IMG/VR virus record: IMGVR_UViG_3300023210_000011
Location: 32,001-96,000 of that record
DNA length: 64,000 nt
Reading direction: 5' to 3' (one strand)
DNA from: a virus
Made by a program: the position numbers and the translations under genes. Every line of letters starts with the position of its first letter. Position 1 is the stretch's first letter. This document shows positions 1 to 64,000 of the stretch, in pieces. Under the pieces are notes generated by a model, which made no database searches, had not been told where the DNA came from, and worked only from the letters and a program-made list of their open reading frames with translations.

Positions 1-1
1 A

Positions 2-274
2 GACGCGCGCAGGACTTGTCCTGTGTGCTCCGGGACCGAGTTCAAGATCCGTCGCCCCATCACCGGGCAGATGACCGCCAAGTGCCAGGGCTGCGGATTC
101 AAGATGCACGGGCCAGGTCCACGAGTAGTGGACAGCACTCCGAAGATGCACGGCCAGCTCCCCCACGGGCCGACGTACCGGGGGACTCGTTCCCCTCCCA
201 AGCAGGCTCCCCACTCCCCCATTGCCAGATTGAAGGGCCGTGACTACCGCGCCCTCAAGGCCAAGGACGACTGA
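2..274 (+). CDS. Zn-ribbon protein, 5' truncated by window edge
   Basis: Frame is open from base 2: DARRTCPVCSG...AKCQGCGF, two CxxC pairs. The ORF track start at 23 misses the first Cys. Confidence 0.7.
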   Translation, partial: DARRTCPVCSGTEFKIRRPITGQMTAKCQGCGFKMHGPGPRVVDSTPKMHGQLPHGPTYRGTRSPPKQAPHSPIARLKGRDYRALKAKDD

Positions 275-275
275 C

Positions 276-1043
276 ATGCCCAAGAAGCAGCCGGTGCGAC
301 CCAGCTCCGCGCCCGTATCTTTCCATGACGCCCCTGCCGGCAAGTCCGGAAAGTACAAGGCGATCATCGAGCGGGCGAAGGCCGCCCAGGTCCCCGACCG
401 TCCAGGAGACCTGACGGGTACGCCGAACTTCGAGGACACCCAGAAGAGCTGGGAGTCTCGGCAGCCTGCCCAGACCCATCTCTCTCCGAACACCGCCGCG
501 CAGCTCGAGGCGGTCGCCCACGCGACCGCGAACGCCCCTGTGCCGGAGGAGGAGCCGGAGGAGGAGGAGTTCTCTGCACCGCCGGAGCCTGAGGAGGAGC
601 TCTCCGATGATGAGCGCCTCCGGCGTGCCGTAGAGGACCGGATCACCAACACGATCGACATCGGCCGGTACCTGATGAACGGGGAGACCACGCAGACGGT
701 TCCGATCATCCCGGGGAAGCTGGAGGTCACCTTCCGGACGGTCACGGACCTGGAGGAGTCGTACGTGGACGGGAAGCTGGCGGAGGACAAGGGGGCCACC
801 GCCCGCGTGTTCCTCCGTCAGTCCAACGAGTGGGCGCTGGCGTTTCACATCGCGGCGGTCAACGGCAAGTCGTGGCCGGCGACCACCATCCAGGGGGACA
901 TCAATGACGTCTCCCTGCAGAAGCGCCTCGGCCACATCAAGAAGCTGTCCTCCCCCGTGTTCTCCATGATCACGCAGAACCTCGTCTGGTTCCTCGAGCG
1001 GGTCAACTCCGCCCTGACCGTGGAGGCCCTGGGAAATGGATAG
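276..1043 (+). CDS. Putative tail assembly chaperone (gpG-like), short form of a frameshifted pair
   Basis: ATG at 276 follows the upstream stop at 274. Acidic N-half, compact C-domain (VTFRTVT...LAFHIAAVNG...RLGHIKKL). Ends L-G-N-G-stop over the slippery heptamer GGGAAAT. Confidence 0.55.
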   Translation: MPKKQPVRPSSAPVSFHDAPAGKSGKYKAIIERAKAAQVPDRPGDLTGTPNFEDTQKSWESRQPAQTHLSPNTAAQLEAVAHATANAPVPEEEPEEEEFSAPPEPEEELSDDERLRRAVEDRITNTIDIGRYLMNGETTQTVPIIPGKLEVTFRTVTDLEESYVDGKLAEDKGATARVFLRQSNEWALAFHIAAVNGKSWPATTIQGDINDVSLQKRLGHIKKLSSPVFSMITQNLVWFLERVNSALTVEALGNG

Positions 1044-1060
1044 CCACCCCGGTGGGGTGG
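1031..1060 (+). other. Programmed -1 ribosomal frameshift signal
   Basis: G GGA AAT (1031-1037) is in X XXY YYZ register. A 6-nt spacer is followed by the perfect stem CCACCCC-GGT-GGGGTGG (1044-1060). The -1 frame is open into ORF 1052-1396. Confidence 0.8.
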
Positions 1061-1396
1061 GCCCGCGCGAATGTCATCTACGACACCGCGCCCGGACCTC
1101 CGAGGTTCGGCACCCTCTCGGAAGCGATGTTCCTGATGGTCTGGCAGACCAGGATCTCGCAGGATGTGGCAGCCACCCGGGCCGTAGCACAGGCCGCCAT
1201 CGGCGGTGAGAAGGCCACTGAGGCTTTCAGCGACTACACGAACCTCATCAACCGCACCACCACAACCACCGACAAGAAGAAGATGGCAACCAGGCTCGAG
1301 GACCTCAAGAAGATGCAGGCGGTCAAGTTCCGCCCAGCAGAGAGGGCCATGGGGCAGAAGGCCAGTAGTCTTCGCACCGTACGGAGGAAGCAGTGA
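1052..1396 (+). CDS. -1 frame extension (gpGT-like C-terminal part) of 276-1043
   Basis: In the -1 frame relative to the upstream ORF; reads GKWIATPVGWARANVIYD... through the slip site. No convincing RBS before GTG 1052. Confidence 0.7.
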   Translation: MGWARANVIYDTAPGPPRFGTLSEAMFLMVWQTRISQDVAATRAVAQAAIGGEKATEAFSDYTNLINRTTTTTDKKKMATRLEDLKKMQAVKFRPAERAMGQKASSLRTVRRKQ

Positions 1397-1701
1397 AAAT
1401 GATCGGAATCGTCGAGTTCCACCCACTCGACGGGACAGAACGGGGACTATTTCTACTGGCGCATGGCCCCTCGGGAGAGTTCCGGGTGCCCGTCACCCAG
1501 GATCAGGCCGTCGCGCTTCTCTCTCGGATCCAGGAGGCCCCTGCCCCCGCGGAGGAGGAGGAGGAGGAGGAGGAGGAGTTCGGTGGGTACGAGGAGTTCG
1601 AGCAGGCTCTGCACGGAGAGCCCTCGTCCAGTCCGGCCCCTGATGGGTTCAGGATGGGGGCTGCTGAGCTCGACGACGACGACGACGACGGTGATCTGTG
1701 A
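1393..1701 (+). CDS. Small acidic protein with poly-Glu and poly-Asp tracts
   Basis: GTGA-coupled to the upstream stop. E9 and D6 runs. Confidence 0.8.
   Translation: MKMIGIVEFHPLDGTERGLFLLAHGPSGEFRVPVTQDQAVALLSRIQEAPAPAEEEEEEEEEFGGYEEFEQALHGEPSSSPAPDGFRMGAAELDDDDDDGDL
1552..1578 (+). repeat. Perfect (GAG)9 trinucleotide repeat
   Basis: Read directly; encodes E9. Confidence 0.95.
1672..1689 (+). repeat. Perfect (GAC)6 trinucleotide repeat
   Basis: Read directly; encodes D6. Confidence 0.95.
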
Positions 1702-2021
1702 ACCTCGATCGGATGAGACTCGAGTACAAGCTCGACCTGATCATCCGTGCCCTGCAGCAGAGCGGGGCCATGCTGGGGGAACTCCCCGGCCTCGAGGGAA
1801 TCGAGAAGGACTGCTGCCCCATCTGTGAGACTCCGGTTCGCGTCATCGCGGACATGGAGACCGAGACCCCCCTCTACACCTGTGAATGCCGGTCCCCCAA
1901 GGTGATCGTGACCGGCATCTCCGCCCTCGTTCCCCCCAGGAGCCATGATGTCTACGCCGACCGGAATCCAGAAGAAGAAGTTCCACACGAACGCACGCCG
2001 CCAGGTGATCGCGACAGCTGA
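1698..2021 (+). CDS. Hypothetical protein with CPIC...CEC Zn-ribbon
   Basis: GTGA-coupled; four Cys ligands. Confidence 0.75.
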   Translation: MNLDRMRLEYKLDLIIRALQQSGAMLGELPGLEGIEKDCCPICETPVRVIADMETETPLYTCECRSPKVIVTGISALVPPRSHDVYADRNPEEEVPHERTPPGDRDS

Positions 2022-2334
2022 TGTGTCCATTCGGCAGGTCCAGGTGATCGACAAGGTCGGTGCCGTTCGCGGCATCGTGGTGTGGCAGTGTGGCCCCGAC
2101 ATCTTCTGGGCGGACACCATGGACGGCATGTTCGACGCAGCGCGTCGGAAGTCCGCCCCTCCGTGGCTGGTGGAGCAGATCAAGAACCTGCCGCAGTCGC
2201 AGAAGTTCTTCAGCGACGGGACCGCGTACGACTCCGCCGTGGAGGTCTCCACACCGGTGGGCTCCGTGGATACGTCCCCAGATCACGTCCCCGGAGACGC
2301 GGACACCGACCTCCCCAGCTTCGCGCAGGCCTGA
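1945..2334 (+). CDS. Hypothetical protein
   Basis: AGGAG RBS before ATG 1945; typical codon usage. Confidence 0.7.
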   Translation: MMSTPTGIQKKKFHTNARRQVIATADVSIRQVQVIDKVGAVRGIVVWQCGPDIFWADTMDGMFDAARRKSAPPWLVEQIKNLPQSQKFFSDGTAYDSAVEVSTPVGSVDTSPDHVPGDADTDLPSFAQA

Positions 2335-2335
2335 C

Positions 2336-2680
2336 ATGTCCGGACTCCGACCCATGCCGGGGTGGGCGCTGTGCAGAGCAGCCCCGCACTCTCTGAAGAC
2401 CAAGTCCGGGCTCTACCTGGCCACAGAGATCGACAAGAACGTCCAGTCTGAGGGCGTCGCAGTCATCGAGAGCGTGGTGCCCCGTGAGGGGATGCCTGCT
2501 GGGGTCTCGGCAGGAGACCAGGTCATCTACCGAGGGTTCCTGAGGTTCGCCAACCAGGTGGGGAATCTCATGGGGGTAGACCGAGACTGCGAGTTCTTCC
2601 TGCTCAACCTGCAGGACATCCTTGCAGTGGTCTCGGGTCCCGGGACTGTGGGTGTCCACGGAGAATACGAGGTGCAGTGA
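2336..2680 (+). CDS. groES: Co-chaperonin GroES/Cpn10-like
   Basis: LRPMPGWALC...KTKSGLYL...VSAGDQVIY...FLLNLQDILAVV mirrors the GroES pattern LKPLxDRVLV...KTxGGIxL...VKVGDxV...YLILRExDILAVV. Real start is ATG 2336, not the track start 2060. Confidence 0.8.
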   Translation: MSGLRPMPGWALCRAAPHSLKTKSGLYLATEIDKNVQSEGVAVIESVVPREGMPAGVSAGDQVIYRGFLRFANQVGNLMGVDRDCEFFLLNLQDILAVVSGPGTVGVHGEYEVQ

Positions 2681-2844
2681 TGGGCAAGAAGAGCCGCCGG
2701 CTTCAGGTTCGGCTGGAGGGGGAGGACCATGACTTCCTCCTCCTCTACGCGGAGCGCAACGGACTGACCATCAGCCAGATGGTCCGGGACTTCATTCAGT
2801 GGCTGAAGCGGAGGGAGGAATCTGATGGATCTTCGACGTCGTAG
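2680..2844 (+). CDS. Ribbon-helix-helix (CopG/Arc-like) DNA-binding protein, 54 aa, not in ORF track
   Basis: TGATG-coupled. MGKKSRRLQVRLEGEDHDFLLLYAERNGLTISQMVRDFIQWL fits the RHH pattern (beta-strand xQVRL, helix, G-x-T-x-S-x-x-x-R). Confidence 0.75.
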   Translation: MGKKSRRLQVRLEGEDHDFLLLYAERNGLTISQMVRDFIQWLKRREESDGSSTS

Positions 2845-3349
2845 TCGCGTTGTCGTCTCGGAAGAGGTTCCGCTCCAGCGGAATACTGTTCAGGCGTTGA
2901 TGGACGCCCTGGGGTCCCTGTTCGGAAGGAAGGACAAGCCCACACGACTCCTCTACGTGAAGGGGGAGGCGCTGCAGGTGGAGACGCCCAAGCTCCTGGA
3001 TGCTCCAGACATTGAAGGTCTGGATAGCGGCCTGTTCACCCCGTACCAGGCAATCCGGCAGCACTGCGAGGTAGACGTGATGGAGACCGAAGCCAGCCCA
3101 TTGATGGCCGCGTGTCTGGCGGTGGCCAAGGTTCGGGGACAGGCAGACGTTCTCTCGGGGGTAGTCATCCAGTCCAAGGACTCCCTCGATGACTGGCTGC
3201 CTGGGGTGAAGCTGGACGAGATCTTCGGGATCCCGGTCTACATCGACCCCGAGACTCCAGAGGGCTTCGTGTTTTTCTGCAGTAGCTCCCGCAGTACGAT
3301 GGTTCGTGACTTCGAGCAGGCGGTCGCCTGCCACACCAACGGGAGCTGA
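2825..3349 (+). CDS. Hypothetical protein
   Basis: 174 aa ORF in operon order, typical codon usage. Confidence 0.8.
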   Translation: MDLRRRSRVVVSEEVPLQRNTVQALMDALGSLFGRKDKPTRLLYVKGEALQVETPKLLDAPDIEGLDSGLFTPYQAIRQHCEVDVMETEASPLMAACLAVAKVRGQADVLSGVVIQSKDSLDDWLPGVKLDEIFGIPVYIDPETPEGFVFFCSSSRSTMVRDFEQAVACHTNGS

Positions 3350-3351
3350 CC

Positions 3352-3693
3352 ATGGCGTGTGTAGGACGTTGCGGGGACTACGAGTCCCGACCCCAGTTCT
3401 GCAAGGACTACCCACAGGTGACGGACTTCGTCCCTTCGGGCTGTACCTTCTCGTTCCTCGGTGCAGAGCGGCAGGGGTCGTGCCAGCCGGAGGAGTGCCA
3501 GCAGGACATCTGTTGCGGCTACCCCCGGGAGGGGGGAGAGCCGGAAGGGACGTCCCTCGACGCCATGATCGGCGGAGAGCCCTGCAAGCATCTGACATGG
3601 ATCGAGATCACCACCAAGGAAGCCTCAGATGAGGAGGTAGCCCCGATGGAGGTCCTTCACTCCCTGATCGCTGACGCTCTCGGAGGATTCTGA
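3352..3693 (+). CDS. Cys-rich protein resembling the C-terminal half of the YkgJ/CxxCxxCC family
   Basis: CGDYESRPQFCKDYP matches CxxYxxRPxxCxxYP; nine Cys in total. Confidence 0.55.
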   Translation: MACVGRCGDYESRPQFCKDYPQVTDFVPSGCTFSFLGAERQGSCQPEECQQDICCGYPREGGEPEGTSLDAMIGGEPCKHLTWIEITTKEASDEEVAPMEVLHSLIADALGGF

Positions 3694-3695
3694 GC

Positions 3696-4229
3696 ATGTT
3701 CGCCCCCTATATGACTCGCTCGAAGAGCCTCGAGATGATCGAGGAGGAAAGCAGCGAGGACGGGCTGGCCCACAAGGTCACCTTTCGCGTCACAGATCTC
3801 ACTGCGTGGAACTCGCAGCTGGTCGATGTCCTGAAGTTCGCGGAGGACGAGGAAGACTACGTCTTGTCCGTGCGCAAGGAGTACTACGTCCTGGACGGCG
3901 CTCCTCGATTCGTCTGGAACATGATGATCTGGGGCGACTACGCCTCTGCTGCTCGAGATCTCGGTCCTCTGATGCAGATCGTTCCGCAAAGGGCGTCGCC
4001 CCCGGCACCCGCGGAGAAGGCGGCGGCCCCCGCTGCGCAGCGAGGCCGTGCATCGATCCTGGCCGTCCGGAAGATCGGCGTAGAGGATGACGGCACCACT
4101 CGGGTCGTGAAGAAAGTGCGGCTGCCGCACCGTCGCGGAAACCGCGACAACCCCGGAGAGGGGATCACCAAGAAGATGGGAGACAAGCGCATGGGCGCCT
4201 ATGTGTCTACTGCCAGTGGAGCGATCTGA
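3696..4229 (+). CDS. Hypothetical protein
   Basis: 177 aa; TGATG-coupled to the next gene. Confidence 0.8.
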   Translation: MFAPYMTRSKSLEMIEEESSEDGLAHKVTFRVTDLTAWNSQLVDVLKFAEDEEDYVLSVRKEYYVLDGAPRFVWNMMIWGDYASAARDLGPLMQIVPQRASPPAPAEKAAAPAAQRGRASILAVRKIGVEDDGTTRVVKKVRLPHRRGNRDNPGEGITKKMGDKRMGAYVSTASGAI

Positions 4230-4873
4230 TGGACATGAATCTCGCCACCCGCCGCTTCCACGCGAAGCTGGCGCAAGAGCAGGAAGCGCACGCAGCCGAG
4301 ATGGCCAAGCGCGCCAAGTACAAGATTCAGATCTGGTTCCGCTCCGACCGGTCCCTGCATCGTCCGATGACCTTCTCGATGTCCTTCTGGGAGTCTGGGA
4401 AGCGTCTGCACGGAGGAGGGGACGAGCTCCTCTTCATCTGTCGTCGGCACGCCGACGCCCCCAAGATCTCCCCCTTCGAGATGGCCAACGCCGCCAAGAA
4501 GAAGGGAAGCGACACGGGGTGTGGGGGGTTGATCTCCGGAGACAGCATCAGCCCAGAGGGGATCGTGGTCTGCCCCCACTGCTTCCTCCAGCACCGCACG
4601 GAGCAGATCGGGGACTCGATCTTCTACAGGGTCCAGGTGGGCCAGGCTGCGAAGATCCTCGCGGACTGGTGGCGCAAGGTCGGCAGCAACGCTGACATCT
4701 ACGCCAAGTACAGTCCCGAAGATCCACGTACGGTTATGATGAGCCGTACCTACTCTCCCCGCAAGGCGCGGGAGAGGAAGGGCCTGACCATCTACCCCCT
4801 GGCCAACATCCTCAAGGACACCCTCAACGGTGCGTCCCTCGAGTCCAGGATGAGGGCCTTCATCACGGCGTGA
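4229..4873 (+). CDS. Hypothetical protein, probable Zn-binding
   Basis: IC...GCGG...VCPHC ligand set; TGATG-coupled. Confidence 0.8.
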   Translation: MDMNLATRRFHAKLAQEQEAHAAEMAKRAKYKIQIWFRSDRSLHRPMTFSMSFWESGKRLHGGGDELLFICRRHADAPKISPFEMANAAKKKGSDTGCGGLISGDSISPEGIVVCPHCFLQHRTEQIGDSIFYRVQVGQAAKILADWWRKVGSNADIYAKYSPEDPRTVMMSRTYSPRKARERKGLTIYPLANILKDTLNGASLESRMRAFITA

Positions 4874-4876
4874 GAC

Positions 4877-7753
4877 ATGGACCACTTCTACCCGGAGTTC
4901 GAAAAGGAGGCGGACCTCGCCTCCTTCCTCGCCCCGGTAACGGAGAGAATCCAGGGCTTCTTCCAGTCCAAGGAGAAGAAGCGCGCGGCTCGCCGGGTGG
5001 AGGGGTTCCACAAGACGGAAGACAAGGACTGGGACGGGTTCACCGACCAGACTTCCCGCAAGAGCTTCGTCAAGCAGCTGGGGTCGGACACGCGCTCCGA
5101 TCCCAAGCTCCTGCAGTACGCCGACAACATGAACCGCCTCAAGACGGGCAAGCAGGTCGGAGAGGTCCAGGGAAGCCGGGGCACCTACAAGATCGTGAAG
5201 CTGCGGGGCCAGGATCGACTGGGGTGCTCCTGCAACGACTGGCGCTACAAGAAGTCCGTCGCGCAGCCTGGTGAGCAGGTGGACTGCAAGCACATCCGGC
5301 AGTTTCAGCAGCTGAAGGTTGCGGGTGTGAAGAAGCTCGAGCCCTCGCAGGGCGAGCGGGCTGAGTGGGAAAAGCGGGTAGCGCAGGCTGCGCTCTCGGG
5401 CGGGGACGGCGCCTCTCTGATGAAGACGGAAGAGGGCTTCGCAGCCTACACGCACCGCTCCCGTTCGAAGTTCTACCCAAGCCCCGCCTCCATTCCTCTT
5501 GGGAAGATCCGCTCCGTCGCGAAGACGGCGTCCTACCGCGAGGGCGGATCTTTCACGCACGACGGGCAGAAGTACTCTCTTGACGCCGCACTTCGATCCG
5601 CGGAGTCTCGCCCAGCCCTGCAGTTCTCGGTGGACGAGCTCAAGTGGGTGCTTCAGCATGACCGCCCCGACCCTTCGCGGGTACGAGCGGCAGACCTGCG
5701 TGCCCCTCTCTTGCTCGCACCCGACCGCAGGGGGCGGTGGACAGTCATTGATGGGCTGCACCGGCTCGCAAAGGCCGTGCGCGCAGGGAAAGACTCGGTC
5801 CCGGTCAAGATCTTGGCGCTGAGTGAGCTCCAGAAGACGGCCGCAGCAGTCACCTCCACGCTCAAGCCGCACCAGGAGCGGGTGCTGCGCAAGCTCGAGG
5901 ACAGCGACGGAGTCATCGTCGCGCACCGCGTAGGCGCCGGGAAGACGCTGACATCGATCGCCGCGGGCGTAGCGAGTGGCCGTCCCATGGAGGTCATCAC
6001 CCCTGCCTCCCTGACCAAGAACTACGAGAAGGAGCTCAAGAAGCACGTGAAGGGTGAGGTGAAGGCTCGTATCAGCTCCTACGAGAAGGCTGTACGGCGC
6101 GGAGCCAAAGAAGGGGAAGACAGCGTCGAGCCGGGATCTTTCCTGGTGCTCGACGAGGCGCACCGGCTGCGGAACGGAGGGACGCTAACCTCGAAGACCC
6201 TCCGTCCCGCGGCGCTGGAGGCCCACAAGCGGCTCCTCCTCACAGGCACCACGCTCTACAACCGCCCCTCTGATGTGGGGCCCCTGGCGAACGTGGCGGC
6301 GGGAGAGACAGTGCTCCCAGCGGACCCCACCAGGTTCGATCAGAAGTTCATCCAGGAGTCCGAGGTGTCCCCCGGGCTCTGGAACAGGCTGCGAGGGGTG
6401 AAGCCCGGTCTGCGGAAAGATCTGAAGAACGCCTCTCTTCTCCGCAAGGCGCTGTCAGGGCGCATTGATGTCCACTCAGAGGCATCGGCGGAGGACTTCC
6501 CTGAGCAGATCGAAGAGCGGATCGCAGTTCCGATGTCTCCGAAGCAGGAGCAGGTCTACGAGGCCGTGATGGGTGCCGCCCCGGCCCATGTGCGGAGGAA
6601 GATCCGCGCAGGGCTCCCGCCGTCGAAGCAGGAGTCCCGAATGTTGAACGCATTCACTACTGCAGGCCGGCAGGCTTCCCTCTCTCCGCGCCCCTATGTC
6701 GACGACATGACGAACGCGCAGGAGGCGGAGAACACCCCCAAGATCCAAGAGGCTGCGCGGCGGCTCCTGGACGCGCGGAAGACGGATCGAAGGTTCCGGG
6801 GGGTGGTGTACTCGAACTACATCGAGGCGGGCCTGAAGCCCTACGAGCGTGCCCTGAAGAGGCGGAAGATCAAGTTCAACACCCTCACGGGCAAGCTCAA
6901 CGCCAAGCAGAAAGCCCGCATGGTGGATGAGTACAACTCGGGGCAGACGCCCATCCTCCTCGTCTCGAGCTCGGGGACTGAGGGGCTGGACCTGAAGGGC
7001 ACGAAGATGGTCCAGGTCTTGGAGCCGCACTGGAACAACTCCAAGATCGACCAGGTGATTGGACGAGGAGTCCGGTACCAGAGCCACGCCCACCTCCCGA
7101 AGAAGGAGCGCAAGGTTCAGGTCCAGCGGTTCTACTCATCGCTGCCGAAGGGCTTCTTGGGCCGGAACAAGGGCAAGTCCACTGAGCAGTGGATCCAAGA
7201 TCGGGCGGACGACAAGACGCGCCTCTCCAACCAGCTGCGGGAAGTGTTCCAGCAGGCGAGTGACGAGCCCCCGCAGTCGCTACAGGGCCATGTGGCTCAG
7301 CGCATCCAGGAGCGCGCCCCCGGTTCCGGGTACGAGGTCGCCAAGATCCAGGCGCGCATCCCCAAGATGACGCTCCGCCCAGGAAAGACCTACCATGTGC
7401 CGCTCGCCAGAGGGCGGGGCTGGGTCGTGATAGGCGACATCGGTGGCCGGCACGTCGTGAAGACGGTCTTCGGTCCCAATATGCGGCCCCCGGGAGAGCG
7501 CGTGCTGGTCAAGCAGGCCCGCGCACCCCGCGACTACAAGAAGGAGTATGCGGAGTACCACGCCACCCCAGAGCAGCGGAAGAACCGTAGCCTCCGGAAC
7601 CAGGCCCGCCGGAAGGTGGGGCTAAGCAAAGGTGATCCCCGAGAGGTAGACCACAAGACTCCGCTCTCTCGTGGCGGCGGAAATGGCTCTGGGAACCTGC
7701 GTGCAGTTAGCTTCGAGCTCAACCGCAAAAAGTCAAACGGAGAAGCACGATGA
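4877..7753 (+). CDS. Multidomain protein: SWIM Zn finger + ParB/Srx-like + SNF2 helicase + putative BECR-type nuclease + HNH
   Basis: SWIM CSC...CKH (aa117-139). ParB-like VIDGLHRLAKA. SNF2 motifs HRVGAGKT, DEAH, LTGT, GTEGLDLKG, EPHWN...QVIGRGVR. HVAQRIQER...VVKTV module. C-terminal RDYKKEY...EVDHKTPLSRGG...NLRAVS...NR. Confidence 0.85.
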   Translation: MDHFYPEFEKEADLASFLAPVTERIQGFFQSKEKKRAARRVEGFHKTEDKDWDGFTDQTSRKSFVKQLGSDTRSDPKLLQYADNMNRLKTGKQVGEVQGSRGTYKIVKLRGQDRLGCSCNDWRYKKSVAQPGEQVDCKHIRQFQQLKVAGVKKLEPSQGERAEWEKRVAQAALSGGDGASLMKTEEGFAAYTHRSRSKFYPSPASIPLGKIRSVAKTASYREGGSFTHDGQKYSLDAALRSAESRPALQFSVDELKWVLQHDRPDPSRVRAADLRAPLLLAPDRRGRWTVIDGLHRLAKAVRAGKDSVPVKILALSELQKTAAAVTSTLKPHQERVLRKLEDSDGVIVAHRVGAGKTLTSIAAGVASGRPMEVITPASLTKNYEKELKKHVKGEVKARISSYEKAVRRGAKEGEDSVEPGSFLVLDEAHRLRNGGTLTSKTLRPAALEAHKRLLLTGTTLYNRPSDVGPLANVAAGETVLPADPTRFDQKFIQESEVSPGLWNRLRGVKPGLRKDLKNASLLRKALSGRIDVHSEASAEDFPEQIEERIAVPMSPKQEQVYEAVMGAAPAHVRRKIRAGLPPSKQESRMLNAFTTAGRQASLSPRPYVDDMTNAQEAENTPKIQEAARRLLDARKTDRRFRGVVYSNYIEAGLKPYERALKRRKIKFNTLTGKLNAKQKARMVDEYNSGQTPILLVSSSGTEGLDLKGTKMVQVLEPHWNNSKIDQVIGRGVRYQSHAHLPKKERKVQVQRFYSSLPKGFLGRNKGKSTEQWIQDRADDKTRLSNQLREVFQQASDEPPQSLQGHVAQRIQERAPGSGYEVAKIQARIPKMTLRPGKTYHVPLARGRGWVVIGDIGGRHVVKTVFGPNMRPPGERVLVKQARAPRDYKKEYAEYHATPEQRKNRSLRNQARRKVGLSKGDPREVDHKTPLSRGGGNGSGNLRAVSFELNRKKSNGEAR

Positions 7754-8688
7754 AACCCGACTACCGAGGCCTGCGGGCGCACATGCAGAAGGCGAGTCCG
7801 TTCCAGGAAAAGGCGGGCGGCATCCATGGGAGCCCTCATGGAGGCCACAGCCGAGAGGCCCTCCTCGCAGAGCAGGAGCGGGTACGCAGGCAGTTGGCCG
7901 GGGAGAAGGTAGCGGGCGCCCGAGAAGCTCTGCGAGTTTTTCTCACGGGAAAGGTTCCGGTCCGCCACGGAACTACCAAGGCGGTGGCAAAGAAGATTCG
8001 CGCCACCGGCCTGCGTCCGCAGGGGTCAGCAGGCATCTCTTCGTTGCTCGCCGTTCCCGGAGAAGAAGGACTTGCCTTCACTACGAGGTCGAAGGCCATG
8101 GCGAAAAACTACGCTCAGCAGGCTGAAGGCCTCGCCAAGGCGAAGGCGCTGAGGAGGCACATACCGATTGAGCAGAAGCGGCAGATCCTGAACTCCCCTG
8201 CGGTGCAGGGCATGCAGCGCCAGTTCGAGGCTACCGGAAGCTCTGCGAATATGGGAGACGTGTTGCAGGCTCAAGCGGGCAGGGCCCTATCCTTCTTCGG
8301 CAAGGGAGATGTTGTGGAGGCCCGCGTTCCCTGGAAGAAGCTGCGGGCGCGCGAGGCTCCTGGGAGGGAACTCCATGCACCCGTGGTAAAGAGCCAGAGG
8401 GAGGCGCTGTCCCAGATTCACCCCTCTCTCGAACAAGTCCCGGCCGCAGCGTTCATGACTGATGTTCCTGTTCGCGGGGGCTTGCCGGCTGAGTACATCA
8501 AAGGGTCTCCCTCGTATATGCGCACGAGTGTGGGCAGCCTCCGTGACCACCTTCGGAGCATCAAGGACGAGCCCAAGGCCTTTGGCAAGGAGGTTCTTCG
8601 CGCCTACGCCGGCATGCAGCATCGTCCCTCGACTCTGCTGGGCCAGGATCCTGCTCTCCGCAGAAGGCTCCTCGGAGTAGCCGAGTAG
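7750..8688 (+). CDS. Putative ADP-ribosyltransferase-fold protein with N-terminal leader
   Basis: RHGT...IRATGLRP, AFTT...AKNYA, VVEARVP and GLPAEYI follow the strand order of H-class ART/Tpt1-like domains. Confidence 0.6.
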   Translation: MKPDYRGLRAHMQKASPFQEKAGGIHGSPHGGHSREALLAEQERVRRQLAGEKVAGAREALRVFLTGKVPVRHGTTKAVAKKIRATGLRPQGSAGISSLLAVPGEEGLAFTTRSKAMAKNYAQQAEGLAKAKALRRHIPIEQKRQILNSPAVQGMQRQFEATGSSANMGDVLQAQAGRALSFFGKGDVVEARVPWKKLRAREAPGRELHAPVVKSQREALSQIHPSLEQVPAAAFMTDVPVRGGLPAEYIKGSPSYMRTSVGSLRDHLRSIKDEPKAFGKEVLRAYAGMQHRPSTLLGQDPALRRRLLGVAE

Positions 8689-8709
8689 TCAACACCGCGA
8701 ATAGTCCAT

Positions 8710-8737
8710 TTGCCCTTGGCATGAAAAAGAAGATAAT
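8710..8737 (+). promoter_or_regulatory. Possible sigma70-like promoter in AT-rich intergenic gap
   Basis: TTGCCC-16 nt-GATAAT in the only ~200 nt AT-rich gap of the region; weak match. Confidence 0.3.
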
Positions 8738-8886
8738 TCGCTTCATCGTGGCCCCTGTAAAGGTGTCACACCAGGCTTTCCCGGACAATCCAGTACGTCC
8801 CTGGTGCGGTGAATACTCCTTCGATTTCTCCGGAGATTTCTCGGTTTCCTCACACCGATGTTATACCGGAAAAACGGAGGGAATTT

Positions 8887-9150
8887 ATGCCGCCACAGAA
8901 GAAGACCATTGCGGTCCTGCTGACGCAGGTGACGGAGCTCCGGCAGCGTGCTGCGGTCCAGACTGCCCTCGTGCAGATCTTGCGGACCCGGTATCTGCCG
9001 AGGGATGGGGTCCCGGAGGCCCTGGCCCAGATTGACTGCGAGGGGGCACCCGTCTCTGCCGACATCATCGAGGAGATGGTGGAGGAGTTGGAGGATGTGG
9101 TGTCGGAAATCAACAAGGAAGTCCGCTCGATTCTGAGCCAGGAGGCCTGA
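8887..9150 (+). CDS. Hypothetical protein
   Basis: GGAGG RBS 6 nt before ATG 8887 (track start 8809 is too early). Confidence 0.75.
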   Translation: MPPQKKTIAVLLTQVTELRQRAAVQTALVQILRTRYLPRDGVPEALAQIDCEGAPVSADIIEEMVEELEDVVSEINKEVRSILSQEA

Positions 9151-9531
9151 ATGCCATCGCGCACCGAACGACTCGAAGCCAAGTTCACTGAGCTCGAGCA
9201 GCGCATCGCCCTACTGGAGAAGATCCAGTCCGAGGGCATCGATCACCTGATCACCGAGATCCAGAGGCTGTCAGAGAATGACGGAGTACTCGGGGAAGTC
9301 GCAGAGCAGCATGACAACCTCCTCGCAGCACTGCGAGCACTGCTCGATGAGAAGAAGGTCGTGAGTGACGCCGAGGTCACCGCGAAGACCCAGGAGATCT
9401 CAGATCTCCGAGAGCGTGCTCAGAAGAGCCGGGACCAAGAGGCCGAGCTCCGGCAGGTGGCCTTCCGCGCAGAGGAAGCAGCCAAGGAAGAGGCAGGTCA
9501 CCCGAAGGAAGCGTTCATCTTCGGGAGCTAA
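9151..9531 (+). CDS. Coiled-coil hypothetical protein
   Basis: Heptad-like L/I with E/K/R-rich sequence; abuts the upstream stop. Confidence 0.8.
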   Translation: MPSRTERLEAKFTELEQRIALLEKIQSEGIDHLITEIQRLSENDGVLGEVAEQHDNLLAALRALLDEKKVVSDAEVTAKTQEISDLRERAQKSRDQEAELRQVAFRAEEAAKEEAGHPKEAFIFGS

Positions 9532-9541
9532 GGCCTTCGAG

Positions 9542-9573
9542 GCGTACGGGGGTCCCGAAGGACCCCCGTACGC
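9542..9573. terminator. 14-bp perfect hairpin between convergent genes (C-UUCG-G loop on minus strand)
   Basis: GCGTACGGGGGTCC-CGAA-GGACCCCCGTACGC; no strong U-tract. Confidence 0.75.
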
Positions 9574-9579
9574 TCTTGC

Positions 9580-10065
9580 TCACCGCTGGCCGCACTGCCC
9601 GCAGTAGCTCTCGGTCTCTGTTCCGTGACGGCAGAAATCTCCAGACTGGAGAATTCGCTGTTGGATGGCATCTTCTCTCTCGACAAGAACTCCATCGAGA
9701 GTCTCTACCCGCAACTCCATATTGCCGAGGTCTCCGTCCCACATGCGGTCTCGCACGATGCGGTGTGCCCGAGAGTCTACGAAGTCGCGCGGGCCTGTCT
9801 GCTTTACCCAGTCTCGTGCCGGCCAAGAGGCAAAGCGCCAGCGGACCTGGAAGGTAGCAGGCGAGGGTGAGGATGGCTGATCGGGCTTCCGGACCCGGAC
9901 CCATGCGAGGGTCCAGACTTCTCCTGTCTCTGGATCTTTCCGTCCCAGGTCTTCGTCAGTGGCGAAGGTCTGGTCACTCGAGTCGATGATCGTGGAGATC
10001 TCACGATCGAAGAGCCCGCAGGGCTCAAACGTGTCGAGGTCGGGGACCTCCAGGGTACGGGGCAT
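9580..10065 (-). CDS. Hypothetical protein
   Basis: 161 aa, TGATG-coupled, ends at the hairpin. Confidence 0.75.
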   Translation of the reverse strand: MPRTLEVPDLDTFEPCGLFDREISTIIDSSDQTFATDEDLGRKDPETGEVWTLAWVRVRKPDQPSSPSPATFQVRWRFASWPARDWVKQTGPRDFVDSRAHRIVRDRMWDGDLGNMELRVETLDGVLVEREDAIQQRILQSGDFCRHGTETESYCGQCGQR

Positions 10066-10106
10066 CAGTCCTCCAGGTATTTGCTGTGCCAGTCCGGGAT
10101 CTTCAT
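10065..10106 (-). CDS. Possible 13-aa micro-ORF MKIPDWHSKYLED
   Basis: ATGA overlap at its start and TGATG overlap at its stop; exactly fills the gap. Confidence 0.4.
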   Translation of the reverse strand: MKIPDWHSKYLED

Positions 10107-10336
10107 GTAGACCTCAAAACGTGATTGAAATGGCGCGTGGTTCGGCGTGTCCTGGTGAGGAACCCCGAGAACAGGGGGGAGTAGCCACAGCTCTTGCACT
10201 GCAGCGTGGGGGTCAGCTGGTAGCCGCCCGGAGGGGGCGTGCCTCGCTGGTTCCACGGGCACTGGACGAGCACCTGGCCCATCTTGTAGTGCTTCTTTCC
10301 GCAGTCGGGGCAGGGAATGTAGGAAGGACGCCTCAT
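10103..10336 (-). CDS. Small Zn-ribbon protein
   Basis: CPDC...QCP...CKSC; ATGA-coupled start at 10336. Confidence 0.7.
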   Translation of the reverse strand: MRRPSYIPCPDCGKKHYKMGQVLVQCPWNQRGTPPPGGYQLTPTLQCKSCGYSPLFSGFLTRTRRTTRHFNHVLRST

Positions 10337-10599
10337 GTCGTTCCCCACCGCTCTACGGCCGTGAGCGGTGCCTTGCATCCCCAGAACCGGAGCCGAATGA
10401 CCAGTCCCCGGCCCCGGTTCTGCTCCCAGGCTCCGTGCCTGAAGTCGAGCACTCCGGCGTACACGCGCTCGGCTACTCGACGCTCAATCGGAGCACCCGG
10501 GCAGTGCGTGGTGAGCTCTCCTTCTGCGAGGTCGCAGACCACGCACTCAGAGATGCCCTCGTGTCCGGGGACATCTCTGAGCTTGTGCTCTCGGGACAT
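10333..10599 (-). CDS. Small phage hypothetical protein (CxxC...AEG.L.T.CPG)
   Basis: ECVVCDLAEGELTTHCPG motif; coupled on both sides. Confidence 0.7.
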   Translation of the reverse strand: MSREHKLRDVPGHEGISECVVCDLAEGELTTHCPGAPIERRVAERVYAGVLDFRHGAWEQNRGRGLVIRLRFWGCKAPLTAVERWGTT

Positions 10600-10764
10600 C
10601 TACCGCCCGCCCCAAGGGAGGAGAGTGCCTCCCCGGATCTCGCGTTCTACGCCGCACTCACAGCGGCACCACCAGGTCACTTGGCCGTTTTTCTTTCCGT
10701 GTCTTCGAAGTACAGACCACTTCCCATAGGCGTGCCCAGTTTCATCTTTCACTTTTGCTGCCAT
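10600..10764 (-). pseudogene. 54-aa remnant of an HNH/AP2-type homing endonuclease N-terminal domain, not in ORF track
   Basis: MAAKVKDETGHAYGKWSVLRRHGKKNGQVTWWCRCECGVEREIRGGTL matches the DLTGxRFGxLTVL...WxCxCxCG start of phage homing endonucleases, then stops. Locally AT-richer. Confidence 0.6.
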
Positions 10765-12052
10765 AGGTCAGACTCTCCTCGATGCACTCTTCTGCCTCCT
10801 TGTCGTCGCGAAATCGAACGACCCGAGGGAACTGAAGTGCGTTGGTGGCCTCCCCGTCGGCGATGAAGGTCCGGCTGGCGAATTGAATCTCTGCGACCAC
10901 AGGGAACACGCCAGGAGTGCTGAGCCAGTTCCTGTGGTCCTGGGTGAGTCCTCCTCCGCAGTCGCACAAGTAGACCAGTTCTCCGTCGGCGTCGTATTGG
11001 TGGAGGGCTACGGACCCTACCTTTCCACGGTTCTTCCCGCGGCCGTACTTGCCGACGCCCTGTTCGGGGTCCCATAGGCAGACAGCATCCAGTTCGAAGA
11101 CGGGCTTCAGCTTGCAGCAGGTGTTCGGGCGGTCGGGCTTGCCGCGCAGGTTGAAGGACTTCTCGCCGTAGGTGGAGTGCGGGTCCACGATGACGAAGCC
11201 CTCCCACCCCTGAGCGACCAGGGTGTTGCGGAGTCCCTCGACCCCCTTGTAGTCGCCTTCGATGAAGGTCTCCGGCGGATGTACGAACTGGCCGGAGAAC
11301 AGGTCCGCGTGGTCCAGGCGGAACCGGTACTGCATCTCTCCGAGCAGCTGGAGCCCGGCAGCCCAGGCCACGTCCCAGCAGATGAAGTGCAGGAACCCGG
11401 TCTTCTCCTGGATCTCGAGGGCCTTCGGAGTCAACGACTTCATCACCTTCGCGACCCGCCATCGATCATCCGCGTCAGGCCCGTTCACGATCTCGCCCAA
11501 CAGGATGGTGTTGTTCGGGATCTCGTCGTTCTCCTCGATCTCCGTGGCGATGTGGTCGAAGCGCTCGCGCCAGGTGTGCTGATCTTCGAGGTGGTGATTC
11601 GTCAGCATCCGTCGGCTGAAGAAGATCGCCTCCCCCTCGGAGTTCTTGACGATGACCATCATCTCGCCATCGTACTTCCGCACCGCCCACGCCTTCCCGT
11701 CCTCGACCATCTTCTCCATCTTCTTGTTCAGCGAGTTCTGAGGCTTGTAGAAGGACAGGTTGTCCACGATGCCGTGCTCGAAGGGGCTGTAGTCAGCGGT
11801 CTCCTCCAGCTTCGTGTCGTAGCCCTTCCGCATCTTCTTCGAGATCAGGCGATCCATCATGTTCTGCGCGTCTTGCTCAGCCGAGACCTCGTTGCTGCGC
11901 CCCGCGTGCTTGGCGGTTCCGTAGTCCGTGACCTCCTGCATCTTCCCGTCGAGCTGGCCGAAGCGCGTGTGGACCGCGTTCCCCTCGACAGCGATTTCCC
12001 AGACCCGCACAGCGCCGGTGCGCGCACGGTTATAGAGTGTGGTGTAGTTCAT
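10742..12052 (-). CDS. lig: ATP-dependent DNA ligase with N-terminal WGR-like domain
   Basis: Motif I KYDG, LLGEIV, FICWDV, GWEGFVI, KLKP; OB-fold LQFPRVVRFRDDK. N-terminal RVWEIAV...TRFGQLDG...KKMRKGY. GGAGG RBS. Confidence 0.9.
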   Translation of the reverse strand: MNYTTLYNRARTGAVRVWEIAVEGNAVHTRFGQLDGKMQEVTDYGTAKHAGRSNEVSAEQDAQNMMDRLISKKMRKGYDTKLEETADYSPFEHGIVDNLSFYKPQNSLNKKMEKMVEDGKAWAVRKYDGEMMVIVKNSEGEAIFFSRRMLTNHHLEDQHTWRERFDHIATEIEENDEIPNNTILLGEIVNGPDADDRWRVAKVMKSLTPKALEIQEKTGFLHFICWDVAWAAGLQLLGEMQYRFRLDHADLFSGQFVHPPETFIEGDYKGVEGLRNTLVAQGWEGFVIVDPHSTYGEKSFNLRGKPDRPNTCCKLKPVFELDAVCLWDPEQGVGKYGRGKNRGKVGSVALHQYDADGELVYLCDCGGGLTQDHRNWLSTPGVFPVVAEIQFASRTFIADGEATNALQFPRVVRFRDDKEAEECIEESLTYGSKSER

Positions 12053-12070
12053 TGTGCCTCCGGGGGACTT

Positions 12071-12274
12071 ATGGCCGGGAAAACTGAAATCTTGCAGCGC
12101 GCCGATGTGGACATCGATGCCTTCGACAAGTGGTTTCAGGAGCAGGGAGCTCAGCCTCTTGTCAGATCAGAGCGCGCTATCATCAAGACATTCTTGGTGG
12201 CGCTCCGGTCAGGCAAGCTCGCGCCCCCCGCACACGAGGGCACGACTGAAATGCCGCCGTGCCGGCTAACGTGA
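12071..12274 (+). CDS. Small hypothetical protein (67 aa)
   Basis: GGGGGA RBS; MAGKTEILQRADVDIDAFDKWF...; followed by a hairpin. Confidence 0.6.
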   Translation: MAGKTEILQRADVDIDAFDKWFQEQGAQPLVRSERAIIKTFLVALRSGKLAPPAHEGTTEMPPCRLT

Positions 12275-12283
12275 GAGCCGCTA

Positions 12284-12309
12284 CGCCCCCGCACCGAAGT
12301 GCGGGGGCG
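12284..12309. terminator. 11-bp hairpin between convergent genes (C-UUCG-G loop on minus strand)
   Basis: CGCCCCCGCAC-CGAA-GTGCGGGGGCG. Confidence 0.7.
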
Positions 12310-12318
12310 GGTTTCCGC

Positions 12319-12669
12319 TCATCCGACCTGGGCGTACCCATCTCGGACCAGCCCCAGTCGGCGGGGCTGGTCCATGATGATGTGACGCACCTTTCTCGAC
12401 ACATCCTCCTTACTCCTGTTGGGCCAGCCTTCCGCCAGCCACCACATCGCCTCCCTGCCGGTCATCAAGACCGAGATGTCGAGCACCTCGATCTTGACGT
12501 CGAGGAACTCAGGCCTTTGAGTAACTGGCTCCCTGCCCGTCCCCGACGACAAGTTCTTCGCGAACTTGTCGTCGTCCCGGCGGGCCTGGCGGCCCGCCTG
12601 GTTCTGGCTGTCGATTGCCTGGATGGCGCCGACAGCCGCGGCAACGATGCCGCAAGTCACAAAGAACAT
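12319..12669 (-). CDS. Hypothetical protein with N-terminal hydrophobic segment
   Basis: AGGAGG RBS; MFFVTCGIVAAAVGAIQAI signal/TM-like start. Confidence 0.75.
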   Translation of the reverse strand: MFFVTCGIVAAAVGAIQAIDSQNQAGRQARRDDDKFAKNLSSGTGREPVTQRPEFLDVKIEVLDISVLMTGREAMWWLAEGWPNRSKEDVSRKVRHIIMDQPRRLGLVRDGYAQVG

Positions 12670-12716
12670 CGTTCCTCCTGTGTACTATACTTATGCCCGA
12701 TTCCGAGGTGTAATCC
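12670..12716. promoter_or_regulatory. Divergent promoter region
   Basis: AT-rich gap with overlapping -10-like hexamers: TATACT (+, 12686-12691) and TATAGT (-, 12684-12689). RBS elements face both ways. Confidence 0.45.
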
Positions 12717-15700
12717 ATGATTACCGCCCAGCAGGTGGCCCAGGGAATGGCCCTTCAGCAGCAGCAGCACTCGATGCTGACCGCTGGCGCGTCCGGAATG
12801 ATGCAGGCACAGCCTGCGATGGGCATGTCGCAGTACCCGCCGCAGTTCAGCTACGCGATGCCGAGCAACCCCAACCACGGTCGTGCGGCGCTGGGCAGTT
12901 CAATGGTGATGGGCGGCATGACGGGCGGCATCAACGCTGCCAGCTCCATCGCCAACCTCGCGGCGATCCCGGCGACTGCTGCGGGAATCGGCAGTTTGGG
13001 ATTCGCAGGGGCCAACTTCCTCGGACTGGGCGGCGGCGCTACCGCGGCCTCTCTCGGGGCCATGTCCGGAGGATTCATGACAGGGGCTGCCCTTCCCATG
13101 GCGGGCCTCGGCGTTGCTGCGGGCACGGCCTCGGCGATGAGATCTGGCATGCAGCAGACGCAGCAGGTCAACCAGCTCTTCGGCGGGATGCAGTTCGCCA
13201 ACATGGGCGGAGACCCTCGAACAGGTCGAGGATTCAGCCAGAACGACCTCGGGCAGATTCAGAGAGGAATCCGGGCTATCAACGCCAACAATCCCTTTGT
13301 GTCCATGTCGGATGCGCTCCGCTCATCCGAGCAGTTCACCGATATGGGGATGCACCAGGGGGTGCAGGACGCCGAGAAGATGGCGCGCAAGCTCACAGAG
13401 ATGGGCAAGACGATGCACCAGATGGCGCGGATCATGGGCACTTCCATGGAGGAGGCCGGCAAGGCGATGGGTTCGATGCGTTCTTCCGGGTTCTACTCGG
13501 CCTCCGATGTCATGGGGAACACGGCAGACATGAACTTGATGCGCGGCTACGGCATGACCTCAGACCGGTTCGCCGGCATGCAGGCTTCCGGGGCTGCCGC
13601 GACTCGAGGAGCACAGCTCTCCGGACGCGCAGGCGCCGGATTCGTCACGGGGGCTGCCCAGGACATCATGAGCGGCATCCGTACGGGCGCGCTGTCTGGT
13701 GAGCAGATCATGGACATCACAGGGGGCCGGGATCCCCTGGAAGCGGCACAGATGATGGCGCAGCAGTCCCTCGGGGCCACCATGCAGGGGCTCTCCGGTC
13801 CTGGAGGGACTGCGATGTTGGCCGCTATGGGGACCATGAAAGACGGGAAGTTCACGGGAGGGATCGACGCAGGGGTGATGCGTCAGATGGCCGAAGGGAA
13901 GCTGGGCCTCCGGGACCTGAGTGCCCGAGGCCAGAAGAAGGTCGGGTCAAGTCGGAGCTCGCAGGTGTCCTTTGTCGCGAACCAGAAGGACATCATGGAT
14001 ACTGCTCTCCAGAGTCCCGAGATGTCGGAGGCGCTGCTCAACGTCATCCGAACCGAGGCCCGTGAGATGGGGGACGAGAGCGAGGAGTACCTGCAGGTCC
14101 TGGCACAGACACAGTTCAACATGGATCGACGCCAGTTCCGCATCCTCTCTCGCATGGCTGAAGATCGGAAGAAGGGCCACCGTGAGCGCCTGTCGAGCCT
14201 GAAGCGCGAGGTGGACACTTCATCGCGCTCTGCCTACCTCCGTGAGAATCGCACCCTCGGTGGATTTGTCCAGAAGGCGACGGGCGGGGCCGCAGATCTG
14301 TGGCAGCAGGGCGCCGTTGACTTCTTCAGTGACGCCTCTCGGGACATTACCGAGGGGTTCCAGGAGGCCGAGCGTCGGATCTACGGGGACACGGAGGTTT
14401 CGGTCTCCAGATCTGCCATCCAGGACGTAATCATGGCGGGGAAGGGCAACTCCTCCGCGCTGTCGAAGGTGAGCCCCACGGTGGCTGCACGCCACGCGAT
14501 GTCCACGGGGAACATGGATGCGTTCACCGGGACGCTGGGGGTCTCGGATGAGCTCCTGGGCAGTGTAGACCTCGAGGGGGTCAACCAAGGAGCGCGGGCG
14601 GCGATGTCTGCCGAGCGTGGCGGAGTGGCGGCCCGTAAGCTGGGCCTCCCAAGCGGGCGGAGTGCCAAATTGGAAGCCCTGCGCGCCGAGGTGCGCGACC
14701 AGGTAAGGGGGAAGGGGTCAGTTGCAACCCCTGCCGAGATCGACGCCATCATCGCGAAGTCCGGGGCTGCCGGGGCGCGGTTGATTGCCCAGGACAAGTC
14801 CCAGACCCGGGTGTGGGAGGACGGATGGAACAAGGTCCCATCCTTCGGCGCCAGAGGCGGTGCCGCGGACAGTGTCATCGCCAGTCAGAAGAGCCTGGCG
14901 GCCGAGTCGGGCCTGGACGACCTCTCCAACGAGGCCGCTGGCGCCGCCGTGGCCTTCTTGGGCTCTCGTATGGTGGCAACCGGCGCCGTGCTGGCGGTGG
15001 TAGGAGGGCCGATGGGTTGGGCTGCGGGAGCAACGACCATCGCAGCTGGAGTGGCCGTTGGCGGCGTGGGGATACTCATGGGTTTGGGGGACTCAGACCT
15101 GGATGACATGCAGGAGGACTTCACCTCTGGCAAGGCGGGCACCGAGCTTGTTGCCGACTACGCGGACAAGGACAAGCAGGTCAAGATCGATGAGATCATC
15201 GCGGACGCCGCCGCGTCATCCAACACCCTGGCCGAGGGCCGAGAGAAGGCCGCCAAGAACCTCTCAAAGCTCTTGGGCCGTCCGGTGTCCGCGCGAGACG
15301 TGGAGATCGCGGACACGGTGATGCAGAAGCGCACCAACAAGAATGCGGCGGAGCGCAAGACCCTCACTTCCGCAGAGCGGGAGAAGATGGTCAAGGTCGC
15401 CAAAATGGGGAAGGCGCAGGTCGGCCTGGTCGCCACCAAGCGGGTAGCGGAGAGCCTCAAAGGTCTCGGGAACGAGATCGGAATGGCGGATGTGGATGAG
15501 ACTACGAGAGCTGCATTCCGGAAGGCCACCTCGGGGCTTGCCGGAGGGGATGGAGACGCCTTCGAGAACCTGGGCTCCGCCCTGCGTGCAGCTGCGGGAG
15601 GAGGATTTGAGGTCGGGGAGAATGCCTCGGGCACACGGCAGATCTTCGGGCTGGGCGTGGACGCCTACAACGAGCTGCAGGGGATGGGAGAAGACGGCCT

Positions 15701-16064
15701 CACCCTCGAAGAGATGGCCACGGTCACGAACTACAAGAAGGAGGATCTCGAGAAGATCCTCAAGAGGGTCGGGGTCTCGGCTACTGGTGGCGTAGTTAAG
15801 GGCCGCCGCGACATCGAGAAGGTCACTGGAGCCCTCTCCTCCCAGATGGTTGCAGGGGTACTCACGGAGGGGAAGGAGGGCATCCAGAGGGTCCTTGACT
15901 CTGGGAAGACACAGGAGCAGATCACAGCGGAGGCTGTGACTGCCATGACCACCGCGGTCAACCAGTCGGTCGAGATGACTGAAGCCCTCTACAAGACCGT
16001 GAGGAACGAGGGCCTTGACGTCCAGCTCGTAGATCCTGACAGCGCAGCTAAGGGGGAGAAGTAG
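12717..16064 (+). CDS. Tape measure-like protein
   Basis: 1115 aa, Gly/Ala/Met-rich and helical, two hydrophobic Gly-rich segments, directly upstream of the baseplate genes. Confidence 0.7.
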   Translation: MITAQQVAQGMALQQQQHSMLTAGASGMMQAQPAMGMSQYPPQFSYAMPSNPNHGRAALGSSMVMGGMTGGINAASSIANLAAIPATAAGIGSLGFAGANFLGLGGGATAASLGAMSGGFMTGAALPMAGLGVAAGTASAMRSGMQQTQQVNQLFGGMQFANMGGDPRTGRGFSQNDLGQIQRGIRAINANNPFVSMSDALRSSEQFTDMGMHQGVQDAEKMARKLTEMGKTMHQMARIMGTSMEEAGKAMGSMRSSGFYSASDVMGNTADMNLMRGYGMTSDRFAGMQASGAAATRGAQLSGRAGAGFVTGAAQDIMSGIRTGALSGEQIMDITGGRDPLEAAQMMAQQSLGATMQGLSGPGGTAMLAAMGTMKDGKFTGGIDAGVMRQMAEGKLGLRDLSARGQKKVGSSRSSQVSFVANQKDIMDTALQSPEMSEALLNVIRTEAREMGDESEEYLQVLAQTQFNMDRRQFRILSRMAEDRKKGHRERLSSLKREVDTSSRSAYLRENRTLGGFVQKATGGAADLWQQGAVDFFSDASRDITEGFQEAERRIYGDTEVSVSRSAIQDVIMAGKGNSSALSKVSPTVAARHAMSTGNMDAFTGTLGVSDELLGSVDLEGVNQGARAAMSAERGGVAARKLGLPSGRSAKLEALRAEVRDQVRGKGSVATPAEIDAIIAKSGAAGARLIAQDKSQTRVWEDGWNKVPSFGARGGAADSVIASQKSLAAESGLDDLSNEAAGAAVAFLGSRMVATGAVLAVVGGPMGWAAGATTIAAGVAVGGVGILMGLGDSDLDDMQEDFTSGKAGTELVADYADKDKQVKIDEIIADAAASSNTLAEGREKAAKNLSKLLGRPVSARDVEIADTVMQKRTNKNAAERKTLTSAEREKMVKVAKMGKAQVGLVATKRVAESLKGLGNEIGMADVDETTRAAFRKATSGLAGGDGDAFENLGSALRAAAGGGFEVGENASGTRQIFGLGVDAYNELQGMGEDGLTLEEMATVTNYKKEDLEKILKRVGVSATGGVVKGRRDIEKVTGALSSQMVAGVLTEGKEGIQRVLDSGKTQEQITAEAVTAMTTAVNQSVEMTEALYKTVRNEGLDVQLVDPDSAAKGEK

Positions 16065-16319
16065 ATGAGTGACGACACCCAGATCGCTTCCAGGATTTCC
16101 GACACCCGCCCGGAGTCTTCTTTCGCATACCGAGACGAGCGAGGGATCAACCGGGAGGTCCGCATCGTGGACTACCCGACCCCCGACGACATCGCTCGGC
16201 AGGGGATGATGCAGGCGGCAGGGGAGATCGCCCTGGGTACCGGATACTCTTCCACCATGGACTACGACATGGTGACGGAGATGATCCGTACTCGAGTCCC
16301 TGTGCGGAGGACCCGATGA
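16065..16319 (+). CDS. Small hypothetical protein
   Basis: Abuts the TMP stop; ATGA-coupled to the next gene. Confidence 0.7.
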   Translation: MSDDTQIASRISDTRPESSFAYRDERGINREVRIVDYPTPDDIARQGMMQAAGEIALGTGYSSTMDYDMVTEMIRTRVPVRRTR

Positions 16320-17989
16320 GCACACCTGCGATCTTCCAGGCTCCCCTCGCGGCGGACTTCGCGGGAAGGCAGGGTCTCCATGTCTACGACGCCACCGATA
16401 CCGCAACTGTGGCCATCGAAGGTGTGGCGAGTTCCAAATTCGTACGCCGGCCCATGCGAGGGATCGTCGTCAAGAAAGACACGTACGCCAGCATCACGGT
16501 CGTCACTGCTGGGGGCGCGGCAGGGCTGTCGCTGCGGAATAGCAGTCATCCCCCCGGCACTCCCCCGAACTACACGTCGAACTTCGTCCTGCAGTCCGTG
16601 ACAGAGACCCGGAACGAGAAGGCGCAGTTCGTCACCACCTTCGGGGCCACCTACGCGTTCTTCTTCGGGGAGCAGCCACGGATCATCAACTGCTCTGCGA
16701 TCCTGCCGAACACGGCGGACTTTGAGTGGAGCAAGGAGTGGTGGCTCAACTACGAAGAGCGGCTCCGTGGGACCTCCCTGGCGAGCACGAACACGAAGGT
16801 GCGACTCCAGTACGATGAGCAGGTGGTCACCGGCTACCTGACAAACTGCACCACCATCCAGACCTCCATGGAGCCCAACTCCCTGCAGGTCAACTTCTCC
16901 CTCTTCGTAGAGAGCATCACCCGAGGTGGAGGTTCGAGAGAGTCTGATGCGCGGGCGTACCGTCGCTCGGGAACCTCAGACTACCTGGGAGTCGGTGCCT
17001 TGGATGATGTCCAGGATACCGCGCTGCTGGCCGACAGCTCCACGGCGGCTGTCCGCAAGACGAACATCAAGCTGTCCCCTCTGTCCGCTGGTGCTCCCGG
17101 GGCGATGAGCAAGTTCCTCTCTGCTCTGAACGAGATCGACGCAGCGATGGACAACGGAGTCCGCAAGATCCGGAATGCCCTCTACGGGCGGAACTTGGTC
17201 GTGCCGGTCAGCTTCACTTCCAGTCGAGCGAGCCGTGCCATCTTCGCGTCGGGCTCGGCGTCGGAAGACCTGGCGGGCCTGGAGGTCACGAACTTCTTTG
17301 GCGCGTCTCTCCTGGCGTTCAGCGACGGCACACCCCGTCCGGGACAGAACTCCGTGACGCTTCGCACGAACACGGATGGGTTCCTGGCCCTGGATGCGGC
17401 GCGCAAGGTCCAGAACGACGCGGTCTTCAACTTCCAGAACTTCGACGAGTACGTCAACTACCCGACTGCGACCTATGTGTCTGAGATCGGAGACCAGGCG
17501 ATCCGGGAATCTGAGCTCCGTGAGCTCGGCAGTGAGGAGGCCTTCTACAGCAACCGCGGGATCGCGGCATTCCAGGCATTTGGAATCAACGTGGCACCCT
17601 TCCCGCAGGTCCCCGGGGTGCCTCTTGAGCGCCAGGACACCGACATGGTGGTGCAGACCGCCCTCGGCTACCGGAGTGCGGCTGCGGCCAAGCAGCGCAC
17701 CGGGGAGATCGTGAGGACGATCGCCCGTGCGGCATTCGGCGTCGCAGTGCTCGGCTACGGGTACAGCGTGGTGAACGCACGGCGCCGTCTGCAGGAGAGT
17801 GTGAACAACCCGAACTCCGGAGGGCTCTCCGCATCTCAGCGTCAGGAGCTCCAGGGCAAGATCGACCGTGCTCAGAGGACTGAGGAGCAGCGCCGCTTGG
17901 TCAGCGAGGCTGCGGCGGCAGACCTCCGGGGCGAGACCGGCACGGTCTACCCGGGGACCCTGGGTGCGGCCCTCTCGGTGGTGCTGTGA
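16316..17989 (+). CDS. Probable tail-tube initiator/baseplate protein
   Basis: FVLQSVTETRNEKAQFVTTFG...FFFGEQPRIINCSAIL...VTGYLT...VNFSLFV is a tube-like beta pattern; lies after the TMP. Confidence 0.5.
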   Translation: MSTPAIFQAPLAADFAGRQGLHVYDATDTATVAIEGVASSKFVRRPMRGIVVKKDTYASITVVTAGGAAGLSLRNSSHPPGTPPNYTSNFVLQSVTETRNEKAQFVTTFGATYAFFFGEQPRIINCSAILPNTADFEWSKEWWLNYEERLRGTSLASTNTKVRLQYDEQVVTGYLTNCTTIQTSMEPNSLQVNFSLFVESITRGGGSRESDARAYRRSGTSDYLGVGALDDVQDTALLADSSTAAVRKTNIKLSPLSAGAPGAMSKFLSALNEIDAAMDNGVRKIRNALYGRNLVVPVSFTSSRASRAIFASGSASEDLAGLEVTNFFGASLLAFSDGTPRPGQNSVTLRTNTDGFLALDAARKVQNDAVFNFQNFDEYVNYPTATYVSEIGDQAIRESELRELGSEEAFYSNRGIAAFQAFGINVAPFPQVPGVPLERQDTDMVVQTALGYRSAAAAKQRTGEIVRTIARAAFGVAVLGYGYSVVNARRRLQESVNNPNSGGLSASQRQELQGKIDRAQRTEEQRRLVSEAAAADLRGETGTVYPGTLGAALSVVL

Positions 17990-20900
17990 GCTCCCCCGGG
18001 TTCCACCTGCATCTCCGGCTGTTCCTCGAGGGCCTCGAGGTCCCGGTGATTGGTGCGTCGGTCACCACGCAGATCGGCTCCGCGGCGACCGCGAACATCC
18101 AGGTGGTGCCGGACGACGCGCTACTCGAGCTGCTGCCCCGCACGGTGGTCCATCTCTTCGTACTGGACTCCATGGAGTTCGCAGCCAGTGGCCGGACTCA
18201 GAGAGCCGGGGACGACTTCTACAAGCTGCTCTTCTGTGGGGAAGTCTCTGGGGTCCAGTTCTCGAAGGCAGGGGCCGGTTCACGGTCGGCCTCGCTGAAC
18301 TGCATGGATTTCTCGAACGTCTGGGACACGAACTACGCGTTCTCCCTGAACTTCGGAGCCAGCAGCGGGGACGCCACGACCATCGAGAACCGCTCAGCGT
18401 TCTTGGCGATCTCTCAGCCGTCGTTCGACAACATCATCCAGACTCCCGCGACGCTCGTGCGGTTGATCTCTCAGCAGAGGCCGCAGGCAGCGGGCCAAGC
18501 AGGGGCGCAGTCTGTGCTCGGAGGGCTGTTCAGCGTCCTGGAGGCGCTCAGTGGCGTCCAGGGGGCCTTCATGGGCGCAGGGCCCTGGCCCACAGTCCAG
18601 GAGAGGCGCACACGCGTCCTGGACTCCATCGTGTCCGATTCTGGGGAGACCGCTGCGGCGCTCTACTCCGCTGCGACGTTCTCTGAGTGGCTGAAGGGCC
18701 GACAGGGGCAGGTGGGAGCAGTCAGCTCGTTCCGCGACACCATCAACATGATCCTCGGGTTCATCTTCTACGATTTCGTGCCGAATCCGGCACCGAAGTA
18801 CATCAGAGGAGAGGACGCGGAGAAGGAGCACCCTGGTCGGGATGTGCCCTATTCATCCAAGGGCGCCCTCCGAGAGAAGATCCTGTCGGAGTTCTCTGCC
18901 AAGGACGGTGTGGTCAGCGATCCGCGAAAGCTGATCAACCTCAACCTCGAGTTCTTGGAGAAGGTGGTCATCCTGCTGTCCGGCCTCAAGGAGCGGGTCG
19001 GAGACCCTCTGATCTACAAAGGGCCGGGATCTGCCCCTGGTGGAGAGGACACGGGGTACAAGTTCGATTTCCGGATCCACGACGGGTGGCGCGAAGATGA
19101 CGTCATCAGCACGGCGCACGAGCGTGGGTTCGCAATTGACATCGGGCATCCCCAGTTCTCCGGGAGGCTGTTCGCAGGAAGTATGCCCTTCAACCTCAAA
19201 GATGGGGTGGCCCAGCCGACTCTGCTGGAAGAGGCCGTTGGTGTGCAGGGGAAGTTCCGGCACGTCATGTACCAGTGGGAGGCGCTGGGAAAGGGTAAAC
19301 TGTCGAATCTCTGGGATCTGGAGATGGCCGCGCAGGACGAGGCATACCGGCGCCTCTGGGCATCTGGTCAGGAGATCTACGACGATATTCAGATGCTGAA
19401 GGCGCTTAGCGCCTGGGTGGACGTGGTCCTGGTAGAGACCGACAAAGATCCAGACCTCCAGTCGGGAGGGGACCCCCTCGATTGGCCCTTGACCCCAGAT
19501 CCGCTCTTCGCGCTGGTCGGCGTGGCCAACGATCCTGTTCATGTCCAGGACCGGCACCACAAGACCAAGTTCTCCGAAGCTGAGGGAACCCTCCAGGCGG
19601 GGGCGACCGGAAGGGGAGTCAGAGAGAGGCTCAACTCTTTCATCTTCCGGCCCAACATCTGGTTTGCGGCACCGCCGCGGTGCAATGTCATCTACCCAGA
19701 TCAGGTCACATCTTTCAGCATGCAGCGGGCCATGCTCCGAGAGACTACGCGACTGCAGCTCAACATCGCGTTCGACCAGATCAAGGAGAAGACGAAGCAG
19801 TTGGACCGTCTGGCGTTCGCCCCCAAGCTGGTGGGAGAGGAGCAGAACGTCCAGAAGGGGCTCGGGAGCGCAGACAAGGTGATCATCCACGATCACGAGG
19901 TCTACAGCGGCGTCATCCCGAAGTTCGAGCGAGCCTCGGACCTCCTCTACTACCGGCTGAAGGGAGTGGAAACGGGAAGCGGCACGGAGTCTGAGTCTCG
20001 GATCGACACTTTCGCAGACCGCCTCGCGCACTTCCACCTGCTCTCGAATCGGTACCTGTCGCGCAGTGCGTCTGTGGCCGGAGTGTTCAACCTGAACCTC
20101 GTCTGCGGGTTCCCTGGCGTCGTGGTTGGGGCCCCCCTGTCTGCCTACGAACTGCAGAAGACGGAGAAGGGAGCCCGCTCTGACAGAGTCCACTGGTTGG
20201 GGATGCTCTCGTCAGTCACGCACTCGATCACGCAGGGCGGCGCCCAGACAAACGTGTCGCTCACGCATGTCCGGTCGCACCGTACGGGTGATAGGACGGA
20301 CGATCTCTTCTCTGAGAACATCAATAGCAGCGGGCAGCTGACGATCCAGAGCCGCGCAGAGATTCTTCAGGGGCAGGGGATCTTCTCCGTGGAGTCCGGG
20401 ACCTCTATCGGGGTCTTGAACTCCACCCCCGAGTCGGTGCCTTCGCGCCTGGGGCTGCCGCTGGACGAAGATCCGAACTCCCTCTACTTCTGGGAGGCCC
20501 TCGGAGTCCTCATCGGAGACTTTCGGACGTACCTCAGAAACCTGCCGAAAATCTACGGGGATCGTGCGGGCTTCCTCATCGACCCGAGCACGTTCCCTCC
20601 CACTGACCTGACCGCGACAGGGGTGCAGGCCGGGCAGTCTGTAGCGATCCCAGAAGTTCCAGTGCCCGGGGGCAAGACCACCAAGGGCGTCATCTGGACG
20701 GGGCCGCCCACCACGGTGGCAATCCGTGCCCGGGGGTCCATGCCTCCAGGAGAGGAAGTTGTAGCGGTACTCGAGGTGGACTCTCCCTTTTCCATACAGA
20801 ATCAGACCGGCGGCACCATCACGCAGTTCGTGAAGGAGAAGAAGTCCGCTGCGTTCTGGGACTCTGAGGACGTCCACGGCGTCGTAGAATTCCTGGTCAC

Positions 20901-21648
20901 GCTGCCCGGAAGTACGCTGACGGTAGAGGAAGTTGACGCGGACGCGCGCCTTGGCTTGCCGGTGGAGGAGGCCATCCGTCCCTCTTGGATCTCGTCGGAC
21001 TACAGCACCGAGAAGGTAGAGACGGGCAACATCACCAAGATCTCAGAGCGGGTGTACCTGCCGTTCTTCGGCTCACCGTGTATCGTCGACCGGGTCTTGT
21101 CTGAGGATCCGCCGGAAGGCCTGGTTCGCCATTCTGTGGAGCAGGCCGTAGACCGCCTGGTGTGGGACTACTCCGAGGCTGTGGACAAGGGTTCCCGCTA
21201 CGTTCTCCAGTTCATCCATGGGTCTACCCACAGGAAGGTGGCCACTCTCCGCGAGGTGCTTGCGGACAAGACCCAGAAGCTCGGACCCGATGGGTGGGTC
21301 CATGAGCCTCGTGGGCCAGGTGGATTCAAGGACAGGAAGTACGCCCGGTACGGGGGATTCCACTCCAACGCTGTGAACTTCGGTCTTGTGGACTATGGAT
21401 CCGAGCTCGAGTTCCTCGACTTGGAGGGTCCGCTACGTTCCCGATATGGGTCGGGGCGGGAAGATCTGTCCAAGCAGATCACCAACGAGCTCGATCCCCG
21501 GGCTGAGCGTGCCCGCCGGGTAATCCGGTACCGGGGCCAGGTCCGGGCAGCGACATCGCTGACCAAGCGGCCCCGAGTGTCCTTGAGCCCCGATGGCGAG
21601 GATGCTACGATCCAAAATACTCCCCTCGGCATCGCCAAAAGAGGCTGA
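17986..21648 (+). CDS. Baseplate hub-like protein with inserted M15-like Zn peptidase
   Basis: N-terminal LRLFLEGLEVPVIGASV...ANIQVVP hub-like strand pattern. Insert with DGWR, H378-x6-D385 (AHERGFAID) and D-P-V-H519. Confidence 0.6.
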   Translation: MSSPGFHLHLRLFLEGLEVPVIGASVTTQIGSAATANIQVVPDDALLELLPRTVVHLFVLDSMEFAASGRTQRAGDDFYKLLFCGEVSGVQFSKAGAGSRSASLNCMDFSNVWDTNYAFSLNFGASSGDATTIENRSAFLAISQPSFDNIIQTPATLVRLISQQRPQAAGQAGAQSVLGGLFSVLEALSGVQGAFMGAGPWPTVQERRTRVLDSIVSDSGETAAALYSAATFSEWLKGRQGQVGAVSSFRDTINMILGFIFYDFVPNPAPKYIRGEDAEKEHPGRDVPYSSKGALREKILSEFSAKDGVVSDPRKLINLNLEFLEKVVILLSGLKERVGDPLIYKGPGSAPGGEDTGYKFDFRIHDGWREDDVISTAHERGFAIDIGHPQFSGRLFAGSMPFNLKDGVAQPTLLEEAVGVQGKFRHVMYQWEALGKGKLSNLWDLEMAAQDEAYRRLWASGQEIYDDIQMLKALSAWVDVVLVETDKDPDLQSGGDPLDWPLTPDPLFALVGVANDPVHVQDRHHKTKFSEAEGTLQAGATGRGVRERLNSFIFRPNIWFAAPPRCNVIYPDQVTSFSMQRAMLRETTRLQLNIAFDQIKEKTKQLDRLAFAPKLVGEEQNVQKGLGSADKVIIHDHEVYSGVIPKFERASDLLYYRLKGVETGSGTESESRIDTFADRLAHFHLLSNRYLSRSASVAGVFNLNLVCGFPGVVVGAPLSAYELQKTEKGARSDRVHWLGMLSSVTHSITQGGAQTNVSLTHVRSHRTGDRTDDLFSENINSSGQLTIQSRAEILQGQGIFSVESGTSIGVLNSTPESVPSRLGLPLDEDPNSLYFWEALGVLIGDFRTYLRNLPKIYGDRAGFLIDPSTFPPTDLTATGVQAGQSVAIPEVPVPGGKTTKGVIWTGPPTTVAIRARGSMPPGEEVVAVLEVDSPFSIQNQTGGTITQFVKEKKSAAFWDSEDVHGVVEFLVTLPGSTLTVEEVDADARLGLPVEEAIRPSWISSDYSTEKVETGNITKISERVYLPFFGSPCIVDRVLSEDPPEGLVRHSVEQAVDRLVWDYSEAVDKGSRYVLQFIHGSTHRKVATLREVLADKTQKLGPDGWVHEPRGPGGFKDRKYARYGGFHSNAVNFGLVDYGSELEFLDLEGPLRSRYGSGREDLSKQITNELDPRAERARRVIRYRGQVRAATSLTKRPRVSLSPDGEDATIQNTPLGIAKRG

Positions 21649-21650
21649 TC

Positions 21651-21893
21651 ATGATCGACCCGAACATCTCTGCGTTCTTCTTCGACGAGCTCACGAAGGA
21701 GGCCCTGAGTGGCAAACACCTCGGCGGAGCAGCTCTCGTCGGCGGCGGCGTCATCGCCGGTGCCGTGGGCAAGGATGCTCTCCAGGACCGCAAGGAGGGT
21801 CGCGTCATCCGCGCGCAGCGCGAGATGCAGCAGCGTCAGATGATGCAGGCCATGAAGCGTCGGAAGTCGGGCGCCTCCCAGGGGGGCTACTGA
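21651..21893 (+). CDS. Small protein with FFDELTKEA leader and Gly-rich hydrophobic helix
   Basis: MIDPNISAFFFDELTKEA-LSGKHLGGAALVGGGVIAGAVG. Confidence 0.8.
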   Translation: MIDPNISAFFFDELTKEALSGKHLGGAALVGGGVIAGAVGKDALQDRKEGRVIRAQREMQQRQMMQAMKRRKSGASQGGY

Positions 21894-22135
21894 TGGCCAA
21901 CGACCTCTTCCAGCGAGACCATCACCTGTCTCACGCCGCAGAGATGTCGAACGTGGCCAACACGAACGAGATCTTGGATGATCTCTTCACCCGACGTGAC
22001 GATCTGGCCGCCCGGTCCTACCGGCAGCTCTCGGGCCTGTTCTCCGGCAAGGAGCACTACGGGCGCAACACCCGCTTGGGCATGTCTGCTCGCGAGGCCG
22101 GTCGCCTGGTGAACCGGGCATTCTCGGATGGCTGA
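21893..22135 (+). CDS. Hypothetical protein (80 aa)
   Basis: TGATG-coupled start MANDLFQRD...; the track ORF 21593-22135 is over-extended. Confidence 0.7.
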   Translation: MANDLFQRDHHLSHAAEMSNVANTNEILDDLFTRRDDLAARSYRQLSGLFSGKEHYGRNTRLGMSAREAGRLVNRAFSDG

Positions 22136-22940
22136 CCTCCGGAGCCGACTCGAGAAGATCGCGGCAAAGGACCCGTACCAGTTCCCGACTTCTTGGACGT
22201 CCGGGCAGCCGATGTCGTCTCGGGCCGCTCAAGATCTGGACCTGTGGCGGCAGTGGAAGACCTCCAAGGAAGACCCAGAGAAGCTGGCTCCGCTCCTCAC
22301 GTCGCTCAATCCAGTCATCTCTTCGCAGGTGAACCGGCACCGGGCCCCGAGGATCTACAAGCCTGCGATCGAGGCCCACGCGCGCACCCTGGCAGTCCAG
22401 GCACTCCGTCGGTATGACCCGACCCGGAAGGCTGCGGTCGCATCGCACGTCCAGAACAACCTCAAGGGTCTCAACCGCTACGTGAAGAAGCATCAGAACT
22501 TCACGCGGATCGTAGAGGCACAGGCCAACAAGATCGGGCCGTACTCGCGGGCCAAGGCTGTGCTCGAGGAGGAGCTGGGCAGGGAGCCCACCACCTTCGA
22601 GCTCGCAGACAAGCTCAAGATGAGCCCGAAGAAGGTCGAGCGCCTGGCGAAAGAGATCCGGCCGGACATCTTCAACCTGCCGGCAGTCGGAGAAGATGCG
22701 TTCGAGTCCTCCCCCTTCGAGGAGGAGTCCCCCAGGCACCGCGAGGTCATCGCGATGCTGCCCTACGAGCTCACAACCGACGAGACAGCAGTGTTCAACT
22801 ACCTCTTCGGTAAGGGAGGGAAGCGCAAGATGGAGGTGATGAACGACATCGCGCGTGAACTCGGGTGGTCTGCGTCCAAGGTCTCCCAGGTCAAGAACTC
22901 GATCTCGAAGAAGTACCGCGACTACCTGAGAAGCTTCTGA
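22128..22940 (+). CDS. Sigma70-family RNA polymerase sigma factor (regions 2-4)
   Basis: Region 2 ALRRYDPTRKAAVASHV, region 3 LEEELGREPTTFELADKLKMSPKKV, region 4 HTH MNDIARELGWSASKVSQV. Confidence 0.85.
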   Translation: MADLRSRLEKIAAKDPYQFPTSWTSGQPMSSRAAQDLDLWRQWKTSKEDPEKLAPLLTSLNPVISSQVNRHRAPRIYKPAIEAHARTLAVQALRRYDPTRKAAVASHVQNNLKGLNRYVKKHQNFTRIVEAQANKIGPYSRAKAVLEEELGREPTTFELADKLKMSPKKVERLAKEIRPDIFNLPAVGEDAFESSPFEEESPRHREVIAMLPYELTTDETAVFNYLFGKGGKRKMEVMNDIARELGWSASKVSQVKNSISKKYRDYLRSF

Positions 22941-23176
22941 TGGCGTACCCGGAGACTGTCGCGCGGGTGATCCGTCTGCGGGCACAGCTCGAGTCCGAGC
23001 TCCTCGCGGCGGAAGCAGAGGTTGCTCGCGAGGTTGCGCTGCTCAAGATCATTCATGAGGGGCGCACGGGCGATGGCGCCCTCAGTGCGCGCACGGTAGA
23101 GTTGACCACTGCGCAGACCGTGGGTTTCTTGTCGAAATACCTTCCAGATCTGTCTGCTGCGCTTGCCTCGGGTTGA
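22940..23176 (+). CDS. Hypothetical helical protein
   Basis: TGATG-coupled start MAYPETVARV. Confidence 0.7.
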   Translation: MAYPETVARVIRLRAQLESELLAAEAEVAREVALLKIIHEGRTGDGALSARTVELTTAQTVGFLSKYLPDLSAALASG

Positions 23177-23391
23177 TTGTGCCGTTCACTACTCAGGATA
23201 TGTCGTTCGCCGCATTCTTGGTGCAGCGGGGATTCTCGATCTCAGACGTGTCGCGGTCCAGTCGTCGGACCTCCTGGACCTTCAACATTACCCAAGAAGA
23301 CCTGTCCAAGATGGAAGCAGAGTGGCCGGGCACGCAGGAGTGCCGCTTCTTCAACTGCTACCAGACTCTCAAGAATCAGGTCCGAAAATAG
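23173..23391 (+). CDS. Small protein resembling DUF5659
   Basis: FTTQDMSFAAFLVQRGF...WTF...F motif layout. Confidence 0.5.
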   Translation: MIVPFTTQDMSFAAFLVQRGFSISDVSRSSRRTSWTFNITQEDLSKMEAEWPGTQECRFFNCYQTLKNQVRK

Positions 23392-23403
23392 TAGGGAGGC
23401 GTC

Positions 23404-24075
23404 ATGTCGTTCACGACGGTTGGCCTGGCCACCACTGCCACCCTGCGGGTCACCTTCGATGGCGGCTCCGGCACCGAGACGTTCCTCAACGCCGACGATG
23501 ATCCCAGCCTCGCGGTCATCCTCGACGATGAGACCCTTGAGACGATCACCAGCTTCGTCAACGACGTCACCGGGATCTACAGTGCGCTGTGGACTCCCCT
23601 CATTGCGGGACAGTACACGCTGACCTGGACCTTCGGGGTCGCAGGCACTGAGTACACCCGCAGCGACACCGTGGACGCGCTGGACTCTGGAGATCTCCCC
23701 CCGGGGGCAGTAGACCCCGACCCAGATGTGGGGGTAGACAACACCTGTACGCTGACCGGCACATTCGTGGACTCCGCAGGGAACTTCCTGCCGGGCCACC
23801 ACGTCCGATTCAGTCCCGATCTCGCCACCTCTCAGGTCACCGGAGTCGGCTTCGTAGCTGACGATGTCACGGCCACCTCAGATGCCAATGGTGAGATCTC
23901 CTTCACGGCCGTTCGCGGCCTGACAGGCTTGCTCGCCGTCTCAGGATCTTCCCTGGTTCGGCGCGTCACCATCCCTGACCAAGCCACCATCGATATCTTC
24001 GAGCTTGCGGCTACCGCAGACGATCTGCTCGAAATCCAGGAGATTGAGCTGGTCGAGCTGCCTCGGAGATCTTGA
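23404..24075 (+). CDS. Virion structural protein with Ig/beta-sandwich domains
   Basis: TGIYSALWTPLIAGQYTLTWTF; T/V/D-rich; GGAGG RBS. Confidence 0.65.
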   Translation: MSFTTVGLATTATLRVTFDGGSGTETFLNADDDPSLAVILDDETLETITSFVNDVTGIYSALWTPLIAGQYTLTWTFGVAGTEYTRSDTVDALDSGDLPPGAVDPDPDVGVDNTCTLTGTFVDSAGNFLPGHHVRFSPDLATSQVTGVGFVADDVTATSDANGEISFTAVRGLTGLLAVSGSSLVRRVTIPDQATIDIFELAATADDLLEIQEIELVELPRRS

Positions 24076-24968
24076 TGAGCGCGGTCACCCTCTACGTCTA
24101 CGACTCCTCAGACGAGACCAAGAACACCCCCCTCGAGTCCTGCACGGTCTTCGTCTTCTCTGAGGATGGATCTACGTTCATCACCCAGGGGAACACCACC
24201 GTTGAAGGACAGGTCGTGTTCGACCTGCCCGACGCCACCTACTGGGTCCGCTTCTTCAAGACTGGGTTCTCCTTCGACACCGGACTGAGTGTCGTAGTCG
24301 AGGAGGATTCAGAGTTCGAGGTGGGCGGCGAGAACCTCGATGACCGACCTCCCGCGACGCTGAGTCACCTCTGCCGGGTGAGCGGCTTCATCATCGGGGC
24401 TGCGGGACAGCATCTGGCCAACGTGACCGCGGAGTTCATGCTCAACGAGCGCGTCCGCATCAGTGGCGGCAACGCCACCGGCAACTCCAAGGTGATCGTG
24501 GTGTCTAACGCCGCGGGCTACTTCGAGTTCGATCTCCTCCGGGGAGCCGTGTACGAAGTGGTGGTGGAGTCCTACGAGCCGGACGTCTTCGTAGTCACTG
24601 TCCCGGACAAGGTCTCTACGGGGTTCACCGACCTCATCTGGCCCTACGTCTCCCGGGTCGATCTGACTCCCTCATCTGTCAGCATCGATGAGGAGGATGA
24701 GGTCGAAGTAGAAGCCGAAGTGGTCCTGTCGAGTGGACGCGCCGCGCCGTACAAGAAGATCCAGGGCGAGGCGGTGGGGTCGAGCCTCGTGTCCGTGTCC
24801 TCCACCGATCCAGCTGTGGCCACCGCATCCATGAGTGGGTCCACGGTCACCATCGTCGGTGTCGGCGCCGGAACCTGCGAGATTGAGTTCTCGTCCTCCT
24901 TGGCGGAGGCTGAGAGAGTCCCCGCAGTGGACGTCACCTTCGACAGCATCTCCGTTACGGTGGCTTGA
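24075..24968 (+). CDS. Virion protein with prealbumin-like and Ig-like (Big_2) domains
   Basis: GNTTVEGQVVFDLPDATYWVRFFKTGFSF; C-terminal VDLTPSSVSI...SSTDPAVAT...VTIVGVGAGTCEI. Confidence 0.65.
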   Translation: MSAVTLYVYDSSDETKNTPLESCTVFVFSEDGSTFITQGNTTVEGQVVFDLPDATYWVRFFKTGFSFDTGLSVVVEEDSEFEVGGENLDDRPPATLSHLCRVSGFIIGAAGQHLANVTAEFMLNERVRISGGNATGNSKVIVVSNAAGYFEFDLLRGAVYEVVVESYEPDVFVVTVPDKVSTGFTDLIWPYVSRVDLTPSSVSIDEEDEVEVEAEVVLSSGRAAPYKKIQGEAVGSSLVSVSSTDPAVATASMSGSTVTIVGVGAGTCEIEFSSSLAEAERVPAVDVTFDSISVTVA

Positions 24969-26086
24969 TGCCGCTGAAACTCTCTGATGCTGACCTCCAG
25001 CGGAGCGCCAAGAGTGCTCTGTCCCCGGTGCCCCCTTCTGGGGCCAGCCGGGCGGAAGATCGGGAGTTCGCGTGGGACCGTTTCCGGGCGTCAGCAGCCC
25101 AGGCCGTGCTCTCCGACCCAGACACGATGCTCTACCTCAAGCTCCGCAAGATGCGGGGTCTGGTGCGTCCCGCAGCAGAGATGCACGGTCTACTCTGTAC
25201 GGCTGTCATGCTGACCGAGCTCGCAGTCCGGCCGGCAGATGTGGGCGTCTCTGACGCGCCCTCCGATGTATCGCAGATTGAGGCAGTGCTCTCTCGAGGC
25301 ACTACCCCAGACCTGGCAGCCCTCCAGGCAGCGACTGCAGCAGCGTTCCGGGACGAGGTGAAGAGAGAGGTCCGAAAGGGCTACGCCCGTCCGAGTGACG
25401 CGGGGGCGTCACTGTCTGTGGTTGTGCAGGAGATCGTCAGACGGGCGGAGGATCTCTACGAGATCTGCGTGCAGGTCAAGAGTCGGATCCCAGACCACCG
25501 CGCGATCCTCCTGGCTACCGCCGCAGGCCCGGTCAAGGATCGGGCGCTGCTGGCGCTGAGCGAGCGAGACGGGCTGGACAGGGTGCTGGCGGTCAGCAAC
25601 GCGGTGGGGGCGCTGCAGGCCCTCCAGGCTGATCCACCGACCCAGGTGCTGCTGTCCCGTCACGCCGCAGCCGGGGCACACATGGCGACACTGATGCGCG
25701 CCCTGTCCGGGCTGCTGCGGCCACGCAAGCTGGCGGCGTCACGGGCGGAGGCCGCGAGGGAAGTGGCCTTCTACGGGGAGTCGGCCTCTCTGATCTCTTC
25801 CCTCACTCCCGAGGCCTCCCGGGCGTTCGGTCTCCTGTTCTTGGACACTCCGGACTCGGTAGACACCCTGGGGAGCCTCCGGGAGATCTCGCTCGAAGCA
25901 GCCGCAGGTACGGTGTCCTCTGCCCAGCAGCTCCTGAAGTCATGTGCTGCCGAGGGATTCGACGCAGCATACCGAGACCTCGAGATGGGGAACCCCCTCC
26001 GGCTGGTGCGCTCGGGCTTCCTCTCTGGGACGCGGGTTGGGAGCATCTCTGCGGTTACCGGAGACCTCACCTACCGCTCAGGGTGA
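24968..26086 (+). CDS. Hypothetical Ala-rich helical protein
   Basis: TGATG-coupled; about 370 aa ORF. Confidence 0.7.
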   Translation: MPLKLSDADLQRSAKSALSPVPPSGASRAEDREFAWDRFRASAAQAVLSDPDTMLYLKLRKMRGLVRPAAEMHGLLCTAVMLTELAVRPADVGVSDAPSDVSQIEAVLSRGTTPDLAALQAATAAAFRDEVKREVRKGYARPSDAGASLSVVVQEIVRRAEDLYEICVQVKSRIPDHRAILLATAAGPVKDRALLALSERDGLDRVLAVSNAVGALQALQADPPTQVLLSRHAAAGAHMATLMRALSGLLRPRKLAASRAEAAREVAFYGESASLISSLTPEASRAFGLLFLDTPDSVDTLGSLREISLEAAAGTVSSAQQLLKSCAAEGFDAAYRDLEMGNPLRLVRSGFLSGTRVGSISAVTGDLTYRSG

Positions 26087-26090
26087 CCAC

Positions 26091-26435
26091 ATGCCCGACA
26101 CCAAGACCCTGGACCTGGCGACTCAGCAGCTCCTCGCCCTCGTCGGAGATGCGATCACAGAGGTCAGCACCGCCCAGGCACTGAACCAGGTCGCTTCGGC
26201 AAGCCTTCGGTCCTCCTTGGAGGATGCGATCCTGCTGCTGGACTCCGAAGCATTCGGTGAAGTGGGAGCTTTCGCGGTAGGAGGAGAGGCGTCGCCTATC
26301 ACTGGTACGCTTCCCTCCCGCACCGTGGGTGGTAAGATCCAGAGAATCCGTGAGCTCCGGGCGGCCCTTTTCGGTTCCGCTGGGAACTCAGTAGGTGCCA
26401 TGGACATCCTCCTGCAGGCCGCCTCGGTGGAGTGA
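26091..26435 (+). CDS. Hypothetical protein
   Basis: Start MPDTKTLDLA after the upstream stop; track start 25944 is over-extended. Confidence 0.7.
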   Translation: MPDTKTLDLATQQLLALVGDAITEVSTAQALNQVASASLRSSLEDAILLLDSEAFGEVGAFAVGGEASPITGTLPSRTVGGKIQRIRELRAALFGSAGNSVGAMDILLQAASVE

Positions 26436-26436
26436 C

Positions 26437-27078
26437 ATGGACTACCCCCTTCTCGCGTTCCAGCAGACCAAGAACATCCAGCGGGTGACGTTCTTCGGTC
26501 AGGGCACCGCCCTGGACATTCGCGGGCTGAACTTCCGCGACATCACTGGGGTGATCGTCAACGGGGTCCGCTCTCCGGTGTTCGTCACGGTCAGTCCGAC
26601 GCGGATCCTGGCCGACATCCCAGCCGGGGAGGTTGGGGTCATCATCCGGTCGGTGGCGGTCCTCACTGCGAACGTCAGTGGCAGCAAGGCGTCCATTGTC
26701 AGCTTTGAAGCTGCGGTCTCGGCGCAGCAGTTGGGGGACTCTGGGCTCCTCGTTCAGCGATTCCTCAAGGTGCTCCTGACTACGCAGGGGTCGGACATCT
26801 TCGCTCCGCAGGCCGGAGGAAACCTCTTGGCGTTGATCGGGGAGATCTCCGAATCAGAGCGCCAGAATGTGGAAGCACTGGCCATGCTGTACGTTCAGCA
26901 GGCGGAAGAGGTAATGATCACCTCGCAGGCACGGAACCCGCAGCTCCCCGACTCCGCCAAGCTGGGGCGGGTCACCGTTCTTCGGGCGTCATATAGTCCC
27001 CAAGAAACCGCCCTCGATATTCGGCTGCGGATCCAGTCCCTTGACGGGACGGTCGCGATCGCAGGACTCGCCCTCTAA
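26437..27078 (+). CDS. Baseplate wedge gp25/GPW-like protein with N-terminal IPT/TIG-like domain
   Basis: LVQRFLKVLLTTQGSDIFAPQAGGNL is the gp25 pattern; LDIRGLNF...VIVNG...VSPTRILADIP is TIG-like. Confidence 0.75.
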   Translation: MDYPLLAFQQTKNIQRVTFFGQGTALDIRGLNFRDITGVIVNGVRSPVFVTVSPTRILADIPAGEVGVIIRSVAVLTANVSGSKASIVSFEAAVSAQQLGDSGLLVQRFLKVLLTTQGSDIFAPQAGGNLLALIGEISESERQNVEALAMLYVQQAEEVMITSQARNPQLPDSAKLGRVTVLRASYSPQETALDIRLRIQSLDGTVAIAGLAL

Positions 27079-27087
27079 GGAAGACCC

Positions 27088-30000
27088 ATGGCCAACACCG
27101 GTACGCAGGCTGATCAGATCCGTGATCTCCTCGTGGAGCTCCTCGAGGCGTACGATCCGACGCTCAATCTGGCCCCGGGTGGGGCGGTGTACGACCGTGT
27201 TGTCGCTCCGCTCTACTCCTCCCTCGGTGTGGACGCGTTCGATACGGACCTCGAGCTCTTCCTCCTGACCCGACTGCGCCAGGAGTTCCCGAGTCTGCCT
27301 GCTGAGCAGGGCGACGCCATCGTTGACCTGGTCATTCGTCCTCTGCAGCTCCTTCTTGAGGGATTCAAGCGGGAACTGCAGATCATCCGACGGGGGCAGT
27401 CCGTCCGCAACTCGGGTCAGATGCGGATCCAGGATGCAGAAGACCTGGCTGCCAACTTCTTCGTGAGCCGCCGAGAGGGGTCCCGGGCGGGAGGCACCGT
27501 CCGGATCTTCTTCGCGAACCCCACGTTCGTCTCGCTGCTGGCTTCGACCGAGCTCCGTACCTCTTCAGGGCTGGTCTTCTACCCGCGCGTTCCTCAGTTC
27601 TTCCGCCCAGAGGTGATGGCTGCTCAGCGTTCGGGGCAGCTCTACTACCTCGATGTGGGCGTAGTCGCGGCAGAAGCCGGCGAGGAGTACAACGTCGAAG
27701 AGGGTGCGATCTCCTCGGTCATCGGGCTCGCCTCTGCCGTGCGCGCCACCAACCGGTTCGCATTCAACGGGGGCAGTTACCAGGAGACGGCCGAGCAGCT
27801 CCTCCAGAGGACGCAGACCTCTCTCACGGAGCGCAGCCTGAACACCCGCCGCGGAGTTCGCGCTCGGCTGTTCTCGGAGTTTCCCACAATCCGGAATATG
27901 GAAGTCGTCGGATTCGGGGATCCGGAGATGCAGCGGGATGTGATCACAGGATCCGGCGGCGGAGATGTGATCACGTCGGGCATGAGCTTCGTTCTGGGTC
28001 GCTACGTGCTCCTGCTGTCGATGTTCGAGAATCGTGGCCGGGATGGGGCTCGTCGAATCCGAGCCGGGAGCCGGATCGAGCTCAACTTCTGGAACTTCCT
28101 CTACGGAACGCGCCCGGAGGAGGCGAACCAGTTCTTCGGGGTCGACGAGGTGGTCTACGAGAGCTCGGAGGACCTGGTTGGGCTGCCCACGATCTACCTG
28201 CTGAAGCTGGACGCGGTTCCTGATGTCGATCCCCCTTCCGTCAGCCTGATCCCTGGCCTCCTTCCTGGGGTGTTCGCTGCTGCGTACGACCGGGCGGAGA
28301 TCCGGATCTCAGACATTCCCGGGGGCATCACGAACCCCGACGCGAATGAGCAGATCATCATCCAGGACGGAGAGGTCCACATCGGCGGGCACTACGACGT
28401 GTACGTCCGCCCGTCTGCGTCCAGTTCGACCTCTACGCAGTACGCCCCGCAGGCCAGCGAGGTTGCGGTGTACGAGGGAGAGGAGCTCACCCTCTCTGGG
28501 CAGATCGATGCAACGGCTCTGCGCGACTACGGGGCCCTCAAGAACAAGGTGCATTCGCGGCTCCGGATCCACTACCGGCCCATCTCAGGAACGCTCACCG
28601 AGACCGAGGTGGTCAACCTCTTCGACGGCTCGAGCATCGAGGAGGACACCGGGGCCTACCTCCTGGATCTGAACACCGCAGAGCGGTACCTGGACCTGTG
28701 CTGCCTGACGTCCGACAACGACTGGTCTTCCGGCCAGATCAAGGGCGCGACCAGTGGTGCCGTCGTCGCCATCTCGAGCGTGGAGCAGGTCATCTGGGAG
28801 GACGTTGGGGTCTCTCGTGGGATGACCCTCAATGTGCTCACGGGACCTGATGCCGGGGTCTACAAGATCTTGGATGTGCGGGGTGTTGAGCTGGTGCTCG
28901 ACCTGGACATGACTGCGTTGTCGTCTGATGTGCGATTCCGCATCATCGACGAGACCGTAGTGGATGCGTTCTCGCCCCAGTCCCCGGTCTACCCGTTCAA
29001 CGCGGACTCTGCGACGGGACTCCGCACGACCATTGGGTCTGCGACGGTCCGGGTCTCCGAAGACCTGCAGCAGTTCGGAGTCGCCACCGGGCACACCTTC
29101 GAGATCCTCGATGGGGGCAACCAGGGGGTCTACCAGATCACCGGATTCGGCGCGAACGGGGGACGTAGCCCCATCCTGAACTCCGAGATGCGGTCTACCG
29201 ACTCCAGTGCGTCCTTCAAGATCTACAGCTCTTCCGGTGGCCTCACCCGGCCGCTGGTCCGGGTGGCTCCCGGTGGCGTGGCGCTGCTCGATACGAGCGG
29301 GCAGGACACGGGCTACACCGTGCCTCCGGCCCTCCCGGTCGGGGCCGCTGCGTACGAAGGCTTCTCCGGCGCTCGGATCACGTACAGCGGGCTCAACGGG
29401 TTCGTGCTGGCAGATGCGGGCACCTCCTGGGCGCCGCAGAGCCATACGCGGCTGCAGGTCTACGACATCGACTCCGCAACAGGTGAGCTGACGAACCCGT
29501 CTGCTGTGAGTCCGCGGTCCCCGGACGGTACGATCACGCAGAAGGACATGAAGACGATCTCCCAGTACTCTGGGCGTCCCGGCACTTGCTACACGGACGA
29601 GTGCCTCCCCAGCGATGACGACTACGTCGCTGTGATGTCTCTTGTGGAGCAGGGGCTGGGTTCTGGGTCTTTCCAGACGCACCTGGCGATTGACCTGCCC
29701 ACGGCGGCCACCGACTTCCTGCAGTCGCTCCGCGATTGGATGGTGGAGCTCACCAGCATCTCAGGCTTCGACCTGGGCGCAGACTTCGAGGCGCTGGCGA
29801 CGCTGTTCGCTCCGTTCACCCTCGACCCAGTGGATGCGGCCAACCCGATCATCGCCCAGTACGAGGTGTTGATCCCGAAGGCCATCTTCGATGGCTGCAA
29901 CAACGTCTTCATCGCCGCCCCAGAGTTCGACTGGAACAAGGCCTTCTCGGGATCCACGTTCGAAGATGCGATGGACGACTACAACAACGGAGAGCTGCGC

Positions 30001-33000
30001 AACACGCCTGCTGCGCTCTCAAACGCGAAGTCGGGGGACGTCCTCACCATCGATGTGGGAGTGAACGCCGGTTCATACGTCATCGACAAGGTCTATACCT
30101 ACAAGATCTACCACGGCGGGAGCATCGTCTCGACCGATCCGTCGTCGTCCGCCGACGACTACTTGGATGCCCGCGTGGCTTACACGTTCTCCGTGGTCAC
30201 GGTCAAGGGTGAGTTCCCGGTGGCGCCCCTTGAGGGCCTGGCGGACTTCTTCTCCACGAGGACCGCATCTCCCCTGGCCTTCCCGTCAGCTCCGAGCTTC
30301 GACGTGGAGAGCAAGATCACGACGGGCCCCTCAGCGGGCAAGGAGCTGGGACCGTGGGAAGTGGTCCAGGAGTCCTTCACCTGGCTGTTCGCGACTCTGG
30401 GCAGCGCCGGTTTCGACGTCCCCAGCGAGTTCGTCCTCGACGCCGGGGCGGTCCTGAAGAGCTTGACCAAGGGCTTCTTCGGCTCCTACCAGGTGGGCAG
30501 GCCGACGGCAGAGCAGATCGTACGGCTCTTCTTCACCGAGCCCACCTCCGTCACGACGTTCGGCCCCACCAGCTGCGCGAACTACTCCTGGAATGAGGAG
30601 GTGACCAGCCCGGCAGATGTCACCGGAGGGGACATCACCCTCCCAGTGGCCAGCAGTGAGGGCCTCGAGGCGGCGCTCACGTTCGTGGGTGCAGCTTCAC
30701 GTACCACCCTGACCGGCACAGTGACCGCTGCCATCGCGGCGCTGACCTCCTTCACTGAGCTGGCAACGGCGCTCCAAGAGCTGCTGGACCCGGACGAAGA
30801 TCTGGTCCGGTTCACGGGTGCCGAGTCTTCCTGGGGAAGCACCACCGGATCGATCACCGTGAGTCCGATTGAGCGCGGGGTGGGGACCACTCTGACAATC
30901 GCTGCAGAGGACCGTGAAGACGGATTCCGCCACTTCGGCTTCTCAGACGAGGAGGGAGGCGGAGTGCTCCAGATTCCGAACTCGGTGGCGTTCCCTGCCG
31001 CGGGCTTCCTGTCTCTGAGCGCAGAGATCGATACGACCCCGTTCGGGGTCTATTACGTCGAAGATGACGTAGTGATCGTGGTGGGAGAGACTCTCACGAT
31101 CACCCAGACTCCTGGGGACTTCGACATCACGCCGCTGGCGGTGATGCGCGTAGACGATCCGGTGTTCGGCGGCATCAAGACGGTGGTTCTGTTCGACCCG
31201 GCCAGCTTCGCGGTGCTGGACCCGGGGGACACTCCGCAGGTCACTCTGGGCTCGGGTACCTACGACATCCTGAGTGCGTCGTCGGTTCTTGGCATCAACA
31301 CCACCTCCGGCGCCACCTACCTGTACCTGGGGTACTCGGCTCTCGAAGAGACCCTGCTCACTGGAATGCAGGCATCCATCGTCTCCGCGATTCTGGCCGT
31401 GGCCATCTCCGACGGGATTCTGGGTGCGGCGACGAGCTACGAGTCCTGGGAGCAGGAGCTGATCACAGGGTTCAGCGTGGCGGGAGACGGCCTCGACCTT
31501 GAGATCTCCGTGGAGTCAGAATCGGACTGGATGGTCTTCGAGTTCCGGACCAAGCTCTACGACGGGACCACCCTCCTGTCGGTGAACATCGACACCTCCG
31601 CAGCCCTCACAGGGACGCTGACCCTCACGGAGATCTTCACCCTTGAGGTCACGCAGCTGGATGCCACGACGCTGACTGCCGCGCTGGCAGACAGTGGGGC
31701 CTCTGCGCTTGAGTTCGAGCAGGCCATTCTGGCGAACATCGCCAACGCCGATGACCTGGCGAGTGCGCTCAACGCCCTCAATGTGGCGGGAGATCTCGGT
31801 CAGTTCGTCTCCCTGTCTGCCGACGGGGGTGATCCTCAGGACGAGCTCGTCCTGCGGGTGCTGGCCGCTGACCAACAGGATGCGGTTCTGGAAGCTGCCA
31901 CGTCGCTCTGCTTCGACGCTGCTACGCCGCACACCACTCTCGAGAGCGTGGTGTGGACTGCTGACGGAACTTCAGAGCCTGGAGAACTCCAGGAAGGAGT
32001 TCTGCATCCGAATGTGCCCACGCTGTTCAGTGTCCCCGCAGGCACCACCGAGCTCCAGTTCGTGGCTTCGGGCACTGAGAGCCCGCGAGAGGTGTTCCCG
32101 GGAGCGTCCACGACCGGGCAGTCCACCCCCATGGAGCTGCCGCGGGATGCTCGGCTGTCCGCGCACTACGACGACGCGGGGTCCTTCCGGGCCATCGCAT
32201 CCGACCCATCCCTTCCCGCATTCGTCCTTTCCGACGTGCATGTCGGGGAAGATTTCCTCCGCGTCTTCGAGCAGAAGATCCTGGCGGAAGTCGTCAGTTC
32301 TGCTTCTGAGGCCGTCCCGGAGAAGGCCGACCGGGTCATCGCTGTGGCGACCGAGGCCGGCTCCAACATCGTCAGCCTCCTGGGGACTGAGGACTACTCC
32401 TTCCTGTCTCCCACGTCTGAGCTGGACCGCGATGCTCTCCGTGAGGGGGACATGCTGTTCACGGAGGAAGGGGACCTGGCGTCGGGCTACCAGATCATCG
32501 ATGTGGCCGAGAACCAGCTCACCCTGGATCGGCCCATGCCCTTCACCACGGGGCAGGTCTACCGGTCCGGAAACGAGGGCATGGTCGAGGAGACAGACAT
32601 CTTCGTGGACCCCACAGGGCCGTTCATCTCGGACGATGTGGGTCGGTATGTCACCATCTACGCGTCGAATTTCCCTGGAATGGACGGCAGCTACCAGATC
32701 TTGGAGGTCACCAACGCCTCTACGGTAGTCCTCGACATGGACGCATTCCCCGTGACCGAGACCGGGCTGCACTGGGCGGTGGTCCGTGCGCCCGTAGACG
32801 AGCTCGGGGACTCTGAGATCGACGGGTTCAACGAGATGCACGGCCTCCGGCCGGTGCGGCTCTACTCGGGGATCCCCTCTGAGTGGCGGATTGTGGGGGT
32901 TCACCCCTCGATCAGCCGGCAGTCCTCGTACCTCACCTGCTCGTACAGCGACGCGTACTTCCCATCTCCGTACGAGGTCCAGCGCAACCTGGCCGCCTAC

Positions 33001-33819
33001 GGGCCGATTCGAGGGGTCAACCAGCCCTACGCGGTGATCCGGAGGGCCACCAAGCACCTCTCATCGACCGAGATGAAGTCTCAGGGGCTTGATAGGGGCC
33101 TGTACTACGCAGATGTGCGGGCGTTCTCCCTGGGTGGAGACCCGGTCTTCAACATCCCGAAGGACACGTCCCTCACTCCTCTGTTCGGCACCTACCACTC
33201 CGATGGCTACCGCCTCGAGGTGGAGGACCCGCTGTTCTCGTACAGCTCTGCGGAGCGGTGCAAGATCCGCATGAGTCCTCGATTCCTGCCCGCAGACCTC
33301 ACGGACATCGAAGAGAACAAGATCTCTCTGGAGCGGTCCAGGTACCAGGTCACCCATGAGTTCTCGTCTCTGGTGGCGCAGGTGCAGGCTCTCCTGCTGT
33401 CCCGGTCTGACCGCACGCTCTGCGCAGATCCCCTCGCGCGCCACTTCCTGCCCTCCTACGTCTACGTGGACATCCGGGCCCTGGGCGGCGACTCCGAGAG
33501 CATGGCGGCGGACATCTACGCCTTCATCGACAGCCTCGAACCCGAAGAGGTCCTCGATGTCTCGCGGCTGGAGAAGTTCCTCCACTCCAACGACGTGTCC
33601 TCCTACGAGCACCCGGTGGTCATCCAGATCGTGACGCACGATCTCTACCGGCGGCGAGTCCTGACCAGGTCCACGGACACGATCGGCAGCTCCTTGGATG
33701 AGGCAGACTTCTCCGGAAGCCACCGCACGACGTTCTACATCCCGGGCCCTCCCAGCTTCTCCGATGGCTCCCGAGAGGGGGCAGAGCGCATCTTGATCTC
33801 GGGCAGGACCAATGGCTGA
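27088..33819 (+). CDS. Giant baseplate wedge protein, gpJ/gp6-like (2243 aa)
   Basis: FFVSRREGSRAGGTVRIFF...VAAEAGEEYNV...NRFAFNGGSYQETAEQLLQR matches the baseplate J N-terminus; J-like C-terminal module; follows the gp25-like gene. Confidence 0.8.
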   Translation: MANTGTQADQIRDLLVELLEAYDPTLNLAPGGAVYDRVVAPLYSSLGVDAFDTDLELFLLTRLRQEFPSLPAEQGDAIVDLVIRPLQLLLEGFKRELQIIRRGQSVRNSGQMRIQDAEDLAANFFVSRREGSRAGGTVRIFFANPTFVSLLASTELRTSSGLVFYPRVPQFFRPEVMAAQRSGQLYYLDVGVVAAEAGEEYNVEEGAISSVIGLASAVRATNRFAFNGGSYQETAEQLLQRTQTSLTERSLNTRRGVRARLFSEFPTIRNMEVVGFGDPEMQRDVITGSGGGDVITSGMSFVLGRYVLLLSMFENRGRDGARRIRAGSRIELNFWNFLYGTRPEEANQFFGVDEVVYESSEDLVGLPTIYLLKLDAVPDVDPPSVSLIPGLLPGVFAAAYDRAEIRISDIPGGITNPDANEQIIIQDGEVHIGGHYDVYVRPSASSSTSTQYAPQASEVAVYEGEELTLSGQIDATALRDYGALKNKVHSRLRIHYRPISGTLTETEVVNLFDGSSIEEDTGAYLLDLNTAERYLDLCCLTSDNDWSSGQIKGATSGAVVAISSVEQVIWEDVGVSRGMTLNVLTGPDAGVYKILDVRGVELVLDLDMTALSSDVRFRIIDETVVDAFSPQSPVYPFNADSATGLRTTIGSATVRVSEDLQQFGVATGHTFEILDGGNQGVYQITGFGANGGRSPILNSEMRSTDSSASFKIYSSSGGLTRPLVRVAPGGVALLDTSGQDTGYTVPPALPVGAAAYEGFSGARITYSGLNGFVLADAGTSWAPQSHTRLQVYDIDSATGELTNPSAVSPRSPDGTITQKDMKTISQYSGRPGTCYTDECLPSDDDYVAVMSLVEQGLGSGSFQTHLAIDLPTAATDFLQSLRDWMVELTSISGFDLGADFEALATLFAPFTLDPVDAANPIIAQYEVLIPKAIFDGCNNVFIAAPEFDWNKAFSGSTFEDAMDDYNNGELRNTPAALSNAKSGDVLTIDVGVNAGSYVIDKVYTYKIYHGGSIVSTDPSSSADDYLDARVAYTFSVVTVKGEFPVAPLEGLADFFSTRTASPLAFPSAPSFDVESKITTGPSAGKELGPWEVVQESFTWLFATLGSAGFDVPSEFVLDAGAVLKSLTKGFFGSYQVGRPTAEQIVRLFFTEPTSVTTFGPTSCANYSWNEEVTSPADVTGGDITLPVASSEGLEAALTFVGAASRTTLTGTVTAAIAALTSFTELATALQELLDPDEDLVRFTGAESSWGSTTGSITVSPIERGVGTTLTIAAEDREDGFRHFGFSDEEGGGVLQIPNSVAFPAAGFLSLSAEIDTTPFGVYYVEDDVVIVVGETLTITQTPGDFDITPLAVMRVDDPVFGGIKTVVLFDPASFAVLDPGDTPQVTLGSGTYDILSASSVLGINTTSGATYLYLGYSALEETLLTGMQASIVSAILAVAISDGILGAATSYESWEQELITGFSVAGDGLDLEISVESESDWMVFEFRTKLYDGTTLLSVNIDTSAALTGTLTLTEIFTLEVTQLDATTLTAALADSGASALEFEQAILANIANADDLASALNALNVAGDLGQFVSLSADGGDPQDELVLRVLAADQQDAVLEAATSLCFDAATPHTTLESVVWTADGTSEPGELQEGVLHPNVPTLFSVPAGTTELQFVASGTESPREVFPGASTTGQSTPMELPRDARLSAHYDDAGSFRAIASDPSLPAFVLSDVHVGEDFLRVFEQKILAEVVSSASEAVPEKADRVIAVATEAGSNIVSLLGTEDYSFLSPTSELDRDALREGDMLFTEEGDLASGYQIIDVAENQLTLDRPMPFTTGQVYRSGNEGMVEETDIFVDPTGPFISDDVGRYVTIYASNFPGMDGSYQILEVTNASTVVLDMDAFPVTETGLHWAVVRAPVDELGDSEIDGFNEMHGLRPVRLYSGIPSEWRIVGVHPSISRQSSYLTCSYSDAYFPSPYEVQRNLAAYGPIRGVNQPYAVIRRATKHLSSTEMKSQGLDRGLYYADVRAFSLGGDPVFNIPKDTSLTPLFGTYHSDGYRLEVEDPLFSYSSAERCKIRMSPRFLPADLTDIEENKISLERSRYQVTHEFSSLVAQVQALLLSRSDRTLCADPLARHFLPSYVYVDIRALGGDSESMAADIYAFIDSLEPEEVLDVSRLEKFLHSNDVSSYEHPVVIQIVTHDLYRRRVLTRSTDTIGSSLDEADFSGSHRTTFYIPGPPSFSDGSREGAERILISGRTNG

Positions 33820-36127
33820 TCCCACCATCGTCAACCGCGTCCCCGGAGAGGGGGAGGAGATGAACCCTCTCCAGCCCGTCTACTTCGGGGTGCGGGATGC
33901 CGATTACCGAACCAGCTTGGCCTCGGTGTCGGCGCTGATGACGTTCTCGCAGCAGCAGTACGCAGCGGAAGAGCTCCCACAGGACGAGAGGTTCTTCATC
34001 GACGTGTTCAGCGATGGTGTCCCCATCGCGCGGACGGGCGAGATCGTAGACCGTGCCCTGGACACTCCGCCGCAGGGCCCAGTGCTCACCTTGACCAACC
34101 AGTCGGCGGACACAGAGAGTGGGACCCTCTTCCTGGAAGAGATCGCCACTCCGCGTGCGCCGGTAGGCTGTGAGATCCGGTTCTCCGTGCAGGCGTTCAC
34201 ACTGGGCACGGCGCTGCCCTACCAGGCGAACTCAGACTACGCAGGGATCATGTTCGGGCTGATTCACTGGCCCACTGGGTCTGCGGTGACGGTCTACCTG
34301 TGCGACGACGGTGCCACCAAGTACCTCGAGTTCGCCAGTCCTTCGCAGGATGGGTCGGGGACCCGCTCGGTGGCCGAGAGAATCGACTTCGACTGGAGTG
34401 TGAATCCTGTCGAGAATGACTTCCGGATCTTGTGGGATCTGACCGCGACTACGGCCAAGATCTACCTCTTCTCCACCGATGCGGACAATGAAGAGACCCT
34501 TCTGCACTCGGAGTCCACCTCGGGATGGCCTCTTCTCCTGTCCTCCGCCCGCATGGGGAATCGCACCCGAGAGGACGAGGACGAGCGGGTCGTCGCGTTC
34601 GTAGGCATCGACGGGAACCGGAGCAGCGGGGACACCGAGATTGACATCGAGGACATCGTACTCGAGCATCATGGTGAGATTCTCATCAGCAGTGGGATCC
34701 AGACTCCCCGCTCCTCCGCGGTGGTCACGTCGAATGCGATGACGCGCGTGGTGGTGGCTTCGGACACCGCGTCCTGGACAAACCTGGATGCGTCTTTCGC
34801 GGGAGAGGAAGATGAGATCTTCAATCTCCAGCGCCTCGCAGACTCATCCGACAGCTCGATGGTGGTCCGAGAGGAGACAGATCTGCAGTCGGAGTCGTTC
34901 CTGGTCCTCGGGAAGATGCAGCCCCAGAGCTCTCTGCACGCAGGGTCATTCAGCACTGGGATGGGGTTCACCCTGGTAGACGGCACGAAGGAGGCCAGTT
35001 TCAGGTTCCTCGAACGTGAGTCGATGACCGTCGGGATCTTCACAGGCACCAACCGGGACATCGACACCGACTACGAGCAGGCGGAGCTGGACTGGAGCGA
35101 CGAACTCCCCGAGCTCATGCTGATCGCGAACTCTGCGTCCGACTTCTGCCATCTCTACGCGACCGACGGTTCCCTGCTCGACGAGGTTGAGCCTGAGATC
35201 TCCCTGGCGTACACCGCCCTCCCAGCAGCGGCAGACACCACCCCTCGAGTGTCCCTGGGGTTCGTGGACACCGACGGAGGGGTGGGCCTCTTTGATGGCT
35301 TCCTGGTCTCAGACTCGTTCACCCTGCTGCCCCGGTGCATCTTCTACTACCCGTACTTGTCGGCCGCGGTGCCCTCCGGGGATTGGACGGTCACGAGCTC
35401 TGACGCTGGGCACTCCTACGACGCGACCTCCAAGACCTGGCAGATCCGCCCCACTGCGGAGGACGAGCACACATTCTGTTCTCTGACCTACGCAGAGCAA
35501 GACCTCCTCGTCAACGAGACAGGCCTGGCGGTGCTCATGCGCGTGACGGTCGGCGACCGCAAGGCGTATGGGCAGACCAACGAGCCGCGCATTCCCTCTC
35601 CTGCGCTGCTTGCCATCGATGTGGGCAGTGGGCGCTTCCTTCAGATCCAGTTCGTCTCAGATCTCCCGTCGTCAGACCCTGCGAGCCGCACGTTCGTGTT
35701 CGTCTCCCAGGACGCGCAGGACTACCTCGAGGTGCTCAACCCGCGCTCTGCGCTGGGACAGCTCATCTCGGCCCCCATCGACCTGTCGGAAGAGCACTTC
35801 ATCCTGGTCGCGTATCGGCCGCGTGGGGGCATCCAGGTCTTCTTGGACATGGATCCGGCCCCTGCCATCGATATCCCCTGGGGCGAGAAGGATGTGGTTG
35901 CGCGGGAGGACGTAGCGAGCGTGCTGACCGGAACTACCGTGTCTATCGGCTCGATCCCGACGATTGACGCAGGAAACGTGATGGACGTGGATGTGCGGAT
36001 GATCGCGTCGTCCCGTGGATCGGGACATGATTTTGCCGTTACACTGGCGGTGCCAGAGGCGGACCTCGAGGACAAGATCTACGGGGCGCAGGCCAACGTC
36101 TTCATCGATGTCACGGACACTGACTGA
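33812..36127 (+). CDS. Virion structural protein, beta-rich
   Basis: 771 aa, acidic, beta-strand rich, within the baseplate operon. Confidence 0.7.
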   Translation: MADPTIVNRVPGEGEEMNPLQPVYFGVRDADYRTSLASVSALMTFSQQQYAAEELPQDERFFIDVFSDGVPIARTGEIVDRALDTPPQGPVLTLTNQSADTESGTLFLEEIATPRAPVGCEIRFSVQAFTLGTALPYQANSDYAGIMFGLIHWPTGSAVTVYLCDDGATKYLEFASPSQDGSGTRSVAERIDFDWSVNPVENDFRILWDLTATTAKIYLFSTDADNEETLLHSESTSGWPLLLSSARMGNRTREDEDERVVAFVGIDGNRSSGDTEIDIEDIVLEHHGEILISSGIQTPRSSAVVTSNAMTRVVVASDTASWTNLDASFAGEEDEIFNLQRLADSSDSSMVVREETDLQSESFLVLGKMQPQSSLHAGSFSTGMGFTLVDGTKEASFRFLERESMTVGIFTGTNRDIDTDYEQAELDWSDELPELMLIANSASDFCHLYATDGSLLDEVEPEISLAYTALPAAADTTPRVSLGFVDTDGGVGLFDGFLVSDSFTLLPRCIFYYPYLSAAVPSGDWTVTSSDAGHSYDATSKTWQIRPTAEDEHTFCSLTYAEQDLLVNETGLAVLMRVTVGDRKAYGQTNEPRIPSPALLAIDVGSGRFLQIQFVSDLPSSDPASRTFVFVSQDAQDYLEVLNPRSALGQLISAPIDLSEEHFILVAYRPRGGIQVFLDMDPAPAIDIPWGEKDVVAREDVASVLTGTTVSIGSIPTIDAGNVMDVDVRMIASSRGSGHDFAVTLAVPEADLEDKIYGAQANVFIDVTDTD

Positions 36128-39100
36128 TGCCGAGCACCCTCGAGACTCACCGCCTCGGCGTGGCCGACCTGAATCGGCGGCCAACCGCGCGAGTGACTCC
36201 CGAAGAGGCGACCGGCATCCTCGGCGCCATTCTGCCCATCAGTGGTGCAGGTTCCACCCTCGAGGGGCAGCCCTTCGACGACATGGCGTACACCTGGACC
36301 CTCCGCGCCCCCATCGGGAGCGAGGCCGAGCTGCGCTTTGAGGATTCTCAGCAGCAGGTGGCGCAGCTCGAAGGGGACATCACCGGGGTCTACATCGTCA
36401 GCCTCGTAGTCTCCGCCAATGGCCTGGACAGTGAGGCGGCAGAAGCTGCGCTCTTCTTCTCGGCCGCCACGGTACCTGCAGTCCGCCGTCACAATGTGCC
36501 GGGCGACTTCATGTTCTCGGTGCTGTCGGATTTCTGGCGCTTGGTGAACGACCGGGAGGTCTTTCCCATCGTCTGGTCTTCCTACACGCAGGCGGTGGCC
36601 TCAGACTACCTGCGGGCATTCCAGATCGATCGAGCGAAGTCGATTGCGACTGTTCAGCCGCTCTTCCAGGCGCGGTGGATCGATTTCAGTCCTGTAGTGG
36701 AGATCTCCGCACCCGAGGTGGACGCCATCTTTGGGTACCCGCAGAGCGGGACTGGAGCGTTCACTGGCAGCGTGACCTTCGTGGGGCAGGGGATTGTGGT
36801 CTCCCGGAGGGAGCTCCGCCTTCTGGGCGGGACCACGTCTCTGGCCATCGGGACTGACCTCCAGATCTTCGCCGGCTCCAGTGCAGGCGAGTACCAGATC
36901 AACCGGCTGAGCGCAGATGAGCAGGGGTACGTGGTGTCGGGCTCGACTCCGCTTCCCGGGAAAGATGTGGTCTTTTCCGGTGTGGACCTGGTGGCCCCTG
37001 TCTCTTCCCTGGATGCGCCCTACGCGCCCAGCACGGACTTCGAGGCAGAAGGAGTGGAGGTTGGAGACTTCCTTTCCATCTCTACGGGCCGTAATGCCGG
37101 GTACTACGAGGTGACTGCGGTGTCCGGGGCGACCCTGGCCGTCTCCCCCTCTCTGCCGTTCCGAGGGTCGAACATCTCGTTCGAGTTCCTGCGTCCGGTG
37201 CGCTGCAGCTTCCTGCGTCCTGCGGGCGCCGCCACCTCCACGGTCTACATCCCGTTCGACGAGGCAGATCTGACTGTCTACGACGCGCAGGATGTCCGCG
37301 GGGCCGGAGAGGTGGTGGCGCCGTACGAGATCACAGTTCAGGCAGAGCACGTCCTGGATTCCGCCCTCGGGCGGGAGCTTGTGATCCTCTCGGGGTCGCT
37401 CTCTGGGCAAAGATTCCCGATCTCTACGATCAACTCGGCGGGCTCTGGGTACATCGTCTCGCGCGCCATCCCACTGGAGACGTTCCCGGAGACCGTCCAG
37501 TACGGCTTTGTCGTGGGACGGGGGATTCAGGAGCGAATCCTGGCCCTCGATGGCGTTGGGCACCAGATCGCGTCGTACGAAGTCATCCGAGGATTGCCGC
37601 CAGAGGACGCCGGAGGTCGCGGAGACCTCTGGGCCGTGCGACTTGCCTCCGCGACAGCACCGGCCGGCGTAGAGGCGCTGCCGTGGCGAATCAGCCCCAT
37701 CCTGAGATCCTCCGAGCAGGATTTCCAGGGCTTGGCGGTTCGTGCGGGAGATCTGCTCTACCTTGAGGTGAGCCGAGTAGACCTCGAAACCGCCACGCTG
37801 GTCCCCGCACAGGTGACGGGGGTGTCCGGGTCTGTAGTGGCGTTCGAGCTCGGAACGGGAGAGCTCGAGTACGGAACGGACGAGGACGGCAGGTACTACC
37901 GGGGTGAGCTCTCTGCCGAGGAGATTCTGCAGATCTCCGGAGATCTCTCCATCCCGACGGTGACAATCGGGTCCACGGATGAGGCGCTGCTGACCAACGC
38001 GGCGCTGGACATCTACGCCCTGCTGAACGGGTCTACGTTCCGGCGAGAGATGTCCAACCTGCCGCTGGATCCGACTACATCGGTGGATCTGGGCGGGTTC
38101 TTCACGATTCGCGTGTGGCCGAAGAAGATCGTGCGGAACTCCGCCATCCCGCTCCTCGACCTGGTTGATCCGATCTACTCGGTCCCCGCCCTGTTCGAGT
38201 ACCCCACAGCAGAGAGCGTGGCAGAGACCGCAGACGGCTGGCAGATCACCTACGAGGATCGGACCTCTGCCCTGCTGGACCGTGAGCCCGTACAGATGGT
38301 CGAGAACTCCGACTACCTGCTGGTCGGTTCCACGGTCTCTGGTGCCGCGCTGAGTACGACATCGGGTAGCGCCCGAGTCTCCATCGCAGACGTAGACCTT
38401 GTGTCCTCGGGCATCCGTGGTGGGGATAGCTTGGAGCTCCTGACGGGGCTTAGCAAGGGCACCTTCGTGGTTCGCGCGGTGCTGTCGGCATCGGATCTAC
38501 TGATCACCCCTCGGGATGTGGATGGCCGCTACCCCGTGGCCACAGAGTCCGCGGTTGAGTTCACCATCTCCCGTGCGGAGGCGGTCACTACCCTTGAGAT
38601 GGTGCGCAGCTTCTCTCCCTCGAGCCCTGCTCCAGAGGTCTTGTGGGCGCCGCTCGTCCTGCTGGAGAACACTCGGTACATCGAGGACAACTTCGGCCTC
38701 ATGGTTGGGGCGGAGCGGGCAGATCTGGATGCGTTCGGCACGACGCAGATCACCTACCGCTCGGCGGTCGCGGGCCTCATGTACGCATGGGCGACCGGGC
38801 CAGTGCTCAGAAGCGCGGAGATCGGGGCGCACATCCTGGGAGATCTGCCGGTGACGGAGAAGCTCTGTGAGATCGTGGAGATCAACACGGAGTACACAGA
38901 GAACTACGGGCGCGTCCTGGTGGAAGAGCTCAACAATGAGGGGACCGGGACAGGCCTTCTCCAGAGCTACCGGTACCGCCGTTCAGATCTCTACAGCCTC
39001 GCCACCTTCCGGGGCCTGGCACTCAACCCCGAAACGGGGCTGACCTTCGCGGAGGGGGACATCCTCGCCCCGTTCACCCCACTCACGAACAGCATCCTGG

Positions 39101-40890
39101 TCACAGATCGGATCGAGCGCCCAAACTGGTGGCGCGAGTTCTCGGATGTCGCAGGAAGCGTAGAGCTCCAGAAGTACCACTCCTGGCAGGTGGAGGTAGA
39201 TCTCCAGGCCACGGACTCGAGAGACCTGCCGCTGATCGCGGACTTCCTGGGGAAGATTCGCCCGATCTACACCAAGCCCACAGTGCTCGGTGTCCTGTCT
39301 CTCTTGGACACAGTGACCGTAGAGGACGATCTCTCGTTCATCCTCGACGCGTTCCTCTACGACGATCCCGCGTTCAGCAGGCAGTCGAGCCACATGTTCG
39401 ACGACTACAGCGGCAGCAGCCTGGCGCTACGTCGAGTGGACTTCGGGAGTCAGAGCGTCCGTTCGCTGTTCCAGGGAGATGACCTGGTGATGAGTGCCGG
39501 CTCAGGGGTGCTCACGTCTGCCCGTGGGGGGTTCCTCACAGGGACAGTGGGCGACGATGTCACCCTCCCGTACATCAACCGCATTTTTGAGGACGAAGTC
39601 CAGATTCGTGGAGAGGGCTTCGTGCGTGCGGGAGACCACTTCTTCATCACCTCCGGCCCAAACCGGGGCCGCTACGAAGTGTCCACCGTAGACTCTGACA
39701 CGCAGGTCACGGTGGTCCAAGCAGATGGAGAGGTGCCCCGAAGCCTGGAGATCTCCGCAGTCCAGGACGACTCCGAGGCGTACTTCCACATCGTCCGAGA
39801 CACGAGCCCGATTCTGTCCACGGGAACCCTGACTGCGATCGACGCGAACACCGTCGTGGACTCCAGCGCGACGTTCCGGTCAGATGGGGTGACCTCGGAA
39901 GACCGGCTCATCGTGCTGTCCGGCGCCAACCAGGGGGTGTACCGGATCTTCGCAGCTGGGGTGTACGACCCCACCCCTGAGATCTTCGTAGATCAGGAGA
40001 CAAAGCTCACCCTCGAGACTGAGCTCCCCGATTCTGGGGATCTGGAGGACTACCGGATCGAGAGGTGGGCGCTGGGAGCCAACCCCGTCTTCTCCTCCGC
40101 GGCTACCGGCACCATCGGGGGAACCATCATCACCGCTACGGATGTGTCGCTGTACGATGTCGAGCGGGATGACCGAGTCGTAGACCAGGCCTCCGGCGCG
40201 GTCTACCGGGTGATTGCCACTGTTGGGGATGAGATCTTCGTAGACCGCGCCCTTGAGGCGACCATCGCAGGCGACATCGAGGTCAACAAGCTGGTCTTCG
40301 AGGGAGACGGGGATGATAGCGACTACCGCCTCGAGCGCCTCATGGGGTACGACCTGCTTGAGATGGACATCTACTGGCCCCTGACCCTCGTGGATACCTT
40401 CGTCTCCATGACGCTGACCATCGACGGGGACGTGGCGGATGCCGGAGCTGCGCCTTCTGCGGTGGCGGGAGACGTGCTCATCCTCCCGATTGAGTGGACC
40501 GACGCCGACGCCGACCTCACACCCGACCCTGACGAGGTCACCACAAGCGTGTCCCACGGGGCGTACCGGATCACCGGCATCTCCGGGAACGAGATCACAG
40601 TTGACTCGACCTTCCCCGGGGTAGAGGTGGGGGTCACCCCCGAGTCCGGGGTTCCGGGGTACACCTACACTCCTGCAGCCTCCTTCCAGGTCACCGGGAC
40701 CGGAGACACGATCGCCTGCGCAGACGACGTGGAGATCTTGGGCGTGCGCCCCGGAGACTTCATCGAGATCGAGGATTGGACGGTGGCGATCTTGGGGGTC
40801 AGTGGGGCGTACCTGACTCTGGCGGAGACCACAGATCTCACGATCGGGGCCTCCTACACTGGTAGAATCTTCAGGAAGGAAACTCCGTGA
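36127..40890 (+). CDS. Giant baseplate wedge protein (gpI/gp7-like) with N-terminal PKD-like domain
   Basis: YTWTLRAP...GVYIVSLVV is PKD-like; LIADFLGKIRPIYT is a wedge-like motif; many repeated beta modules. Confidence 0.65.
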   Translation: MPSTLETHRLGVADLNRRPTARVTPEEATGILGAILPISGAGSTLEGQPFDDMAYTWTLRAPIGSEAELRFEDSQQQVAQLEGDITGVYIVSLVVSANGLDSEAAEAALFFSAATVPAVRRHNVPGDFMFSVLSDFWRLVNDREVFPIVWSSYTQAVASDYLRAFQIDRAKSIATVQPLFQARWIDFSPVVEISAPEVDAIFGYPQSGTGAFTGSVTFVGQGIVVSRRELRLLGGTTSLAIGTDLQIFAGSSAGEYQINRLSADEQGYVVSGSTPLPGKDVVFSGVDLVAPVSSLDAPYAPSTDFEAEGVEVGDFLSISTGRNAGYYEVTAVSGATLAVSPSLPFRGSNISFEFLRPVRCSFLRPAGAATSTVYIPFDEADLTVYDAQDVRGAGEVVAPYEITVQAEHVLDSALGRELVILSGSLSGQRFPISTINSAGSGYIVSRAIPLETFPETVQYGFVVGRGIQERILALDGVGHQIASYEVIRGLPPEDAGGRGDLWAVRLASATAPAGVEALPWRISPILRSSEQDFQGLAVRAGDLLYLEVSRVDLETATLVPAQVTGVSGSVVAFELGTGELEYGTDEDGRYYRGELSAEEILQISGDLSIPTVTIGSTDEALLTNAALDIYALLNGSTFRREMSNLPLDPTTSVDLGGFFTIRVWPKKIVRNSAIPLLDLVDPIYSVPALFEYPTAESVAETADGWQITYEDRTSALLDREPVQMVENSDYLLVGSTVSGAALSTTSGSARVSIADVDLVSSGIRGGDSLELLTGLSKGTFVVRAVLSASDLLITPRDVDGRYPVATESAVEFTISRAEAVTTLEMVRSFSPSSPAPEVLWAPLVLLENTRYIEDNFGLMVGAERADLDAFGTTQITYRSAVAGLMYAWATGPVLRSAEIGAHILGDLPVTEKLCEIVEINTEYTENYGRVLVEELNNEGTGTGLLQSYRYRRSDLYSLATFRGLALNPETGLTFAEGDILAPFTPLTNSILVTDRIERPNWWREFSDVAGSVELQKYHSWQVEVDLQATDSRDLPLIADFLGKIRPIYTKPTVLGVLSLLDTVTVEDDLSFILDAFLYDDPAFSRQSSHMFDDYSGSSLALRRVDFGSQSVRSLFQGDDLVMSAGSGVLTSARGGFLTGTVGDDVTLPYINRIFEDEVQIRGEGFVRAGDHFFITSGPNRGRYEVSTVDSDTQVTVVQADGEVPRSLEISAVQDDSEAYFHIVRDTSPILSTGTLTAIDANTVVDSSATFRSDGVTSEDRLIVLSGANQGVYRIFAAGVYDPTPEIFVDQETKLTLETELPDSGDLEDYRIERWALGANPVFSSAATGTIGGTIITATDVSLYDVERDDRVVDQASGAVYRVIATVGDEIFVDRALEATIAGDIEVNKLVFEGDGDDSDYRLERLMGYDLLEMDIYWPLTLVDTFVSMTLTIDGDVADAGAAPSAVAGDVLILPIEWTDADADLTPDPDEVTTSVSHGAYRITGISGNEITVDSTFPGVEVGVTPESGVPGYTYTPAASFQVTGTGDTIACADDVEILGVRPGDFIEIEDWTVAILGVSGAYLTLAETTDLTIGASYTGRIFRKETP

Positions 40891-41069
40891 GGCACAAGGA
40901 CGTCCCCAAGGTCCGAGACTCCCTCCTCATCCAGGGCGGTACTCGCGGCGAGAAGAGGGGTGGGCTAAGATCGGAAACCGGCGGACCCGTCGATCCCGCG
41001 CTCATCGCGAAGAACTTCGGTGTCAGCCTCGAAGAAGCCGAAGAGATCAGCCGGAGGCTGTCCCGATGA
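40887..41069 (+). CDS. Small hypothetical protein
   Basis: GTGA and ATGA coupled on both sides. Confidence 0.6.
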   Translation: MRHKDVPKVRDSLLIQGGTRGEKRGGLRSETGGPVDPALIAKNFGVSLEEAEEISRRLSR

Positions 41070-41689
41070 ACCTCAACTTCCTGAAGCTGCTCCCGTTCTT
41101 CGGAGCCAAGACTCTCGAAGACCACAAGACGGCCCCCGCGATCGAGGGATTCGTCAAGATCGAGACCCGAGAGGGCGGGAAGCGGCGGCAGTACGTCGAA
41201 GGAAAGAACATCTGGACGCTCACGGGACGTGAGTACCTCTCGGAGCTCATCGCTCTTCGTGTGGTCACGCCGCGTGACACCTTCCGGAATGACCGAATCG
41301 CCTTCATCGGCATGGGAGGGGGATCTCAGGCGGAGGTGGCGAACATCAGCAGCCTGGTGGATCCCCTGCCCTACGCTCCCGCGGAGTTCCTGGCGAGAGT
41401 CAAGACCCCGGCGACGTTCCCGGCCTCGGCATCCTCGTCCGCCCGCACAGCGGTGCGCTTCGTGCGTGAGTACGGACAGACAGAGCTCAGTCTCGGTGCC
41501 ACTGCCATCCTGACGGAAGCCGGTCTGTTCACCGATGGCGACCCCGACAGTGATTGGGACACCTCGTCCCCGATCACAGGATTCAGTGCCAGCTCGGATC
41601 GTGCGCCCATGGCGTACAAGACCTTCGAGCCGGTCAGCAAGACCAGTGCATTCACCCTCCGGGTGATCTGGGAAGTGAGGTTCCTGTGA
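41066..41689 (+). CDS. Tail-fibre attachment/collar-like protein
   Basis: KNIWTLTGREYL...IGMGGG...LTEAGLF...AYKTFEPVSKT...VIWEVRF resembles fibre-proximal collar domains. Confidence 0.55.
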   Translation: MNLNFLKLLPFFGAKTLEDHKTAPAIEGFVKIETREGGKRRQYVEGKNIWTLTGREYLSELIALRVVTPRDTFRNDRIAFIGMGGGSQAEVANISSLVDPLPYAPAEFLARVKTPATFPASASSSARTAVRFVREYGQTELSLGATAILTEAGLFTDGDPDSDWDTSSPITGFSASSDRAPMAYKTFEPVSKTSAFTLRVIWEVRFL

Positions 41690-44600
41690 GCGACTACACA
41701 CGCCGCCCGTTCCTGGCGAGCCAGACCGACAAGGTCATCCTCTCCGAGCCGGTCATCTTCGGCGTCGTCCACGTCAATGTGGATGGCGACTACGACGACA
41801 TGCCGGCGTCCGGGACGCTCGAGCTGGCCATCGAGACTGAGTCCACTTCCAGTCCGACCATCGAGACCCAGCAGTGGGACGCCGCGGTCGATGACGTGTC
41901 TCTCGCAGGGCTTGTCGCGGCGATCAACGACTCTGGATCTCCGCTCTACCCCTTCGTCGAGGCCAGCGCCTTCGAGGGGGTCCTGCGCCTGGCGTCCAAG
42001 CAGACTGGCTACCTCTCGGCAGGAAACCCTGCCTACCTGACCATCCACCCGCAGACCTCGGGTAGCGGTGTCACGGACCTCGGGCCGCTCGTAGGGTTCG
42101 CGCTCTCGCCGCACCCGACCGCCACTGTCCGGGCCGGAGATCTGGCGACATCCTCCGTGCGCGCCATGACCCAGGGGAACCGCCCCGGGTCGGTGTTCAT
42201 CGCCCGAGGGGAAGACCGCACCGGGGAGAACTTCAACCGCGCCCTGCATCGCCTGGCGATGAACCTCGACAACCACGAGGTCAAGCTGGTGCGGGATGTG
42301 GCGGTCCCGGTAGCCCTTGAGATCCCGGAAGGATCATCGCGTTTCCGTACCGACGTGGCCACGGGGCAGATCCTCGGTGTGGAGCTCACGATCGGCTTCG
42401 GGGATGACCTCGACTCGGTCTTGGCCACCGGCATCTACGTGGGCGGCCCCGCCCATGATGCGTCCATCGACGAGATCTCCAAGTTCTACTCCGTCCTGGA
42501 TCCCGACTGGAACGAGATCTCCGTGGTCTCCCACGACGACCCAGGCCCCGGGGACGTGAAGGACACTGTGGTCCGAGTGGGCACAGTTGCCTACGTCCCC
42601 TCGTCTCCTCCCGGCTCCTACGCCGACAGCGACTTCGAGCTCGACGGATCTTCGCGCGCGGCCCTGTCCAACGACCCCACGTTCGACTCCTACCGCTCCG
42701 CCTTCCAGGACTCCTCGAATCAGCCGGGCAAGGCCACCAGCGTCATCACGGAGATCGTGGATGGCGCCACAGTGGTCTGTGCGACCGCTACCTTCGAGAC
42801 CGACCTGGTCGAAGCCGGCGACATCGCGATCATCTCGAGCTCGGGGGTCTCCAGCCCCATCAACCACGATGGCGAGTACATCGTTGATGTGGTGGTGTCT
42901 GAGACCGAACTGATCTTGCGTCCAGTGGACGAGGACTCTCTGCATCTCCTGACCGACGATGGGCTGGGAAACATCGAGATCCGTCCCAACGGTGAGTTCG
43001 AAACCAGTCTGTACCTCGGCTTTGAGCCGCCGCTTCCTCGGGTCCCCTCTGGCGGAGTCAAGGTCATCCTGGGCATGCAGGACGGCTTCGGAGACATGCC
43101 GCGGGACTTCCTGCTGGTGCCCGCTGTCAACTCAGCTGACGAGGTCGATGGCTGGGTCCTGAAGAACCTCTTCCGTGCGCTCAACCTGCAGGGCATCTAC
43201 GACGGGCAGGGACAGGACAAGGGCTCCGGGTTTCATGCGGACGCCACGCATCGTCCTCTCACGATGCACTCCATCCCCGAGGCGAACTCTCCGTCCTCCG
43301 TCCGGACGGGGGCCTCTGGGACCATCCAGGCCGGCTCAAACTGGTTCACCATCGGCACAGGTGACGAGTTCACCCTGCCCGATGTGGGACGATCGTTCAC
43401 GTTCACGCTGTCCGGCACGGAGCACCACGACTGGCGGATCTCTCGACTGATCGACGCGCGTACCGTGGAGCTGGTCCCTCCCCCGCATCAGATCGGTACT
43501 GTCCTGGCCACGGGCAGCGTCAGCGCCTGGGAGATCTTCGATACGATGCTGCCGGACTTCCAGGCAGCCATCAGCTCGGTGACAGAGTCCGCCCGAGCCG
43601 GAGGATTCCACCACACGAAGGTCAACGACGGAACCTCGAGTGGTGACCTCTCCTTCGCCCACCTCGAGCACATCACTGAGTTCGAGGCGTTTGGCTCGAG
43701 CGTGGGGGCCGTCAGTCTCCCCACCCTGACTGCGGCGCTGTCTGGCGACGAGCTCACGTTTGCAACAGTGAACGTGGATGACTGTCCGAGCATCTTCCCG
43801 ATCTCGGCCCATGCCTCTTCTCGGCGGAACGACAACATCCGTGGAGGCGTCAGCTTCGCCAAGCTGACCTCTGGCACGGATGTGGGGCTGTACCTGGTCT
43901 ACTCGACGCGCATCAGCGGGTCGGGGTCCATCGTGAAGCTCCAGAACCTGGACGGCACCTCCCCCAGCTTCGCGGCCGGGAGCGAGACCGTCTCGTTCTA
44001 CACGCTGCGCGCTGGGTTCGGGGTTCCGCTCTTCGGCGGTGCAGATGACGCTGGGAGGGCGGCCCTGTCCCTCTTCGAGGACGGGGTGCAGAAGGGAGGG
44101 GATTCGTACGCCCTTCGCGCGGGCTGGGCCGGTCCTGGTGCGGGCGTTCTGGTCACCGCGAATGACTCCTCGTTCGAGGCGCTGCTCGCTACAGCGACGG
44201 ACAAGGGCGCAGTGGGCCCCACCCTGAAGCTCGTCGCGTACGCCCCTGCCTACGGTGCGGATGTCGAGGTCCGCGGAGACCACTCGAGCTCGTCTGCGCA
44301 AGGCCGGGGCGAGTACGGCATCAAGATCGTGGTCGAGACCTACGCCCACGACATGAGCCAGGCGGACTCCACGTGGAGTGACGGCCTGCGTGGCGCTGGC
44401 GTGCAGGCGGTCCAGGAAGGGCTGGACCCCGCAGGCTCCTTCATCCGCAGGGCCGGCGGTAGCGGGTCTGTCGCGCTCCTGTACCCGGCCACCCTGTTCG
44501 TGGCGTCGCTGGGCGAGATCGACCATGTGGGCGCTGCCACGGGCATGACCCTCGTGGGAGACCTGTACCTCCCAGGCCACCAGTCCTCGGGCATCTACAC

Positions 44601-47600
44601 CGGGGGCTCCGGCACCTTCAACGAGCTCCGTCCGGGCTACACCGATCTGGATGTCGATCCCCCGACCTTCTGGGGAGACGGCGCCGCCTGGCTGGGCGGT
44701 CCATACCTCCTGGCAGATGTGGGGTCCGTCACAGTCGCCGATCCCGACTACTCGCGGTTCAACTTCGACCACGACTTCGTCGTCGATCTGACCCGTGCAG
44801 ACGCGCCAGATCTGGATGCGCGTTCTCCGGCGGAAATCGTCCACATGGGGATCCGACTGGACCTGAGTGGCACTCCCTTCGGCGGGACCATCCTGGGCGT
44901 GTGGGACAACGGTTCCGGGGTGTACCGGATGGCAGTGCGTGCCCAGACGGGCACCAGCCACACCACAGGAACCCACGACATGAAGGCCTACGGCCGTCGG
45001 TGGTTCTACAGCTACATCGATATCGCGAACTACTCGGAGATCGGTACGGGCGTCATCGCCCCCTACCAGGATCCGGGCAGCTCGCAGACATCGAACACCG
45101 TCAGCACCTCCTCGATCCCGGCAGTCATGCCGGATGTGGATCAGGGGCAGGACGGGGCCGGGGGTCTGCGCCCGCTGATCACCTACGACTTCGGAGACGG
45201 CTCCGCTGGGTTCGACTACGGGAAGCTGAACATCTCGACCCCGGATTCCGCGGGTCTGGGAGATCTGCTCTCCCTCTTCTCCTTCGGGCAGCGGTCTGGA
45301 GAGAACCTGGCGGACTACGCCACGGCGGTCGCGTCCAACGACGCGCGAGATGAGGACGCATGGCGGAACCTCGCGGGGGCGCTGACTTCGGCGATTGACG
45401 GGCACGTCTCCACTGCGCGTGCGGAGATTGGAGGCCCTGCTCCCTTCGTCAAGGGACAGGTGCCCTCTTCGCGGGATCTCCTCCGGTACGAGATGTTCTG
45501 GGACACGGATGCTGCCCTCGATCCCGCCATCAGCGGCTCCGCCCACGTAGAGGTGATCCCTAACGATGGGGTGCGGACCTTCGGCGGCTGGTCGTACTCG
45601 GCAACCCCACACTTCTCCGGAGGTGGTTCGAAGATCGTGGTCTCTCGTGACCGTGCCGATGCGGATGCCGGCTACGTCTACCTCTACCTGAAGCTCGCAC
45701 GCTCCATCGTGGAGGGGAACCTCGCGTTCCGGGTGCTCGTAGATGCCCTCCAGTTCAGCCTGGTGGACAAGAACATGATCGTGGAGATCGTGGAGGGCAC
45801 CTCGGGGTCCACCGTTCTGGCTTCCAAGACGATCTCGGTCCCCACTGGCAACAACTACGACAGGTTCGTGATCGACTTCCTCGAGTGGACACCCGAGGAT
45901 GAGCTCTCTCGGACAGACCAGGATGTGTTTCTCCGGATCTCGGCGTACCTCCACGGGCCCGCGGTCGTGGAGGCCGCAGGAGACACGTTCATGGGGGACG
46001 GGAGCTCGAACGGAGCTCCTCCCCTCTGGTACTTTCGGGGCATCAACGTCCACCCGCTCGAGCAGGGGCTCTTCAAGGGGAACCTGACGCTGCAGGGTGT
46101 GCTGCGGGCCGCCGGCCTGCGGTCGCATACTCCGATTCTGGGCCACCAGGTCGTGGGTCCGAGCTCGGTGCAGCTTCTCCAGAACGTAGGCTACGGAGAC
46201 CGGGAGTCTGACGCGGATACCTCGAGCTACGCTCGGACAACGGGAGACACGCCGACGATGCCGACCTTCGCGTCGGTGACGTACTCTCCTCTGAGTGACC
46301 CGGGAGGCATCCAGGAAGGTTCGAACGTCGGCACCCTGCCCATGTTCGAACTTTCGAGTCCTGTCCGGACGATTCAGGGCCGCGATACCCAGCCGCACAG
46401 CAAGCTGGCGTACTCCTACTCACGCTCGGACTACACCGACGGGGGGCTGGGGGCCAGTGCGTGGGGGGACACACAACCGGATCTCGACTACGGATCCCAG
46501 AACATCTCGGTGCTTGCCGGCGTCTTCAATAGCGAAGGAAGTTCGCATGATTACACGTTCACGGCCGGCACGTACGTCATGCACACGTTCGTCGGAGTCC
46601 CGGGAATCTACGACCGGACGGATATCCCCGGTGGCGAGGTAGGCAGTCACTACCTGGACGGGACCCTGAAGATCCCCAACACGGCACGGTGGGGCTACGC
46701 AGCCTTTGCCCAGCCCCAGCTCATGTTTACGGGAGACGGCGGGTCCCCCGGAACCAAGGGCCCTGCGGACGCAGACGTCCTCCACCTGTCCAACCATGTC
46801 GGCACGGTGGTTCGGTACTACCGGCCCAAATTCGAGTTTGGGTCGTTCTTCAAAGTGGGCTCTGGCAGTGCAACGGTTGACGCGTACCACCCGTACTTCG
46901 ATCCCTTCTTCTACTGGGCGTACTGCGCCTCTGGGGTGGCAGACCGCTTGTCGGACGACGAGAAGGAGCACCTGGTGGAGACGTACGGCCTTCACGCCGA
47001 CTTCTTCACAGACGTAGATCCCGATGGGAAACTGGGCTCCATGGTGCTGAAGGACCTGGTGGCCGAGGCAGACTACCGGGTGAACCCCGACTTCTGGGAC
47101 ATGCCGGGGCGCACAGGGTTTGTGATTCCTCTGGATCCTCCGCATGGGGCCCTCCTCAGCCAGCTGGAGGTGAACCTCTCGTTCATCGCAGCCGATGGGC
47201 GCTCGCGAAATGCCGACGGAGAGTACTCAGCGTCATCCTCCTTCTCGGTATGGAGGTCCAGCCCGGACAAGGATGCCCCCGCGTCGGAGTGGGTTGATCC
47301 CACAGCCTGGCGGGAGCGAGAAGGGGTGATTGTGCGTCTGTGGCGCCACAACCTCTTCGGAGAATTCGGGGCGCAGGCCCCCAACACAGGAGCATCCGGG
47401 GTCAGCAGCCCCTCCTCGGGATTCGCAGAGCTCTTGGCGGAGACGGAGGTAGATCTCAGCTCGACCACCGCCACCGCTGTTTCTGAGCATTTCGAGCTGG
47501 CGGTCGCCGAGCTGGCAGCGAACACTGCGCGAGTGGTAGACCGTCGCCGGTACAGCTATCACGCCACCGTAGAGTTCTATGTGGGGTGCCGCCGGGAGGC

Positions 47601-48210
47601 TCCGGACGGTCTGGAGATCCCCGGCCTGGGCTCCGATGATCTCGAAAACGCCCAACGGACGTCCCCCCTGACGTGGACCACCGCGTTCTCGGGCATCTGG
47701 CCGAGCAGCCAGGGAGGCTTCGGAGATTGGCGGGATTCTGCGTCATCCTTCCGGAAGGGGTACCAGAAAGCCGTCGCATGGGAGGGCCATCTCGTACGCA
47801 GACGGGGACGCGACAGCGACTCCGCGGCCGCGGTCGTCTATGGGGACTCGTTCTTCTCCCAAGCAGAGAACGAGAGCACCTGGACCTGGGGTAATGTTGA
47901 GTGGCACACCTCCACGTCCCCAAAAAATGGGTTCAATCTCAGGCGGTCTGTGTACGATGCCCAGTCCTTTGTAGCGGCGGGCAGTAGCCCTGGGCCGTTC
48001 TACATTCTGCCGCCGCACACACACGGGGACGACGAGATCTTCACCGATCAGGCGAACACCCCCATAGCCTCGGTGGGGTTTACCGAGCTCGTGGAGTTCC
48101 CCTTCGAGAGCTCCTCCCGTGTGGACTCAGATCCCGCTACCCCCATGGTCAAGTTCCGCGGAGCGCGGCTCACCTGGGTGACTGATCGCCTCTCGGATGG
48201 CGGCTGGTAG
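41686..48210 (+). CDS. Giant tail fibre/virion protein (about 2170 aa)
   Basis: GTGA-coupled start 41686; G/S/T/D-rich beta protein; last gene of the structural operon. Confidence 0.7.
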   Translation: MSDYTRRPFLASQTDKVILSEPVIFGVVHVNVDGDYDDMPASGTLELAIETESTSSPTIETQQWDAAVDDVSLAGLVAAINDSGSPLYPFVEASAFEGVLRLASKQTGYLSAGNPAYLTIHPQTSGSGVTDLGPLVGFALSPHPTATVRAGDLATSSVRAMTQGNRPGSVFIARGEDRTGENFNRALHRLAMNLDNHEVKLVRDVAVPVALEIPEGSSRFRTDVATGQILGVELTIGFGDDLDSVLATGIYVGGPAHDASIDEISKFYSVLDPDWNEISVVSHDDPGPGDVKDTVVRVGTVAYVPSSPPGSYADSDFELDGSSRAALSNDPTFDSYRSAFQDSSNQPGKATSVITEIVDGATVVCATATFETDLVEAGDIAIISSSGVSSPINHDGEYIVDVVVSETELILRPVDEDSLHLLTDDGLGNIEIRPNGEFETSLYLGFEPPLPRVPSGGVKVILGMQDGFGDMPRDFLLVPAVNSADEVDGWVLKNLFRALNLQGIYDGQGQDKGSGFHADATHRPLTMHSIPEANSPSSVRTGASGTIQAGSNWFTIGTGDEFTLPDVGRSFTFTLSGTEHHDWRISRLIDARTVELVPPPHQIGTVLATGSVSAWEIFDTMLPDFQAAISSVTESARAGGFHHTKVNDGTSSGDLSFAHLEHITEFEAFGSSVGAVSLPTLTAALSGDELTFATVNVDDCPSIFPISAHASSRRNDNIRGGVSFAKLTSGTDVGLYLVYSTRISGSGSIVKLQNLDGTSPSFAAGSETVSFYTLRAGFGVPLFGGADDAGRAALSLFEDGVQKGGDSYALRAGWAGPGAGVLVTANDSSFEALLATATDKGAVGPTLKLVAYAPAYGADVEVRGDHSSSSAQGRGEYGIKIVVETYAHDMSQADSTWSDGLRGAGVQAVQEGLDPAGSFIRRAGGSGSVALLYPATLFVASLGEIDHVGAATGMTLVGDLYLPGHQSSGIYTGGSGTFNELRPGYTDLDVDPPTFWGDGAAWLGGPYLLADVGSVTVADPDYSRFNFDHDFVVDLTRADAPDLDARSPAEIVHMGIRLDLSGTPFGGTILGVWDNGSGVYRMAVRAQTGTSHTTGTHDMKAYGRRWFYSYIDIANYSEIGTGVIAPYQDPGSSQTSNTVSTSSIPAVMPDVDQGQDGAGGLRPLITYDFGDGSAGFDYGKLNISTPDSAGLGDLLSLFSFGQRSGENLADYATAVASNDARDEDAWRNLAGALTSAIDGHVSTARAEIGGPAPFVKGQVPSSRDLLRYEMFWDTDAALDPAISGSAHVEVIPNDGVRTFGGWSYSATPHFSGGGSKIVVSRDRADADAGYVYLYLKLARSIVEGNLAFRVLVDALQFSLVDKNMIVEIVEGTSGSTVLASKTISVPTGNNYDRFVIDFLEWTPEDELSRTDQDVFLRISAYLHGPAVVEAAGDTFMGDGSSNGAPPLWYFRGINVHPLEQGLFKGNLTLQGVLRAAGLRSHTPILGHQVVGPSSVQLLQNVGYGDRESDADTSSYARTTGDTPTMPTFASVTYSPLSDPGGIQEGSNVGTLPMFELSSPVRTIQGRDTQPHSKLAYSYSRSDYTDGGLGASAWGDTQPDLDYGSQNISVLAGVFNSEGSSHDYTFTAGTYVMHTFVGVPGIYDRTDIPGGEVGSHYLDGTLKIPNTARWGYAAFAQPQLMFTGDGGSPGTKGPADADVLHLSNHVGTVVRYYRPKFEFGSFFKVGSGSATVDAYHPYFDPFFYWAYCASGVADRLSDDEKEHLVETYGLHADFFTDVDPDGKLGSMVLKDLVAEADYRVNPDFWDMPGRTGFVIPLDPPHGALLSQLEVNLSFIAADGRSRNADGEYSASSSFSVWRSSPDKDAPASEWVDPTAWREREGVIVRLWRHNLFGEFGAQAPNTGASGVSSPSSGFAELLAETEVDLSSTTATAVSEHFELAVAELAANTARVVDRRRYSYHATVEFYVGCRREAPDGLEIPGLGSDDLENAQRTSPLTWTTAFSGIWPSSQGGFGDWRDSASSFRKGYQKAVAWEGHLVRRRGRDSDSAAAVVYGDSFFSQAENESTWTWGNVEWHTSTSPKNGFNLRRSVYDAQSFVAAGSSPGPFYILPPHTHGDDEIFTDQANTPIASVGFTELVEFPFESSSRVDSDPATPMVKFRGARLTWVTDRLSDGGW

Positions 48211-48218
48211 TGTGAGCT

Positions 48219-48254
48219 AAAGAAAGGCGGCCCTCCAACAGTGGAAGGGCCGCC
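48219..48254 (-). terminator. Intrinsic terminator of the minus-strand replication arm
   Basis: Minus strand GGCGGCCCTTCCA-CTGT-TGGAGGGCCGCC followed by TTTCTTT. Confidence 0.8.
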
Positions 48255-48269
48255 CAGAAGTATGAAACG

Positions 48270-48452
48270 CTACACGGTGAGGCTGAGAACCAGCGCGACA
48301 GCCTGTTCGAGGGAATCCCCCCGATACAGGAAGCCGGCGTCGTTCAGCAGGGCCTTCACCTCCCGAAGCCCCATGTCTGCGAGGTCTCCCTCAGAGAACA
48401 GGGTGACTCGGTTCAGCTGCGCCAGTCCACGTCGCTCAGGCTCGTGATCTCG
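48270..48452 (-). CDS. Start-less 60-codon frame: possible -1 extension of 48413-49330, or a small gene from ATG 48374
   Basis: Protein-like (LNRVTLFSEGDLADMGLREVKALLNDAGFLYRGDSLEQAVALVLSLTV). Entered by slippage at the in-register G GGA AAC (48458-48452). Confidence 0.4.
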   Translation of the reverse strand, partial: RDHEPERRGLAQLNRVTLFSEGDLADMGLREVKALLNDAGFLYRGDSLEQAVALVLSLTV

Positions 48453-49330
48453 TTTCCCGAGTCCACGTCCTGGTTGTACTGGTACGCCAGGTAGCCATCC
48501 AGGGTCTCCAGGTGCTCCAGGACACGGGTGAGGACGGTCTCGACTCCCTCGAGCCGGGACGCCTGCGCATCGACGTGCTTGTCGAGCATGGTGCCGATGG
48601 TGGTGACCATGCCCTCGAGCTTCTCGAGATCGGCCGAAGCTGCCGCGGGGGCGGCGGGGGCGGCGGCCGTCTTCTTGGCCTTCGCGGGAGCACGACGGGC
48701 CGGCGCCTTCTTCACGGGTGCCTTCTTGGCCGGGGCCTTCTTCTCGACCTCCTCCTCCTCTTCCTCGGAAGCCTCTTCCTCGACCTCCTCCTCGACCTCC
48801 TCCTTGGGAGCGGGCTTCTTCCGGGGGCGGCGCGGCTTCTTGGCCGGGGCCTTCTTGGGGGGCGCCTCTTCCTCGGCCTTCTCCTCGGCCTTCTCCTCAC
48901 CACCGCTACCCGCGGGGGCTCCGTTCTCCTTCAGGTCGGCGAGCAGCGTCTTGAGCTCCTCGACATCCAGGTCCCCGATGCTCTCGTAGGGCGCCGCGCC
49001 CTCATCGGTGGTGAACTTGGAGATCATCTCGGCCAGGTCAGCGGCGGGGATCTTGAAGGAGTTGCCGCCGCGGGGCGGGATCAGACCGAGGTGAATGGCG
49101 ATTCCGCGCAGGTACCGCTTCTGTCCAACAGGCATAGGTAGAGTCTCTCGTTTGGGGTTTTTCGTACAAACGGCGAAGGCGCCGAAGTCGAAGACGGCTC
49201 GAATTCGTGCGCGAGTCACCCCCTCATGGGATTCCTCGTGCAGGGAGCAACCTCCCCCGTCTTCGAGCATGACGGGGAAGACCTTCTTGCATTTCGCAAG
49301 CCGGGCGCAGCTAACACACGGCTCGAACAT
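48413..49330 (-). CDS. Low-complexity Lys/Ala/Pro and Glu-rich protein (histone H1-like tracts) with N-terminal Cys motif
   Basis: TGATG-coupled start MFEPCVSCARLAKC; KKAPAKK repeats, poly-Glu, C-terminal coiled coil. Possible second in-frame start at 49135. Confidence 0.75.
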   Translation of the reverse strand: MFEPCVSCARLAKCKKVFPVMLEDGGGCSLHEESHEGVTRARIRAVFDFGAFAVCTKNPKRETLPMPVGQKRYLRGIAIHLGLIPPRGGNSFKIPAADLAEMISKFTTDEGAAPYESIGDLDVEELKTLLADLKENGAPAGSGGEEKAEEKAEEEAPPKKAPAKKPRRPRKKPAPKEEVEEEVEEEASEEEEEEVEKKAPAKKAPVKKAPARRAPAKAKKTAAAPAAPAAASADLEKLEGMVTTIGTMLDKHVDAQASRLEGVETVLTRVLEHLETLDGYLAYQYNQDVDSGNEITSLSDVDWRS

Positions 49331-49623
49331 CACAGGATCTCGTTGCGGAACTTCGCCCAGCACCCGAGCACGATGGTGTCCGGACACCCGAAGGTGACGC
49401 AGGTACCGTCGCATGTGGGGAGCTGGGTTCGGATCCTGCGCCAGTTTCTCTTGATGTGGCGCTCCATCGTTTCTCGGTGCTCATCCAGGCGGCAGTTCTC
49501 CGGGACTTCGCCACCCTCGAGCGCATCCAGGACCGCAGCAGAGGAGCTGCCCCGAGACAGGTTCCCAAGGCCTTCTTCGCGCGCGATATCGATGAGTTCA
49601 CTCTTGTTGATCTCGTCACCCAT
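49330..49623 (-). CDS. Hypothetical protein with C-terminal Cys cluster
   Basis: TCDGTCVTFGCP...GCW; coupled. Confidence 0.75.
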   Translation of the reverse strand: MGDEINKSELIDIAREEGLGNLSRGSSSAAVLDALEGGEVPENCRLDEHRETMERHIKRNWRRIRTQLPTCDGTCVTFGCPDTIVLGCWAKFRNEIL

Positions 49624-50077
49624 CGGGGACTCCGAAGTCTTCTGGGTCAGAGGGCTCCAGGAGCAGGTGTACCCCTACTTTGTCTCCCATCTCTTTCCGC
49701 AGGTACAGCTCGAAGAAGAGGCAGTCGTCGATTGACCCTCCAAGGGCTTCGACGAGGCAGTCCTCGATCAACTTCCGCCTATTTCCTACGTCGAATTTCT
49801 TATAGCGGGTTTTTGCCTTTCCTTTAGCCCACCCCTTGTTGATGACCGTTTCGAAGGTGAATGAGAGCGAGAGCGTGTAGATGGACCGCGGAGTGTGCTT
49901 CGCTACGAAACGGTTGATCTCCGTGAAGTAGTTCTCTCTGAGGTACTGCGTGAACACGATCTTGAAGTCGCGCGCCTCCTTGGAGTAGACCTGACCTCCC
50001 TGCCGACGGTGAACCCGGATTCGGTTCTCCGACGGAGGGAGGTACGGCACCCACAGCTCAAGATCTGCGGTACCCAT
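49616..50077 (-). CDS. rusA: RusA-like Holliday junction resolvase
   Basis: VPYLPPSENR...YSKEARDFK...KFDVGNRRKLIEDCL...IDDCLF, with the D-x-D/G-N-x-x-K-x-x-x-D catalytic layout. Confidence 0.75.
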   Translation of the reverse strand: MGTADLELWVPYLPPSENRIRVHRRQGGQVYSKEARDFKIVFTQYLRENYFTEINRFVAKHTPRSIYTLSLSFTFETVINKGWAKGKAKTRYKKFDVGNRRKLIEDCLVEALGGSIDDCLFFELYLRKEMGDKVGVHLLLEPSDPEDFGVPDG

Positions 50078-50609
50078 CTACGTTCCTCCGGCGCTTCTTG
50101 CCGTCCACCTCCATGCGCTTCGTCTCGATGAGCCGGGAGATGACCGCCCGGTCGCGAGAGGCGGACTTGGTGAGGCCCTCCAGGAGCTCGAGGTAGGTCT
50201 TCGCCTCGACGTAGTTCACGTCCGCTTCGACGTAGCGAATGTCCGTGAGGCACTCATCATCCTTCGTCTGGGCGCTCCCCGCCTTCTGCTTCCGAACCAG
50301 GGACTTGGTCAGCTTCAGCTTCCGGTCGGCGTTGAGGACCTCCGCCCGCGCCACTGTGGCCAGGTTCTCCAGGAAATCCGCGTAGCCGCACATCAGCGCG
50401 AAGATGGTCCCCAGCTCCTTGGAGGTGAAGTCCGTGATGTTGGAGGGCAGGTGCCCGTCGAAGGGGTCTCCGTTCTTGTCGTAGGGCCGCTGGGGGGTGT
50501 TCAGCCCCTGCTCCTCCAGTCGCGCGAGGGCGCGCTCTGCGGCGGTGTTGTACATCTCCTCGCCCTCTTCGAGGCCGACGGTGAAGTCTGTTCCTTTGGT
50601 GCGGCTCAC
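50058..50609 (-). CDS. Helical protein, possible UvsY-like recombination mediator
   Basis: C-terminal LTDIRYVEADVNY...LLEGLTKSASRDRAVISRLIETKR resembles the T4 UvsY helix pattern; lies in the RecA cluster. Confidence 0.4.
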   Translation of the reverse strand: MSRTKGTDFTVGLEEGEEMYNTAAERALARLEEQGLNTPQRPYDKNGDPFDGHLPSNITDFTSKELGTIFALMCGYADFLENLATVARAEVLNADRKLKLTKSLVRKQKAGSAQTKDDECLTDIRYVEADVNYVEAKTYLELLEGLTKSASRDRAVISRLIETKRMEVDGKKRRRNVDGYRRS

Positions 50610-51415
50610 AGCTTGTGCTCACAGAAGTAGGCGTAGGGGCAGAAGTTGCACTGGTCCTTCGTGGCATCCGCGATGGGAGGCTTGCCCTCCTCGAGCGCAG
50701 CTTCCACGCGCGAACCCTTGTTCTTCCACCACCGTCGGTAGATCTTGGGGTCATACGGGACCACGAACTCCTTGACGGAGTGCGGCCACTTCTTCGCGAC
50801 GTAGAGGAACGAGATGAAGGGAGTGTCCAGCGCAGTCGCGTAGATGCCCACAGCCTGGATCAGGTGCTCCTTCTTCGGAGCCTGCAGGCGATCGAACTCC
50901 GCCCCCATGCTCTTGATCTCCAGCAGAACCCGAGTCTGCGGAAGGTCCACCACCCCGTCCGTCCGGCTGTTGCTCACGAACGCCTCTGGGAGATCCACCC
51001 GGACCTCATCCCGGAACTGGCCCGGGAGCGCCGTATGCAGTGCCTTCTGGACCACATCGTGGATGGCGTGGCCCATGGAGAAGGTGATCATCAGCTCGGG
51101 CTTGATCTTCTGCTTCGGGCGGAAGCTGCCATCTGCGTCGTAGTACAGCCGACGGATGCAGCCGTGGGCCGAGCTCGCGTGGATGGTCCCCACGCTCCGG
51201 TGGTACTTCTTGACCTTGCCGCCCCCATGACAGGTCCCGCACTCCAGGTCGGGCTCCTCTTCCTGCCACGCCTCGTACTCATCGAGAGTCAGCCCCTCTT
51301 CTGACCCATTTCGCTTCACTCCCGTGTAGTAGTACCCGCGGAGGTTGATCGTGCTTCGAATCTCCTCGACTTCTCGTGAGTCAGCCTTGAGCAGATCGTC
51401 AATCGTTCGGATCAT
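50606..51415 (-). CDS. PD-(D/E)XK exonuclease, Cas4/AddB-like
   Basis: HASSAHGCIRRLYY, GHAIHD, RTDGVV, LLEIKS, Q...Y, CNFCPYAYFC. Confidence 0.8.
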   Translation of the reverse strand: MIRTIDDLLKADSREVEEIRSTINLRGYYYTGVKRNGSEEGLTLDEYEAWQEEEPDLECGTCHGGGKVKKYHRSVGTIHASSAHGCIRRLYYDADGSFRPKQKIKPELMITFSMGHAIHDVVQKALHTALPGQFRDEVRVDLPEAFVSNSRTDGVVDLPQTRVLLEIKSMGAEFDRLQAPKKEHLIQAVGIYATALDTPFISFLYVAKKWPHSVKEFVVPYDPKIYRRWWKNKGSRVEAALEEGKPPIADATKDQCNFCPYAYFCEHKL

Positions 51416-51860
51416 TCTGGTAGGTCTCCAGTAGTTGAAGGAACCAGTCCTCGGGGACGACGTAGTACGCCTCCCCCGACTCCCGGTACTCGATGTAGAA
51501 CAGGGGAATCTGGTCCCCAGTGGCCTGTTCAGCCACCTTCAGGAGGTCCGCCACCTTCAAGGTGAATGACTTCTTATCCGTGTACTTGCACTCAACGCGG
51601 ACAGCGTCTGACCGCACGTCCCCTTTGTCGATGGGGGTCTGGCCGGAGGCGATCGTAGTGCGCCCGCCCACTTGCTTGGCGACGCGCTTCTCCTGCTTGT
51701 CCGACTGCTTCCGGTAGCTGCGGGCCCCAGAACGGAGCTTGTCCTTCTGGGGCGCCTCTCGCTTTGCCTTCCAGGTGCGCCCGCACTTCTGGCACTTCAG
51801 CTTGCCCAGTGCCCAGGGCCTCAAGAGGCCCCGGCACACAGCGCATAGATCCTCGCTCAC
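51399..51860 (-). CDS. Zn-ribbon + Hjc-like PD-(D/E)XK endonuclease
   Basis: CAVC...CQKC; QEKRVAK...ASG...KGDV...VECK. Confidence 0.75.
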   Translation of the reverse strand: MSEDLCAVCRGLLRPWALGKLKCQKCGRTWKAKREAPQKDKLRSGARSYRKQSDKQEKRVAKQVGGRTTIASGQTPIDKGDVRSDAVRVECKYTDKKSFTLKVADLLKVAEQATGDQIPLFYIEYRESGEAYYVVPEDWFLQLLETYQNDPND

Positions 51861-53023
51861 CCGTAGCTACAGCGAACGCCAGCTGCCGAGAGAGTCTTCT
51901 TCTCCAGGAGCTCCAGGAGCCCGTCCGTCTCTCGGACAAACTCAGCAGCAGCCCGTGCTCCCTGCCCGATCTGCTCACCTTCGTAGGAGTACCACGCGCC
52001 CTTCCGGGTCACGATCCCGTAGTCGCCCGCTACCGCGACAGAGTGTGCTTCTCTGTCGATGCCGCAGTGCTCGTACATGAAGTCGAAGGTCCCGCGAGCA
52101 CCCTCGTGCCCTCCCGCCTTCTGCTTGGTGATCTCCCAGCGGATGGTCTTGCCGGTCAACAGCTTGCCGTCCTTGATCTTGGCCTGGGGCGCCATCTCCA
52201 CCGTCACCCATCGGGCGTGCTTCAGTGCCCAGCCGCCGGCCTCCAGCGTCTTCGGGCTGTACTTGTTGGCCCGGTCGGTGTTGTCCCGAACCTGGTTGAT
52301 CCCGATGACGCAGGTGAGGTTGGGATTGCCGTCCTTGTCCGGAGACAGGGCCGTGTTGAGCTTGCGCGCGAACCTGGTGTTCAGCATCGCCGCTCCTCCC
52401 ACTCGAGGGGAGTCTCCCAGCTCTCCCACGTTGTCGTGCTCCGTCAGAAGAGACCCGAAAGAGTCGATGACGACGATGTCGAACTCACGACTGGCGATGA
52501 CATCGATCGCGATCTGCAGGGCCTCCTCCGCCGTAGACGGCGGGATGGTGGCAAACTCCCCGATCTGCTCGGTCAGCGCCCCCACGATCTCATCCGAGGG
52601 GTCCTCCAGGAGATCTTCACGGTACTCCGAGATGAAGTGAGCGACCTCGAGGTCCGAGAAGGAGACCTTCACGCCGCAGGCGTGGGCGAACTCCTTGTCG
52701 AAGACCATCTCGGTAGACACGACGGCCACCGAAGTCTTCTCCCCATGCTGCCGCTGGTGCTCTCGGATGACCTGGTTGGCCAGCCAGTTCTTCCCCACTC
52801 CCTGCTTGCCCGTGAAGAAGGACATCCCTCCAGCGGGGAGCCCTCCCCCAAGCGCGATGTCCAGATCCAGGACCCCTGTGGGCAGGCGCTTGACCTTCCA
52901 GGGCATCGTGTACTCCCCAGCCGTGAAGACCCGGCCGGGGTACTTGCTCTTCAGCTTGTTGATGACTGCAGAAGCCCGACTACCGGCTGCGGTGGCGGCG
53001 GGGGCCTTCTTCTTTCTTGGCAT
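51857..53023 (-). CDS. recA: RecA/UvsX recombinase
   Basis: LPTGVLDLDIALGGGLP, Walker A GKQGVGKN, VVIDSFGSL, GINQVR, GGWALKH, KGAWYSYEGEQIGQG. GGAG RBS before ATG 53023. Confidence 0.92.
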   Translation of the reverse strand: MPRKKKAPAATAAGSRASAVINKLKSKYPGRVFTAGEYTMPWKVKRLPTGVLDLDIALGGGLPAGGMSFFTGKQGVGKNWLANQVIREHQRQHGEKTSVAVVSTEMVFDKEFAHACGVKVSFSDLEVAHFISEYREDLLEDPSDEIVGALTEQIGEFATIPPSTAEEALQIAIDVIASREFDIVVIDSFGSLLTEHDNVGELGDSPRVGGAAMLNTRFARKLNTALSPDKDGNPNLTCVIGINQVRDNTDRANKYSPKTLEAGGWALKHARWVTVEMAPQAKIKDGKLLTGKTIRWEITKQKAGGHEGARGTFDFMYEHCGIDREAHSVAVAGDYGIVTRKGAWYSYEGEQIGQGARAAAEFVRETDGLLELLEKKTLSAAGVRCSYG

Positions 53024-53174
53024 GCTTCTCCCAAGGGCGTGTCCCACAGTTGGGACAGTGGGGGGTCATCCCCCCGTGGTTGACGTTTCGAGAACCGCAC
53101 TCAGGGCAGGGCGCAGCCCCATCCGTGGCGGTCTTCATGTGGTGGTTGTCCAGGACGACAGCGTATTTGTCCAT
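52980..53174 (-). CDS. Small double Zn-knuckle protein with MKTA motif
   Basis: MDKYAVV...MKTATD...CPECG...CPNCGTRPWE. Confidence 0.7.
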   Translation of the reverse strand: MDKYAVVLDNHHMKTATDGAAPCPECGSRNVNHGGMTPHCPNCGTRPWEKHAKKEEGPRRHRSR

Positions 53175-53452
53175 GAGTTCATCTCCAGGCGGAAGGCACG
53201 GATGGGCTTGATGCCCAGCATCAGCCTAACCACCGTCTTCCTCTCTCGGTTCTCCGCACCCGGAGGAGAGGTGAAGGAACTGTGTTGTCGGGCAGAGCAG
53301 GTGATCCGGAACAGGCCTCGAAAGACCACCTCCTGCTGCCGTACAAGATTCTCGGCCATGACCTCCTTGAGGGAGTTCATCATCAGCTGTACCGCTGGCA
53401 GGGGGATGCCAGTCCTCTTCATGATTTCCTCTTCCATTTCTCGCTGGGTCAC
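53135..53452 (-). CDS. hup: HU/IHF-like DNA-binding protein
   Basis: GTGA-coupled start MTQREMEEEIMKRTGIPLPAVQLMMNSLKEVMAENLVRQQEVVFRGLFRI...LGIKP follows the HU pattern. Confidence 0.75.
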   Translation of the reverse strand: MTQREMEEEIMKRTGIPLPAVQLMMNSLKEVMAENLVRQQEVVFRGLFRITCSARQHSSFTSPPGAENRERKTVVRLMLGIKPIRAFRLEMNSWTNTLSSWTTTT

Positions 53453-53652
53453 GGAGCCACCAGATCTTCCAGAAGGTGCGCGTGCTCCGAGCACGCTTCC
53501 CACGTCGTGCGGGAGTCCGTGAAGCCGCCGCGCCTCCAGCCGCTGCCGATGACATGCGGCCCCGGCTTGAGAGTCGCGGAGCACCAGTCGCACTTGATCT
53601 CGACGAGGACCGTCTCGCCCGTATCCTCTCGCCTGGCGTAGACGCGGCTCAC
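53449..53652 (-). CDS. Small Zn-binding protein (paralog A)
   Basis: MSRVYARREDTGETVLVEIKCDWC...ACSEH. Confidence 0.75.
   Translation of the reverse strand: MSRVYARREDTGETVLVEIKCDWCSATLKPGPHVIGSGWRRGGFTDSRTTWEACSEHAHLLEDLVAP
53573..53609. repeat. 37-nt perfect direct repeat, copy 1
   Basis: gtcgcggagcaccagtcgcacttgatctcgacgagga, identical at 54102-54138. Confidence 0.95.
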
Positions 53653-54029
53653 CCTTCTTCCGGGGCCGCTGCGTTGATCTCTTCGAATGTGCGTCGGTCT
53701 GACCGGCCCTCTCGCTGGCAGCGAGGAGGATCGCCCATGAAGCCGTCCATGCCGTCAGGATCGCGGCCCCCGCAGCGCATGGTTTCCCCGCAGACGCCGC
53801 AGTACTCCTGGCTCCCCCGCCCCCCGCACACAGGGCACGAGCGCGTCCGCTTCTTCGGGTCCCTGCCGGCGCCCTGACAACGGCTGCATCGGCCCTCGAT
53901 GACGTTGCCGGGGAGGGCCCAGGATGCATAGGCGGCCGGCAGTGCGGCCTCTTGGTGCTCCCGCACCGAAGAGCGGGGGTCCATGGAGGCGCGCGCTCCT
54001 GCCATGAAGGCTTCTTTCTCGGTACTCAT
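53649..54029 (-). CDS. Protein with DnaJ-like CxxCxGxG Zn finger
   Basis: CSRCQGAG...CPVCGGRG...CGVCG. Confidence 0.75.
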   Translation of the reverse strand: MSTEKEAFMAGARASMDPRSSVREHQEAALPAAYASWALPGNVIEGRCSRCQGAGRDPKKRTRSCPVCGGRGSQEYCGVCGETMRCGGRDPDGMDGFMGDPPRCQREGRSDRRTFEEINAAAPEEG

Positions 54030-54181
54030 CGCTCACCTGTGTCGTTGTGTGTGAAGAGCGCAGCGCGCTTCTCAATGGCCCAGTGGGTAGCCTCATCCTC
54101 GGTCGCGGAGCACCAGTCGCACTTGATCTCGACGAGGATGTCTTCGCCGGTGTCTTCCCGCCTGGCGTAGATGCGACTCAT
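54026..54181 (-). CDS. Small protein (paralog B, 51 aa), not in ORF track
   Basis: MSRIYARREDTGEDILVEIKCDWCSATEDEATHWAIEKRAALFTHNDTGER; ATGA-coupled at both ends. Confidence 0.7.
   Translation of the reverse strand: MSRIYARREDTGEDILVEIKCDWCSATEDEATHWAIEKRAALFTHNDTGER
54102..54138. repeat. 37-nt perfect direct repeat, copy 2
   Basis: Identical to 53573-53609. Confidence 0.95.
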
Positions 54182-54474
54182 TCCTCACCCTCATCGAGCT
54201 CGCGCACGGAAGAAAACCTCCCGACGAGCTCCCCTCCGGCCACCACATCAAAGGGCACATCGTCGTGCTGAAGTTGCGTGAAGATGGTCTCGATCGCGGG
54301 GTAGGGCTCGATGGTCTGCTGCGTGACCTCGTACACGCCCTCCCCTGGCCGATCTTTGCGGAACTTGATCCCGTAGTGGGCACCTCGCGAGTGGCCGCAG
54401 AGGATGCAGGGAGAGTCGGGCGGCCCCCCGATATCGAGGCAGAAGTTTCGACAGGGCTTCTCGTGCTTGCTCAC
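54178..54474 (-). CDS. Hypothetical protein
   Basis: GTGA-coupled start MSKHEKPC; CILCGHSRGAH motif. Confidence 0.7.
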   Translation of the reverse strand: MSKHEKPCRNFCLDIGGPPDSPCILCGHSRGAHYGIKFRKDRPGEGVYEVTQQTIEPYPAIETIFTQLQHDDVPFDVVAGGELVGRFSSVRELDEGEE

Positions 54475-54659
54475 TTTTTGGTCTCCGTGCGAGGTGGCTT
54501 GATCGGCAAGCACTTGGGAACGAAGCCGGGGGACAGATGTGTCCGGATGAGGTCCGAGAAGTGCCCGAACTTCTCAGCGTCTTCGACTTTCTTGCGATCT
54601 TCCACCGAGAGACTGTCCAGGAACTCTTGTCTGCGCTCTTCAGAATCTTTGTCGATCAT
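54471..54659 (-). CDS. Small hypothetical protein
   Basis: ATGA-coupled to the polymerase stop. Confidence 0.7.
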   Translation of the reverse strand: MIDKDSEERRQEFLDSLSVEDRKKVEDAEKFGHFSDLIRTHLSPGFVPKCLPIKPPRTETKK

Positions 54660-57061
54660 TTGGCATCTCCCCAGGACAACGCGTCGTCCATGTCGATGAG
54701 AATGGGTACGGCCATGGGGAAGGGGTTCTCCATGTTGATTCGCACCCGATCGCGGACAGCTCGGATGAAGTCTTCGTCGTCCGGAACCTCGAAGACGAGC
54801 TCATCGTGGATCTGCATCAGCATCCGGGCACCGAACGCGCGCATCTCCGGGTCGTTCTCACACCGCCGCATGGCCTTGTTGACGATGTCTGCAGCTGACC
54901 CCTGGACCTTGGAGTTGACAGACTGGCGCTGCGCCTGCATGGCCAGGCCGCGCTCACGAGACAGGATGTCTGGAAGCCGGCGGAATCTCCCTGCGAGTGT
55001 CTGGACAAGCAGGTCATTCTTGCATTCCCAGTGGGTCTGCTCGATGAACTCCAGAACCTCCGGGTAGATGTTGAAGTACTTGTCGATGAGGGCTTCTGCC
55101 TCGGGGCAGGTCTCGTAGGCGCGGCCCGCCCGAGAGATCCGCAGCTCCAGCGGAAGGCCCAGCTGCATCCCCAGCTTCTTGGGGCCAATCCCGTACAGAA
55201 GACCGAAGCCCACCGCCTTCATCGCGGCTCGGAGCTCGATGAGCTCCAACTGCTCCTTCGTGGGGTTGTCCGCCTTCTTGGCTGCGACGATGTCGTCGTA
55301 GTTGGCACCGACCGCCAGAGACGCGGTCATGGAGTGAAGGTCTTTCCCCGCATGAATCGTCTGGCACATCACGGGGTCACCACTCAGGTGCGCCATGATC
55401 CGCATCTCGAGCTGCTGGTAGTCCGCCACGATGAGTCGCATCGGGAAGTCCCGCGGCAAATCCGGCAGGGGGACATGCTCCACCGAAGGGAGACACCAGT
55501 GGTCGCAGGCACCCCAGGTGCCCGCCACGAACCACTTCCGCATCTTCCGGCCCCACTCCCCGCGTGAGGGAATGTTCTGGAGATTCGGGTCCCCAGATGC
55601 GAGGCGCCCAGTCACCGTCCCTGCGATCTTCAGATCGGTGTGGATGCGATCTCGGTTGTCCACCTTGGTCGGCAGCCCAGTCACGTAGGTGCCGTGCAGC
55701 TTCTTCAGAACGCGGTGATCTCGAAGGCACTCAGCCAACGGGTTCCCCTTGTCCGCCCACTTCTCGATCGTGGCCTTGTCCGTACTGGGGAGCTTGATCC
55801 CAGTCGTCCCGCCCGTGGTCATCTTCGTGGGCGGCATCCCGAACGGGTCCTCCCACTTGTCTCCGACCTTCTTGAAGAAGAGCTCTCGGAGCTGCTTGGG
55901 GCTGTTGGGATTCACATCCCAGCCGGCCAGGCGCACGAATTCACGCTCGAGCTTCTGGATCGTCTGGAGCATGGGGCCGTCCAGTTCTTCGATCTGCTCC
56001 AGGTCGAGCTGGAACCCTCGGCGCTCCATCATCCACAGGACCCGCAAGAGCTCCGCGGTCTCTGCATGGTAGTAGTCGCAGAGGTTGCTCCCGTTCCCCA
56101 TATCGACTTCTGCCAGCAGCTTCTCGAGGAGATTCGCCAGCATGATCGATGCCCAGGCGTCCAGAGAGGCGTAGTCCCCTACCAGGAGCTCCAGCAGCGC
56201 CAGGGGATCCACATCGGCAGCGGCCGTGTGGATGAGTTCCTCCAGGACCGCTTCGTGCGCCTCAAGGAGCACTTCGGGATCTGTGAGCAGGTGACGCTCG
56301 CCATCCCGGTCTTCCTTCGGGACGGGCGGCGCCCCAAGAATCTCGAAGAAGTCGGACACGTACCCGAGGCGGGTCCTCGTAGTCGGACACAGTCCCGTCT
56401 TCCTGGCGATGCTCAGGAGCTGGGAGGCCGTGAGGAGCCTCCCGAGGTCCGCACGACCCGCAGACGCCTTCTGGGAGACCTTCTTCAGCGATGTGAGGAG
56501 GGCCTCCGTTCCTTCCAACTGGCCCACGATGGCCAGGAGCTCCACCGCACGCCCCGCATCCTGCGCCTCCATCGCATCGTGCATGTCGCACAAGGTCTTG
56601 ACCTCGTTGTCGATCTTGCCGACAGACCCGAACACCTCCCGAAAAGGAGCCATCCGAAGGCCGAGGTAGTCAGCAGAGCACTGCTTGAGCCCGTGACGCC
56701 CGATGCGGTTCTCATCCAGGAGCCAGTCCATGGGGACCGTGTCGAGGAGGTGCCCCTTCAGCTCGATTCCCTCATTCGCCACCATGTGCATGTCGAACTT
56801 GGCGTTCGTGAGGCACTTCTCGATGTTCGGGTCCTCCAGAACCCCGCGGAACACCTCCAGGAGTCGAACGGGGGCACAGATGCGCGTGTCCTCCGTCGCG
56901 AAGGAGAAGAACTTGACTCGCGCACCGAATTTGCTCAGTCCGGTGGTCTCCGTGTCGAACCCCACGCGGGGAGCCTTTGCGTAGAGCGCCGCGTACTGCT
57001 GCGCATCTGTCTCGGTGAAGAGGTAGACGGGGTCGGGGGTCTTTACGAAGGAAAAACGCAT
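54656..57061 (-). CDS. polA: Family A DNA polymerase (3'-5' exonuclease + polymerase, no 5' nuclease)
   Basis: ExoI FDTETTG, ExoII NAKFD, ExoIII YASLD; TGRLASGDPNLQNIP; motif A ADYQQLEMR, motif B KAVGFGLLYG, motif C IHDEL. Confidence 0.95.
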   Translation of the reverse strand: MRFSFVKTPDPVYLFTETDAQQYAALYAKAPRVGFDTETTGLSKFGARVKFFSFATEDTRICAPVRLLEVFRGVLEDPNIEKCLTNAKFDMHMVANEGIELKGHLLDTVPMDWLLDENRIGRHGLKQCSADYLGLRMAPFREVFGSVGKIDNEVKTLCDMHDAMEAQDAGRAVELLAIVGQLEGTEALLTSLKKVSQKASAGRADLGRLLTASQLLSIARKTGLCPTTRTRLGYVSDFFEILGAPPVPKEDRDGERHLLTDPEVLLEAHEAVLEELIHTAAADVDPLALLELLVGDYASLDAWASIMLANLLEKLLAEVDMGNGSNLCDYYHAETAELLRVLWMMERRGFQLDLEQIEELDGPMLQTIQKLEREFVRLAGWDVNPNSPKQLRELFFKKVGDKWEDPFGMPPTKMTTGGTTGIKLPSTDKATIEKWADKGNPLAECLRDHRVLKKLHGTYVTGLPTKVDNRDRIHTDLKIAGTVTGRLASGDPNLQNIPSRGEWGRKMRKWFVAGTWGACDHWCLPSVEHVPLPDLPRDFPMRLIVADYQQLEMRIMAHLSGDPVMCQTIHAGKDLHSMTASLAVGANYDDIVAAKKADNPTKEQLELIELRAAMKAVGFGLLYGIGPKKLGMQLGLPLELRISRAGRAYETCPEAEALIDKYFNIYPEVLEFIEQTHWECKNDLLVQTLAGRFRRLPDILSRERGLAMQAQRQSVNSKVQGSAADIVNKAMRRCENDPEMRAFGARMLMQIHDELVFEVPDDEDFIRAVRDRVRINMENPFPMAVPILIDMDDALSWGDAK

Positions 57062-57079
57062 AGATGCCTAAACGCATGA

Positions 57080-57107
57080 GGGGCGGGCCCGAAGATGGAC
57101 CCGCCCC
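57080..57107 (-). terminator. Intercistronic hairpin between the SSB candidate and polA
   Basis: Minus strand GGGGCGGGTCC-ATCTTC-GGGCCCGCCCC; no U-tract. Confidence 0.55.
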
Positions 57108-57116
57108 GTGTTGAAA

Positions 57117-58241
57117 TCAGCGCCGGAAGTTGCGGTCGTAGGACTTGGCACTCGACGCGTAGCCGATCTCGCCCTGCCGAAGCCCCAGCATCTGGCTGTA
57201 CTCGGCGTCCGTCTTCGGAGCGGTGTAGCCCTCGAAGTCGAACTGGTTCTTGATCAGCTTGTCCAGTCCCTCGTCGTACGTGAGCTCCCCCGAGTCCGAC
57301 ACGTCCACGACGGGGCACGTCTGCTTGTCAGCCAGGGTGAAGTCCAGCAGGCTGACCACCTTCTCCAGGCTGTAGACGGGGAACCCATCATCGCCCTTCA
57401 CGCGCTTCACCTGAGACGCGACCTGGTGGTACTCGTGCGGCCGGGGGTCGTCACAGGAGTCGCAGTCGTACTCGGCTCGCGGGAACTCCACCTCGCCACA
57501 GTGGCGGCAGCGGATCTCCTGGTCTCCGTAGGCAGAGACCTCTCCGTCGGACATGTCCGTGTCCTCGGTCTCGAGCAGCACCTCCTCGCAGTTGGGGCAG
57601 ATGAACACCGACGGGAAGAGGGTGCCAGCACAGCGGCACATCTCACGCGCGCGACGGTTGATCTCCTGCACCACCTTGAAGTGCGAGGACGCCATCTCCA
57701 GGAACTTCTTCCGGAAGAAGCCGACCTCTTCCATGTTCCCGTCCTTGAGGATCTGCTTGCGCTCCCGGATGCTCGACACGGGATCCCAGCTGAAGACCTG
57801 CTTGCCCTTGAGCTTGCCCCGGGAGTAGAGCAGGGGGGACCCGTTCTTCATCACCGGAGTGCGCTGGTAGAGCGCGTAGTGGATGACTCCGACGTAGTAG
57901 CGGTTGACCTCGTCGTACTTCGGCTCGCTCACGTTGGGGTCTTCCGCGTCCGCCCGAGCCCGCAGAGTGCTCCCGTCCTCCGCTTCGCGGAAGTAGCCCC
58001 AGGAGGTGTTCCCCCGCTCGTTGGTGTACTGCAGCTTGAACATCGGCAGACCCAGGTAGGGTGCCGTGACTCCGGGGCGGTCATGGACCGGGTAGCTGCC
58101 GGGGGTGAGCTGAAGCCAGGTGCTCTCACCATCCTTCATCTTGAGCTGATCGGACCACTTGCAGCCCCATCCGTTCCGGCGTCCACCGCCACGGCCGCCA
58201 CGGCGACCTCGATTTGCACTCAGGGGGATGTTGCGTCCCAT
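57117..58241 (-). CDS. Probable ssDNA-binding/replication accessory protein with Zn-ribbon insert
   Basis: Lies between primase and polymerase; aromatic-rich core; CRC, CPNC, CRHC, CDSC. GAGG RBS before ATG 58241. Confidence 0.45.
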   Translation of the reverse strand: MGRNIPLSANRGRRGGRGGGRRNGWGCKWSDQLKMKDGESTWLQLTPGSYPVHDRPGVTAPYLGLPMFKLQYTNERGNTSWGYFREAEDGSTLRARADAEDPNVSEPKYDEVNRYYVGVIHYALYQRTPVMKNGSPLLYSRGKLKGKQVFSWDPVSSIRERKQILKDGNMEEVGFFRKKFLEMASSHFKVVQEINRRAREMCRCAGTLFPSVFICPNCEEVLLETEDTDMSDGEVSAYGDQEIRCRHCGEVEFPRAEYDCDSCDDPRPHEYHQVASQVKRVKGDDGFPVYSLEKVVSLLDFTLADKQTCPVVDVSDSGELTYDEGLDKLIKNQFDFEGYTAPKTDAEYSQMLGLRQGEIGYASSAKSYDRNFRR

Positions 58242-59182
58242 ACTTGCCTCGCTTGACTGATATTGATTGGGTTGCCGCACACGTGCACAAGTTCTTCTTC
58301 CAGAAGATCATCCGGTTGATGGATGCCGTCGGGAAGCGCCGCCACGTACACGCGCACTGCCTGAAGTTTATGGCTCGCTTTGAGCATCCCTCGACGGCCT
58401 GCCGGGTCGTTGTCCAGGCAGAGCACCACTCGGGAGCTCATCGCTTCTATCGATCTACACTGCGCATCAGACATGCTGCTGCCCATCAGGGCAACCACCG
58501 TCGTCAGCCCAGCCTGACAGAACCACAAGGCGGCCTTGAAGCCCTCGACCACGTACACGGGCTTCCGCTCGTGGCGAAGCTCCGCAACCACCTTGTCTGC
58601 TCTCCAGAGGTACTCCCCTTTGTTCAGGTGAGGTACCTCGATTCCGTACCGGTGCAGCTCTGTCGTGTACACCTTGTACTTTCCGCCGAACTCTGAATCA
58701 TGGCGGCGGCCGACAATGCCAACCAGCCGCCCCTTCTTGTCTCTAACCGGGTAGGTCACCCGGCTGAGCTCTCTGTCGTATCCCACGTCGTTTTCAAAGA
58801 GCACCCGCTCGTCGAACCCCTCTCTCAAGAGGTCTTCCGGGCACCAGTCAAACATCCCCAAGAGCTTCTCGGGGAGGAACACGGGGCCAGGAGAGCGTGC
58901 CTTCTTCTTAGTCCGTGACGTGTCTTTCTGCTGGAATTTCTTCGACAAACGGACAACAGTTGTCCGCTCCTCGCCAGCCATCTCGAGGAACTTCCGGAGG
59001 TTTCCGCCCCCACACCCACCAAAGCAGTTCCACAGCCCGTTCTCGACGTTGACGGAGAAGCTCGGGGAGTTTCCTCCGTGGAAGGGGCAGAACCCCTTGT
59101 AGTTGGATTCCGAGCTTCTCCGGAGGTTTTCGACATACTTGCCGTAGACCTCCAGGAAGTCAGGTTCGGAAGGGGTCTGCAC
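58220..59182 (-). CDS. dnaG: DNA primase (CHC2 Zn finger + Toprim)
   Basis: CPFHGGNSPSFSV...WNCFGGCG; VVEGFKA; LCLDNDPAG. Probable start GTG 59182. Confidence 0.9.
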   Translation of the reverse strand: MQTPSEPDFLEVYGKYVENLRRSSESNYKGFCPFHGGNSPSFSVNVENGLWNCFGGCGGGNLRKFLEMAGEERTTVVRLSKKFQQKDTSRTKKKARSPGPVFLPEKLLGMFDWCPEDLLREGFDERVLFENDVGYDRELSRVTYPVRDKKGRLVGIVGRRHDSEFGGKYKVYTTELHRYGIEVPHLNKGEYLWRADKVVAELRHERKPVYVVEGFKAALWFCQAGLTTVVALMGSSMSDAQCRSIEAMSSRVVLCLDNDPAGRRGMLKASHKLQAVRVYVAALPDGIHQPDDLLEEELVHVCGNPINISQARQVWDATSP

Positions 59183-60572
59183 GCTTCTTCGCGGGCTTCT
59201 TCTTTGCGGGGTCTGCCTTCGGGGGCCCTCCGGCGCCACGCGCCGCGGCTTCGGATTCTTCCATCTTTGCCTTCTCCGCAAGGAACTGCTTGATGCTCAC
59301 CGTGGACTGTTGAACGCTGAAGTCGGATCCTGGGTTGGCGTTGATGACGAAGGGCGGGATGACGGTCTCTCGAGACTTCGAGAAAACCAGCATGATCGAG
59401 GCCCCTCTGCCCGTGGGGTTGGGACCTCGGAAGGCCCGCACAGCGATGTCTGCGTCCTGTCCGATTCCATCTGCGAAGGACAGGTCGTCGAGGTCTCCAG
59501 ACGGCTCCTTGGCGTTGGCGCGGTTGGCCTGGGTGGTGCCTACGACCGGGCACTCACAGAACTGAGCCATGCCCTTGAGGTCCTGTGAGATGTGCCCGAT
59601 CTGCTTCCAGTCCGCGCTGCGCTGCCCAGAACGTCCATCCCGCATCAGGTAGAACCCGTCCACTACGATGAGATCCGGCTGGAACCGCTCAGCAGCAGCG
59701 ATGAGGTTCTCGACCGTACTGGCCTTCCGCTTGCCCTTGTCGCTCAGAAACAGCAGTGAGCGAGTACGTCCGCGGGGGTTCGCGTCTTCTTCCTCCGTCT
59801 CCGCGAGGATCTCCAGCATGTCGAAGAACTCGTCCCTGTCTTCCGGGGTGAGCGCCCCTCTCCGGAGCCGGTCGTAGCAGACTCCGGCCAGGATTGAGCT
59901 CACACGCTTCAGCATCGCTACTCGAGAGATCTCCTTGGAGAAGATCATCACTCGGTAGTTGTCCAGGTACGCCTGCGCGGCGATGGCACAGGCCAGCCAG
60001 GTCTTCATGTTGCCTGGGCGGCCGTAGATGACGATGAACTCTTCGTCCATCATCCCGCCCGTCTTCTGGTTCAGGAGCGTCCAGGGGTAGGGGATGCCAA
60101 TGAGGCCCCCGCCTTCCTCCTGGGTGTTGTACTCCTGGCGCAGAAGATCGACCGAGGCCGAGAGCAGGATGCCCTCGTCTTCATGCGCCTCTACGTTCAT
60201 CCTCCGGAACTTCGGCAGGAACCCATCGAGGATGGCCGTGGGGTCCTGTCCGTCTGCCAGCTCATCCTGTAGGTCATTCAGGAGGACCTGCAGGTCGACC
60301 TGCGACTTCTGGGTACGCACCTCACGGATCAACGCCGGGAGAGAGTTCCGAGAGGGGCTGAAGTCGAAGTCGGGGAACTTCCTCAGGAACCGCTCTACCG
60401 ACGGCACCTCTCCGCGCTGTTGGGGGTCGTGGTACTCAGACCAGAGCCAGGCGAAGCCCTCGTGCGCGGCCTCCAGCGCGAACATCTCAGGGGTGACCCC
60501 TTTCTTCTTTGGAGTCTGAAAGTCCCCGGTCTCCAGGATGTTGCTGATCAGCTCAAGCTCTGGGTGCGACAT
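59160..60572 (-). CDS. dnaB: DnaB-like replicative helicase
   Basis: GRPGNMKT, LIVVDGFYLM, ISQDLK, QANR, SFADGIGQDAD, KSRE. Confidence 0.88.
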   Translation of the reverse strand: MSHPELELISNILETGDFQTPKKKGVTPEMFALEAAHEGFAWLWSEYHDPQQRGEVPSVERFLRKFPDFDFSPSRNSLPALIREVRTQKSQVDLQVLLNDLQDELADGQDPTAILDGFLPKFRRMNVEAHEDEGILLSASVDLLRQEYNTQEEGGGLIGIPYPWTLLNQKTGGMMDEEFIVIYGRPGNMKTWLACAIAAQAYLDNYRVMIFSKEISRVAMLKRVSSILAGVCYDRLRRGALTPEDRDEFFDMLEILAETEEEDANPRGRTRSLLFLSDKGKRKASTVENLIAAAERFQPDLIVVDGFYLMRDGRSGQRSADWKQIGHISQDLKGMAQFCECPVVGTTQANRANAKEPSGDLDDLSFADGIGQDADIAVRAFRGPNPTGRGASIMLVFSKSRETVIPPFVINANPGSDFSVQQSTVSIKQFLAEKAKMEESEAAARGAGGPPKADPAKKKPAKKRADPFRT

Positions 60573-60857
60573 CTACAGTTCTTCCTCGTTGTGCTGTGGG
60601 GTCTCAGGGGGCGCATCCACCAGCCCGAGGTCTTCGTTGATGACTGACTGGATGTCGCGCACCACCGCAAACAGCCGCGCCACGAGCTCTGCATGCTTCT
60701 CGTCCAGCGTCGTCTCCCCTCCCCCGATGGTTCCCTCGAAGGTGGGTGTGGTGAGGTTGACGACGTAGGCTGCGCGGACTGTGGACTGTCGGACGGAGGC
60801 CTCCACCGAGACGAGCTCGATGGAGGTGGTGCTACGAGGTCCGGATGTCACGGTCAA
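60573..60857 (-). CDS. Hypothetical protein
   Basis: Abuts the helicase start. Confidence 0.7.
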   Translation of the reverse strand: MTVTSGPRSTTSIELVSVEASVRQSTVRAAYVVNLTTPTFEGTIGGGETTLDEKHAELVARLFAVVRDIQSVINEDLGLVDAPPETPQHNEEEL

Positions 60858-61173
60858 GCTCCTTGGCCTGCGACACCGCAGAAGCCAGGCTCTCGGACAC
60901 CAGCTCCGCCGCGATTACAACCGCAGCCATCACGCCGTCCTCACTCTGGTCACAGGTCAGGGTGAGGCCGACTGAAACGTCAAAGCCGTTCCCGAAGTCC
61001 TTGTCCGAGTAGGACTGCCGGTAGTTGATCTGGGCCTTCTCGTCGCCGAGCAGCGAGATGAGCTGGTCGTCTTCCATATTGAGATGCTCCTGGGTGATTG
61101 GGACCGAGAAGTCCCGTCTGTCGCTCTTGCCGTTCCTCACTTCTCCGTAGAGCTCGCCGACGGGCCGGCGCAC
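60832..61173 (-). CDS. Hypothetical protein
   Basis: Likely start GTG overlapping the upstream TAG (TAGTG); track start 61545 is over-extended. Confidence 0.65.
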   Translation of the reverse strand: MRRPVGELYGEVRNGKSDRRDFSVPITQEHLNMEDDQLISLLGDEKAQINYRQSYSDKDFGNGFDVSVGLTLTCDQSEDGVMAAVVIAAELVSESLASAVSQAKELDRDIRTS

Positions 61174-61598
61174 TACTGGAGGGCCTTCGGGATGGTCACG
61201 CGAAGCGTGCCCTTCTTCAAGGTGAACATCTGCCCGTAGATGGCGCGGAGCTCGGGGTTGAGCCGCTCCATCTGCGTGGGATTGACGGTGTACCCGATCA
61301 CCCCGTACCGGAAGAGCTCGTCCATGTGTCCCCGCTCCTCCGCCTCCTCCACGATGTCCTCGGAATCGTACACCTTCTTGTCGGAGCCCGACGACACCCG
61401 GAACTGGTAGGCTCCGATCTTCGTGCTTCCGGCCCCGCCTTCGCGGAGCTCCTTCTTCGCCTCGTTCACGAGGGCGGGCCTCTTCGCCTCCAGCTCGCGG
61501 AGCATGTCCACGGCATCCGAGTCGGCCAGCTTCAGCCGCTCCCACAGGGCGGAAATCTCGTCGTTCGTCTCGAGCAGTGCGTCAACAGCGGTAGGCAT
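61173..61598 (-). CDS. Hypothetical protein
   Basis: TGATG-coupled start MPTAVDALLE. Confidence 0.75.
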   Translation of the reverse strand: MPTAVDALLETNDEISALWERLKLADSDAVDMLRELEAKRPALVNEAKKELREGGAGSTKIGAYQFRVSSGSDKKVYDSEDIVEEAEERGHMDELFRYGVIGYTVNPTQMERLNPELRAIYGQMFTLKKGTLRVTIPKALQ

Positions 61599-62311
61599 CA
61601 GTGGCCTCCAATCAGGGTCTTGTGGTGGCTGATGAGGGACAGCGCAAAGCGCAAATCCCGGATGGTCTCGTAGGTGTGGCCTCGCCCCTCTTTCACAAGG
61701 GGTCCATCTCCCTTGCGCAGGAGGAAGCCAGGGCTCAGTGTAGGCAGCATGGCGTACCGCACCGGACGTCCGGTGCTCGGGGAGTCGATGGAGATGTCCA
61801 TCAGTCCCCCGCGCTTGTCCATGATGGCCACCTTCTTCCCAAGGAGGGTCGTAGCGGCGACCTTCCCTCCTGCGATGATGAGCAGGGGGTCGATGGCGTA
61901 GATGGTCCGATGCAGGCGATTCCTGCACGCCTTCACTTCTTTCGCGCTCGGGGTTCGATCGTCTTCAGGGCGGCACATCACCGCGTTGGTGAAGAAGATG
62001 TGGCCCTCGAGGTAGTTCCGCAGATTCTCGAAGAAGGCGTCGTTCTCCTCGATCATGCGTACTTCTTCCAGCTCTGGACTGTCCCACCACGCCTTCTCGA
62101 AGAGCTGAAGTAGGAGTCTCCCGGCAGGTCCCACGAATGGGTACCCCGCCTCATCATCTTCGATGCCTGGGGCCTCTCCCACGTAGAGGATTCGAGCACT
62201 GACGCTGCCAGATCCGAAGACTGGCTGCACTCGACTCTCGCAGAGGAGTTCACAGGCGTCACATCGAGAATACTCCTCAAGGAGTGCCCTCAACGCAGTA
62301 CTACCTATCAC
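61598..62311 (-). CDS. udg: Uracil-DNA glycosylase, family 4-like (Fe-S)
   Basis: CDACELLC, VGEAPG, GYPFVGPAGRLL, FFTNAVMCRP, C...I. Confidence 0.88.
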   Translation of the reverse strand: MIGSTALRALLEEYSRCDACELLCESRVQPVFGSGSVSARILYVGEAPGIEDDEAGYPFVGPAGRLLLQLFEKAWWDSPELEEVRMIEENDAFFENLRNYLEGHIFFTNAVMCRPEDDRTPSAKEVKACRNRLHRTIYAIDPLLIIAGGKVAATTLLGKKVAIMDKRGGLMDISIDSPSTGRPVRYAMLPTLSPGFLLRKGDGPLVKEGRGHTYETIRDLRFALSLISHHKTLIGGH

Positions 62312-62323
62312 GATATTTTCTCC

Positions 62324-63703
62324 TTATGGTAGGTCTTCCCATCTCCACTTCCTTATGACTCGGTAGCCCTTTTCTCGGGATTTGCGGATCAGGGAGTGGA
62401 TCATTCCCCGGAACGTGTCCACCGAGGAATCGAGTAGCAGGAAGACAAGAGGGTTCGGCTTTCCGTCGAGGGCACGCAGTACCCGGCCCACACTCTGCTC
62501 GTAGGCGATGGCAGAGTGAGACCTGGCAGCGAACGGGGTCATCAGGACCAGGGTGTCCAGGTCTTTCCGGTTGTACGCCGCGGCCCCCACCCCGAGAGAG
62601 GCGAAGACCAAGTCGGAGCCGTTGAGGCGTTCCAGGCGCTCCTTCGACTTCGTCTTCCCGTGGATCACTGTGCTCCCGGGGTTCTGGGCGTGCAGGTGCT
62701 CCAGGTGGTCGGGGCCATGGGAGAGGGCGTAGACGATCCGTCCGCGCTTCTTGAGCTCATCCAAGAGCCGTTGGATGAGGGAGTTGCGGTCTTCGTTCTG
62801 CGCCAGAACCTTGTGGGCGCGGCCCACATTGAACTTCCCATTCCGATCCAGCATCCCCTTTCGCTCGTCCTCCCGGAAAAACACTCCCATGTCGAGCACG
62901 TAGACCGTGGGGTCGAGGTCCTGCTCCACGTTGGAGTGGAAGATGGGCCCCAGGTTGGTCAGGAAGATGCCCTCGCACCGGTCAGTCCGCACTGGCGTGG
63001 CGCTCAGCCCCAGACGCATCCCAGCCCCCACGGCGCACGCCTGGGAGAAGAAATCCGCGCCCATGATGTGGCACTCATCGTAGATCACCAGTCCGAACTT
63101 CCTGTAGAAGTCCGCAGGGAGTCTCCCGGTCTGCGCCCTGCGCGCCAGCATGTTCACTGTCGAAAGACAGATCCCAGCTTCGTAGTCGAACTTCTTCCCC
63201 TGGATCCAGCCAGTCTCCCCTCGGTAGTCGAAGAACTCGTCGAGCTCTCCCAACCAGTTGTCCAGGTGCGCCCTCTGGGGGCTCACCACCAGAGTGGACA
63301 CCTTCTCATGGGCGGCCTTGTTCCACGCCAAGACGGTCTTGCCCAGGCCACACGCCAGATTCAGGACGCCTGAGTGCGCTGCCTTCAGGTCCTCCCATGC
63401 CTCTACTTGGTTGTCGCGTAGTTGGAATGCCGGCTTGGCGGTGAGGTCGATGCTGTCGAACTCAGTGGGCCGCAGATCTACCACCTCGCAGCCAAGCTCC
63501 TCAACCTGCTTGTCCGTCAGGGTGTACAGCGGGACCTGGTAGTGGAACTTGTGAGTCCGCATGAGGGCGCGGCGCTGCTCTTCCGGGTCGGCCCCGAAGG
63601 TCAGAAGACCTTCGAGGATCCCAGAAGACACCGCAGACCGGGGCAGGAACAGGTGCCTGCCCCGGTATACGACGCCCGCCTCGAGGTGAGGCAGTCTTGT
63701 CAC
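62324..63703 (-). CDS. Superfamily II helicase (UvsW/XPB/ResIII-like)
   Basis: LRDNQVEA, ACGLGKT, DECH, LSATPVRTD, EQSVGRVLR. Confidence 0.88.
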   Translation of the reverse strand: MTRLPHLEAGVVYRGRHLFLPRSAVSSGILEGLLTFGADPEEQRRALMRTHKFHYQVPLYTLTDKQVEELGCEVVDLRPTEFDSIDLTAKPAFQLRDNQVEAWEDLKAAHSGVLNLACGLGKTVLAWNKAAHEKVSTLVVSPQRAHLDNWLGELDEFFDYRGETGWIQGKKFDYEAGICLSTVNMLARRAQTGRLPADFYRKFGLVIYDECHIMGADFFSQACAVGAGMRLGLSATPVRTDRCEGIFLTNLGPIFHSNVEQDLDPTVYVLDMGVFFREDERKGMLDRNGKFNVGRAHKVLAQNEDRNSLIQRLLDELKKRGRIVYALSHGPDHLEHLHAQNPGSTVIHGKTKSKERLERLNGSDLVFASLGVGAAAYNRKDLDTLVLMTPFAARSHSAIAYEQSVGRVLRALDGKPNPLVFLLLDSSVDTFRGMIHSLIRKSREKGYRVIRKWRWEDLP

Positions 63704-63999
63704 TCCTTTCTCCTCTTCCGGAACGAGGGATACCTCTTTCGGGGGATCCCACTGAGAGCCTGCGTCAGCGTCTCGCTCATGGCGGTAGCGGCGTTGAGGC
63801 TCGAGTTGTACGTGAGCGCGGACACAAAGGTGTCCCCCTCGTCAGGATCCTCTGTGGGGACCGGAACTGACCGCCCGTTGGTGGGGTGCCCCTTCTTTGG
63901 CCCCGGGGTATCTCTGCTCCGGCCGGATTTCCCTGCCTGGACCTTGATCCGGCAGGTTCCTTTGTACCGGCAAGCCCGGCAAGTGCTATCCGTGATGTC
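63700..63999 (-). CDS. Hypothetical protein, 5' truncated by window edge
   Basis: Open frame DITDSTCRACRYKGTC...RKRRKE-stop, GTGA-coupled to the helicase. Confidence 0.7.
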   Translation of the reverse strand, partial: DITDSTCRACRYKGTCRIKVQAGKSGRSRDTPGPKKGHPTNGRSVPVPTEDPDEGDTFVSALTYNSSLNAATAMSETLTQALSGIPRKRYPSFRKRRKE

Positions 64000-64000
64000 G

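Follow-up and report, generated by a model that had tools for sequence, protein, structure and literature searches.

Our analysis of a 64,000-nt window from an uncultured phage (131-kb genome, 63% GC) suggests that the 958-aa ORF P0001 probably encodes a virion-packaged polyvalent polyprotein, which the phage's prohead protease would cut after Ala. Since one short motif, K-x-A, is common to this chain, the capsid protein, the scaffold, and the head protease, we infer that the chain is probably packed in the head and cut. If the capsid protease reads a code at the junctions, this would explain how several independent enzymes can be delivered from a single gene. It would also explain free module swapping and would allow virion cargo to be predicted from sequence alone.

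The ORF and Its Modules

The frame proposed in the preliminary description is real: P0001 runs uninterrupted on the plus strand from an ATG at 4877 to a stop at 7751-7753, with a computed mass of 107.0 kDa and a pI of 10.1. The motif strings quoted there were all found in place, namely FEKEA (K10), KRA (K35), LKVAG (K147), AKTAS (K216), QKTAA (K320), KNA (K517), FQQAS (Q792), and VKQAR (K879). The ORF, its neighbors, and its parts are as follows (a slash marks the candidate cut).

4229..4873, plus strand: 214-aa gene, immediately 5' of P0001
4877..7753, plus strand: P0001, candidate mosaic polyprotein ORF, 958 aa
4877..4912, plus strand: acidic leader of 12 residues ending in K10-E-A12, candidate N-terminal site
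4967..5323, plus strand: module A, aa 31-149, SWIM-like zinc finger, ending in site K147-V-A149/G
5225-5293, plus strand: SWIM-like CxC...CxH, C117-H139 (C117, C119, C137, H139)
5324..5530, plus strand: module B (spacer), aa 150-218, ending in site K216-T-A218/S
5531..5842, plus strand: module C, aa 219-322, probable ParB/sulfiredoxin-like domain containing DGLHR, ending in site K320-T-A322/A
5843..7270, plus strand: module D, aa 323-798, SNF2-family ATPase
7250-7258, plus strand: degenerate site F-Q-Q-A794/S at the SNF2/module-E junction
7286..7519, plus strand: module E, aa 804-881, small alpha/beta domain, ending in site K879-Q-A881/R
7520..7750, plus strand: module F, aa 882-958, probable HNH nuclease
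7750..8688, plus strand: 312-aa gene, immediately 3' of P0001, with a 4-nt overlap

A protein identical to P0001 is recorded on three contigs. On TARA contig L006, a gene of equal length occupies the position that the 214-aa upstream gene has here. The 312-aa downstream gene carries K53-V-A/G in its N-terminal part, and its product is a possible second substrate. A megablast search of 25 kb against a phage collection returned no match, and most neighboring genes had no match in Pfam and PHROG.

Module D is a solid assignment as an SNF2-family ATPase, with Pfam matches to SNF2-rel_dom (2e-18, 67 bits vs a cutoff of 24.9) and Helicase_C (3e-14, 53.6 bits vs 23.5) and an AF2 model of residues 322-798 that aligned to INO80, SNF2h, and SRCAP at Z 28-31. 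At 472 aa, residues 323-794 match in length gp217, a stand-alone virion helicase of Salmonella phage Arash. Five nucleic-acid domains had been announced for P0001; of these, SNF2 alone scored above a curated threshold. Module C is a probable ParB/Srx-like domain on the strength of phmmer (SbnI, E 0.0045; ParB, 0.09), a PHROG match (phrog_17560), and tblastn matches to phage genes annotated ParB, and in 14 relatives it keeps to a length of 104-105 aa. Module F is a probable HNH nuclease with a PHROG endonuclease VII match (1.5e-5) and a D-H...N...N pattern; Pfam HNH/HNH_4 reached E 0.01 at 16 bits, below the cutoff, and the module measures 76 aa in 28 relatives. The SWIM-like region of module A has the CxC...CxH signature and a model with three strands plus a helix, and its C-terminal end in relatives reads Q-M-[SN]-K-T-A-A. 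Module B, assigned to module cluster m17, is mostly disordered in the model (pLDDT <50, aa 175-229). Module E, previously described as a putative RNase, has a weak structural look-alike in RelE/ParE, so that an RNase role is tentative; it spans 76 aa in 20 relatives. Pfam searches with single modules A, B, C, and E gave no matches, the SWIM profile included, which also had none in whole P0001. A PDB sequence search with the HNH part and module A yielded nothing meaningful.

Most candidate sites sit where the model is weak. Residues 1-16, 151-156, 175-229, and 880-885 have pLDDT <50 and form weak-confidence linkers holding sites, while the off-junction occurrences KRA35, KNA517, and QKA678 lie in confidently modeled structure. 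KNA517 was rejected as a site, being conserved in 0 of 19 relatives; KRA35 is conserved, yet it lies inside the confident first helix of module A and was rejected as a junction. The leader K-x-A is retained in 5 of 11 aligned relatives and is followed by a variable stretch (aa 13-30) with similarity breakpoints at aa 27-31, and the K-x-A at the end of module E (K879) is retained in 28 of 31. K320 lies at a helix end of middling model confidence, which counts against the cleavage reading. Lys is missing from the SNF2/module-E junction, where 19 of 21 relatives show x-[RQ]-A-[ST] and the model predicts a helix.

This helical, Lys-free junction favors a chain that stays whole, that is, a single 107-kDa SNF2-nuclease machine, packaged or cytoplasmic, in which K-x-A is a swap-tolerant linker or module-end sequence. 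SWIM-SNF2 and SNF2-nuclease fusions are common, and several polyvalent proteins are delivered full length, N4 vRNAP and TraC1 among them (PMC5512222). Such an enzyme would, however, give no account of unrelated modules all ending in K-x-A or of a lineage with the gene split at a junction. It would also leave the motif in the linkers of the protease fold, at the capsid N-terminus, and in scaffold-like repeats unexplained. We consider it unlikely.

Module Borders in the Mosaic Family

Modules were deleted, inserted, and reordered across 52 relatives. When P0001 was compared with more than 100 relatives, BLAST blocks ended at aa 146-150, 208-216, 318-332, 799-804, and 875-885. Across the 52 proteins, 57% of 236 strong breakpoints fell within 5 aa of K-x-A vs 9% at random, and 72% within 8 aa vs 13%; the control motifs E-x-A, K-x-L, and R-x-A were at random level or lower. 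The shuffling test suggested in the preliminary description was thereby run, and it bore out the prediction that modules shuffle while K-x-A is kept at the junctions. Border placement of K-x-A goes beyond chance at the family level, whereas within P0001 alone it does not.

The motif itself had to be narrowed. The generic form proposed earlier is not enriched (351 K-x-A overall vs 394 in shuffles), and the effective motif is K-x-A with a small residue or Arg in the next position. K[TE]A[AGS] occurred 108 times in the family vs 10.2 +/- 3.2 in shuffles, a raw count that overstates the signal because homologous positions are non-independent. In-silico cutting at K-x-A[AGSRE] released whole modules of constant length (76, 76, 104, 134, and 481-483 aa) and resolved the 52 proteins into 70 module types, which come in many orders and of which 29 recur. 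End-to-end module matches reached 0.31; with shifted cuts the value was 0.016-0.02, and cutting at other motifs gave 0.03-0.12. The repertoire in relatives includes C92/NlpC, P-loop kinases, GNAT, ligase, and NUDIX. In a TARA lineage the chain is encoded as two ORFs, split exactly at the ParB/SNF2 junction. One relative, P0025, is an SNF2-less variant.

Chance placement would mean that K and A, both frequent when a protein is basic and its genome has 63% GC, hit the borders by luck. The missing enrichment of plain K-x-A and the two off-border sites of P0001 speak for it, but the breakpoint, segmentation, and conservation tests all reject it, so that chance is refuted at the family level and deserves almost no credence.

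Module recombination falls exactly at the motif, as expected if K-x-A were a nucleotide microhomology that promotes module exchange and the peptide had no role. Against such a recombination scar, codons differ among the sites, which share a stretch of at most about 8 nt; K and A are fixed, but the residue between them can be any of T, E, V, Q, L, I, and K; and the motif is present in non-mosaic head proteins too. Because the site codons differ, it is the peptide that is under selection rather than the DNA, and a recombination hotspot was rejected on the same ground. We regard the scar as very improbable.

A further possibility is that the chain is cut, in the cytoplasm or after injection, by a host protease or by a peptidase module of the family, and not by the prohead protease. 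Papain-like C92/NlpC-P60 modules occur in 7 of the 52 relatives, HELGH-type (HExxH) motifs occur in some, and autoprocessing has been proposed for MPTase-bearing polyvalent proteins by Iyer et al. (PMC5512222). P0001 itself, however, carried no peptidase module in Pfam searches, and the motif is common to head-assembly proteins, with enrichment confined to the head cluster and the P0001 operon. This makes another protease improbable in our judgment.

The Motif in the Head Genes

The preferred reading, cleavage by the prohead protease, draws on the phage's own head genes. K.A[AGS] occurred 35 times in the head cluster vs 14.6 expected and 7 times in the P0001 operon vs 3.5 expected; elsewhere in the genome it was at or below expectation. 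The candidate sites of P0001 match the motif of the capsid protein, the scaffold-like protein, and the protease candidate. The major capsid protein (phrog_2522) has T-K-T-A/A-A-S at aa 22-28, with K[TEV]AA in 21 relatives, and the acidic scaffold-like protein carries 6-7 motif sites.

The protease candidate (G000 124403-126340, 645 aa) carries at its N-terminus a gp21/assemblin-fold domain, to which a helical C-terminal part is fused. In VIA-align it matched T4 gp21 (5jbl) at Z 9.0 and an rmsd of 3.0 over 134 aa; about 30 herpesvirus proteases ranked next (Z 5-7.5, 8-16% identity). Foldseek with the whole 645-aa model gave a best E of 0.05, the top rows being herpes and T4 proteases, and there was a weak PHROG "head maturation protease" match. 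The family profile returned noise only against PDB sequences, and no Pfam S77, S78, or ClpP models were found in the genome. The protein is a candidate protease by fold and position, and the invariant H137/H138 and S194 are its putative catalytic residues. Two motif copies conserved in 90+ homologues, K-T-A-S at aa 37 and K-x-A-S at aa 293, lie in its disordered linkers (aa 1-33 and 293-302). P0001 is about 44 kb away from the head genes, which counts against its being packaged and cut.

Two further genes of the window were recorded for their leaders.

21651..21893, plus strand: 80-aa protein with leader ...FFFDELTKEA/L, then a Gly-rich stretch
22128..22940, plus strand: sigma-factor-like protein with leader MADLRSRLEKIA/A

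The closest cultured relative is Salmonella phage Arash. In Arash, protease homologue gp222 (aa 30) and capsid protein gp226 (aa 27) carry the motif at positions equivalent to those in our phage, and scaffold-like gp220 and gp223 carry it as well. Its stand-alone SNF2 protein gp217, 38% identical to the SNF2 module of P0001, is encoded by a gene that adjoins the RNAP beta' gene. In a virion preparation, gp217 was detected with 38 unique peptides and 1148 spectra, a capsid-protein-like level (PMC10585845); the preparation listed 116 proteins (PMC10585845), so some carry-over is possible. gp217 was found there without a K-x-A leader, which counts against the preferred reading as regards targeting of the chain to the head. 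Being in culture, with the motif in its head proteins and with existing virion LC-MS, Arash makes the cleavage code directly testable, though not the polyprotein itself.

Proposed Mechanism

As we picture it, P0001 would string together a SWIM-like zinc finger and a spacer, then the ParB/Srx-like domain and the SNF2 ATPase, and lastly a small domain and the probable HNH nuclease; every module would end in K-x-A, with Ser, Ala, Gly, or Arg as the next residue. The chain would be made late and loaded into proheads, where the phage's candidate prohead protease, with its UL26-like arrangement, would cut after Ala. The predicted basic fragments measure about 15.8, 7.4, 11.6, 62.0 (or 52.5 + 9.5), and 8.7 kDa. 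When the DNA leaves the capsid, these pieces would go with it and act early. The SNF2 piece probably partners the phage's virion RNA polymerase, and the nuclease-like pieces probably target host or rival DNA or counter host defenses.

A broader proposition, which we hold at about even chances, is that the locus is a plug-and-play cargo system in which any K-x-A-ended module inserted there would enter the capsid as part of the chain, be set free by the capsid protease, and then be injected. If so, the locus would evolve as a rapidly shuffled arsenal, served by a protease with herpesvirus-like Ala/Ser specificity and a UL26-like protease-scaffold layout.

Comparison with Known Systems

Phages widely encode polyvalent proteins. 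This class, which extends to conjugative elements and has P1 DarB and DdrB as archetypes, was described by Iyer, Burroughs, Anand, de Souza, and Aravind in 2017 (PMC5512222). Like its members, P0001 combines at least two disparate domains (SNF2, ParB/Srx-like, HNH-like, candidate Zn finger) on a virus record, and its family is mosaic, with 70 module clusters in 52 proteins and a typical repertoire. The likeness extends to unrelated enzyme domains per polypeptide (SNF2, ParB/Srx, papain-like peptidase, NUDIX, GNAT), to extreme mosaicism among relatives, and to predicted packaging and injection. For those proteins, however, processing was proposed via built-in peptidase domains (MPTase), and neither a regular junction cleavage motif nor a link to prohead-protease sites was described (PMC5512222). 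P0001, unlike them, has no peptidase or methylase module.

T4 substrates (capsid-targeting leaders, internal proteins, Alt) and those of phiKZ-like phages share with our system one short motif for many head proteins. In both, the motif is found in the capsid protein, in scaffold or propeptides, in the sequence of the protease, and in head proteins that are, or here would be, ejected, and the protease has an assemblin fold; the gp21/assemblin-fold protease of our phage is assigned at fold level, from the model. In phiKZ-like SPN3US, the protease gp245 recognizes A-x-E, and known cuts, self-cleavage aside, all remove N-terminal propeptides (PMC10052503). The precedent of T4 gp21 and phiKZ gp175 invoked in the preliminary description stands for head proteases with short motifs and fails for specificity, since those phages cut after Glu, whereas here the predicted cut follows Ala and would set several enzymes apart from one another.

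Among SF2/SNF2 helicases that share the particle with the virion RNA polymerase are Arash gp217 (PMC10585845), Erwinia phage RAY gp131, and phiKZ gp203 (bioRxiv 10.1101/2023.02.24.529968). These are stand-alone proteins, while the helicase of P0001 is one bead in a chain.

Herpesvirus UL26 has R and M sites, for example YLQA-T and VQA-S in PrV (PMC4498786). UL26 resembles the phage protease candidate in its N-terminal assemblin-fold domain, release site, and C-terminal helical part, with Ala at P1 and Ser/Thr at P1'. The implied specificity of the phage enzyme (after Ala, before Ser/Ala/Gly) would be closer to herpesvirus assemblin than to T4 gp21 or phiKZ gp175. The similarity to herpesvirus proteases is at fold level only, and the phage motif fixes Lys at P3. 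In herpesviruses, an enzyme polyprotein is not known as a substrate. The specificity implied here, Lys at P3 included, together with the protease-scaffold fusion would bring capsid maturation in phages and in herpesviruses closer together.

ASFV pp220 and pp62 are polyproteins cut at Gly-Gly-X by a viral protease. The parallel with the proposal for P0001 is that particle components of a dsDNA virus arise as one chain and are then cut at a short motif; the ASFV protease is of another class, and its products are structural core-shell proteins, not swappable enzymes. The sequence comparison itself establishes a mosaic family whose junctions carry a motif found also in head proteins and in a protein of protease fold. 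If the plug-and-play proposition is true, it would amount to a real enzyme polyprotein strategy in tailed phages, hitherto linked to RNA viruses and large eukaryotic DNA viruses.

The reading frame and its modules

The candidate polyprotein at window 4877-7753 (+) is a single open frame of 958 codons, encoding a chain with a computed mass of 107.0 kDa and a computed pI of 10.1. An identical protein is recorded on three contigs. The source IMG/VR virus record spans 131,435 bp at ~63% GC and is ~70% complete (CheckV); megablast against 50,697 phage records returned no close relative. Elsewhere in the window, positions 27088-33819 (+) encode a 2243-aa protein with an N-terminal Baseplate_J domain, and the 771-, 1587- and 2218-aa ORFs after it have no family matches.

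The preliminary description had read the chain as five unrelated nucleic-acid domains separated by K-x-A linkers, packaged and cut into separate enzymes. All the strings that it quoted were found in the chain at the residues it named, confirming the observation. Of its domains, SNF2 alone exceeded curated Pfam thresholds, and residues 322-798 of the AlphaFold model matched the INO80, SNF2h and SRCAP motors at Z 28-31. Residues 219-322 resemble ParB/sulfiredoxin proteins (SbnI, E 0.0045; ParB, 0.09); by tblastn they matched phage genes carrying a ParB annotation, as well as a 'structural protein' of PA5oct. The SWIM finger is based on CxC...CxH together with strands and a helix in the model. 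Residues 882-958 carry an HNH pattern, a PHROG endonuclease VII match and sub-threshold Pfam HNH matches, and residues 804-881 gave a weak structural look-alike to RelE/ParE and nothing more.

The chain model has a mean pLDDT of 80.3, with values <50 at aa 1-16, 151-156, 175-229 and 880-885. These stretches lie at or adjoining four of the sites, the K-x-A motifs at module borders. K320 is at the end of a middling-confidence helix, QQA792 is inside helix 769-796, and KRA35, KNA517 and QKA678 fall within confident structure.

Module borders among relatives

Family searches yielded >100 relatives of the chain, and quantitative tests were performed on 52 family proteins. BLAST blocks against the chain ended at aa 146-150, 208-216, 318-332, 799-804 and 875-885, which are the proposed sites. 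Modules also varied between relatives, in line with the swapping that the preliminary description proposed: SNF2 was missing, other modules stood in its place, or the SWIM-like module was internal or C-terminal. Plain K-x-A was not enriched in the 52 proteins (351 vs 394 in shuffles), and the proposed motif held up in a narrower form, with enrichment at borders and of K[TE]A[AGS] (108 observed vs 10.2 ± 3.2 in shuffles). Among 236 strong similarity breakpoints, 57% lay ≤5 residues from K-x-A (random 9%) and 72% lay ≤8 residues away (random 13%), while the control motifs E-x-A, K-x-L and R-x-A were at or below random.

Cutting the 52 proteins in silico at K-x-A[AGSRE] sorted the pieces into 70 module clusters, of which 29 recurred. 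The modules occur in many orders, and their lengths are strikingly constant (76, 76, 104-105, 134 and 481-483 aa). Of the pairs of homologous pieces, 31% matched end to end, compared with 1.6-2% when cuts were shifted 15-40 residues and 3-12% with other motifs. K-x-A was retained at K879 in 28/31 aligned relatives and at K320 in 16/27, plus K-E-G-A variants; at KNA517 it was retained in 0/19. The junction of SNF2 with module E (residues 804-881) reads x-[RQ]-A-[ST] in 19/21 relatives, without Lys. The sites use different codons, which places the constraint on the peptide. A recombination scar or chance placement of the motif is poorly compatible with these breakpoint, end-to-end, codon and site-conservation results.

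In a TARA metagenome contig (L006:769-5704), the chain is two ORFs with an 8-nt overlap, and the break falls exactly where ParB meets SNF2. Three different proteins begin at that junction, so a sequencing slip is not the cause. Gene order, with a 214-aa flanking gene and a minus-strand DNA ligase, is the same as in the window, where the ATP-dependent ligase (10742-12052, -) lies on the other strand within the rightward gene block. Pfam recognized SNF2 in 20 of the 52 family proteins; its other matches were C92/NlpC peptidases (7 proteins), P-loop kinases (5), GNAT (3), ligase (2) and NUDIX (1).

The motif in the phage proteome and head genes

The phage proteome contains 18 copies of K[TE]A[AGS] vs ~4 expected, concentrated in a few late proteins.

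K.A[AGS] by genome region, observed vs expected (G000, the whole virus record)
Head and RNA polymerase cluster (G000 96-131 kb): 35 vs 14.6
Operon of the chain: 7 vs 3.5
Left arm: 4 vs 5.3
Tail cluster: 4 vs 6.6
Replication cluster: 3 vs 4.3

The relevant genes are as follows (L004, head-gene region of the record).
Window 21651-21893 (+): 80-aa Gly-rich protein, short leader ending K-x-A
Window 22128-22940 (+): sigma-factor-like protein (phrog_351), short leader ending K-x-A
G000:C1:101896-108222: 2108-aa protein, outside the window
G000 119605-121320: large terminase
G000:C1:124403-126340 = L004:8403-10340: 645-aa protease-fold protein, outside the window
G000:C1:126318-127421: acidic protein, next gene
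G000:C1:127421-128053: 210-aa protein
G000:C1:130401-131435 = L004:14401-15435: major capsid protein (phrog_2522, E 1.9e-5)

The 645-aa protein has a weak PHROG 'head maturation protease' match, homologues in Salmonella phage Arash (gp222, 'structural protein') and phage G, and >160 metagenomic relatives, some intein-interrupted (Hint/LAGLIDADG Pfam matches). Residues 51-259 matched T4 gp21 protease (Z 9.0, rmsd 3.0, 134 residues), followed by ~30 herpesvirus proteases (Z 5-7.5); Foldseek placed the same proteins on top. The invariant residues H137/H138 and S194 may be catalytic. Two sites, K-T-A-S at residue 37 and K-x-A-S at 293, are conserved among relatives, many of which add a third near 397-401; the model (pLDDT 81.9) is disordered in the same places (1-33, 293-302 and 396-410). 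An N-terminal T4 gp21/herpes-assemblin-fold domain is thus followed by a release-type K-T-A site and then by helices in the C-terminal part, a layout that mirrors the protease-scaffold arrangement of herpesvirus UL26, whose PrV sites are YLQA-T and VQA-S (PMC4498786).

The acidic protein carries 6-7 K-x-A sites in FEK[AT]AAAEG-type repeats and is likely a scaffold. The 210-aa protein combines a glycine zipper with a DnaJ J-domain (Pfam 1.3e-7), and it contains the sites VKEA↓S and IKTA↓A (arrow, candidate cut). The capsid ORF runs off the record end, and greedy ORF calling selects the wrong strand there. It reads T-K-T-A-A-A-S at residues 22-28, just ahead of the profile match start, with K[TEV]AA in 21 IMG/VR relatives. 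The motif is also present in the N-terminal parts of several further late proteins, including that of the gene directly after the chain ORF (K53-V-A↓G). The comparison shows the chain family as a 'beads on a string' mosaic whose bead ends share a motif with head-assembly proteins and the protease-fold protein.

The cultured relative Arash

Arash and the present phage have the terminase, the protease homologue and the SNF2 module in common. In Arash (OQ632216, 144-152 kb), head genes gp220-gp226 hold 7, 2, 3, 6, 2, 5 and 1 copies of K-x-A[SAG], including G-G-L-T-K-Q-A↓A at residue 30 of gp222 and L-V-K-E-A↓G at residue 27 of capsid protein gp226; the tail genes downstream are mostly without it. 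Arash SNF2 protein gp217 stands alone at 472 aa, and cutting the chain at A322 and A794 would also yield a 472-aa SNF2 piece. By virion LC-MS, gp217 was covered by 38 unique peptides and 1148 spectra, a number close to the 1333 of the capsid protein (PMC10585845). The gp217 gene adjoins that of RNA polymerase beta' (gp216), which residues 1488-2067 of the 2108-aa protein match; the latter is possibly a single-chain beta-beta' polymerase. Virion SF2 helicases accompanying virion RNA polymerases have been discussed for phage RAY gp131 and phiKZ gp203 (bioRxiv 10.1101/2023.02.24.529968). With a sigma factor among the proteins of Arash virions, and K-x-A leaders on the sigma-factor-like and 80-aa proteins of the window, the phage may package a transcription kit.

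Interpretation and known systems

The results would be explained most economically if K-x-A↓[S/A/G/R] were the cleavage code of the clade's prohead protease and the chain were head cargo that is divided into separate basic proteins; that the chain is packaged and cut, and what each piece does, we infer from these comparisons. Rival readings are an uncut multidomain enzyme in which K-x-A is a tolerated linker motif, and cutting by another protease. The packaged-and-cut interpretation is partly supported, and that support, which is strong, comes from comparison.

The chain fits the class of polyvalent proteins, for which built-in peptidases were proposed as processors and no junction motif was described (Iyer et al. 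2017). Prohead-protease motifs common to many head proteins were already known in T4 and phiKZ-like phages; SPN3US uses A-x-E, and its known cuts take off N-terminal propeptides (PMC10052503). A small, word-based literature search, which could miss a case, found no phage polyprotein of enzymes that a head protease separates at every junction.
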